Positions 1 through 64,000 of a stretch of 64,000 nucleotides of DNA are shown piece by piece. Each line of letters begins with the position of its first letter. The stretch's first letter is position 1. Source of the stretch: Squalus acanthias (taxonomy: Eukaryota); the NCBI GenBank assembly GCA_030390025.1, contig CM059432.1, forward strand, positions 35,156,001 to 35,220,000, written 5' to 3'. Both the position numbers and the translations under genes were made by a program. Under the pieces are notes generated by a model. The model worked only from the letters and a program-made list of their open reading frames with translations, searched no databases and was not told the origin of the DNA.

Positions 1-11275: not shown

Positions 11276-12280
11276 TCAGAAGCACTTGCGATGGACTATG
11301 GAGGGCCCTGACTCATCATACTCCTGCTTGGTGATCCACATTTGCTGGAAGGTGGAGAGAGAAGCCAAGATGGAGCCACCGATCCACACTGAATATTTCC
11401 TCTCGGGGGGAGCAATGATCTTAATCTTCATTGTGCTCGGAGCCAAGGCCGTGATTTCCTTCTGCATTCGATCAGCCATACCTGGAAACATGGTGGATCC
11501 ACCAGCCAGGATAATATTTGCATAGAGATCGCTCCTCATGCAGCTTTCACTCGCCTTGATGCTGTCATTGACAGTCTCATGGACACCTGCTGATGGCATT
11601 CCCAAGAAGGATGGCTGGAATAGAGCTTCTGGACATCGGAAACGTTCATTGCCGATGGTGATGACGTAACCATCAGGAAGTTCATAGCTTTTGTTCAGGG
11701 AGGAAGAAGAAGCAGCCATGACCATCTCCTGGTCATAATCAAGAGCCACATAGCAAAGGTCCTCCTTGATTTTTTGTGCAACGAATCTCTCGGCAGCTGT
11801 GATGAAGTGGCACCCATGGTGAATCAAACTCTCCATGAAGTAGTCATTGAGCTCCCTACCAGCAAAGTTTAGACGTCTAATGCTATCAGATACCATATAG
11901 CCATCATTGACTGACATGGCATAGGTCACACCATCACCACAGTCCAACACGAGGCCTGTGGTGCGGCCACTTGCATACATCGAGAGTTGACCAGTGACAG
12001 CAACATAGAATCTTGGTAGACTAAAATTCTCAAACATCATCTGAGTCATCTTCTCCCGGTTTGCTTTGGGGTTCAGAGGTGCCTCCGTGAAAAGAACAGG
12101 ACACTCTGCTGGGTTGACTTCCAACATATTGTAGAAGGTGTGGTGCCAGATCTTCTCCATGTCTTCCCAGTTGGTCACAATCCCATGTTTGATTGGGTAC
12201 TTGGAGATCCAAATGTCTGGTCTGACCTTGGCTTCATCTCCAACACAGTGGTCTTTTGGACCTGTTCTGACCATGGCATC
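11276..12280 (-). CDS. Divergent actin-like gene, coding exon 2 (last exon); full protein 370 aa
   Basis: Open 332-aa actin frame plus Asp-Ala from acceptor TTTTCTACTCTAG|GATGCCATG (exon starts 12280); ends [11 protein letters not shown]; about 70% aa identity to the paralogue at 51250-52254. Confidence 0.93.
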
Positions 12281-12302
12281 CTAGAGTAGAAAAGAAAGCA
12301 TT

Positions 12303-12458
12303 ATTGTTTATCCTCCCCTTTCCCTATTCTATCATTCATCCTCCTCTTTTCCTACTCTATTATTTATCTCCCCTTTCCCTATTGTTTATCCTCCCCTTTC
12401 CCTACTCTATTGGTTATAGTCCCCTTTCTCCACTCTATCATTTATCCTCCCCTTTCCT
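12303..12458. repeat. Pyrimidine-rich intronic minisatellite (TTTATCCTCCCCTTTCCCTA-like units), continuing at 15782-15945
   Basis: Repeated units on both sides of the LINE at 12459-15781. Confidence 0.7.
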
Positions 12459-13996
12459 AGGTATTGAATCAGTACCCAACAAAGGCACACCCAGCCCAGT
12501 CGACCCTGCAAAGACCTGTCCACTAACAGCTTTGGACTGGTGCCAAAGTTGGGACAGCTGTCCCACATACCAGCCAAGCAACAGCCCGACATAGTCTTAC
12601 TGAAAGAATCATATCAGCCAATGTCCCAGACTTCTCCATCACCATCCCTGGGTACATCCTGCCTGTTGGGCAGGACAGACCCTCCAGAGGTGGAGGCACG
12701 GTGGTACAAAGTTGGGGAGGCGGTGGTGCTGGGAGTCCTCAACATTGACTTCTGACCCCATCAAGTTTCATGACTTCAGGTCAAACATGGGCATGGAAAC
12801 CTCTTGCAGATTATCACCTACTGCCCTCCCCAGCTGATGATCCAGAAACACTAAGGGTAGCAAGGGCACAGTTTAGACATCTAATGCTATCAGATACCAT
12901 ATAGCCATCATTGACTGACATGGCATAGGTTAGGGTGGGGGGACCAATGTACATCATCAAGTGTGGCTCAATAGTACCACCACTGACCGAGCTGGCTGAG
13001 TCCAGAAGGGCATAGCTGCCAGACTGGGCTTGTGGCAGATGGTGAGAGAACCAACATGAGGGAATTATCTCACTAATCTACCTGTCGCAGATGCGTCTTT
13101 CCATGACAGTAATGGTAGGAGTGACCATCACACAGTCCTTATGGAGACCAAGTCCTGTCTTCACACTGAGGACACTCTCCATCATGTCATGTGGTACTGT
13201 GCTAAGTGGGATTGATGAAGAACAGATCTAGCAGCTCAAAACTGGGCATTATTGAGGCGCTGTGGGCCATCAGCAGCAGCAGAATTGTAAACCACCACAA
13301 CCTGTAACATCATGGCCCAGCATATCCCTCACTCCTCCATCACCATCAAGCCAGACGACCAACCCTGGTTCAATGAGCAGTGTAGAAGAACATGCCAGAA
13401 GCAGCACCTGGTGTACTCCTGAAAATAAGGTGCCAACCTGGCGATGCTACAACACAGGACCGCATGCATGCTAAACAGTGAAAGCAGCATGCTATAGACA
13501 GAGCTAAGAAATCCCACAACCAACGGATCAGGTCAAAGTTCTGCAGTTGTGGCACATCAGGTCGTCAATGGTGGTGGACAATCCCTGTCCTCAACGATGG
13601 CGGAGCCCAGCAAGTGAGTGAAAAATACAAGGCAGAAGTATTCGCAACCATCTTCAGCCAGAAGTGCTGAGTGGATGATCTTTCTCGGCCTCCTCCTCAG
13701 GTCCTCACCATCATAGATGCCAGTCTTCAGCCAATTCGATTCACTCCACGTGACATCAAGAATCGACTGAGTGCACTGGACATAGTAAAGGCTATGGGGC
13801 CCGACAACATCCCGACTGTAGCGCTGAAGACCTGTACTCCAGAACTAGCTGTGCCTCTAGCTAAGCTATTCCAGTACAACTACAACACTGACATCTACTA
13901 GATAATGTGGAAAATTGCCCAGGTATGTCCTGTCCACAAAAAGCAGGACAAATCCAAGCCAGCCAATTACTGCCCCATCAGCATTCTCCCAATCAT

Positions 13997-14395
13997 AAAA
14001 AAAAGAAAGACTTGCATTTATATAGCGCCTTTCACGACCACCGGACGTCTCAAAGCGCTTTACAGCCAATGAAGTACTTTTGGAGTGTAGTCACTGTTAT
14101 AATGTGGGAAATGCGGCAGCCAATTTTGGGCACAGCAAGCTCCCACAAACAGCAATGTGATAATGACCAGATAATCTGTTTTTGTGATGTGGATTGAGGG
14201 ATAAATATTGGCCAGGACACCAGGGATAACTCTCCTGCTCTTCTTCAAAATAGTGCCATGGGATCTTTTACATCCACCTGAGAGAGCAGACGGGGCCTCG
14301 GTTTAACATTTCATCCGAAAGACGGCACCTCCGACAGTGCAGCACTCCCTCAGCACTGCACTGGAGTGTCAGCCTAGATTTACGTGCTGCAGTCC
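13997..14395 (-). mobile_element. Deu-domain SINE (SacSINE1/AmnSINE1-like)
   Basis: Reverse complement carries the recalled Deu core CCGTCTTTCGGATGA..AAACCGAGGCCCCGTCTGC..AAAGATCCCATGGCACTATTT..CAGATTATCTGGTCATTATCACATTGCTG. Confidence 0.8.
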
Positions 14396-15263
14396 CTACA
14401 GCACGTAAAATAATTAAAGGAGTTGTCAACAGTGCTATCAAGCGGCACTTATTACCAATAACCTGCTCACCGATGCTCAGTTTGGGTTCCACCAGGACCA
14501 CTCAGCTCCTTATTACAGCCTTGGTCCATATATGAAGACAGGAACTAAAAACCAGAGGTGAGGTGAGAGTGACTGTCCTTGACATCAAGGCAGCATTTGA
14601 CCGAATGTGGCACCAAGAAGCCCTAGTAAAAGGTCAAGTGAGATCAGAGAGAAAACTCTACAGTGGTTGGAGTCATACCTGACACAAAGGAAGATGGTTG
14701 TGGTTGTTGGAAGTAAATTATCTCAGCCCAAGGAGATCGTTGCAGTATCCTCGGCCCAGCTCTCTACTGCTGTTTCATCAATCATCTGCCCTCCCTCATA
14801 AGGTCAAAAGTGGGACTGCCCACTTATATGACGATTGTAGAATGTTCAGCTCCATTAGCAATTCCTCAGATAATGAAGAATTCCATGCCTGCTTGCAGCA
14901 AGAACTGAACAACGTCCAGGCTTGGACTGATACGTGGCAAGCAACATTCGCGCCACATAACTGCCAGGCAATGTCCATCTCCAACGAGAGAGAGTCCAAC
15001 CACCTCCCCATGACATTCAGTGTCTTCACCATCACCAAATCCTCCACAATCAACATCCTGGGGTTTACCATTGAGCAGAAATTGAACTGGACAAGCCACA
15101 TAAACACCATGACTACTAGAGCAGGGCAGGGGCTGGGTATTCTGCGGTGAGTGGCTCACCTCCTGACTCCCAAAACCTCTCCACTACCTAGAAGTCACAA
15201 GTCAAGAATGTGATCAAATACTCTTCACTTGCAGCTGCAACAACACTCAAGAATCTCAACACT

Positions 15264-15628
15264 GGAAACAAGTGTAGTGGTTATGTTCCTGGACTAATAA
15301 TCCACAGTACTGAGTTTAAATTCCTCCATGGCAGTTTAAGAATTTCAATTCAGTTTCAAAAATTTGGAAATAAAAAGCTGGTATCACTAAAAGTGACCAT
15401 GAATCTGTCAGATTGTTGTAAAAATCCAAATGGTTCACTAATGTTCTTAGGGAAGGGAACCTGCCCAGTCTGGCCTATATGTGACTCCAGTATCACACCA
15501 AAGTGGTTGACTCTTAACTGCCCACTGAAATGGCCTAGCAAGCCACTCAGTTGTATCAAACATGGCAACTAGGAATGGGCAATAAATGCGGCCTTGCCAG
15601 TGACACTCACATTTCAAGAATGAAACAA
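15264..15628 (+). mobile_element. tRNA-derived SINE sharing the 3' tail of the second LINE family
   Basis: GTAGTGGTTATG..CTGGACTA head; tail GGGCAATAAATGCGGCCTTGCCAG; second copy at 54559-54910 on the minus strand. Confidence 0.65.
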
Positions 15629-16344
15629 AACACCATCCAAGAAAAAGCTGTCTGCTTGATCGGCACCACATCCACTCGCTTAAACAACCACTACCTCCAC
15701 CATCAACATACAGGCAATACTATCTACAGGATGCACTGCTGCAACTCGCCAAGGCTTCGTTGGCAGCACCTTCAAAACCCTACTCTGTCCTTTATATTCC
15801 CCTTTCCCATCTCTATCCTTTGTATTCCCCTTTCCCATCTCTATCCTTTGTATTCCCCTTTCCCTATTCTAGCCTTTATCCTCCCATTTCCCTACTCTAT
15901 CATTTATATTCCCGTTTCCCTACTGTAATTGTTTTTTCCCCCTATTTTAACTCCTTGATGCTTCTGTTTCCCACAATGCACACTCCTCTGGTCAGGAGAC
16001 CAGAATGACATAGGCTTAGTACCTGGCCACAGTCTTTCAATTTTGCCCCATCATGAACCAGCAGGAGGTGTGAGTCAAGCCCTTTTCCCTATTTCCTCCT
16101 CCTTCCCTGTCCTCACCCTCAATTGGCAGACCATCCAGAGGCCCTTCTGAGAATTGGTCAGTACTGTCCAGCACTGTATGGATGCAAGTAAACATTTCAA
16201 GTCAAAGAGGGAGAGCAATGGGAAGGGGGAAACTACAGTTTACACCACCAACAACAGAAGGACACTGAACCCTTTCCACATACAGACAGACTGGCACAAC
16301 AGTCCAAATCGCCAACCAGAAGAAAATTTAAGATGAAATTTGTT

Positions 16345-16820
16345 CTTTTTTTTAATTCGTTTATGGGATGTGGGCATCGCTGGCAAGGCCAGCATTTATT
16401 GCTCATCCATAATTGCCCTCGAGAAGGTGGTGGTGAGCCGCCTTCTTGAACCACTGCAGTCCGTGTGGTGAAGGTACTCCCACAGTGCTGTTAGGGAGGG
16501 AGTTCCAGGATTTTGACCCAGCGACAATGAAGGATCAGCGATATACTTCTAAGTCAGGATGGTGTGTGACTTGGAGGGGAACTTGGAGGTGGTGGTGTTC
16601 CCATGCGCCTGCTGCCCTTGTCCTTCTACGTGGTAGAGGTCGTGGGTTTGGGAGGTGCTGCTGAAGAAGCCTTGGCGAGTTGCTGCAGTGCATCTTGTAG
16701 ATGGTACACACTGCAGCCATGGTACGCTGGTGGTGGAGGGAGTGAATGTTTAAGGTGGTGGATGGGATGCCAATCAAGTGGGCTGCTTTGTCCTGGATGG
16801 TGTCGAGCTTCTTGAGTGTT
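16345..16820 (-). mobile_element. 3' end of second-family CR1/L2-clade LINE
   Basis: [37 protein letters not shown]; tail GGCCTTGCCAGCGATGCCCACATCCCATAAACGAATTAAAAAAA. Confidence 0.85.
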
Positions 16821-16861
16821 CTCTTAAAGTATTTCAGTTTTGAGCAACTTATAAAGTTTAC

Positions 16862-16969
16862 CTGGTGTTGGGGCGTTCCCACAACAGAGGGAAACACAGC
16901 TCTGGGAGCATCCTCCCCTGCAAACCCGGCCTTGATCATCCCAGTTCCATTATCTACAACCACATCCAT
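16862..16969 (-). CDS. Divergent actin-like gene, coding exon 1 ([36 protein letters not shown])
   Basis: Acceptor TTTTCACACAG|GTTCTGAGTCATG upstream (exon starts 16979), donor CAG|GTAAAC at 16861; phase-0 join to 12280 restores a colinear actin. Confidence 0.92.
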
Positions 16970-17204
16970 GACTCAGAACCTGTGTGAAAAGACACAGATA
17001 TAAAAACACAAAGTGGCTACGTGTGGGCAGGTGAGAGCAGGCAAGACAGAGATTGACCTTCTCCAGCTCTCTGAGAGTTTTATCCGTCTTCAAAAGCTTT
17101 TATTTCTCACTTTTAGCATTAGCGGCTGCGCAGCAAATTTAAAGGGGTCGCGCGCCTTAAATAAAACGTAGAGGGAACATTGGTACTGAGAGAGTGCTGC
17201 ACTT

Positions 17205-17465
17205 AAACAGAGGGGAGATGAGGGAAAAACAATTTATTCAGCGAGTTGTTGTGATCTGGACTGCACTGCCTGAAAGGGTGATGGATGCAGATTCAATAAT
17301 AACTTTCAAAAGGGAAGTGGATATATGTTTGAAAAGGAAAATTTGCAGGGCTAGGGGGAAAGAGCAGGGGAGTGGGACTAATTGGATAGCTCTTTCAAAG
17401 AGTCGGCACAGGCACGATGGGTCGAATGGCCTCCTGCACTGTATGATTCCATGATTCTATGACAA
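17205..17465 (+). mobile_element. CR1 LINE 3' end
   Basis: FIQRVVVIWTALPERVMDADSIITFKRE; ATTCYATG tail. Confidence 0.8.
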
Positions 17466-17534
17466 AGTCAAAAGACTTGAGTCATATCATTAGCTGAGAT
17501 TATGTAAACCAGTTAGTGCAATGTTTCAGATTTT

Positions 17535-17943
17535 ATCTGTGGAGAGAGAAACAGAGTTAACGTTTCAGGTCGATGACCCTTCCTTCGGCAGTTCTGACAA
17601 AGGGTCATCGACCTGAAACGTTAACTCTGTTTCTCTCTTCATAGATGCTGCCTGACCTGCTGAGTATTTCCAGCATTTTCTGTTATTATTTCAGATTTCC
17701 AGCATCCGCAGTATTTTGCTTTTGTATTGGTGTTTAATTCACTGCCACTTCTCTTCTAGGAATGCCCACCTTGAAGAAGTTCTGCTCTTCTCTCCGACGG
17801 GATTTCCGTTTGTCTCTTTTACCTTGTTGATCTTCAGCAGTTCTGACGAAGGGTCATCGACCTGAAACGTTAACTCTGTTTCTCTCTCCACAGATGCTGC
17901 CTGACCTGCTGAGTATTTCCAGCATTTTCTGTTTTTATTTCAG
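17535..17943 (+). mobile_element. Penelope-like pLTR cluster: inverted end plus two direct pLTR copies (period 249 nt)
   Basis: 47-bp inverted arms 17535-17581 / 17600-17646; direct copies starting 17590 and 17839 match the 3' termini of the GIY-YIG elements at 44742 and 49144. Confidence 0.85.
17839..17875 (+). ncRNA. Minimal hammerhead ribozyme motif, intact core
   Basis: AGTT-CTGACGA-A-GGGTC-ATC-GACCT-GAAA-CG-TT-AACT; upstream copy 17590-17626 has a core mutation (CTGACAA). Confidence 0.75.
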
Positions 17944-18249
17944 AATTTATTGCTGTGCAACAGGTTGTTTGAACAAAGAGTGCTAGGTGGGGGGTTTTGA
18001 ATTGCATCATTTATACCCTTTCACAGCTGCATTCCACTGCTCAGGGCAACTGGTAGGTAATCAAATACTTACCTTGGTGACACCAATCCCCTCCCTGTTT
18101 ATAATGCTCTTATCTGGATTTAAATTGCATTGCATGACTATATAAACCCAATTCAGTTGGTATAAATGGTCACTGGTCAACATCCAAATATACCTATTTA
18201 GCACTGTTGTTTTAGTATAAACACTATTCTGCGGTACTTTTTTGCACTG

Positions 18250-18390
18250 TAAGGGCTGCTGTCTTTCGGATGAAGCATTAAAATGAGACCCGTCTGCCCT
18301 CTTAGGGGGACGTAAAAGATTCCAGAGCACTATGTTGAAGAAGAGCTGGGGAGTTCTCCCTGGTATCCTGGCCAATAATTATCCCTCAAA
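18250..18390 (+). mobile_element. Deu-domain SINE fragment
   Basis: GTCTTTCGGATGAAGCATTAAA..CCGTCTGCCCTC..AATAATTATCCCTCAA. Confidence 0.65.
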
Positions 18391-18633
18391 ATGGGACAAG
18401 TAAAGAAACAAAAGATTGGTCCAGAGGGGGTGTGGGGAACGGTTACAGAAGAATAGCTGATGCGGAGACAAGCATGGATAACCTGGCAAAGAGGATAAGG
18501 CTCCCGTGGCCCAGGAATGTGGTGGAGAAAGGTGGGTAGAGCCCAGGGTTGCGGACCACCCCAGTGGTCAGGTACCAATAGGGGATCCCCACCCCAAGCA
18601 CGAGCCCACACTTCCTCCACTCCCAGTGCAGCC

Positions 18634-20125
18634 ATAAGAATATAAGAACATAAGAAATAGGAGCAGGAGTAGGCCATTCGGCCCATCGAGCCTGCTCCTC
18701 CATTCAATACGATCATGGCTGATCTTCTACCTCAACTCCACTTTCCTGCCCGATCCCCATATCCCTTAATTCCCTTAATATCCAAAAATCTATCAATCTC
18801 TGTCTTGAATATACTCAACAACTGAGCCTCCACAGCCCTCTGGGGTAAAGAATTCCAAAGATTCGCCACACTCTGAGTGAAGAAATTTCTCCTCATCTCA
18901 GTCCTAAATGGCCAACCCCTTATTCTGAGACTGTGACCCCTGGTTCTAGACTCCCCAGCCAGGGGAAACATCCTCCCTGCATCTACCCTGACAAGCCCTG
19001 TAAGAATTTTGTAAGTTTCAATGAGATCACCTCTCATTCTTCTAAACTCTAGAGAATATAGGCCTAATCTACTCAATCTCTCCTCATAGGACAATCCCCA
19101 CATCCCAGGAACCAGTCTGTTGAACCTTTGTTTCACTCCCTCTATGGCAAGTATATCCTTCCTTAGGTAAGGAGACCAAAACTGTACACAATACTCCAGC
19201 TGTGGTCTCACCAGGGCCCTATACAATTGCAGTAAGACATCTTTACTCTTATACTCAAATCCTCTTGTAATAAAGGCCAACATACCATTTGCTTTCCTAA
19301 TTGCTTACTGTACCTGCATGTTAACTTTCAGTGATTCGTGTACAAGGACACCCAAGTCCCTCTGAATACCAACATTTTCCAATCTCTCACCATTTAAAAA
19401 ATACTCTGCTTTTCTATTTTTTCTACCAAAGTGGATAACTTCACATTTCTCCACATTATATTCCATTTGCCATGTTCTTGCCCACTCACTTAGCCTGTCT
19501 ATATCCCCTTGAAGCCTCTTTGCATCCTCCTCACAACTTACATTCCCACCCAGCTTTGTATCATCAGCAAACTTGGATATATTACATTTGGTCCCCTCAT
19601 CCAAATCATTGATATAGATTGTGAATAGCTGAGACCCAAGCACTGATCCTTGCGGTACCCCACTAGCTACAGCCTGCCAACCCGAAAATGACCCGTTTAT
19701 TCCTACTCTCTGTTTTCTGTCCGTTAACCAATCCTCAGTCCATGCTAGTACATTACCCCCAATCCTATGAGCCCTAATTTTGTTTAATAACCTCTTGTGT
19801 GGCACCTTATCGAATGCCTTCTGAAAATCCAAATACACCACATCCACTGGTCCCCCCTTATCTATTCTGTTAGTTACAACCTCAAAAAACTCCAACAGAT
19901 TTGTCAAACATGATTTCCCTTTCATAAATCCGTGTTGATTCTGCCCAATCCTATTATTATTTTTCTAAGTGCCTTGTTACCACGTCCTTAATAATAGATT
20001 CTAGCATTTTCCCTACTACTGATGTCAGGCTAACTGGTCTGTAGTTCTCCGTTTTCTCTCTCCCTCCTTTCTTAAATAGTGGGGTTACATTTGCTACCTT
20101 CCAATCCACGGAAACCGTTCTAGAA
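18634..20125 (-). mobile_element. 5'-truncated CR1 LINE
   Basis: ORFs 18732-19283, 19305-19925, 19957-20169 are consecutive ORF2 pieces ([24 protein letters not shown]); (CATAAGAA)n tail. Confidence 0.9.
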
Positions 20126-20139
20126 TCCTGCAGCAGAGC

Positions 20140-20368
20140 CACTGGTTTCTTTATTTGTCCCATTAGCACCCACTTTTGCGTTGTACCATCATCCCTTTCA
20201 TCATTTAATCACTCCTGCCCTCCACCTTATTACAGACCTTCCGGTTTGTTCTTTCCTCCCTGCCCCGCCACCCCCACCCCCGCCCCACCCCTCTCCTTTT
20301 CCCTGGCTCTACTTGCTTAAAACCTGTTCATCTCCAGTTCTGATGAAAGGTCATCGACCAGAAACGTT
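20140..20368 (+). mobile_element. Penelope-like 3' UTR fragment ending in a truncated hammerhead motif
   Basis: Similar to 48975-49180; CAGTTCTGATGAAAGGTCATCGACCAGAAACGTT stops at a GGGGGGAATTT MITE-type end at 20369. Confidence 0.7.
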
Positions 20369-20842
20369 GGGGGGAATTTAAACCTGGAGGAGTGCGTGGG
20401 TCTGGGTACGGGTGGGGGGTTAAAAGCGGCAAAAATGCAAGCGCGCAGGAAGCCGGCTCCAACCCACCAACTTCCACGTTTAACTGGAGTGTGTTAGGCT
20501 GCTTGCACACAACCCCCTCAAGTTAATAGGCAGGTGACATATTAATATACGCTAATCACTCAATTGGAGCGATATTTCAACACATTTTTGAATTTAACGC
20601 CACATCCACGGGTTTCCCGGGCTTCCTGAAACTCGCCAGTGAAAGTAAGGCGGGAATATAACGGCTATTGAGGGGGCGGAAATACTGCAATAAATACTCA
20701 GTACTCACAGATGCTTTCTTACCTACTAGTGGGAAAGGGTTTGTTCACAGTATTTCTGCTGATAGTTTACTTTCTACACTTTGGAGGTTTTCTGAATCAC
20801 ATCAAGATGGGTGGTGTCTTGGCTACCTTAGATTGGACCTCA

Positions 20843-21582
20843 GGCTGGTGGAATGGGCGGACACGTGGCAGATGAAATTTAACGCAGAAAAGTGCGAAGT
20901 GATACATTTTGGTAGGAAGAACGAGGAGAGGCAATATAAACTAACGGGTACAATCCTAAAGGGGGTGCATGAACAGAGAGACCTGGGGGTATATGTGCAC
21001 AAATTGTTGATGGTGGCAGGACAGGTTGAAAAAGTGGTTAAATATAGCATACGGATACTGGGCTTCATAAATAGTGGCAAGTACAAAAGCAAGGAAGTTA
21101 TGATGAACCTTTATAAAACAATGGTTCGGCCTCAACTGGAGTATTGTGTCCAATTCTGGGCACCGCACTTTAGGAAGGATGCAGAAAAGATTTACAATAA
21201 TGGTTCCAGGGATGAGGGACTTCAATTATGTGGATAGACTGGAGACGCTGGGGTAGTTCTCCCTAGAGCAGAGAAGGTGGAGAGGAGATTAGATAGAGGT
21301 GTTCAAAATCATGAGTGTTTAGATAGAGTTGATAGAGAGAAACTGTTCCCATTGACGGAAGGGTCGAGAACCAGAGGGCACAGATTTAAGGTGATTAGCA
21401 AAAGAACCAAAGGCGACATGAGGAAAAACTTTTTTACGCAGCGAGTGGTTAGGATCTGGAATCCACTGCCTGAGAGGGTGGTGGAGGCAGATTCAATCGT
21501 GGCTTTCAAAAGGGAATTGGATAAGTGCCTGAAGGAAAAAAATTTGCAGGGCTATGGGGAAAGGGCGGGGAAGTGGGACTAG
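20843..21582 (+). mobile_element. CR1 LINE 3' fragment
   Basis: RLVEWADTWQMKFNAEKCEVIHFG..VRPQLEYCVQFWAPHFRKD; FTQRVVRIWNPLPERVVEA. Confidence 0.85.
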
Positions 21583-24018
21583 CTGATTCTCAGACGAGGA
21601 CCAGCAACAGCAGCAGCCTGATGTTGGGAGACCTGCAGCTGGACAGCAGAAAGGGGAGCAGCAGAGGGGTGCAGCTCGCAGGAGGCACTGCCCGCGACAC
21701 AGGGTGTACAGGCAGAGGCTGAGTTTCCTTGACATGTCGGAACAACAGTGCTTCAGGAGGCTCAGGTTGTCGCGTCAGGAGGTGGCAGCAGGTACCAGTG
21801 AGCACAACCCCAAACCTTTCAACATGTATCCCACACCTTACCTTCCCTCTGTTACTGACCATCACAGCATCCTCTTGGCCACAATGCTGAAATAAAAGCC
21901 ACAACAAAGCAAACCTTCCAATCCAACCTTGTACACCTATTCATCCAATATGACATCAAGAAATCAACTCACCACCCTTATGCATTCTCTTAGTGACTGT
22001 CTTGTGTGTGCCTTTGCCTATCCTACTGATGTCACGCAGTGCTACCCCAGTGGCTGCAGCATGGCTGGTGGAAGGCTGCTGAGGTTCATTGAGGGACACT
22101 GCAAATGGCCTTGCTGGTCGACCCTTGAGGAGCTGGTGCTGGGAGTGTCAAATCGAGTGACAGCGTTTCTTCTTCTTCTTCACTCTCCTCTCCCTCTTCT
22201 TGGTCAACCACTGGCTGGGCAGGCTGCATTTCTTTAGTGTGTGAAATGAGGAAGGCAGAAGGGTGCAGTTGTGGTGAGGAGGGGGGGGGGCAAGAAAGCA
22301 AGATGTACATATGAGAAGGAGGATAACATACCAGCAGCTTGTATCCTTTCAGCCCCGCCCCTGGCCAATGGCTCAGCCATGCCCCTGCCAAGACTGGCCT
22401 GCACCGTCTGCTTCAAGGGGGTGAGGTGAAGCTAGGAATGGGAGGTATGCTGCGTGGTTGGTACAGATTGTTGGTAGGTGAGTGATTGGGGGGAAGGAGT
22501 CTTGCATTGAGCAGTGTGTGAGGCTAGTGTTTCAGTTGGTAGGAAACGGCTTTTGAAGATGCATTCACTGACCTTGACCAGTGGTATGAGGTCATGAAGC
22601 TTCTTTGGCCACTGGAGCCAGATGATGGGGGCGACACTGTTGGCAGTAACGGCCTCGGTGATGTGGTCCCACATCATTCTTTCTGGAGGGCCTCCTGACC
22701 CCTGTGGGTAGAGGACCTCTCTTCCAGTGTTGACCCCCTGCACAAAGCTGGAGTGCTGCGTGTGAGACCCTGGGTGCCCCTTCCCTGGCTTGCTGAACCA
22801 TTTGTGTTAATGGTGAAGCACTTTTCCCAATTTTTGAGGTGCAGAAGGGAATTCAGCTTTAAGAGCTGAAGACTCCCATTTGGGAATCTTTTAATGTTAA
22901 TTTTTTTTAAAGGCAGTAATGGCTGAACACTGCATTTTTTTTACTTCATTTTATTTTTATCTGTTCAGAAGACATTGCCCTTTTAATGCATTGCCCTTTT
23001 AATGTCCCACAATGCCTAGTGAACTCATTGCCTCGCTTCCAGAGGCTGTTGGAAGATGGAACGCCGCTTCTGGACGGCAGGTTCGCTACTGATGCCTGCA
23101 CTAATGCCACCAGGAGGGCGTTACACATTGAATTTAGCGCTGGGCTAAAAATCTTTAGGGGGGAAAATTCAGTTGCATTGCGCCTCCCGTTAGCGCCCTA
23201 ATAGGGCGCTAACGGGGCACAAAGCAACTAGCGCCCTGGCGCGGCACCGCCACAGCCTCCCGCGAAATTCAGCGGGAGGTTAGCGGCGGCGGTAACCGTT
23301 AGCGCCCGTGGTGCTGCGCTGCCAGCGATGACGCCATCACCGTGTGCAGAGCCTCGCTCGCGCCCCGGCCGCAATCTTCGGTAGCGCCCCCTGACGTACC
23401 GCCAGACGCTATGTCTGACGGGGTCAGGGGGGCCTACCTGCGGCCAGGGCGGCGCTAATTAAAGGCGAGGTTCTGGGCGGCCATTTTTGTTGCTGGCCAC
23501 CTGCCAGCACCTGCCCCCGTTGCCATCCCCGGCCTCCTCTGCAGCCCCCCCGCGGAGTGCCGGCTACGCTCCGTGAGCCCGGCACTTCTCTTGAGTGCCG
23601 GGCTCTTTCACCAGCACTCCGATCCCTGGTGGCCCAGCTGGGCCCCGGGTTGCGCTGCACAAGGCCCCTCCCCTTTAAGAAGGGGAGGAAGGCCTGCAGT
23701 AACGTGGCGCGACGTGCCGCAGCGCCGCGATATTCCCTCGCAGCACCCCAAGAGGGAGGTGGGGCGCTTCCAGTAGTGACCCCCTTCCCTCTTGGGGTGC
23801 TACCATTCAATTTCGGCCACGGGGGCGCTAATTTTTTCAGGGCGCTAAAAGTAGCACCCCAGCGAAGTTAGCTCCTCAAAGGAGGCGCGACTCAATTTTT
23901 CCCCCTTAGTCTCCAGCACGAATTTTTCTCTGCTACCACCACGACTATTTTCAACGGCCGTTAACCCGAGGTCGCGGTGACACCGCCAACTTTCGTGGCA
24001 GCCACGCATTTCTAGACC
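21583..24018. mobile_element. Internally deleted Harbinger transposon: transposase N-terminal remnant (+) and Myb/SANT-like ORF remnant (-)
   Basis: YRQRLSFLDMSEQQCFRRLRLSRQEV (21704+); REVLYPQ..WDHITEAVTANSVAP..W.Q..KK.HDL (22432-22743 -); 21785-22130 matches 40200-40530 of the second Harbinger. Confidence 0.7.
23158..23905. mobile_element. Harbinger-type MITE nested in the Harbinger remnant
   Basis: TIRs GGGGGGAAAATT / AATTTTTCCCCC, TSD TTA (23155-23157, 23906-23908). Confidence 0.8.
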
Positions 24019-24560
24019 TATATATACAACATCTACTGCACTACCTTGATCAACCTTCTCTGTTACATCATCAAATAATTCAATCAAATTCGTCAGACGT
24101 GATTTGGCTTTAACAAATCCATGCTGATTAACCCATGCCTTTCCAAATGAAAGTTTATTTTGTCCCTGATAATGGTTTCCAATAACTTCCCCACCACCGA
24201 TGTTTGGCTGACTGGCCTGTAGTTTCCAGGTTTATCCATCTCCTCTTTCTTGAACAGCGGTATAACATTAGCAACCCCGAGTCCTCCGGCACTCCTCATG
24301 TATCCAATGAGGATTGAAAGATTGTGACCAATGCCTGTTATTTCTACCTTTGCTTCTTTCAGCAACCTAGGATGCATTCCATCCTGACCAGGTGACTTAC
24401 CAACTTTCAGTAATGTTAATCTTTTTAGTACGTTTTCTCTATCTATTACTATCTTGTCCATAACTTCCCTTGCCCCTTTTAGTGGAACCTTCACATCATC
24501 TGCTTCCTTTGTGAAGACAGATGCAAAGTATTCTTTTATCCATGTCCTATGCCTCTACAC
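24019..24560 (-). mobile_element. CR1 LINE internal fragment
   Basis: KSPGQDGMHPRLLKE..PGNYRPVSQTSVVGKLLE..IELFDDVTEKVDQGSAVDVVY. Confidence 0.8.
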
Positions 24561-24625
24561 GTGTGATGAAGCATTCCATTAACTCACCGCTGTACAAGAA
24601 CATTACATCCCCCTTCCCCCTTGGT

Positions 24626-25872
24626 CTCTAATCTAATTGAATTTTTTGATGAAGTAACAGAGAGGATTGATGAAGGGAATGCAATGGATGTTGTCTACAT
24701 GGATTTTCGGAAGGCGTTTGACAAAGTACCACATAGAAGGTTGGTTAACAAAATTGAGACTCATGGAATAGGTGGGACAGTGGCAGATTTGATAAGGAAT
24801 TGGCTTAAGGACAGAAAACAGCAAGTTGTGGTAAATGGCTGTTTTTCAGACTGGAGGATGGTAGACAGTGGTGTTCCCCAAGGGTCAGTGCTGGGGCCAC
24901 TGCTTTTTTTGACATATATAAATGACCTGGATATTGGAATGCAGATTAGAATTTCTAAATTTGCCGACACCAAACTTGGGGGTGTGGGAAATATTGATGA
25001 TGATACTAATCGACTGTAACAGAACATAGAAAGGTTAGCAGAATGGGCAGACAAGTGGCAGATGGAATTTAATACAGAGAAGTGTGAGGTGATGCATTTT
25101 GGCAGAAGAAACAGGGAGAGGCAATATACACTTAATGGCACAGTTTTAAAGGATGTACAGGGACAGAGGGACCTGGGAGATAATGTGCATAGGTCCCTGA
25201 AGGTGGTGGGACATATTGAGAGAATGGTTAGCAAAGCATATGGGATCATGGGCTTCATAAATAGATGTATTGAGTACAAAAGTAGAGAAGTTATGCTGAA
25301 CCTTTATAAAGCGCTGGTTAGGCCACAACTGGAGTATTGCATCCAGTTCTGGTCACCACACTTTAGGAAGGATGTGAAGTCACTTGAGAGGGTGCAGAGG
25401 AGATTTACCAGAATGGTTCCGGGGATGGAGGATCTTAGCTACAAGGACAGGTTGGAGAAGCTGGATTTGTTTTCATTAGAGCAAAGGAGGTTGAGGGGTG
25501 ATTTGATAGAGGTGTACAAGATTATGACGGGTTTGGATAGGCTAGACGGGGAAAGGCTGTTCCCACTAGTTGATGGTACAAGGACTAGGGGACACCGATT
25601 TAAGGTTTTGGGCAAGAGATACAGGGGGGATGTGAGGAAAAACTTTTTTACGCAGTGAATGGTGAGGACCTGGAACTCGCTGCTAATGGAAGTGGTGGAA
25701 GCGGAGACACTCAATGTTTTCAAGGGGAGACTGGATAGGCACTTGAGGAAATAAACTTGCAGGGCTACGGGGATAGAGCGGGGGAATGGGACTGACTGGA
25801 TTGCTCTACAGAGAGCTGGCACGGACTCGATGGGCCGAATGGCCTCCTTCTGTGCCGTTATGATTCTATGAC
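24626..25872 (+). mobile_element. 5'-truncated CR1 LINE
   Basis: ORFs 24621-25019 and 25062-25658 ([19 protein letters not shown]); ATTCTATG tail. Confidence 0.9.
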
Positions 25873-26979
25873 TCTGTCCCCTTGTTCCCCATTGGCCCAC
25901 CAGTAGAAACAATCTTTCACTATTTACCCACAGTAAGGTCTCCAGGTTTCACTCGCCCCTTTACAGGCTGCTTTTCTCGGCGCCGCTCCCACTCACTACG
26001 TTACTGCTGCTGCTGCTCCCGCCTCTGCAGGAAATGCTGGGCCCATTCACACGCCCCTCCCCCCACCACCCCATTCCCCAGCCTTCTCTCCCCCAACCCC
26101 CCCGCCCAAGCTGGAGGCCTCTCTGCGGTGAAAGCTATTGATATCAAAGGTAGGGTAGGGGGGCTGCTGCGGCACAAAATTGAAAGGCTCAGTTCTCCCG
26201 GGCTGTTAGAAGCAGTGGCCGGAAGATTCGTGTCCCATTCCGGGAGACCCCCGGGTAATCCCAGTGCTATGGGAGCTTTGCTGTCCACCATAACAGGAAT
26301 ACGGAGCCTCAGTTTAATGTCTCTTCGGAAAGACAGCACCTCGACAGTGCAGCATTCCTTCAGCCTGCATTATATGCCCAAGTCCCAGAGGAGGACTTGA
26401 ACCCAGAACCTTCTAACTGAAAGATAAGTGTTCTACGCACTGAGCCAAGTTGACACCAATATAATCACATGATGTAGGGCAATTAAACACCTGGACAATA
26501 ATAGGTAGAACTATCACCCACTGAATATAAGGAGCGTCAGGGGGTTGCACCAGGCCTCTCAGGAAACGCTCCAGTTTTGCTCCTTGGTTATTCCCAACAC
26601 TAACTCTCCGAGCTGTTCTGCGCCCCAAAAGAGTCAAACCAGCATTAAATTTACCTTCCACCTATTCCCCACTTTGCGTGGCTCCTGATCTAGAAGCACG
26701 ATACAATGGTTTCTTTCTTACCTTTCGGAGGTCAAGGAGAAAGATGTCTGGTTTAATCACCTTATGATTCCAACTACAGAATCAAGAGAGAGGATCCTAG
26801 CAACTATAGGTGGAATTTGGACATATTTGCTTGTCGGTGACTCACCATTTTATTGACAGGAATTCTCATTAAGAAGCTTTCACTTTCATTTAGCTGTAAC
26901 TGAGGCTTAACCCTATAACTGCCAGGGACGACACCCTGTTCAGGAGAAGGAACGATCACAAGACGGATACGATTAACAC

Positions 26980-27720
26980 CATCAACAACTTGCATTTATA
27001 TAGCACCTTTAATATAGTAGAATCTTAGTGACAAAGAAGTGTATGATCTCCTCGCACTTGTTATTTGAGATGAGGGTGGAAGGGGAGAGGGGTTCAAGGA
27101 GACAGTTGGTAGTGGAGAAAAGAAGCTGGAGGTTATCTTTGCTCTGCAGGATGATCCTTGGGTAGTGAGCTGTTTTGGCAGAGGAGAGCAGGGCCTGATA
27201 GTATTTGAGGTGGTCCAGACAGATCTGGCGATGAATGGCTAAAGATGGGGGTCGTACCAAGAGGAACGAATGAGAAAGACCATCCTAGCTCATCTATCCG
27301 GAAAGAACCTATAGTCCCACAATCAGAGCATCCAACTCTTTCGTAAATCATTTCCACGGTTTGCATCTCTGTGACAAAAATGAAGAATTTATGTCTAAGG
27401 TTATTTGTGTGATTGGCTTTCCTCTCCCCGATCAAAGTTTATGCAGGGTTGTAATTAGATTCACTTACAATAACAGCCTAGCCTATCTGCGGCAGATGAG
27501 CTGAGGGAAGCCAGCCAGGAGAGCATTCAAATAGTCGAATCTGCGGGTGACAATGATAAGGCAGGTGAGCAGAGGCGGGCGATGGTACGGAGGCGGAAGT
27601 AATGAGTCTTTTTTTTATGAAGAGAATTTGGGGTTGAATAGGACAGCAAGGGTCTAAACTGTCTGGTTCAGCCTGAGACAGTAGCCGGGGAGGGGGATGG
27701 AATTGGTGACAAGTGTGCAA
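26980..27720 (-). mobile_element. Decayed L2 LINE fragments
   Basis: HRQICLDHLKYYQALLSSAKTAHY..LFSTTN.LL.P (L2 ORF2-like); tail ACAACAACTTGCATTTATATAGCACC shared with other L2 copies here. Confidence 0.6.
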
Positions 27721-28139
27721 ACTTTGTGCTTGAGATCGAAGGCGATCCAAGACTGGATGTCAGATCGATATGATTTTAGTTGGGTAAGGGTATCAAGAGA
27801 TATGGAGCAAAGATGGGTAAATTGAGTTGTGGTAGGGTTCATCCATGATCTAATTGAATGGCAGAGTAGGCGCGAGGGACTGACTGGCCTCCTCCTCCTC
27901 TTATATTTCTACGTAGTTTGACAACACAGAGGCAGCAGAGGTTACATTCTAAAAGCCTGAAGTGGGGCTCAAACCCACAACCTTCTGACATAGAGCTCAG
28001 AGTGGTACCAATACTGATCTTGCAGTGACTGTAATGTTAATGTGTGACTTAAGACAACACAAGTTTGATTAGATAACAAAACTCACCAGCATCACTACAG
28101 CCAGAGGGTCAGGCTTGTGTTGCGGGATATTTAAGAGTG

Positions 28140-28660
28140 AATCATTGTTTACTTTAATCTATATAAAACCCTGGTAAGGCCTCAGTTGGAGTACTGAGTG
28201 CAGTTTTGGACTCTACACTATAGGAAGGATGTTGACGCAATAGAGAGGGTACAACGCAGGTTCACTAGGATGCTGCCTGGTACGAGGAAATACAAATACG
28301 AAGATAGACTTGAAAAATTGGAAGAGGAGATTATAGGAACAGGAGTAGCCCATTCAGCCCCTCGAGCCTGTTCTGCCATTCAATGAGATCATGGCTGATC
28401 TGTATCCTAACTCCATCCTCCTGCCATGGATCCATATCCTTTAATACCCTTGGCTAGCGAAAATCTATCAATCTCAGATTTAAAATGATTAGTTGAGCTA
28501 GCATTGACTGCTTTTTGTGGGAGAGCGCTCCACACTTCTACCACCCTTTGCGTGAAGAAGTATTTCCCAACTTCTCTCCTGAATGGCCTGGCTCTGATTT
28601 TAAGGTTATGTCCCCTTGTCCTAGACTCGTCTACTAGCGTAAAAAGTTTCTCTCAAACCT
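28140..28660. mobile_element. Two abutting CR1 3' fragments (+ 28140-28325, - 28330-28660)
   Basis: QFWTLHYRKDVDAIERVQRRFTRMLPG on plus; CR1 3' UTR on minus. Confidence 0.7.
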
Positions 28661-29010
28661 ACGCTATCAATTATAGAATAATACAATCATATAATGATAC
28701 AGCACAGAAGGAGGCCATTCGGGCTATTGTGCCTCTTTGGTTGAGCTATCCAATTAGTCCCACTCCCCGCTCTTTCCTCATAGTCCTGCAAATTTCCCCC
28801 CTTCAAGTATTTATCCAATTCCCTTTTGAAAGTTATTATTGAATCTGCCTCCACCACCCTTACAGCCAGTGCATTCCAGATCACAACAACTCGCTGTGTA
28901 AAAAACATTCCTCATGTCGCCTCTGGTTCTTTTGCCAATCACCTTAAATCTGTGTTCTCTGGTTACTGACCCTTCTGCCACTGGAAACAGTTTCTCCTTA
29001 TTTACTCTAT

Positions 29011-32000
29011 TGTAGTATATGTGAGTAGAACAAAGGTCAGAGACACGATGAGTTGCTAGTCAAGGTGCTTGTTTACTAGGCCAGAGCGAACTGAGCATGC
29101 TCATACTAAACCATGTGATAAACCATGTGGTAATACATTACACTGCTTTCCCCTTAAAAAAAATGTGCATATTCCCCTCTCAAATACAACAAAACTATGG
29201 CCCCACCTTTCCCAGCATTACATGTACCACACAACAAAACTCCTGACTTTTTTTCTTTTAAATGAACTACAAATCCAGTTTAATAACAGGTTTGAGGAGC
29301 CTTCCTGATCTCCTTACACAAGGTTTTGGTGTTGAACCAATTTCGTGCTGTTTTGTTCTGGTTCCGAACTCAAAGATGATCCTGTTTCTATCTCAGATTT
29401 GTTTGAACCTGGTACTTCAGTTTCTGAAGTCTGAACGGAGTCAGACTCATGTATGTGTTCATGATCAAGTGGTTCAAGATTACGTCTTGGTTCATCTCTA
29501 GCAGAGATCATTTGATCTACATGAACACTTCAGATGTTGTTACCAATTTCAATCAAATATCTCTTGGTTCCACCAACCTCTACTATGATTCCTATATCCC
29601 ACTTGTGTGAACTCGACTTGCCAGGTGGACTGAGAATACGAGCACGCTCGTTTTGTCTGAGACTGCGTTCTTTCCGATTGCTGTCATAATAACGTTTCTG
29701 ACTCAACTGTTTCTGTTCATCTCTTGAGGCCAAATTTGGTTGAACAAGACTCAATCGTGTTCTCAATGTCCTCTTCATCAAGAGTCCTGCTGGGGTATAT
29801 CCAGTTGTAGAGTGCTGAGTAGTTCTGTACTTCAGCAAGAAATTTGCCAAACGTTGCTTCATGCAGAGTCCCGAACAATCCTGCAACTACTGCTTTTTGA
29901 GAGCTTTCTTTCTATTCTGACTGACCTTTCAGCTGCTTTGTTTGAAGCTGGATGTTATGGTGGAACGAGAGTGTGTTTGATACTGTTCCATTTCATGAAC
30001 TCTTGGAATAGAGCAAAATGGAACTGAGGGCCATTGTAAGAAACAAGATCTTCAGGTAAGCCATGACATGTGAAAATAGACCTCAACTCACCTTAGGTAT
30101 GTTCAGTTGTAGTATTTGAACCCATGTCTTTCACTTCAATCCACTTTGAGTGACTATCTACAAGTACCAGGAAATAATCATTTGCTTTCTCAAAGAAGTC
30201 TACATGTACTCTCTGAAAAGGTCTACTTGGCCATGACCAGGGTTGTAGTAGAGTTCTGGGTGGTTTGTTTCTGTAATTTTGGCAAACGCTGCATTTGCTG
30301 ACAAGTGATTCAAGATCACTGTCCAATCCAGGCCAGTAAACAAACCTTCTTGCAATTGATTTCATACTGACGATCCCTGGATGTTCAGTATGAAGTTCGG
30401 CCAAAATTCTATCTCTCAAAGAAGTAGGTACCACCGCTCTGTTTCCCCACTTGATACAACCTTGCTCACAAGACAATTCAGTACGATGGTTATGGAATGG
30501 TTTCAACTCTGTGTCCAGACACTGATCAGTCCATCCATTCAAGGTGTTTTCATGCACTCTTTTCAGTACTGAGTCTTTTTGAGTCTCATTTGCAATCTCA
30601 GTTGCATTCACGGGAAAGTCTTTGTCAACTGCACCTAGCGTGAAAATCTCACCTTCACTCCCAACACATGAATCTTTATGTGGCAACCTGGACAAAGCAT
30701 CTGCAGTTGCGTTCTGCTTTGAAGTACGATATTCAATCGTGTAGTCATATTGTGACAACAACACTGCCCAACGTTGCATTCTCGATGCGGCCATTGCAGG
30801 GATGGCAGATTTGGGCCCCGATATTGCTAGGAGCGGTTTGTGATCGGTTATCAGGGTAAACTTTCTGCCGATCAGGAACTGTTGGAATTTCTTGATTCTA
30901 AACACGAGTGCTTCCTTTTCAATTTGTGCGTAGTTTCTTTCGCTCTTTGTGAGGGTTCGTGATGCTAACGCGATTGGTTTCTCTTGGCCGTCATCCATTA
31001 TGTGGCTTATGACAGTTCCCACACCATAGCTAGAAGCATCACATGCTAACTTAAGCTCACGCTGTGTCATAGTGCACAAGTAGAGCATCGCTAGAGAGAC
31101 TTCTCTTACAAGCGTCGTAAGCTTCCTGTTGTGCTTTTGTCCACTTCCACTGGACATCCTTCTTGAGGAGCTCGTGCAATGGAGCTAACATGGTCGCTAA
31201 CTCAGGTAAGAAACATGCGTTGTAATGGACCATTCCAAGGAAAGATCTTAACTCAGACACGTTCTGTGGCTTTGGAGCATTCCTTAACTGGTTGCAAGCC
31301 ATTTGCATCAACTTTCAGACCAAGGTACACAACCTCGGGCTGCACAAAAGTACATTTGCTCCTTTTCAATTTGACATTGTGGGAATTAAACCTTTGAAGT
31401 ACTATATCAAACTCTTCCAGATTTTCTTCCTCACTGCTTGTTGCGATCAGCACATCGTCTTGATTGCATAAGCAATTTGGAACTCCTTGCAAAATCTTAT
31501 CCATCGTAGCCGGGAAGATTTTGGGGGAGGACTTTACACCACACGGCAGCTTGGTGTATGAGTACAGTCCCTTGTGTGTGTTGATAGTGAGATACTGTTG
31601 ACTCTCTTTGTCAACATTCAGCTGAGCGTAAACGTGCGACAGGTCAAGCTTAGAAAAGACCTTTGACCCAGAGAGTGCTGCATACAAATCTTGCGATGTA
31701 GGTAATGGGTACTGCTCATCGTCAACTGCTTGGTTGATAGTAACTTTGTAGTCACCGCACAAGCGTACAGTTTTGTCTGCTTTGGGCACTACCACAATCA
31801 GGGTAGCCCATTCACTTTTGTCAGTTTTTACTAGCACTCCGTTCTCTCTCAGTTTCTCTAGCTCTTCCTCCACCTGACTTTTCAACACATAGGGGACTGG
31901 CCTTGCCTTACAATAGATAGGCTTTGTATTGGACTAGATGCGGATATGCACATCATACCCAATGATGCCCTCATAACTGTCTGAGAACATGCTTTCATAC

Positions 32001-33680
32001 TTGTTCAGCATTGTGTCGAGTCGCTTCTTTGAAGCATCTACACTGAAGATGTTTTTCCAGTCTAGTTTTAACTTTCTCAACCAGTCTTTGCCCATGAGGG
32101 TTGGCCTGTTGTTGTAGCTCGCTACAATAATAGGCAGCTTTACTGACTGGCCATTGTGCTAACTGTACATTCCATTTGTCCACATGTCTCTAGGATTTCT
32201 CTGGTGTCAGTTTTTAACTCTACGGTACTCTTTGTAAGTGATATTGGATTAAACTTACTCTTATATGTGTCCTTACTATTGATAGAGCAGTCCGCCACCC
32301 TGTCGATACACATATCAATATATTGATCATTGATCAAAGGTTTTGTACGGAAGTCTTTCTTATGACTGCTTGTGTTGCCGTTAGTGGCATAGATACTGTA
32401 GATGCCTAGTTCTTCAACATCAGGTGTGTTCACTTCAATATTGTGAATTCCTTCCTTTTGTTGTTGCTGCTTTGCATTGCCACTAGAATGGTTCCTACTT
32501 CCTGCTTTAGATCTAGCTTTGCAAGCTGTTGAAATATGGCCTTGCTTCTAGCAGTGAAAACACTTCGCATTTCTGTATTGGCAGGACTGTGGTGAGTGAT
32601 TTCCATTGCAGTGATAGCAATTTACTGAACTGCTCTCACCGACATGTTTTTGACTTGGTCTCACAACTTTAGGTTTGGTGGTGGCTTTGTGACTGTAGAC
32701 CTCAGCTGCACTAGTCACTTGAGTTGGACGGAGCACCCAAGCATTCATAGACACCATCTCCATAGATAGGGCAATTTTGCATGCTATGTCAAACGTTAGG
32801 TTTGGAGTGTTCAGTAACTTGGACTGTGTGCGCTCATCCACCAGTCCACACACAAACTGATCTCGCAACGCACGATCTAAAAATGTGCCGAAGTTACAAT
32901 GCAAAGACAGGTTTTTAAGAGTTACAATGTACTCACTGATGGTTTCACTTTGTTTTTGGTTTCTGGTACCAAACTTACTCTGCTATTTCTAACAGCTTTG
33001 GGTTGAAATGGTCCTCGAGTTTCTCGACAATGTCTTCAAACGATGCATCTTTCACTTTCCCTGGTGCGAGAAGGTTCATCAACGTTCCGTAGTTATCTGG
33101 CCCGAACTCCGTTAGAAAATTTGCTTTTTTACGTTCACGAATTACTTTATTTTGAGCTTGAACATTCTCATCTGCACCTTCGGTCTCAATAATGTTATTG
33201 GCCTTAAAAAATATCTTCATTCGCTCAATGTAACAACTGAATGGTTCGTGAGCTCGGTCATATATGCCAAGGCTTCCGATGAATCCCGTAGGCGTGGCCA
33301 TGATTGTCGTGATCCCATTGAACAGTGACTCAGCACGCTACCTTGGTACCTGTGAGAATCAACACTGTTGTTGCTGTGTATACAGACACGCGATGGTGAA
33401 GCACAGACAATTCTGCATCAGCATTAACAGCAAAACATCGCAAAAAATTCAGTTTAGGTGTCACAAATTCACCTTAAACTTTTCCACTCGAAGGTTGAAC
33501 AGTGTCCTTCCATAATCCCTAAAAATGGTTTTGGGATCCCATCCTCGTTGCCAAAATGTAATATATGTGGGTAGAACAAATGAAGGACAGAGACACGATG
33601 AGTTGCTAGTCAAGGTGCTTGCTAACTAGGCCATAGTGAACGGAGCATGCTCATACTAAACCATGTGATAATACATTACA
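29011..33680 (-). mobile_element. Full-length decayed Ty3/Gypsy LTR retrotransposon (gag-PR-RT-RNaseH-IN)
   Basis: LTRs 29011-29142 and 33557-33680 (TGTA..TACA), 5-bp TSD TCTAT, PBS 33536-33553, polypurine tract at 29143-29155; RLCGDYK, KLDLSHVY, ACDASSYGVG, HPGIVSMKSIAR, RVHVDF motifs with stops and frameshifts. Confidence 0.95.
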
Positions 33681-34597
33681 TCTATCAAAACCGTTCTTGA
33701 TTTTAAGATCTCCTCTTAACCTTCTCTGCTCTAAGGAGAACAACCCCAGCTTCTTGATTCTCTCCACATAACTGAAGTTCCTCATCCCTGGTACCGTTCT
33801 AGTCAATCTCTTCTGCACCATCTCTAAGGCCTTGACATCTTTCCTAGAATGCCCAGTGGTGCCCAGAATTGGCCACAATAATCCAACTGAGGCCTAACCA
33901 GTGTTTAATAAAGATTTAGCATAACTCCCTTGCATTTGGACTATATTCCTCTCTTTATAAAGCCAAGGATCCCATATGCTCTTTTAACAGCCTTCTCAAC
34001 TTGTCCTGCCACCTTCAAAGATTTGTGTACATATTCCCCCAGGGTGCTCTGTTCCTGCACCCCCTTTGAAATTGCACCATTTAGTTCATATTGCATCTCC
34101 TCATTCTTCCTACCAAAATGTATCACTTCATACTTCTCTGAGTTAAATTTCATCTGCCACATGTCTTCCCATTTCACCATCTGTCTATGTCCTCATGAAG
34201 TCTGTTACTATCCTCCTCACTATTTAGTACATTTCTGAGTTTTGTGTCATCTGCAAACTTTGCCCTGTATACCCAAGTCCAGGTCATCAATATATATCAA
34301 AAAGATCAGTGGTCCTAATACTGACCCTGGGGAACATCATTGTATACCTACGTCCAGTCTGAAAAACAACTGCTTTCTGTCCCTTAGCCAATTTTGTATC
34401 CATGCTGCCACTGTCCCTTTAATCCAATGGGCTTTAAATTTGCTAACAAGTCTATTATGTGATATTTTGTCAAATGCCTTTTGAAAGTCCATATACACAT
34501 CAGTTGCACTACCTTCATCAACCCTCTCCATTACTTCATCAAATAACTCAATCAAGTTGGTCAAACAGGATTTGCCTTTAACAAATCTGTGCTGACT

Positions 34598-35508
34598 TCA
34601 TAAGAACATAAGAAATAGGAGCAGGAGTAGGCCATTTGGCCTGTCGAGCCTGCTCCGCCATTCAATAAGATCATGGCTGATTTTCTACCTCATCTCCACT
34701 TTCCTGCACTATCCCCATATCCCTTGATTCCCTTAATATTCAAAAATCTATCGATCTCTGTCTTGAATATACTCAATGACTGAGCCTCCACAGCCCTCTG
34801 GGGTAGAGAATTCCAAAGATTCACCACACTCTGAGTGAAGAAATTTCTCCTCATCTCAGTCCTAAATGGCCGACCCCTTATTCTGAGACTGTGACCCCTG
34901 GTTCTAGACTCCCCAGCCAGGGAAACATCCTCCCCGCATCTACCCTGTCAAGCCCTGTAAGAATTTTGTTTGTTTCAATGAGATCACCTCTCATTCTTAT
35001 AAACTCTAGAGAATATAGGCCTAGTCTACTCAAACTCTCCTCATAGGACAATCCCCACATCCCAGGAACCAGTCTGGTGAACCTTCGTTGCACTCCCTCT
35101 ATGGCAAGTATATCCTTCCTTAGGTAAGGAGACCAAAACTGTACACAATACTCCAGGTGTGGTCTCACCAGGGCCCTATATAATTGCAGTAAAACATCTT
35201 TACTCTTATACTCAAATCCTCTTGCATTAAAGACCAACATACCATTTGCTTTCTTAATTGCTTGCTGTACCTGCATGTTAACTTTCAGTGATTCGTGTAC
35301 AAGGACACCCAGGTCCCTCTGAACACCAACATTTCCCAATCTCTCACCATTTAAAAAATACTCTGCTTTTCTATTTTTCCTACCAAAGTGGATAACTTCA
35401 CATTTCTCCACATTATATTCCATTTGCCATGTTCTTGCCCACTCACTTAGCCTGTCTATATCCCCTTGAATCCTCCTTGCATCCTCCTCATAACTTACAT
35501 TCCCACCC
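34598..35508 (-). mobile_element. Young 5'-truncated CR1 LINE, close to the copy at 18634
   Basis: ORF 34878-35423; (CATAAGAA)n tail. Confidence 0.9.
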
Positions 35509-36144
35509 TTGCATTTATTAGCTCATACTTTTCCAAATACTAATTAATTTTGTCCCAGATTATTGTTTCTAAAAGTTTCCCACCACCGACTGGCCTGTAG
35601 TTGCCTGGTTTATCCCCCTCCCACTTTTTACACAGAGGTGTAACATTTGCAATCCTCCAGTCCTCTGGCACCACCCCCATATCCAAGGAGGATTGAAAGA
35701 TTGTGGCCAGAGCCTCTGCAATTTCCACCCTTACTTCCTTCAGTAACTTCGGATGCATCCCATCTGGATCAGATGACTTTTCTACTTTGAGTACTACCAA
35801 CCTTTTAAGCACCTACTCTTTATTTTTATTCTATCCAATATCGCTACTGCCTCCTCCTTTAATGTGACTTTGGCAGCATCCTCTTCTCTAGTGAAAACAG
35901 ATGCATAGTACTCATTTAGTAGCTCAGCTATGTGCCCTCTGCTTCCACAAGAAAATCACCTTTTTGGTCCCTAATCAGGCCCACCCTTCCTTTGACTACT
36001 CTTTTACTATTTATGTATTTATAAAAGACTTTTGAGTTCCCTTTTATGTGAGCCACTAATCTATTCTCATACTCTCTCTTTGCCCCTCTTATTCCCTTTT
36101 TCAGATTTTCTCTCTACTTTCTAAATCCCTGTCAAAATCTTAAA

Positions 36145-37260
36145 AACATAGATGTAGAAAAATAGAAGCAGGAGTAGGCCATTCATGGCTGATCCTCTAT
36201 CTCAATACCATATTCCCGCTCTTTCCCCATACTCCTTGATGCCTTTTGTGTCTAGAAATCTATCTATCACCTTCTTAAATATATTCAGTGACTTGGCCTC
36301 CACAGCCTTCTGTGGTAGAGAATTCCACAGGTTCACCACCCTCTGAGTGAAGAAATTTCTCCTCATCTCAGTCCTAAATGTCCTACCCCGTATCCTGAGA
36401 CTGTGACCCCTCGTTCTAGACCCCCCAGCCAGGGGAAACATCCTCTCTGTCTAGCCCTGTCAGAATTTTATACGTTTCAATGAGATCCCCTCTCATTCTT
36501 CTAAACTCTAGTGAATACAGGCCTAGTTGACCCAATCTCTCCTCATACGACAGTCCTGCCATCCCAGGAATCAGTCTGATGAACCTTCGCTGCACTCCCT
36601 CTATGGCAAGTATATCCTTTCTTAGGTAAGGAGACCAAAACTGCACACAGTACTCCAGGTGTGGTCTCACCAAGGCCCTGTATAGCTGTAGTAAGACATC
36701 CTTGCTCCTGTACTCAAATCCTCTTGCAATGAAGGCCAACATACCATTTGCCTTCCTAACTGCTTGCTGCACCTGCACATTTGCTTTCAATGACTGGTGT
36801 ACAAGGACACCCAGGTCCCTTTGTATATCAACATTTCCCAATCTATCACCATTTAAATAATACTCTGCCTTTCTGTTTTTCCTACCGAAGTGGATAACTT
36901 CACATTTATCCACGTTATACTGCATTTGCCATGTATTTGCCCACTCACTCAACTTGTCTAAATCGCCTTGAAGCCTCTTTGCATCCCCCTCACAACTCAC
37001 AATTCCACCTAATTTCGTGTCGTCAACAAACTTAGAAATATTACATTTGGTTCCCTCATCCAAATCATTGATATATATTGTGAATAGCTGGGGCCCAAGC
37101 AGTGATCCCTGTGGTACCCCACTAGTCACCGCCTGCCACCCCAAAAAAGACCCATTTATTCCTACTCTCTGTTTCCTGTCTGTTGACCAATTTTCAATCC
37201 ATGCCAGTATATTACCCCCAATCCCATGTGCTTTAATTTTGCACACTAACCTCTTATGTG
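36145..37260 (-). mobile_element. 5'-truncated CR1 LINE
   Basis: ORF 36416-37303 (GVPQGSLLGP, FVDDTK) and 36202-36441. Confidence 0.9.
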
Positions 37261-37261
37261 A

Positions 37262-38280
37262 ATCATAATCACCCCATAAACTTCTATATTCCAGGGAATA
37301 CAAGCCTAGTTATATAATTTCTCCTCATAATCTAACCTTTGGAGCCTTGGTAACATTCTGGTGAACCTCCGCTGCACCCCTTTACAAATCCATGTTGTCT
37401 CTCTCTAATCAGCTCAAATCTCTCTATGTGCTCAATCACTCTGTCCTTAATTGTAAATTCCAATAACTTCCCCACAACATGAGTTAGACTAACAGGTCTA
37501 TAATTTCCTGAGCTCTCTCTCTCGCCTTTCTTAAATAATGGAGTTACAATTGCAATTTTCCAATCTAAAGGGAAAATTTTAAATCGAGAGAGCTTTGGAA
37601 GATTATGGCTAAAGTATCTACAATTTCCTTCACCTACTTCCTTTAAAACCCTAGGGTGGAAACCATCAGGTCCTGGGGATTTGTCAGTCTTTAGTGCTAT
37701 TATTTTTTCTGATACTGTTTTCTTGCCTACATTAACTTTAGTGAGTTCCAGTCCTTGATTCATTACTAGTTTCCCTGGAATGTCAGGTATATTATCCTCT
37801 TACTCTACTGTGAGCAATATTACCTGCATCAGTTTTTAAAGGGCCCACATTATTCCTGACTACATTTTATCTTCTAATATAATTGTAAAAATTATAGGAT
37901 GATTTGATAGAGGTGTTTAAAATTATGAAGGGATGGGAAGGATGGGACATGATAGATAGAAATTTGTTTCCAGTGATTGAGGGGTCTGGAATGAAGGGAC
38001 ATGGGTATAAAATTAAACATGAAAAACTTAGGACAGAGAGCGGGAGAAATGGTCTTTTTTTTTATGTGGTTGTGAGGCTGTGGAATGCACTATCAGAGAT
38101 TGAAGCAGAGATCATGTCAGCATTTAAGAATAAGCTAGATGGGTGGTTGAAGGGAGATCAAGGGATATGGGAAGAGGGCGGGTACATAGGATTAGGAATA
38201 CTGCTTGTGTGGAGGATAAACACCAACACGGACTAGTTGGTTCGAACGACCTATTCCCGTGTTGTAATTTCTATGTACTT
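37262..38280. mobile_element. Older CR1 fragments (- 37262-37890; + 37895-38280)
   Basis: KSPGPDGFHPRVLKE..GNYRPVSLT on minus; LIEVFKIMKG..VVRLWNAL on plus. Confidence 0.7.
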
Positions 38281-38569
38281 GTATACACAGCCCCAGACTT
38301 TACTCCAGTCCAGATTTTGCAGAATACACAAAAGTAATAGCAGTCAGGCTTGAAATCAAACATTAACAGCTAGAAGGAAAATTACAGATGATGGAATGTA
38401 ATCGGAACAATTAAGCTAACTTCCATCGGTTGACCAGCCACACAGTATATCAGTAAAATTAAACAAAGATGCCGCCAGCTACACAGGTATTCAGGGGGTT
38501 CCATTTCTAAAATTAGGAGCAGCAAACAAACCCTCTGGGCTGGTAGCACACGGGGGGGGGGGGGGGCGG

Positions 38570-41295
38570 TGAAACTGGGCTCAGTCGCGCCCATTTTCTG
38601 GGTACTATAAGTGCCCTTAGCGTTCCAAAATGGCGTCCGCAGCGCATTTGCACACTTCTGACGCAAAGCGCCCCGGACGCCATCTTGGTAAAGAAGTTAG
38701 CACGCGCACTTAACGTCCGCCGGAAGTATGCAAAGCAGGCAGATCATGAAGCGTTGACGCCAGCGCTGCCATTTTGGAGCTCAATGATCCGGCTAATTCC
38801 CTGTCTTAACCTCGCACAGCTGAACAGGCGTTAAACAGCATGAAGGACCCCCCAACAGTGCCATTTAATGGGATCATCAACTACTTACAGGTTAGTTGCT
38901 GGTTTATTTCTTCTGGCTGTTGCTACAATTCTACCCGTTTTTGGTGTTTTCCATAGTTGTTTCAAGTTTCAAAAGTCTACAGGGAGTGGTGTGGCAGGTG
39001 CTAAAGTACTTTTTGCTGACTTCAAGGCTTCTGCACAAACTAGTTGCTCCTAGACATGGGTGCACTAGTAGGCCTTCCTCTTGGAATCAAGCAAGACTGG
39101 CAGAATGAGCAGAGGATACGCTGAGCAGGACAAGCTGCTAGAAGAGGGAGGGAGTAAGGAGAGATGGGCTCTCGGCAGGAGGCCCAGAGCGATCAGGGGA
39201 CAATTCTCCTACCTGAACCTCAGCGATGACCAATGTTTGAGATGTCTGCGCTTCACTAAGGAGGTCGTCACTGAAATTTGCAAACTGCTGTAGCCACAAC
39301 GCCAACCTCAGAGAAGGGCAAGGACCGCATTGCCAGTGGCTGTGAAGGTGACCGTAGCCATGAACTTTTGTGTGTCTGGCTCCTTCCAGGCTGGTGCTGG
39401 AGATATTAGCAACATCTCACATTTGGCAGTCCACTGTTGCATAAGGGAGGTCACCGAGGCTCTCTATTCAAAGAGAGATAACTTCATTTCATTCCCTCTT
39501 GCCAGAGAGAAGCAGGCGGAGTGTGCACAAGGGTTTGCAAGGATTCCAGGCTTTCCCTGGTGCAGGGTGCCATTGACTACGCGCACATTGCTTTGCATGC
39601 GCCTCATGTTAACTCTGCCATGTACGGAACCGAAAGGGATTCCACTCCCTCAGCGTGCAGTTGGTTGTGACCATCAGCAATGCATCATGCAGGTTAATGC
39701 CCGGTATCCTGGCAGCAGTCATGATGCGTTCATTCTGCAGCAGACAACTCTGCTAGTTGCATTTCAGCCACCACGCCAAACCAAAGGGTGGCTACTGGGC
39801 GACAAGGGCTATTCGCTGATGACATGGCTCATGTCTCCGGTTCGCAACCCACGCACACGAGTGCAGCATGCAGACAATGAAAGCCATGCTGCCAGAAGAA
39901 ATCTGATAGAGCAGACTATTGGCGTGCTGAAGCAATGCTTCCGCTGCCTGGACTGCTCTGGAAGAGCTCTGCAGTACTCGGCTGAGCGGGTTTCAAGATT
40001 TGTGGTGGTAAGCTGCATAGCCTTTGCCATCGTGAGGAAACAGCCCTTGCCATCACCTATCAGGCGAGAAGCTGAGGGGCAGGAGTATAAGGAGAGGATG
40101 AGGAAGATGATGAGATAGAACAGGAGGAAGAGGAAGGGAGGCTGCAACCTAGACAGCACCTTTCTGCCCGGGCTGTACGTGAAGAACTAATTCAAATGTG
40201 ATACCAGTAACCTCAACCCCAATACCCCATTCACCAACCTTACCTTCCCTCTGTCACTGACCATCACACCGTCCTCTTGGCCACAATGCAAAAATAAAAG
40301 CCAACACAAAATATGCATTCCAAATCAAATTTATAAATTAAATCATGCTATATTACATACAAACTTAAAATAATCACCCCTGTGCATTTCCTTAGTACCT
40401 GTCTTCCGTGTGCCTTTGCCTGTCCGAGTGCTCCTACGAAGTGCTACCCCAATGGCTGCAGCATGGCTGGTGGAAGGCTGCTGATTTTCAGTGGAGGAGA
40501 CTGCAGATAGCCTTGGAGGACGACCTCAAGCAGCTCCGGGCCTAGAAGGCCTGGCTTCAGACTGCACCATCTCGGCATGGGTGGCAGCAGTCTGGGCTAG
40601 CTGGCTGAAAGGCAACAGCAAGGGCACTGGCGGAGTGGCAGGGGTGGGAGGACGAATGCTGTCATCCTGAGAGAGGACAATAAGTTCGTGCTCCATGGAG
40701 TCACTGCCACTCCCCTGAGGCAGCGCCTCAGCAGTCCTACTAAACTGTTGGAGGACAGATTACTGGACTGCTGCGACACCTCTTTGAACACTGGTATCCA
40801 CAGCCATGATGGCAGCAGTCTTAACTTGCATGACAGCAGTCTGAGCTTCCACTGTAGCACTCAGACTTTTGGTGGAAGCTGCTTGTGTTGCAATGGAAGC
40901 TGAGACATCGGCCATCAAACGCTGCATCATGGTTGGTTCCACAAATGTATTGATGGAGTTGACCACCACTTCCATGCTGAAAAGGATGGGCTCCAAGCTC
41001 TGCACAAAGACCTGTGCCAAGTTGGTGCCCAGACTCCTCCATGCTCCTTGACATTGACCACAGGCTTTCTGGCAGGCTTCCCAATGCACCAAGTATTTTG
41101 TTGTGTACACCCATCAGCCTTCTTCTGTAGCCTGGCCCATCGAAATCCTCATGAGTCCTCTGCAGCAGAGCTGGCACATGTGCTATCTTTGCCCCCTGCC
41201 CTTGCTGCAGTGTACTTGTGCCCGATGTCTCACCACGTGCAGATCCCACCTCTATGCTATCCTCTAAGATACGCACAGTGGCAGTATCTGAGCTG
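38570..41295 (+). mobile_element. Harbinger/PIF transposon remnant: DDE transposase pseudogene (+, about 39105-40200) and convergent second ORF C-terminus (-)
   Basis: LSDDQCLRCLRFTKEVVTEIC; VKVTVAMNF..GSFQ; NARYPGSSHDAFIL; WLLGDKGY; IEQTIGVLKQCFRCLD (HARBI1-like); stop at 39291 and frameshift near 39555. Confidence 0.85.
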
Positions 41296-42355
41296 GTGGC
41301 TGCGAGTGTGGCTAAGGGACAGAAAGCAAAGAGCAGTGGTAAATGGTTGTTTTTCAGACTGGAGGGAAGTGTCCCCCAGGGGTCGGCATTAGGACCACTG
41401 CACTTTTTGATATATATTGATGACGTGGACAGGGCATAATTTCAAAGTTTGCAGATGACACGAAACTCAGAAATGTAGTAAACAGTGAGGGGGATAGTAA
41501 CAAACTTCAGGAGGACATAGACAGACTGTTGAAATGGGCAGGCACATGACAGATGATATTTAACGCAGAGAAGTGTGAAATAATTCATTTTGGAAGGACG
41601 AATCAGGAGAGGCAATATAAACTAAATGGTACAATTTTAAAGGGGTGCAGGAGCACAGAGACCTGGGGGTGTACATACACAAATCTTTGAAGATGGCAGG
41701 ACAAGTTGAGAAAGTTGTTAAAAAGGCATGCGGGATCCTTGGCTTTATAAACAGAGGTACAGAGTACAAATGCAAGGAAGTTATGCAAAACCTTTGGTTA
41801 GGCCCCAGCTGGAGTATTGTGGCCAATTCTGGGCACCACACTTTAGAAAGGATGTCAAGACCTTGGAGAGGGTGCAGAGGAGATTTATTAGAATGATACC
41901 AGGGATGAGGGACTTCAGTTATGTGGAGCAACTGGAGAAGCTGGGATTGTTCTCCTTCGAGCTGAGAAGGTTAAGGGAAGATTTGATAGAGTTGTTCAAA
42001 TTCTTGAAGGGTTTTGATAGAGTAACTAAGGAGAAACTGTTTCCAATGGCAGAAAGGTCATGTAACCAGTGGGCACAGATTGAAGGTAATTGGCAGAACA
42101 ACCAGAGGCAACATGAGGAAAAAATGTTTGCACAGCGAGTTGTGATCTGGAATGCACTGGCTGTAAGAGTGGTGGAAGCAGATTCAATAATAACTTTCAA
42201 AAGGGAATTGGATAAATACTTGAAGGTGGAAAATGTGCAGGGCTATGGGGAAAGAGCAGGGGAGTGGGACTAATTGGCGAGCTCTTTCAAAGAGCTGGCA
42301 CAGGCATGATGGGCCAAATGGCCTCCTTCTGTGCTGTATCATTTTATGATTCTAT
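41296..42355 (+). mobile_element. 5'-truncated CR1 LINE
   Basis: [43 protein letters not shown]. Confidence 0.85.
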
Positions 42356-42649
42356 AGTGGTACAATGATAATCATGGCAATCAATCTCTATCAATTAGTC
42401 TACAAGAGTCCCAGACATGAGGTGAGGAAATCCCAGTGGTGGAGAGCTTTGGGAACCATAGGTCCAAAGTCACCTGTTCCTCCCACTTACCACATGTCAT
42501 GTCTCAAATTACCCATATACTGTATCCCAAAATGTTATTTTCTGAAAGAAATCTATCTAATTTTCAATTGAATGAATGAACACTAACTGATTCCACCGTC
42601 TCCGTAGCGAGCCAGTTCCATAGATTGGCCATTCACTCACTGAAATAAT

Positions 42650-43557
42650 GGCCCCGATTGTAAAAGGCCGGCGGGAACGGTACGCGTGAGCCCAGTAGTG
42701 GGCAGCGCACTTAGAGAGTTTGGGGACGTGGGGGCCTGGCCAATCTTAACAGAGTGGGCCTCATTGAAATAAAATTTCCCGGAGTCCCACCCGACACTGA
42801 ATGAGTGGAAGCAGGAATTTGGCGTCAGGAGGCCACAGCCAGGGACCAGTGGGTCCGGTCCCCAGCAGTCAGTGGGAGGAGGTGACAGGAGGCCACAGCC
42901 AGGGACCAGTGGGTCCGGTCCCCAGCAGTCAGTGGGAGGAGGCGACTGGAGGCCACAGCCAGGGATCAGTGGGTCCGGTCCCCGGCAGTCAGTGGGAGGA
43001 GGCGTCAGGAGGCCACAGCCAGGGATCAGTGGGTCCGGTCCCCAGCAGTCAGTGGGAGGAGGCGTCAGGAGGCCACAGCCAGGGATCAGTGGGTCCGGTC
43101 CCCGGCAGTCAGTGGGAGGAGGTGACTGGAGGCAATTGGGGGGAGCTTCCAGTGCGATTGGGGGAGGCCAGGGCTGGGGAGGCCCAACCACACCTTAGGG
43201 GCGCGGGGGGAGCATTCCTGCTTCTCCTGACCCACAAGGAGTTCTAACAGAAGCAAATTTTTTAAACTTACCTTGGCCTCCTCTGGCCAGCCAGCTCTTC
43301 CCATCGTGGTTATGCTGCTGGGCTGCAGACAGTGCAGGACTCCCCCTGGCGTGAAGTTAATTGTACATTGCGGCGCCGAAGACGTGGGGCTGAGACTTGT
43401 GTCTGCCTGTCTTTAGCAGGAGCCTCGTCGGTGGCATGATTCATCATCATAAAAATTACAGCAGCTGAAAACACAGCGGGTTGGAGCCGGGAGCTCGAAT
43501 TTTCTGATTTTAACCCCACCACTCACCATTGGGCGAGAGGGGGTTAAAATCCCGGCC
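42650..43557. mobile_element. Harbinger-type MITE with internal 60-bp tandem array
   Basis: Imperfect TIRs GGCCCCGATTGTAA / TTAAAATCCCGGCC, TSD AAT (42647-42649, 43558-43560). Confidence 0.75.
42821..43133. repeat. 60-bp minisatellite, about 5.2 copies
   Basis: AGGGA(C/T)CAGTGGGTCCGGTCCC recurs at 42841, 42901, 42961, 43021, 43081. Confidence 0.95.
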
Positions 43558-43970
43558 AATGGTTCCGCAGATTAGTTTTGAATTTATTCCCCCTAAAATA
43601 CAGTCCTCTTTTAAGGGAAGACTAGATAAACATTTGAAGCAGGGGAAGATACAGGGCTCTAAGGAGAGATTGGGATGAATTTAGGATTACTCTAGCAAAG
43701 AGCCGGCACAGACGCGATGGGCTGAATGGCTATAAGCCTCTATAGAACATTGCTGCAAAGAACAATGGCTGTAAAAGTCCTATGTGAAATGAGTTCAGCA
43801 GTCTTAGCCAGCTCCCAGTGGGCGTGGGCCCGTTGAATTAAAATTGTTCCTAATTGACTGTCACTGTGATGAAGGTTGCATGGGAGGGAGTTGCTGTCAA
43901 AGTATCAGGATGGCTGGTGTGTGATATGGAAAAAGAAGACAGACTAGTACAATGTAAGGGGGATTCTTCT

Positions 43971-44875
43971 TTCCGCAGGGACCGCTCCCTCCGCGACACC
44001 CTAGTCCACTCCTCTACCACCCCCAGCACCCCTTCCCCTTCGCCCGGCACCTTCCCGTGCACGCGCAGGAGATGCAACACATGCCCTTATACCTCCCCTC
44101 TTCCCACTGTCCAGGGCCCCAAACACCCCTTCCAGGTGAAACAGCGATTTACTTGTACTTCCTGCAATTTAGTATACTGTATTCGCTGCTCACGATGTGG
44201 ACTCCTCTACATTGGGGAGACCAAACGCAGATTGGGTGACCGCTTTGCGGAACACCTCCGTTCAGTCCGTAAGGGGGACCCCGAGCTCCCGGTGGCCTGT
44301 CACTTTAATTCACCGCTTCACTCCCACTCTGACCTCACCGTCCTCGGCCTAATACACTGTTCCACGGAAGCTCAGCGTAAGCTCGAGGAACAGCACCTCA
44401 TCTTTCGTTTAGGCACGCTACAGCCCTCTGGACTCAATATCGAGTTCAACAATTTTAGATCATAACCTCAGCTCCAATCACATTTATATTTTATTTTATC
44501 CACCCTTTTATTTGTCCCCCCCACCTTTTTTTTCCTCCTAGAAGCTGGCAGCTGTCCTTCATTCTGCCAGTAGATTTCACACTTCATTCAGCCTTAATCT
44601 GTCACATTAACACCACCTCTAGCCTTGCATATCTCTTAATGTCTCTTAATGTCTCTTCATCTCCTCCTTTGTTCCTTTATCCCCTCCCCCTTTTCCCAGC
44701 TTTACCCTGGCCTTAAATCTATTTGATTTCCAGCTCTTCCCAGTTCTGATGAAAGGTCATCGACCTGAAACGTCAACTCTCTTTCTCTCTCCACGGATGC
44801 TGCCTGGCCTGCTGAGTTTTTCCAGCGTTTTCTGTTGTTATTTCGGATTTCCAGCATCTGCAGTATTTTGCTATC
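43971..44875 (+). mobile_element. 5'-truncated Penelope-like element (GIY-YIG end plus pLTR)
   Basis: PCTRRRCNTC..CTSCNLVYCIRCSRCGLLYIGETKRRLGDRFAEH..GLNIEF; 10-bp TSD GGATTCTTCT at 43961-43970 and 44876-44885. Confidence 0.92.
44742..44778 (+). ncRNA. Minimal hammerhead ribozyme motif with GUC cleavage triplet
   Basis: AGTT-CTGATGA-A-AGGTC-ATC-GACCT-GAAA-C-GTC-AACT. Confidence 0.75.
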
Positions 44876-45209
44876 GGATTCTTCTGAGGTTGGGTGAAGC
44901 ACATTGTTGGAAGAGTAAAGGGAGCTTTACTCTGTATCTAATCCATGCTAAACCTGCCCTGGGAGTGTTTGATGGGAAAGCATAGAGGGAGCTTTACTCT
45001 GTATTTCATGCCACATAAGCAGCAGGTAATGACCATCTCAAAATAAAAGAAAGTCCAGCCATCTCCCTCTGACCTTCAACTGCATCAAGTCCCCCAACAT
45101 TGACCAGAAGTTCAACCAGACCAACCATATCAACACTGTGGCTACAGGAGCAGGCCACAGGCCCAGTACGCGGTGATAAGTGATCCACCTACTTACCCCT
45201 CAAATGTTA

Positions 45210-45550
45210 ATGAATTTATATAGGAACCTTGAATGTAAACAAACGTCCCAAGGCACTTCACAGAAGCATAATCAGACAAAAATGGACTGAGCAAAAGAAA
45301 GAGATATAGGACAGGTGACCAAAACTTTAGTCAAAGAGATGGGTTTTAAAAAGGGTCTTCAAAGGAGGAGAGGAAGGTGGAGAGGCAGAGGGCTTTTATG
45401 AGAGAATTCTTGAGTGTGGAGCTTAGATGGCTGAAGATACTGTCGCCAATGGTGGGGTGAAGGGAGGGGAGGATGCACAAGAGGCAAGGGATTATAGGGC
45501 TGGAGAATATTACAGAGATAGGGAGGGGCAAGGCCTGTGGGAGCTGACCC
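45210..45550 (-). mobile_element. L2 LINE 3' fragment
   Basis: Similar to 46450-46870 and 49693-49930. Confidence 0.6.
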
Positions 45551-45718
45551 ACTTCTTCAGATATTTCGCCAAGGGGTAGAAAGCAAATGAGGAGGAGGAG
45601 GAGGATAGATCATGGAGAGGGACTCCAGAGGTAATGGTCCAGCGGTCAGGGAGAGAAGCCAATGCTGGAGATGCTCTGGCCGAGGCCTGCGATCTCAGAC
45701 CCCCCCCTCACCCAACCC

Positions 45719-46130
45719 CCGGCCTCTGATCCCTCAGGCCTCCGATCTCCGAAACTCCCCCCACCCCGGCCTCTGATCCCTCAGGCCTCCGATCTCCGAA
45801 ACTCCCCCCACCCAGGCCTCCAATCCCTCAGGCCTCCGATCTCCGAAACCCCCCCCACCCCCCCACGCCACCCCAGCCTCTGATCCCTCAGGCCTCCGAT
45901 CTCCGAAACTCCCCCCACCCAGGCCTCCAATCCCTCAGGCCTCCGATCTCCGAAACCCCCCCCACCCCCCCACCCCACCCCAGCCTCTGATCCCTCAGGC
46001 CTCCGATCTCCGAAACTCCCCCCACCCAGGCCTCCAATCCCTCAGGCCTCCGATCTCCGAAACCCCCCCCACCCCCCCACCCCACCCCAGCCTCTGATCC
46101 CTCAGGCCTCCGATCTCTGAAACTCCACCT
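45719..46130. repeat. C-rich minisatellite with a 107-bp higher-order unit built from two related subunits
   Basis: TCCCTCAGGCCTCCGATCTCCGAAAC core repeated; ORFs 45781-45978 and 45888-46085 are offset by 107 nt and nearly identical. Confidence 0.9.
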
Positions 46131-46324
46131 GGTCTCCGATCCTACCCTCCCTCCTCTACGCTCCCCGGCTGCAGCCTGGTGTGGAAGGCCTACCCTTCGA
46201 CAGCCAGACAGCCTTTCAAGCTGGCTGGTGAAGCCGGGAAACTTAGGAACAAAATGTTAATGAGGTCCTGCCGTTAAATTTGGCAGGGCCTGAGGGAAAC
46301 CCGTTCTCTCAGGTTTTAACTTTC

Positions 46325-46870
46325 TCAACAACAACAACTTGCATTTCTATAGCACCTTTAAAAAAAGAAAGACTTGCATTTATTTAGCGCCTTTCATGAC
46401 CTCAGGACATCCCAAAGCGCTTTACAGCCAATGAAGTATTAAGTTTAATGTAGAGAAATGTCCTAAGGCGCTTCACAGAAGCGTAATCAGACCAAAAATC
46501 GACTCCAAGCCAAAGAAGGAGCTATTAGGAGGGGTGACCTGGAAACTTGGTCAAAGGGGAGTTTTAAAGGAGGAGACAGGAGATGGAGAAGTTTAGGGAA
46601 GGAATTCCAGAGTTTAGGGCCTTGATAGCTGAAAGCACATCCTCCAATGATGAGGCAAAGGAGTGGGGAATACACATAAAGCCAGACTCGGAGGAACACT
46701 CATTTCTCGTAGGGTTGTAGGGCTAGAGGAGGTTACAGAGATAAGGAGGCACGAGACGATGGAGGGGTTTGAACACAAGGATGAGAATTTTTAATTCGAG
46801 GCATTGGGGGACCGGGACCCAATGTAGGTCAGAGAGCATGGGGTGGGGTGAGGTGAGCGGTACTTGGTGC
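46325..46870 (-). mobile_element. L2 LINE 3' end with a Deu-SINE tail fragment (46360-46440) inside
   Basis: GGCAFSYQGPKLWNSFPK; shared tail CTTGCATTT.TATAGC. Confidence 0.7.
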
Positions 46871-47377
46871 AGTCCCCATGGGAGTCATGGAGCAAAAATC
46901 CATTCCAATCCCTCCTCACAGATTTAAAACCCAAAACCATTTTGTCTTCAATTGCCCCAGGGTAGCTGGACTAGCTCCATTGCTGCAGGAACCGAGGCAA
47001 TAGCGATCTTGCACTACGCACTTCTCAATACAGGAAGGAATCTCACCCAAATGAACCCAGAATACCAAATGAGGGTCATCAGAAGGCCATCCAGGCAGGT
47101 GGAAGTCTTACTTCGAAGTGGTCAGATGGCCCTGCACCAAGTCATTTGGGCTATTCATTATCAAAGACGGAGGGGGGGGGAAAGAAATGTAATCAGAAAC
47201 AGACACCACCAGATAGAGAGACAGATAACATTGCATCCAATCAAGTGTGCTACTATTTTTATTGAATATATTACAATAGCTTGCATGGCTGCAGAAATTT
47301 TCACCATCCCTTCAGATAAAGCTCTGATCAAGTGATAGAGCAGGTCATTCCAAGAAAAATTACCCTTCCCAAACAAT

Positions 47378-47738
47378 TGCACCATCTACAAGATGCACTG
47401 CAGCAACTCACCAAGGCTTTTTCGGCAGCACCTCCCAAACCCGCGACCTCTTCCACCTAGAAGGACAAGGGCAGCAGGCGCACGGGAACACCACCTCCAA
47501 GTGCCCCTCCAAGTCACACACCATCCTGACTTAGAAGTATATCGCCGATCCTTCATCGTCGCTGGGTCAAAATCCTGAACTCCCTACCTAACAGCACTGT
47601 GGGAGTACCTTCACCACACAGACTGCAGCGGTTCAAGAAGGCGGCTCACCACCACCTTCTCAAGGGCAATTAGGGATGGGCAATAAATGCTGGCCTTGCC
47701 AGCGATGCCCACATCCCATAAACGAAAATAAAAAAAAA
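47378..47738 (+). mobile_element. 3' end of second-family CR1/L2-clade LINE
   Basis: [28 protein letters not shown]; tail GCCCACATCCCATAAACGAAAATAAAAAAAAA. Confidence 0.85.
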
Positions 47739-47921
47739 CATTATTAAAAAGATGACAACTCCAGACTCACTACAGCCCTTAATTGTGCGTTTAGGACTTT
47801 TGGCTTCAAACTTTAATCTCCAACCTGATTTGGAATTGCTTACATGCTGAGGTTATCAAATGTAATTCCACCCATTATTTTAACATTTAGGTTTTCTTTT
47901 CAAAAGCCAGACAGCCAGTTC

Positions 47922-49280
47922 TGAACTAGAAAATTTCATTCACTTTGCTTCCAAATTCCACCCTTCCCTCACCTTCACATGGTCCATCTGCGACTCTTTC
48001 CTTCCCTTCCTCGACTTCTCTGTCTCCATTCCTGGGGATAGGCTATCGACAAACATTCACTACAAGACCACTACCTCCCACAGCTACCTGGACTACACGT
48101 CCTCCCACCCAGCTTCCTGTAAGGACTCTATTCCATTCTCCCAGTTTCTCCGTCTCCGCTGCATCTGCTCTGACGACGCCAACTTCCATACTAGTGCTTC
48201 CGACATGTCTTCCTTTTTCCTCAACTGAGGACTCCCCTCTGGTTGACATGGCCCTCGACCGTGTCCGTTCCATTTCCCGCACTTCTGCTCTCACCCCTTC
48301 CCCTCCCTCCCAGAACCATGAAAGGGTTCCCCTTGTCCTCACCTTTCACCCCACCAGCCTCCACTTTCAACGGAACATTCTCCGCCATTTCTGCCACCTG
48401 GCGTGATCCTACCACCAAACACATCTTCCCCTCACCTCCCCTTTCAGCATTGCGAAGGGACTGCTCCCTCTGCAACACCCTGGTCCAGTCCTCTATCACC
48501 CCCAACACCCCTTCCCCTTCCCACGGCACCTTCCCGTCAAGCGCAGGAGATGCAACACATGCCCTTTCACCTCCTCCCTTCCCACTGTCCAGGGACCCCA
48601 AACACTCCTTCCAGGTGAAACAGCGATTTACTTGTACTTCTTGCAATTTAGTATACTGTATTCAGTGCTCACGATGCGGTCTCCTCTACATTGGGGAGAC
48701 CAAACGCAGATTGGGTGACTGCTTTGTGGAACACCTCCGTTCAGTCCGTAAGTGTGACCCCGAGCTTCCAGTTGCCTGTCACTTTAATTCTCCACTCCAC
48801 TCCCACTCTGACCTTGAGAAACAGCACCTCATCTTTCGATTTGGCACTTTACAGCCTTCTGGACTCAACATCGAGTTCAGCAATTTCAGACCATAACTTC
48901 TGCCCCTATTTTTTCACGTGGCAGCTGTTGAAGTTTCTGCTATTCCCATTTACACCTCTTCTAGACTCATCTTTTGTTTCTTTACTTGTTCCATTACCAT
49001 CTCCTTTTGCTTTGTACTATCATCCCTGTTGTCATTTAATCACTCCTGCCTTCTACCCTATCACAGACCTTCCCTTTTGTTCTTTCCTCCCCTTTCCCTG
49101 CCCCTGCACTTGCTTAAAATCTGTTACATCTCTAAATTTTTCCAGTTCTGTCAAAAGGTCATCGACCTGAAATGTTAACTCTGTTTCTCTCTCCATATCT
49201 GCTGACCTGACCTGCTGAGTATTTCCAGCATTTTCTGTCTTTATTTCAGATTTCCAGCATCTGCAGTATTTTGCTTTTGA
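47922..49280 (+). mobile_element. Decayed Penelope-like element (RT C-terminus, GIY-YIG, pLTR with degenerate hammerhead at 49144-49180)
   Basis: VPLVLTFHP; NLVYCIQCSRCGLLYIGETKRRLGD; terminus matches 44742-44872; possible TSD CCAGTTC. Confidence 0.85.
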
Positions 49281-49427
49281 ACCAGTTCCCTACTCCCTCG
49301 TTTGGGACTGTAAAGTAGATTAGCACAGGTATGGCTGTCAAATCAAATAGCCAGCTCAATTCAGACTTCACCAATTCCATAAAGCAGACAATTGCAAGTC
49401 CCCACCCTCAGGTCCATTTAACAGATG

Positions 49428-49692
49428 CCACAGCAATGTGATAATGACCAGATAATCTGGTTTTTTTGTAATATTGGTTGAGGGATAAATATTGACCTTG
49501 ACATGGGGGAGAATACCTCTGCTCTTTGAAATATTGTCATGGGATCTTTTATGTCCACCTGAGAGGGCAGATGGGGCCTCGGTTTAACATCGCATCTGAA
49601 AGATAGCACCTCAGATAGTGCAGAACTCCCTCAGTATTGCACTAGAGTATCAGCCTAGATTTTGTGCTCAAGTCTCTGGACTGGGGCTTGAA
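49428..49692 (-). mobile_element. Deu-domain SINE
   Basis: Matches 14150-14390. Confidence 0.75.
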
Positions 49693-50460
49693 CAACAACT
49701 TGCATTTATATAGCACCTTTAACGTAGTAAAACATCCCAAGGCGTTTATCAAACAAAATTTGGCGCCGAGCTAAATAAGGAGATATTAGGACAGGTGACC
49801 AAAAACTTGGTCAAAGAGGTAGATTTTATGGAGCGACATAAAGGAGAGAGAGGTCGAGAGGCAGAGAGGCTTAGGGAGGGAAGTCCAGAGCTTAGAGACT
49901 AGACAGCTGAAGGAATCGCCAATGATGGAGCGATTAAAATCGGGGATGTGCAAGAGGCCAGAATTGGAGGAGCACAGATATCTCGGTGGGTTGTAAGGCT
50001 GGAGGAAGTTACAGAGATAGGGAGGAGTGAGGCCATGAAGGGATTTGAAAACAAGGAGGAGAATATTTTTTAATTGGAGCATTGCCGGACCTGGCAGCGA
50101 GCATAGGGGTGAACGGGACTTGGTGCGAGTTAGAATAAGGGCAGCAGAATCTTGGATGAGCTCACATTTATGGAGGGTGGAAGACGGGAGGCCGGCCAGG
50201 AGAGCGTTGGAATAGTCAAGTCTAGAGGTAACGAAGGCATGGATGAGGGTTTCAGCAGCAAATGAGCTGAGGCAGGGGCAAAGATGGGCGATGTTATGGA
50301 GGTGGAAGTAGGCGGTCTTGGTGATAAAGCAGATATGTGGTCGGAAGCTCATCTCGGGGTCAAATAGGACACCAAGGTTGCAAACAGTCTGGTTCAGCCT
50401 CAGGCAGTGAGAGAGTGGGAGTCGGTGGCTAGGGATCAGAGTTCGTGGCGGGGACCGAAG
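49693..50460 (-). mobile_element. L2 LINE 3' fragment
   Basis: ORF 49786-50352 AYFHLHNIAHLCPCLS..AETLIHAFVTSRLDYSNALLAGLP (typical L2 ORF2 C-terminus). Confidence 0.85.
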
Positions 50461-50554
50461 ACAACCTACAACCTTCTGACTTAGAGGTGTGAGTCACAGC
50501 TGACACCTAATTACAAAGAAAAAAATAGCATTACAGAGCCAAAGAACGTTGTAA

Positions 50555-50560
50555 TTTAAT
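50555..50560 (-). promoter_or_regulatory. Candidate polyadenylation signal (ATTAAA) of the conserved actin gene
   Basis: About 690 nt past the stop codon, followed about 30 nt downstream on minus by T-rich TATTTTTTTCTTTGT. Confidence 0.35.
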
Positions 50561-51249
50561 TGGTGCTATTTCTAATTCAGAAAGGAATAAAATGGTTGCA
50601 AGAGTACAATAGTTGGTTTTAGTCAGAGCAGGAAAGCACCACTTAAGGGTGGGGGGCGGTGGGCGGTGGGAAACTGCCAGGCACACCGAGCACTGAAGGA
50701 GCAAAGGCAGGGGACAGGCAGCAAGCAACGGGTTGCTTTTCTAGAGGCCCCCCAATAAGGCATGCCGGATCTTGAACCATCAGGATATAACCATTGTTTA
50801 GGTTTCTCTTTCCATAGATGAACCATCTCAATTTGATTGACAAAACTTCACATCAACATTTGTTTAAAGAGAGGTTGTTGTAGAACACTAGACAGACCAA
50901 CATCTTAAAGTCAACGTTAAGTGGAAACAACAAAGTGATTAAAGAGAGCACACATACAATGCAAGAACTTGGATCAAGCCAGAAAGCTGCTGGAAATTGA
51001 GATAATGAACTGAAAAATCAAGTAGCTTTTAATTTTGTAGCAGGACATGGAAAGGAGCCTCTGAACAATTGGGAGACTCTCAGCATGCAGACTGGAACAC
51101 CCACTATTAGGAACAAAATCAAGAGGAATGTATCCTTTAACGTTCAATACCACTTGGAGAAGTGAAGATAAGATTAGTCAAGCTGCATAACGGAACATTT
51201 TACTTGCGACAATGCCCTGAGCCAATTCAATTCCACTCAAGGAATCAGA

Positions 51250-52254
<1,005 letters not shown>

Positions 52255-52566
52255 CTAGAATAAGAAGAAACATATGGTTAGGAAACAAACGGCTGCTGTC
52301 ACAGAAAAAGTACATCAGGACTTATTTAGCCGGTAAGAAAAATAAAGCACAACCAAACCCATACACACAGTGCCATAAACTGGTGATCAGGAGTGCATTA
52401 AAATTTTGTGATTCTATGGTAATCAGTAACGCTACATTTTTACTAATACCACATAGCAAGTTTTTAATCTCAGAAGAGCCAAAAGATTGTGGAGGAAAGG
52501 GAAATGCAGATGAAGGGCCTCCTTTTAAAAAAAAATAATTCTCGGGAAGTGGGTGTCGCTGGCACT

Positions 52567-54556
52567 ATAAGAACATAAGAAATAGGAGCAGGAGTAGGCC
52601 ATTTGGCCGCTCGAGCCTGCTCCACTATTCAATAAGATTATGGCTGATCTGATCTTGGCCTCAACTCCACCTTCCTGCCCACTCCCTATAACCCTTGATT
52701 CCCCTGTTTTTCAAAAATCTGTCTATCTCCACCTTAAATATATTCAATGACTCAGGCTGCACAGCTCTCTGGGGTAGAGAATTCCAAAGATTCACGATTC
52801 TCTGAGAGAAGAAATTCCTCCTCACCTCCGTTTTAAATGGGCGACCCCTTATTCTGAAACTGTGCCCCCTAGTTCTAGATTCCCCCACGAGGGGAAACAT
52901 CCTCCCTGCATCTACCCTGTCAAGCCCCCTCAGATTCTTATATGTTTCAATAAGATCATCTCTCATTCTTCTAAACTCCAATGAGTATAGACCCAACCTG
53001 CTCAACCTTTCTTCATAAGACAAGCCCTTCATCTCGGGAATTAACCGAGTGAACCTTCTCTGAACTGCCTCCAATGCAAGTATATCCCTCCTTAAATAAG
53101 GAGACCACAACTGCACGCAGTACTCCAGGTGTGGTCTCACCAGCGCCCTGTACAGTTGTAGCAAGACTTCCCTACTTTTATACTCCATCCCCCTTGCAAT
53201 AAAGGCCAATATTCCATTTGCCTTACTAATTACTTGCTGTACCTGAATGCTAACTTTTTGTGTTTCATGTATGAGGACACTCAGATCCCTTTGTACCGCA
53301 GCATTCTGTAGTCTCTCTCCATTTAAATAATATTTTGCTTTTTATTCTTCCTACCAAAGTGGATAACCTCACATTTTCCCACATTATACTCCACCTGCCA
53401 ACTTTTTGCCCACTCACTTAACCTATCTATATCCCTTTGCAGACTCTTTGGGCTCGATTTTGTCAATGGGGACGTGATGGAGGCGGGACTCCCACTTTTT
53501 GGGTTGTAGTCCCGCCTCCATCGATTTGTGGCCAACCCACACTACTTTCCCTTGATTGACCTTGTTAAGCCCGCCCAGTGGGCTCAGCAGGCCAATTAAG
53601 GGACACCTGGATACTGGTGACGTCGGCGATTGACATTTCATCTGTCAAGAGCTTTTGACAGATGAAATATTAGCGTTTGACAGCTCTGTGAAGCTGTCAA
53701 ACACTGACAATCTGTCTTCTAACTTGAGTCCTTCTACTCAGACTCAGAGAGCTCTCCAGACCAGAAAGCAGAGGCTACAGCTTTTGACAGTTCAGCGGGC
53801 ATTCTGCTTTCTGTGCCGGTGAGCTGAGGGACTCCCGAGAACTGAAGGGAGGAAGCCTGGAGGAGAAAGTAAAGGTAAGTAAAACTTATTAAACACTTTA
53901 CGCACACCAAACCCACTTACCTCTGCACTCATGCACCCATCACTCACCTGTACACCGGACATCTCGACCCCTCCAAGCCCTGCAGACCAACGGTCCGCCT
54001 CGCTAACTTGGCGTGGTTTGGAGCTGTCGGGCAGCCCACACTTCAGGGCTAAAAATAGGGATTAGCCAAAAAACTGCCTGTTAACTACCTGTTAACAGGC
54101 AGTTAATTGGCACTAATCCCCTTCCCGCCTCAGGGAGGCGGCTCCCAGCACAGGTCGGGTACCCGCCTCCTGGGACATTGGCATGGGGGCGGGATGGGTA
54201 CGTGCCCCCCGAATCTGCAATTTTCCCACCACTCCTGCCTCCAAACCTGCCTCCACGGGGCTTGGAAATTCGAGCCCTTTGTGTACTCCTCACAACTTGC
54301 TTTCCCACCTATCTTTGTATCGTCAGCAAATTTGGCAACAGTACACTCGGTCCCTTCATCCAAGTCATTAATATAGGTTGTAAATAGTTGAGGCCCCAGC
54401 ACTGATCCCTGTGGCACCCCACTAGTTACAGTTTGCCAACCTGAAAATGACCCATTTATCCCCACTCTCTGTTTTCTGTTAGTTAGCCAATCCTCTATCC
54501 ATACTAATATATTACCCCAACCCCGTGAGCTCTTATCTTGTGCAGTAACCTTTTAT
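52567..54556 (-). mobile_element. CR1 LINE in the actin intron, split by a MITE and itself inserted in a SINE (52525-52564 and 54559-54910)
   Basis: ORFs 52661-53209 and 54130-54465; (CATAAGAA)n tail; SINE tail text GTCGCTGGCA|AGGCTGGCATTTATTG rejoins across it. Confidence 0.85.
53450..54277. mobile_element. Harbinger-type MITE
   Basis: TIRs GGGCTCGATTTT / AAATTCGAGCCC, TSD TTT (53447-53449, 54278-54280). Confidence 0.85.
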
Positions 54557-54920
54557 CCGGCAAGGCTGGCATTTATTGCCCATCCCTAGTTTCCCTGAGA
54601 AGGTGGTGGTGGGCCTTCTTCTTGAACCACTGCAGCCCAGGTAGTATTCATTGTAATGGTTTGATACTAGGGAGTGGCTTGCTAGGCCACTTCAGAGGGC
54701 AGTTAAGAGTCAACCACATTGGTGTGGGACTGGTGTCACATATAGGCCAGACTGGGTAAGTACGGCAGGTTTCCTTCCCTAAAAGGACATTAGTGAACCA
54801 GATAGGTTTTTACAACATTCTGACAGCTTTTTATTTCCAGTTTTTTATATAAAAAAGAATTAAAATTCTTAAATGACCATGTTCTCTGGATTGTTAGTAC
54901 AGTGATATAATATTATTGTC

Positions 54921-55382
54921 AGCCGTGGCTCAGTGGTAGCAATCTCGTCTCAGAGTCAGAACATTGTGGGTTCGAGCCCCGCTCCAGAGACTTCAGCACA
55001 TAATCTAAGCTGACATTTCAGTGCAGAAGTGAGGGAAGTTGGAGGTGCCGTCTTTCAGATGAGACGTTAAACCGAGGTCCCGTCTGCCCTCAGGTGGACA
55101 TAAAAGATCCCGTGGCACTATTTCAAAGAAGAGCAGGGGAGTTCTCCCCGGTGTCCTGGCCAATATTTATCCCTCAAATACATTGCTAAAACAGATTATC
55201 TAATCATTTATTTCATTGTTGTTTAGGGGACCTTGCTGTGCGCAAATTGGCTACTGCATTCCATACAATACAACAGTAACTACACTTCAAAAGTGCTTCA
55301 TTGGTTGTAAAGCGTTTTGGGACATCCTGAGATTGTGAAAGGCGCTATATAAATGCAAGTACAGTACTTCCCTTCTTTCTTT
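54921..55382 (+). mobile_element. Near full-length tRNA-headed Deu-domain SINE (SacSINE1-like)
   Basis: A box TGGCTCAGTGG, B box GGTTCGAGCCC, Deu core, L2-like tail GGCGCTATATAAATGCAAG. Confidence 0.85.
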
Positions 55383-55424
55383 ATAACCACTACACTGCCG
55401 CACTCATGCTACACAAACAAAGCA

Positions 55425-57625
55425 GAAAAGTCACCCGGTCCGGATGGGATGCATCCCAGGTTGCTGAGGTAAGTAAGGGTGGAAAATGCGCTGCCCACAA
55501 TCTTCCCATTTTAAAAAAGGGGAGAGGGATAAACCCGGCAATTACAGGCCAGTCAGCCTAATGTCGATGGTGGGAAACTTTTAGAGACATTAATCCAGGA
55601 CAAAATTAATTGGCACTTGGAAAATTACAGGTTAATAAAAGAAAGCCAGCATGAATTTGATAAATCATGTTTGACTAACTTGCTTGAGTACTTTGATGAA
55701 ATAACGGAGAGGTTTAATGAGGGTAGTGCAGTTGATGTTGTGTATATGGGCCCAAAAATTAGTCTCAGTACGCGAGAGTACGCACTGTGTACTCTCGCGT
55801 ATTCTGTCTCCAATTGCCGGTTTTCTGCATGCACTGCACATGCGCTGAAAACCGGCACTTGGTGAACTCAAAAGGGGGCGGTTCCTAAGTGAACCGCGTG
55901 CGCGCTACAGGCTGTGTGCACGCAGTGCACTTAGTGCTTTGAACGCGCAGGTAAGCATGGAAGATTTTGCACATAAAGAAAGGAGGCGTAAGACCCTCTT
56001 TTAACAAGGTAAGTAGTTAATTAAGTATTATTTTAAAAAATTTCAACAGGTATATCTTTTTTAGAGACTTTAAAGAAAGGCAAGTTTATTTTTATAACTT
56101 TTAAAAAGATTTTAAATTTTTTCAAAAATTTAATTTTTTGTTTAAAGTGGTTAATTTAATAAACTATACTTATTTTATTAATGTGATGGGTTTTTTTTTA
56201 AATTTAATTGAGGTTTAGCTGTTCTTTTGGGGGGGTATAGATTCATAGCTTTGACAGCCCTTGCTGTCAAAACTATGAATGAAAGATGGTGTGCTGCCAT
56301 TGGCTCTAACTGAATCACATGATCCCACAGCTCGCACGAATTAACTGCGTCTGTGGGATACGCACACACTGCACAGCTGCAGCCTTGAAACTAAAGTTCG
56401 TGTGAGCTCAGAAGGAAAAGGCAGGCGCGCAGTGAGATATCGCGGGGAAGCCTTACCCCCGCAGGAAGGCTCCGTCTTTAATTTCTGGGCCATGGACTTG
56501 CAAAAGGAGTTTGATAAAGTACCACATAATAGACTTGTTAGCAAAATTAAAGCCCATGAGGAACAGTGGCTGCATGGATACTAAATTGGCTAAGGGGCAG
56601 AAAGCAGAGAGTAGTGGTGAATGGTTGTTTTTCAGACTGGAGGCTGGTGTGCAGTGGTGTTCCCCAGGGGTCGGTGTTGGGACCACTCCTCTTTTTGATA
56701 TATATTAATGACCTGGACTTGGGTTTAATAGGGCATAATTTCAAAATTTGCTGATGACACAAAACTCATAAATGTAGTAAACAGTGAGGTGGAAAGTAAT
56801 AGACTTCTGGAGGACGTGGACTGGTGAAATGGGCAGACACATGCCAAATAAAATTTAATGCAGAGAAGTGTGAAGTGATTCATTTGGTAGGAAGAATGAG
56901 GAGAGGCAATATAAACCAAATGGTGCAATTTTAAAGTGAGTACAGGAACAGAGAGACCTGGTGGTGTATGTACACAAGTCTTTGAACAAGTTGAGAAGGC
57001 TGTTAAAAAAAGCATACAGGATCTTGGGCTTTATAAATAGAGTACAAAGGCAAGGAAGTTAAATCACTGGTTAAGCCTCAGTTGGAGTAATGTGTCCAAT
57101 TCTGGGCACCACATTTTAGAAAGGACATTAAGGCCTTGGAAAGGGTGCAGATGAGATTTTCTAGAATGATACCAGGAATGAAGGACTTCAGTTGTACAGA
57201 GAGACTAGAGAAGCTAGTGTTGTTCTCCTTAGAGCAGAGAAGGTTAAGGGGGGGATTTAATAGAGGTGTTCAAAATTACAAGGGGTTTTGATAGAATAGA
57301 TAGGAAGAAACTGTTTCTAGTGGCAGAAGGGTCGGTAATCAGAGGACACAGATTTAAGGTAATTGGCAAAAGAACAGTGGCGGCATGAAGAAACTTTTTT
57401 TTTTATACTGCGAGTTGTGATCTGGAATGCACTGGCTGAAAGGGTGGTGGAAGCAGATTCAACAGTAACATTCAAAAGAGAATTGGATAAATACTTGAAG
57501 GGAAAAAAATTACAGGGCTATGAGGAAAGAGCAGGGGAGTGGGATTAATTGGATAGCTCTACCAGAGAGCCGGCACAGGCAGGATGGGCCGAATAGCCTC
57601 CCTCTGTGCTGTATCATTCGATGAT
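55425..57625 (+). mobile_element. Decayed CR1 LINE split by a MITE
   Basis: [57 protein letters not shown]. Confidence 0.85.
55749..56491. mobile_element. Harbinger-type MITE (same family as 60588-61305, opposite orientation)
   Basis: TIRs GGCCCAAAAATT / AATTTCTGGGCC, TSD ATG; subterminal palindrome ACGCGAGAGTAC..GTACTCTCGCGT. Confidence 0.85.
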
Positions 57626-57781
57626 CTAAGAGAAAGACACACATGCAGAGTTCCACACTGCTGACTACCTTATTATTTGTAGGCATGTGTTTGAAACAAT
57701 CCCACTTTCTTCACCTATTTGAGGCAGTTTGTGCAGAATACAATCATGTCCCTTAATATAAACTGAATATCACTATTTTCA

Positions 57782-58040
57782 GGAGCATGGGAACATCATC
57801 ACCTCCAAGTTCCCCTCCAAGTCACACACACCATCCTGACTGGAACATATATCCCCGTTCCTTCATCATTGCTGGGTCAAAATCCTGGGACTCCCTCCCT
57901 AACAGCATTGTAGAAACACCTTCACCGCACGGACTGCAGCAGTTCAAGAAGAAGGCTCACCATCACATTCTCAAGGAATGGGCAATAAATGCCGACCTTG
58001 CCAGAGACACCCGAATCCCAAGAATGAATATTTAAAAAAG
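57782..58040 (+). mobile_element. 3' end of second-family CR1/L2-clade LINE
   Basis: Similar to 47470-47738. Confidence 0.75.
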
Positions 58041-58294
58041 CTTAGTATCTGAAAATAACCTTCACATTGAGTTCCACAATCACTTAATAAAAAAAAATTA
58101 CATTAAAAAAAAAAGTCATGAATTGTTAAGGTCCTTTGACTATTTGTTGATCAAACCTCAAGACAACTATTAAGTGGTTGAGTTATGGCAATCAAGCTTC
58201 AGCACCTACCAATGGATGTCAGGAGGGCAGGATGTCCACTGCTCATGTTGGCAGGAGGAGGAATGCAAATGTGGGAACAGTGAAAGAAGTCCAC

Positions 58295-58800
58295 ATTTCC
58301 AGACTCAACTTTTCCAATGCTCTCCTGGTCAGCCTTACATCTTCCACCCTTCATAAACTTGACCTCATCCAAAACTCTGCTGCCCATTGCCTAACTCACA
58401 CCAAGTCCTGTTCACCCATCACTACCCATGACTTACTTTGACTCCTGGTCCACCAATGCCTCCATTTTAAAATTCTCATCCTCATATTTAAGTCCCTCCA
58501 TGACCTCGCCTCTCACTATCTCTGTAGCCTCCTCCAGCCCCACAACCCTCCGAGAACACTGCGCTCCTCTAACTCTGACCTCTTGTGCATCCCCCCCACT
58601 TCCTTCACCCCAACATTGGCAGCTGTGCATTCAACTGTCTGAGCCCTGATCACTGCAATTTCCTCCCTAACCCTCTCCACCTCATTCTCTCCTCATTTAA
58701 GATGCTCCTTAAAACCTACCTTTTTGATGAAGCTCTTAGTTACCCCGCCTAATATCTCCTTTGGCTCAGTGTCAATTTTTGTCTGATTACGCTCCTGTGA
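58295..58800 (+). mobile_element. L2 LINE 3' fragment
   Basis: SRLNFSNALLVSLTSSTLHKLDLIQNSAAH. Confidence 0.75.
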
Positions 58801-59186
58801 ATCAAATACATACATACATACACATATGGAATTTGCTTAGCTTGTGTATATATATATATATACACACACACACACAAGCTAAGCAGATTTCAAACCTTTA
58901 CCCCCTTGTTCTGTGAAAACCAACGCTCGGTGGCATTGATTATGGGCTTCCAATTTTTGAGCATTATACTTTCCCCTTTAGTGTTCTTCACTCTTTACTT
59001 AACCAGAAGAGAGACAGAGAGACAGAGAAGCACAAGCCATTGAGATGTTGATCGTACTTCCTCAAACAATCATTTAACATGCAGTTTGCTTTCTTGAAGG
59101 GTTTACAAGATGATAGTGGTTAGTGAGTTGAAGGTCTCCCCTCAAAAAAAAAAGACAGTTAAGAGTTAAAAAAAGAAGCCTCTTTA

Positions 59187-59324
<138 letters not shown>

Positions 59325-59429
59325 TCAGAACCTGCTAGAAATCACTGCAGAGAGAGAGAAAAAAACAACACATCAGTACAGAGAGAAAACAGTAACTATT
59401 TTATATTTCCTACTCTCAAATCCTCTTAC

Positions 59430-59541
59430 CTGCTATAAGTAAAATCCACTGTTAAGTCCCTTGCACTCTGAGTGAGGGTATTTATGTGTTTATTGCCCTT
59501 CTCTCCTTAATACTGCACCAGGCTCCAGCTCTTTGACGTCA
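59430..59541 (-). promoter_or_regulatory. Candidate non-coding first exon (about 59455-59430) and promoter of the conserved actin
   Basis: Donor CAG|GTAAGA at 59429 giving a 98-nt 5' UTR intron; TATA-like CATAAATA at 59479-59486; perfect CRE TGACGTCA at 59534-59541. Confidence 0.55.
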
Positions 59542-60587
59542 CAGGGCAGAGGGTGGGAGTTAAAGCTCTCCACCAAATAAAATGGCATTTTTTTTTAAAC
59601 TTAAAAAAAAATGTTGTATGCCTCTAACAATTAAATAAATTTCCTCTCTATTCTGTTGCTGGTTTCTACCTTTTAACTGCGGGGGGAAGGGCTTTGGTTT
59701 TTGAGCAGGTTCTGTTATGATGCCTGTGAGGACCCCCCTCCTAACAACCTGCCAAGTACCATCCAGAGTTGGATGACTTCAATAGAGAGTAAAATCGGAT
59801 GGGGTGTAAAACAGGCGGAAGAGTTGAACTCAGCCATTTCTCACTCGACACGTTAGGTTAAGATTAACACTATATGGTTGGGGCCGTGAAGATAGTGGGG
59901 GAGGATATGTGGATGGGAATCCTGGAAGTACGGGTTTCCCAGACGTCCTGCTAAAATTAACCGCAGGACATCCTTTACATTTTTTTGAGCAGCTTTCCCG
60001 CCCAACAGCCAGCCTGATTGACAGGGCAGGAAAGCAGCCGGAGAGAGGATGCCAGGTAAGTAGGAGATCGCGGGAGGGGGCATGGGGGTGTCGGAGGTCA
60101 TGGGAAGGGTGTGGAAAGTTCAAGATCGGGGGTAGGGGAATCGATCAGGGGGGGTGGGGGGGAGTGGGAGAGCGGGAGGATGGGAGGAGTCGGAGATCGG
60201 GAGGGTCGAGGGAGTCGGAGATCAGTGAGAGGCGATCAGGTGGGGGGAGCCGGAGACCGAGTGGAGTGGGGGAGTTGGAGATCATGGAGGGAGATCGGGT
60301 GGGGGAGTTGGAGATTGGGCGATGGGGGAGTCAGAGATCGCGGAGGGAGTCAGACTATCGCGAGGGAGTCGGAGATCGTGGGGGGTGAGCGGGGCCGGCC
60401 GATCACGGGGTGTGTAAAGAGGTAAGCTTGTTGGCCTGGAGGAAACATTTCTGCTCCCTCTGGCCCACAAGCAGTGCTGTAAATGCACTTACCTCATGAA
60501 TCCGGCCCTTCCCATCTCATTTTACCTGCCAGGTTTTCCGAGCGCCGGGAAACCTGGCCTCCATAGGTTAAAAATAAAAATCTTAAT

Positions 60588-61305
60588 GGCCCAGAAATTG
60601 ATCTCGCTCTGTTCCCGCGGGGGTAAGGAGCAGGCGCGATCTCTCACTCCGCGTTGGCTTTTTCAGATCCAGCTCGCACGAACTTGATGTTCTAGACATC
60701 AGCTGGGCAGTGCTTGCGTATCCCACCGGCGTAGTGAATTCGTGCGAGCTGTGGGATCACATGACTCAGTTAGAGCCAATGGCAGCACACCATCTTCCAT
60801 TCATAAGTTTCACATACGTGCTGTGAAAGCTATGAATCTTACACACCCCCAAAATAACAGTTAAACCTCAATTAAATTTTAAAAAAACCATCACATTAAT
60901 AAAATAAGTATAGTTAAATAAATTAACCATTTTAAATAAAAAATTAAATTTTTGAAAAAATTTATAAACTTACCTGTCTTTAAAGTCTCTAAAAAAGATA
61001 TACCTGTTAAAAAAAATTCAAAATAATACTTAATTCACTACTTACCTTGTTAAAAGTGGGTCTTACTCCTCCTTTTTTCGTTTCTAAAATCTTCCGTCCT
61101 TACCTGCGCGTCCAAAGCACTAAGTGCACAGCGTGCGCGCAGCCTGTAGCGCGCACGCGGTGCACCGAGGAACCACCCCCTTTTCCAAAGACCAAGTGCC
61201 GGTTTTCAGCGCATGCGCAGGGCATGCAGAAAACCGGCAATTGGAGAGAGAATACGCGAGAGTACGCAATGCGTACTCTCGCGCAGCGGGATCAATTTTT
61301 GGCCC
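60588..61305. mobile_element. Harbinger-type MITE
   Basis: TIRs GGCCCAGAAATTG / CAATTTTTGGCCC; imperfect TSD AAT/ATT; reverse complement of 55749-56491. Confidence 0.85.
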
Positions 61306-61381
61306 ATTAAAATGGTGACCCACAGCCTCCTTAAAAGCTTTTACTGACTGACCCAACTCCTCAAAGTGGATTGGTCGCCAG

Positions 61382-61517
61382 CAATGTTCCCTTTAAGCCG
61401 CGCAGCACTCTTGAGCTCCCGCGCAGCCGATGAACCAGATTTTATATTGTACAAATCACGCATGCACAGAATTTTAAAGGGCCCACGCAGCCCAAGAAAA
61501 AATTACAGGGAACATTG
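61382..61517. mobile_element. 136-bp hAT-type MITE
   Basis: TIRs CAATGTTCCCT / AGGGAACATTG, 8-bp TSD GTCGCCAG/ATCACCAG; a similar right end lies at 17120-17181. Confidence 0.75.
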
Positions 61518-61669
61518 ATCACCAGCCCCCCGACCCACCTCCATTAAAACCAGAAGTGGGCGGGTCGGAGCTGGGTTGGGGTCGAGTTTGAGATTTTTTT
61601 AAATTTTACTTTCCACCAGCCCCCAACCCTAGGGGTTAAATTATAGCCTCTCCCACAAGCCCCGCCGCA

Positions 61670-62175
61670 TGGAGAAAGATGGAGACAGAGAGAGAGAAAG
61701 CAAAAGAAACAGACATAGAAAGATGGAGATAGAGAGAGACGGAGACAAACAAAGGCAGAGAAAGAGACAGACACATAAAGATAGAAACAAAAACAGAGTT
61801 AGTGAGAGGGATAAAGAAATAGAGATGAAGAGAGACAGAGAGATAATACATAAAGACAGACAGAAACGAGAGAGAGACAGAGTAGGAGGGAGATAGAGAG
61901 GGACAGAGATATAAATATAGAGTGACAGAAACAAAGAGGAGACAAAGAGATAGTGAGAGACGGGAGAGATAGAAAGCTAGTAAGAAATACAGATTGAAAG
62001 ACAGAAACAGAGTGAGAGATAGAAATGGGGATAGAAGAGAGAGACAGAGAGAGAGAGAAAATGAGAGAAATACAGATATAGCAAGAGGAGAGGAAGAGTG
62101 ACAGTCAGAGACTAAGAGAAATAGAGAGGCAGAGAGAGTGAGTGAGAGGAATATAGGTATAGATGCAGAGAAAGA
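61670..62175. repeat. GA-rich low-complexity tract
   Basis: Degenerate (GA)n/(GACA)n purine-rich sequence. Confidence 0.85.
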
Positions 62176-62404
62176 GTATTATTGAGTTGTTGGGTGTGTT
62201 TTGCTACCAATGAAGATGATCACTTAAAGGGAACATTGCTGGTGACCAATCTGCTCTCAGGAGGTGGGTCGGTCAGTAAAAGCTTTTAAGGAGGCTGTGT
62301 ACCTCCATTTTAACAGGATTTTTATTTTTAACCCATGGAAGCTGGGTTTCCCAGCGTTCAGGAAACCCGGCAGGTAAAATGAGGCAGGTGGGGCCGGATC
62401 CATG

Positions 62405-64000
62405 ATTTATCCAATTCCCTTTTGAAAGTTATTTATCCAATTCCCTTTTGAAAGTTACTATTGAATCTGCTTCCACCTTTCAGGTAGTGCATTCCAGATC
62501 ACAACTCGCTGCGTAAAAAAAAATCCTCATGTTCTTTTGCCAATCACCTACAATCTGTGTCCTCTGGTAACCAACCCATCTGCCACTAGAAACAGTTTAT
62601 CCTTATCTACTCTATCAAAACCGTTAGTGATTTTGAACACCTCTATCAAATCTCCTCTTAATCTTCTCTGCTCTAAGGAGAACAGCTTCTCGTCTCTCCA
62701 CATAACTGAAGTCCCTCATCATCCTAGTAAATCTCTTCTGCACCCTCTCTAAGGCCTTGATATCCTTCCTAAAGTGTAGTGCCCAGTATTGAACACAATA
62801 TTCCAGTTAAGGCCTAACCAGTGTTTTATGAAGGCTTGAACATAACTTCTTTGCTTTTGTACCCTATGCCTCTACTAATAAAGCCAAAGATCCTATATGC
62901 TTTTTTTAAAAAAAAGACAGCCATCTCAATTTGTTCTGCCACCTTCAAAGATTTGTGTACATACACCCCAGGTCTCTCTGTTCATGCACCCCTTCTAAAT
63001 GTACCATTTAGTTTCTATTGCCTCTCCTCATTCTTCCTACCAAAATGTATCACTTCACACTTCTCTGCATTAGGTTTCGTCTGCCATGTGTCTGCCCATT
63101 TCACCAATCTGTCTATGTCCTCCTGAAGTCTGTTATTATCTTCCCCATTGTTGACTACATTTCAGAATTTCTGTAAATTTTGAAATTATGCCCTGCATAC
63201 CCAAGTCCAGGTCATTAATATAGATCAAAAAGAGAAGCGGTCCTAATACTGACCCCTGGTGGACACCACTGTATACCACTGAAGGTGGTGAGCCGCCTTC
63301 TTGAACCGCTGCAGTCCGTGTGGTGAAGGTATTCCCACAACGCTGTTAGGTAGGGAGTTCCAGGATTTTGATCCAGCGACGATGAAGGAACAGCGATATA
63401 CTTCTAAGTCAGGATGGTGTGTGACTTGTATTTGTATTTGCTGGCAGCTTCTTTCCCATGTGTGTTTTTTGAGGTTGTAACTAGCAGCATAGATAAGGGG
63501 GAACAAGTGAATGTGGTGTATTTGGATTTTCAGAAGCCATTCGATAAGGTGCCACACAATAAGTTATTAAACAAAATTAGGGCTCATGTGATTGGGGGTA
63601 ATATACTAGTATGGATTGAGGATTGATTAAAGGACAGAAACAGAGTAGGAATAAACGGGTCATTTTCGGGTTGGCAGGCTGTAACTAGTGGGGTACCGCA
63701 AGGATCAGTGCTTGGGCCTCAGCTATTCACAATCTATATCAATGATTTGGATGAGGGCACCAAATACAATATATCCAAGTTTGCTGATGATACAAAGCTA
63801 GGTGGGAATGTAAGTCGTGAAGAGGATGCAAAGAGGCTTCAAGGGGGTATAGACAGGCTAGGGTATAGACAGGCTAAGTGAGTGGGCAAGAACATGGCAA
63901 ATGCAATATAATGTGGAGAAATGTGAAGTTATCCACTTTGGTAGGAAAAATAGAAAAGCAGATTATTTTTTAAATGGTGAGAGATTGAGAAATGTTGGTG
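62405..64000. mobile_element. LINE fragments: CR1 (-) 62405-63280, second-family LINE (-) 63281-63428, CR1 (+) 63465-64000
   Basis: CR1 C-terminal and RT motifs ([45 protein letters not shown]). Confidence 0.8.

Follow-up and report, generated by a model that had tools for sequence, protein, structure and literature searches.

A divergent actin paralogue retained in sharks, with altered ATP-hydrolysis residues and filament contacts

Results

A two-exon divergent actin gene

The 64,000-nucleotide stretch of Squalus acanthias DNA analysed here (the window; GCA_030390025.1, contig CM059432.1, positions 35,156,001 to 35,220,000) carries a divergent actin gene and a canonical-type actin neighbour, with the following parts:

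11276..12280, minus strand: large coding exon, 334 codons plus TGA, residues 42-375 (beta-actin numbering)
11279..11473, minus strand: gene-conversion tract, codons ~311-375, near-identical in nucleotide sequence to canonical-type copies of the cluster
12281..16861, minus strand: intron of 4581 nt, phase 0, GT...AG with a polypyrimidine tract, containing repeat and transposon debris
12866..12930, minus strand: intronic duplicate, 65 nt long, of an exonic stretch of the same gene (11862-11926, codons ~160-181), matching it at 63/65 positions
16862..16969, minus strand: coding exon 1, ATG at 16969, 36 codons, product starting MDVVVDNG
16970..16981, minus strand: putative 3' end of a 5'-UTR intron plus 10 nt of 5' UTR, AG at 16981-16980
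51250..52254, minus strand: large exon of the neighbour, a canonical-type actin with two coding exons, used as comparison gene and likely conversion partner
59196..59321, minus strand: exon 1 of the neighbour, 42 codons, acidic N-terminus MGDDEIAAL

Joined at GT/AG splice sites, the two exons of the divergent actin give 1113 nt, that is, 370 codons and a stop with no internal stops, reproducing the uninterrupted 370-residue, canonically spliced model of the initial annotation. The donor of exon 1 reads CAG/gtaaac (GT at 16861-16860) and the acceptor of the large exon ctactctag/GAT. Exon 1 encodes the T14 phosphate loop and ends at the codon-41/42 intron position; the intron, after codon 41 in beta-actin numbering, sits at what is presumably a position common to vertebrate actin genes, and its repeats match other parts of the window. 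Because an in-frame TGA precedes the ATG by two codons, the N-terminus of this gene model is genuinely short. The nucleotide sequence of exon 1 is 86% identical to that of the neighbour's first exon, and both genes have the motif cag/GTTCTGAG(T/C)CATGG 5' of the ATG; positions 16970..16981 may accordingly represent the end of a 5'-UTR intron followed by 5' UTR. AATAAA is absent within 1.1 kb 3' of the stop, the first ATTAAA lying at 1113 nt. The product of the large exon matches the Pfam Actin family (PF00022) with an E value of 8.4e-111 (370.9 bits), and beta-actin chains in the PDB with one of 4.4e-160, placing it within the actin fold. A true actin pseudogene copy is found 57 kb from the divergent actin.

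Divergence from the neighbouring actin and gene conversion

Aligned with the neighbour, the large-exon product is identical at 231 of 332 residues with no gaps, the same 101 differences and absence of indels reported initially. Over codons 42-281 the pairwise dN/dS is 0.28 and pS is 0.53. Codons ~311-375 differ by only 3 nt from the neighbour and by 2 nt from a second copy in the cluster, against ~35% divergence just upstream, and are a recent gene-conversion tract from a canonical neighbour. The tract ends short of the stop codon, which is TGA in the divergent actin and TAA in the neighbour, and the 3' flanks of the two genes are unrelated. The initial statement that the whole C-terminus is kept is correct in that the canonical residues are present, but in Squalus acanthias they lie largely within this tract, and gene conversion therefore confounds C-terminal conservation in this species. 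In a substitution-only model, the large exon of the neighbour was given as many random changes as separate the two genes in nucleotide sequence (233), and the frame remained open in 9 of 20000 simulations (354 of 20000 with half that number).

Orthologues in both major shark lineages

Orthologues were found in 11 other shark species of Squalomorphii and Galeomorphii: Heptranchias, Pristiophorus, Heterodontus, Carcharodon, Cetorhinus, Mustelus, Scyliorhinus canicula, S. torazame, Stegostoma, Rhincodon and Hemiscyllium. Their models (368-376 aa) show 71-87% identity with the window protein and, like it, have T14, a residue other than Q at 137, P62, P270 and the motif RPDIW; identity to beta-actin ranges from 60 to 74% in the family and is 71% for the window protein. 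In a profile search, eight shark cluster representatives scored 754-794 bits, against ~649 for the top canonical actins of single-domain length. Three more species sit within the clusters of these eight, and two cluster members are short models of 332-334 aa, one of them from a species that also has a full-length model. Their RefSeq/UniRef names are automatic ('actin-like', 'actin-2-like', 'actin-3-like', 'actin, cytoskeletal 1-like'). No ray or chimaera orthologue was found in the one protein collection searched, and literature searches found no paper describing this group.

In a tree of 23 rows, including 11 copies from the same genome and 4 canonical references, the nine sampled subfamily members (eight species and the window gene) form a clade with 100/100 support and a stem of 0.27. 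The Galeomorphii are monophyletic (97/96) with Heterodontus sister to Galeoidea (100/97), and this part of the tree agrees with the NCBI taxonomy; the base is a polytomy with cytoplasmic-type actins. The end branch of the window copy (0.059) falls inside the range of the others (0.047-0.11), as do its four private changes at otherwise invariant sites (0-11 in other species). Its peculiarities are T instead of P at 137, S instead of C at 285, and the freshly converted 3' end. The orthologues, the fully supported clade and the lack of any excess of private changes bear out the proposal of a lineage-specific actin paralogue under selection. The divergent actin evolves much faster than canonical actin, yet it is constrained.

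Catalytic and nucleotide-binding residues

All substitutions listed in the initial annotation (S14T, Q137T, H161Y, R39Q, E270P, R62P, D288C, E195H, Y166N and H173D, together with the rewritten D-loop) were verified against 375-residue beta-actin, whose numbering is used throughout, and D11, K18, D154, D157 and H73 are retained as described, as is K113. The catalytic triad of the window protein is thus T137, Y161 and an unchanged D154. Across the 12 family sequences Q137 is absent throughout (10 have P, one T and one S), H161 survives in Mustelus only (of the others, eight have Y, two S and one A), and D154 is lost once; H161Y therefore describes the window protein and is not family-wide. In a non-random set of 186 other actins, made up of top matches, Q137 is kept in 181 of 186 and H161 in 183 of 184, and none has lost both.

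By contrast with these positions, D11, G13, G15, K18, G156, G158, K213, G301, G302, M305 and K336, all nucleotide-binding residues of actin, are present in 12/12, and the changes at the nucleotide site (S14T, T303S, Y306F) are conservative, so that the nucleotide loops and adenine pocket appear intact. According to two sources, the attacking water is placed by Q137 and activated by D154 and H161, hydrolysis is slower in Q137A, and the triple mutant Q137A/D154A/H161A has no measurable ATPase (PMC9646518; PMC10062479); the former adds that polymerisation and slow hydrolysis persist in Q137A actin. The family data strengthen the earlier proposal of a nucleotide-binding but probably hydrolysis-impaired actin. 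Since Q137A alone only slows the reaction and H161 is still present in Mustelus, the activity may be lowered without being lost altogether.

Filament contacts and the rebuilt surface

The acidic N-terminus is absent from the window protein, and 10 of the 12 family models have an equivalent start. Of 27 named F-actin contact residues, taken from bioRxiv 10.1101/309534, 13 are changed in the window protein, compared with 106 of 370 residues overall, a modest enrichment (Fisher p 0.027). All four named cross-strand (lateral) contacts are altered, each with at least one partner changed; both partners are gone from R62-D288 and R39-E270, and lateral partner residues 39, 173, 195 and 203 vary within the shark family. 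The contact losses listed initially are all present, but the lengthwise hydrophobic core (Q41, M44, I64, Y143, G168, Y169) and the D244-R290 pair are still there, as are E205, K113, the plug residues F266-M269, the barbed-end cleft and the C-terminus, and K61R is accompanied by E167D, preserving a charge pair. Conservation in the family is 9/12 for M44, 12/12 for I64, D244 and E205, and 11/12 for R290. This contrast between lateral and lengthwise contacts is one of small numbers.

At the polar positions of the lengthwise interface (61-65, 286, 288), new residues have been introduced and then frozen. T14, P62 and P270 occur in 12/12 and C288 in 11/12; D42, R61-P62-D63, W65, K72, a residue other than Q137, and E286 are each found in 11-12/12, window protein included. 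A per-site census of the 12 sequences gave 177 sites that are canonical and fixed and 42 that are derived and fixed, a few of the latter being reference quirks or common to the neighbour. The derived and fixed residues are densest in subdomains 2 and 3 (SD1 5/145, SD2 9/37, SD3 20/104, SD4 8/89). Taken as a set, the contact residues show roughly the same level of constraint as the remainder of the protein (15/27 fixed, against 219/368 overall). Fixation of P62, C288, P270, E286 and the RPDIW motif (61-65) in 11-12 of 12 sequences fits the suggestion of directed remodelling rather than random decay.

Discussion

Our analysis indicates that the divergent actin is a specialised gene and not a decaying copy, because it is intact and has been retained by sharks of both major lineages. 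The lack of a canonical poly(A) signal near the stop, the 3' end made up of a conversion tract and the presence of a true pseudogene copy 57 kb away would suit a young or unitary pseudogene, or a gene-conversion chimera, whose frame is open by luck. We consider this very improbable: intact orthologues with the same derived residues occur in 11 other species of both lineages, they form a 100/100 clade whose Galeomorphii part follows the accepted taxonomy, random substitution rarely leaves the frame open (9/20000), and the window copy has only four private changes at family-invariant sites. For the shark family as a whole, these comparisons already contradict it.

The reading that we favour, at a probability of roughly 0.55, is that of a shark-specific, ATP-binding, hydrolysis-crippled, Arp-like actin with a non-standard mode of assembly. 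The gene is the local representative of a single-copy orthologue of both major shark lineages and would be a divergent offshoot of cytoplasmic-type actin, most likely arisen by tandem duplication in a cluster whose actin genes retain only the codon-41/42 intron. Binding of ATP or ADP would persist, given the invariance of the phosphate loops and adenine pocket, and the machinery for polymerisation-triggered hydrolysis would have been lost; with Q137 never kept, H161 kept once and D154 lost once, the bound nucleotide is probably a cofactor with a structural role, as it is in a number of actin-related proteins. Altered catalytic residues and lateral contacts, together with a kept barbed face and a rebuilt lengthwise surface, points to an Arp-like mode of action, in which the protein would not build a standard two-stranded, ATP-hydrolysing filament. 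Its barbed face and rebuilt lengthwise surface may instead bring it, in a restricted cell type, into contact with actin filaments, with actin-binding proteins or with itself; it could, for instance, bind or terminate filament ends, or belong to a short assembly of non-standard form. By analogy, the male germ line would be our guess.

Divergent actins ~60-70% identical to conventional actin, such as Chlamydomonas NAP1 and Giardia actin, can still polymerise. It is possible, though we think it rather unlikely, that the shark protein still forms filaments of approximately F-actin geometry, alone or with canonical actin, with slower hydrolysis and altered partners, like ACTBL2 or divergent protist actins. 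Its 71% identity to beta-actin without indels, the retained lengthwise core with D244-R290, E205, K113, the F266-M269 plug, the cleft and the C-terminus, and the charge pair preserved by K61R and E167D all fit such an isoform, as does polymerisation of Q137A actin (PMC9646518) and of ACTBL2 (PMC7870945). However, the four named cross-strand contacts are all changed, with variable partners at 39, 173, 195 and 203 and both sides of R62-D288 and R39-E270 lost, and joint loss of Q137 and H161 is seen in none of the 186 other actins. A strictly non-polymerising subunit of a stable nuclear or cytoplasmic complex, with the rebuilt SD2/SD3 surface binding a non-actin partner, would account for derived SD2/SD3 residues frozen across 12 species, as a new specific interface would be, and for catalytic residues that are relaxed while the nucleotide-binding ones are kept, a combination typical of Arps held in complexes. 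We regard it as improbable, since residues with a purely lengthwise role (M44, I64, D244, E205, R290) are kept, although these could serve folding. Bolder, and to our minds also unlikely, is the proposal of a natural ATPase-dead actin present in sharks for probably their whole crown history. Co-evolution of the lengthwise interface (pairs R61/D167, A43/M170 and P62/C288) and abandonment of the cross-strand one would imply an orthogonal, non-treadmilling assembly, single-stranded or with a geometry of its own, or else a subunit dedicated to filament ends and separate from the pool of canonical actin.

Like ACTRT1-3, ACTL7A/B and their shark counterparts, the divergent actin is a lineage-retained, fast-evolving paralogue of the actin fold. 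Its proposed independence from such genes was confirmed by the presence of separate, intronless ACTRT/ACTL-type loci on other chromosomes of the same genome, which share 47-62% identity with beta-actin and of which one has 'actin-related protein T2-like' as its nearest relative; with 71% identity and an intron, the divergent actin is ruled out as an ACTRT/ACTL7 orthologue. Two ACTRT2-like loci of this genome have independently acquired P137 and D161, resembling most of the shark family in having proline at 137 and no histidine at 161, so that this state recurs in accepted actin-related proteins; they lack D157 and H73, whereas the divergent actin keeps all nucleotide-binding residues. The ACTBL2 group is also an offshoot of cytoplasmic actin with an elevated substitution rate, and it has lost introns relative to ACTB, but ACTBL2 has ~90% identity to beta-actin and its catalytic residues are unchanged. 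Relatives of ACTBL2, which is able to polymerise, are reported back to cartilaginous fishes (PMC7870945); one fish protein named beta-actin-like 2 is 62% identical to the shark family over residues 30-200, no closer than canonical actins. The testis-enriched, non-canonical Drosophila Arp53D and obscura-group Arps are likewise independent, lineage-specific divergent paralogues with specialised roles (PMC7038667; PMC8291977). They differ in phylum, in their independent origin, in the changes themselves and in their demonstrated germline expression. The engineered Q137A and Q137A/D154A/H161A actins (PMC9646518; PMC10062479) lack the same catalytic positions but are otherwise canonical, whereas the shark protein is natural and has a rebuilt surface too.

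A dozen shark annotations of the 'actin-2/3-like' kind belong to one orthogroup and should be kept apart from cytoplasmic actin in expression and phylogenetic work, and the 3' end homogenised by gene conversion would distort both the mapping of reads and the estimation of rates. Few eukaryotic proteins are as constrained as actin, whose ATPase has a central place in filament turnover; the sharks, a vertebrate lineage, have nevertheless discarded the Q137/H161 pair and rewritten and then frozen one face of the molecule, with the fold and the nucleotide pocket kept. The family would thus offer a natural experiment on the role of bound nucleotide without hydrolysis, on which filament contacts are dispensable, and on the birth of actin-related proteins, which, at 71% identity to beta-actin, it may represent at an earlier stage than ACTRT/ACTL.

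Gene structure and genomic setting

The window contains two actin genes, one divergent (the window gene) and one neighbour of canonical appearance, set among mobile elements as follows.

11276-12280, minus strand: large exon of the window gene, acceptor ...ctactctag/GAT at 12280, TGA at 11276-11278, 334 codons
16862-16969, minus strand: exon 1 of the window gene, ATG at 16969, donor CAG/gtaaac at 16862/16861, 36 codons
51250-52254 and 59196-59321, minus strand: neighbour actin gene, two coding exons in the same layout as the window gene
7349-10532, 18732-19964, 30093-31933, 36416-37309 and 39294-40118: transposon frames (reverse transcriptase, RNase H with integrase zinc domain, DDE_Tnp_4 transposase)

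Spliced in silico, the two exons of the window gene give 1113 nt with GT/AG splice sites and no internal stop, which bears out the uninterrupted two-exon frame described in the initial annotation. The acceptor is pyrimidine-rich, and an in-frame TGA lies two codons 5' of the ATG. Ten bases upstream of this ATG there is a cag/GTTCTGAG... motif, also present in the neighbour, which suggests a putative 5'-UTR intron. No AATAAA is present in the 1.1 kb 3' of the stop (10163-11275, minus strand); the first ATTAAA lies 1113 nt past it, as against 220 nt past the stop of the neighbour. No RNA run was listed when sequencing runs were searched with the large exon outside its converted stretch; the best shares were 0.10-0.22, in runs of guessed or unknown kind. 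Apart from the two actin genes, the window holds transposon-type reading frames only, several of which recur between the flanks and introns of the two genes. The intron of the window gene holds, some 1 kb from the large exon on its upstream side and in the same orientation, a 65-nt piece (12866-12930, minus strand) that agrees at 63 of 65 positions with codons ~160-181 of the large exon itself (11862-11926); a short local duplication or a repair event may lie behind it.

Searches were made with the large-exon product (residues 42-375) or with full-length orthologues, and full-length alignments were scripted. For the large-exon product, Pfam Actin is matched at E 8.4e-111 and beta-actin chains of known structure at E 4.4e-160; that the protein has an actin fold is beyond doubt. 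Realigned to the large exon of the neighbour, it differs at 101 of 332 residues without a gap, the count reported before. Against P0107, a 375-residue beta-actin reference whose numbering is used throughout, the protein has T14, Q39, P62, T137, Y161, N166, D173, H195, P270 and C288 together with a rewritten D-loop, and it begins at the position corresponding to residue 6, while D11, K18, H73, K113, D154 and D157 are kept; all substitutions and retained residues listed initially are real in this alignment. These gene-level statements are established.

A family of shark actins

Eight shark proteins found by database search are nearer to the large-exon product (70-88% identity) than any canonical actin is (~71%), and a cluster look-up added three further species. 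With the window gene, which is single-copy in its own genome (next best match 71% identical), they make a family of 12 sequences; in public shark genomes its members carry the automatic names actin-like, actin-2-like or actin-3-like. A family profile gave shark members 754-794 bits against ~649 for canonical single-domain actins, with only long, fused or tandem models in between, and a search with residues 30-200, the most diverged part, gave the same pattern. Among the 8000 candidates scored, those sharing most words with the query, no ray or chimaera protein exceeded the canonical-actin level, so that the family is, provisionally, found in sharks only.

In a maximum-likelihood tree of 23 rows (9 family members, 11 own-genome actin copies and 4 reference actins, the remaining own-genome copies and the three later-found species being left out), the family forms one clade with support 100/100 on a long stem of 0.27 changes per site. 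Within it the Galeomorphii form a monophyletic group (97/96), Heterodontus branches as the sister of Galeoidea (100/97), and the window gene groups with squalomorph sequences. As the clade spans squalomorph and Galeomorphii sequences, the gene arose before the two major shark lineages separated. The proposal of a lineage-specific actin finds support, on its evolutionary side, in this clade of shark sequences.

The same data weigh against a pseudogene, a reading that we regard as highly improbable and have rejected. When 233 random changes, the observed distance, were placed in the neighbour exon, the frame stayed open in only 9 of 20000 trials, which argues that the open frame is not luck. Far stronger than this simulation are the orthologues in 11 other shark species, closer to the window gene than canonical actins are and joined with it in a single clade of both lineages, and they dispose of a young pseudogene in particular. 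Nor does the window copy depart from its relatives, since its end branch (0.059) and its count of private changes where the other eleven are invariant (4) fall within the range of the other members (0.047-0.11 and 0-11, respectively).

Conservation of nucleotide-binding and catalytic positions

A census of the 12 sequences gave 177 canonical-fixed sites, 42 derived-fixed sites (shared by 11 or all 12 sequences; a small number of these are reference quirks or common to the neighbour), 25 sites that are never canonical but variable, and 124 mixed sites. The derived-fixed sites are concentrated in subdomains 2 (9/37) and 3 (20/104), with 5/145 in subdomain 1 and 8/89 in subdomain 4. The positions that we take to be nucleotide-binding in actin (D11, G13, G15, K18, G156, G158, K213, G301, G302, M305 and K336) are invariant throughout the family, and T14, S303 and F306 are conservative replacements.

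The catalytic positions, by contrast with these, are not maintained: position 137 is P in 10 sequences, T in one and S in one, and never Q; position 161 is Y in 8, S in 2, A in one and H in one; and D154 is replaced by G in one species. According to the portions available of two high-resolution filament studies (PMC9646518, PMC10062479), the attacking water is positioned by Q137 and activated by D154 and H161, a Q137A mutant is slower, and the triple mutant Q137A/D154A/H161A has no measurable ATPase. Among 186 other actins, a non-random set of top hits, Q137 is present in 181 and H161 in 183 of 184, and none lacks both; among the own-genome copies inspected, only two loci similar to ACTRT2 share with the window gene the absence of both. 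Since the binding positions are invariant and Q137 and H161 are not maintained, we infer that nucleotide binding is probably retained and that polymerisation-triggered hydrolysis would be lost or strongly reduced.

Filament contacts

Contacts between F-actin subunits were taken from the list in the accessible part of bioRxiv 10.1101/309534. Of its 27 named contact residues, 13 are changed in the window protein, compared with 106 of 370 residues overall (Fisher p 0.027). All four cross-strand contacts that it names (K113-E195, E270-R39, E270-T203 and G268-H173) are hit, through H195, P270 with Q39, A203 and D173; residues 39, 173, 195 and 203 are variable across the family of 12, a pattern that resembles relaxation. 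The initial claim that filament contacts had been lost holds for these cross-strand contacts, but not for the lengthwise hydrophobic core, which is largely kept (Q41, I64, Y143 and G168 in 12/12, M44 and Y169 in 9/12). Also retained are E205 (12/12) and D244 (12/12) with R290 (11/12), the latter being the residue of canonical actins including the neighbour, in place of which the reference P0107 has an odd C. K61/E167 have become R61/D167 with preserved charges, R62/D288 have been replaced on both sides by P62/C288, and residues 61-65 read RPDIW in 12/12. The retention of the core, D244-R290 and E205, together with the fixation of new residues at 61-65, is suggestive of a lengthwise face that was rebuilt and then frozen rather than given up. 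With such small numbers the contrast between lateral and lengthwise contacts is suggestive only; taken together, the named contact residues show roughly the same constraint as the protein does on average (15/27 fixed vs 219/368).

Gene conversion and probable origin within an actin cluster

Compared with the neighbour, the window gene has pS 0.53, pN 0.22 and dN/dS 0.28 over codons 42-281; in codons ~311-375 it is separated from the neighbour by just 3 nucleotide differences, and from another cluster copy by 2. The region is delimited as follows.

11279-11473 (window gene) vs 51253-51447 (neighbour): conversion tract, sharp boundary near codons 300-310

A recent conversion tract therefore accounts for the canonical C-terminus of the window copy. 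Just upstream of this tract the divergent gene's own F306 and M309 persist; the tract stops short of the stop codons, which differ between the two genes, and the 3' flanks are unrelated. It had been stated that the whole C-terminus was kept; the canonical residues are indeed present, but in this copy they are largely the product of conversion. A near-canonical C-terminus is found in most orthologues too and is diverged in the orectolobiform ones. Exon 1 is 86% identical to that of the neighbour.

In the 3.7 Gb genome, the window's contig (C8) carries at least 16 actin copies with residues 42-375 in one uninterrupted stretch, 15 fully open and 1 with a stop; the canonical actin genes with several exons are located on other contigs.

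35.17-35.25 Mb: 4 cluster copies, including the window gene
0.04-0.49 Mb: 12 copies

Shared exon structure, adjacency and residues common to the window gene and the local cluster (e.g., T358, I297, S303) point to tandem duplication of a cytoplasmic-type copy in this cluster, an origin signal that is blurred by recurrent conversion.

At 0.27-0.49 Mb (loci L004-L008 and L010) there are tandem canonical-type genes with residues 42-375 in one exon, and four array copies ~9 kb apart (458047, 467198, 476074, 485650) have identical translations. At 0.04-0.21 Mb (L011-L013 and three more) lies a second divergent subfamily of six open 331-codon copies, which may be another remodelled actin group; L011-L013 have a 3-residue deletion at ~199-201, G146D and C-termini ...RKRF, ...HKRF and ...RKSF, and keep Q137 and H161. 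A canonical-type copy 4.6 kb past the window end (L009, C8:35224618-35225607, plus strand) is a true pseudogene within the same four-gene cluster as the window gene: its frame is interrupted by a TAG and has lost 2 codons.

Discussion

Our results suggest that the window protein most likely acts in the manner of an actin-related protein and not of bulk filament actin. It would fold as actin and hold ATP or ADP as a cofactor, it would be unable to form the standard two-stranded, hydrolysing filament, and its conserved barbed-end cleft and C-terminus, together with the remodelled lengthwise surface, would bind filaments, actin-binding proteins or the protein itself. To this combination, an Arp-like protein with a nucleotide cofactor, no standard filament and a remodelled binding surface, we assign a probability of roughly 0.55. 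A specialised isoform that still polymerises is a tentative alternative, somewhat unlikely on present evidence; a strictly non-polymerising subunit of a complex is a more doubtful one. The biochemical part of the initial interpretation, judged from the residues present, is plausible.

By sequence the gene belongs to the actin family, but it departs from conventional actin in three features that define the latter: catalytic residues, contact residues and acidic N-terminus. We rejected orthology with ACTRT/ACTL genes, which are separate intronless loci of the same genome, 47-62% identical to beta-actin; the independence from them that had been proposed is thereby upheld. Two of these are similar to ACTRT2 and ~50% identical to beta-actin.

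C2:194266797-194267906: ACTRT2-like locus L018, intronless
C3:131717623-131718723: ACTRT2-like locus L015, intronless

Both have P137, D161, F/Y157 and R73, and for L018 the nearest cluster bears the name 'actin-related protein T2-like', which is a lead and not a test. Their Q137P is convergent with the divergent shark family and their P137 and D161 arose independently, which gives the same catalytic loss a precedent among accepted actin-related proteins. The male germ line as the tissue of action is only an analogy, drawn from mammalian ACTRT/ACTL genes and from Drosophila testis Arps, which are germline-expressed according to the sources as far as available.

An ACTBL2-like group has been reported back to cartilaginous fishes in the portion available of PMC7870945; any link of the shark family to that group would be tentative, as the base of our 23-row tree is a polytomy. 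In the accessible parts of the literature on shark, elasmobranch and vertebrate actins the family is not described; a proposal of additional vertebrate actin groups, to which PMC7870945 refers, could bear on this. The shark family appears to be a new, undescribed addition to the known class of lineage-specific divergent actins.
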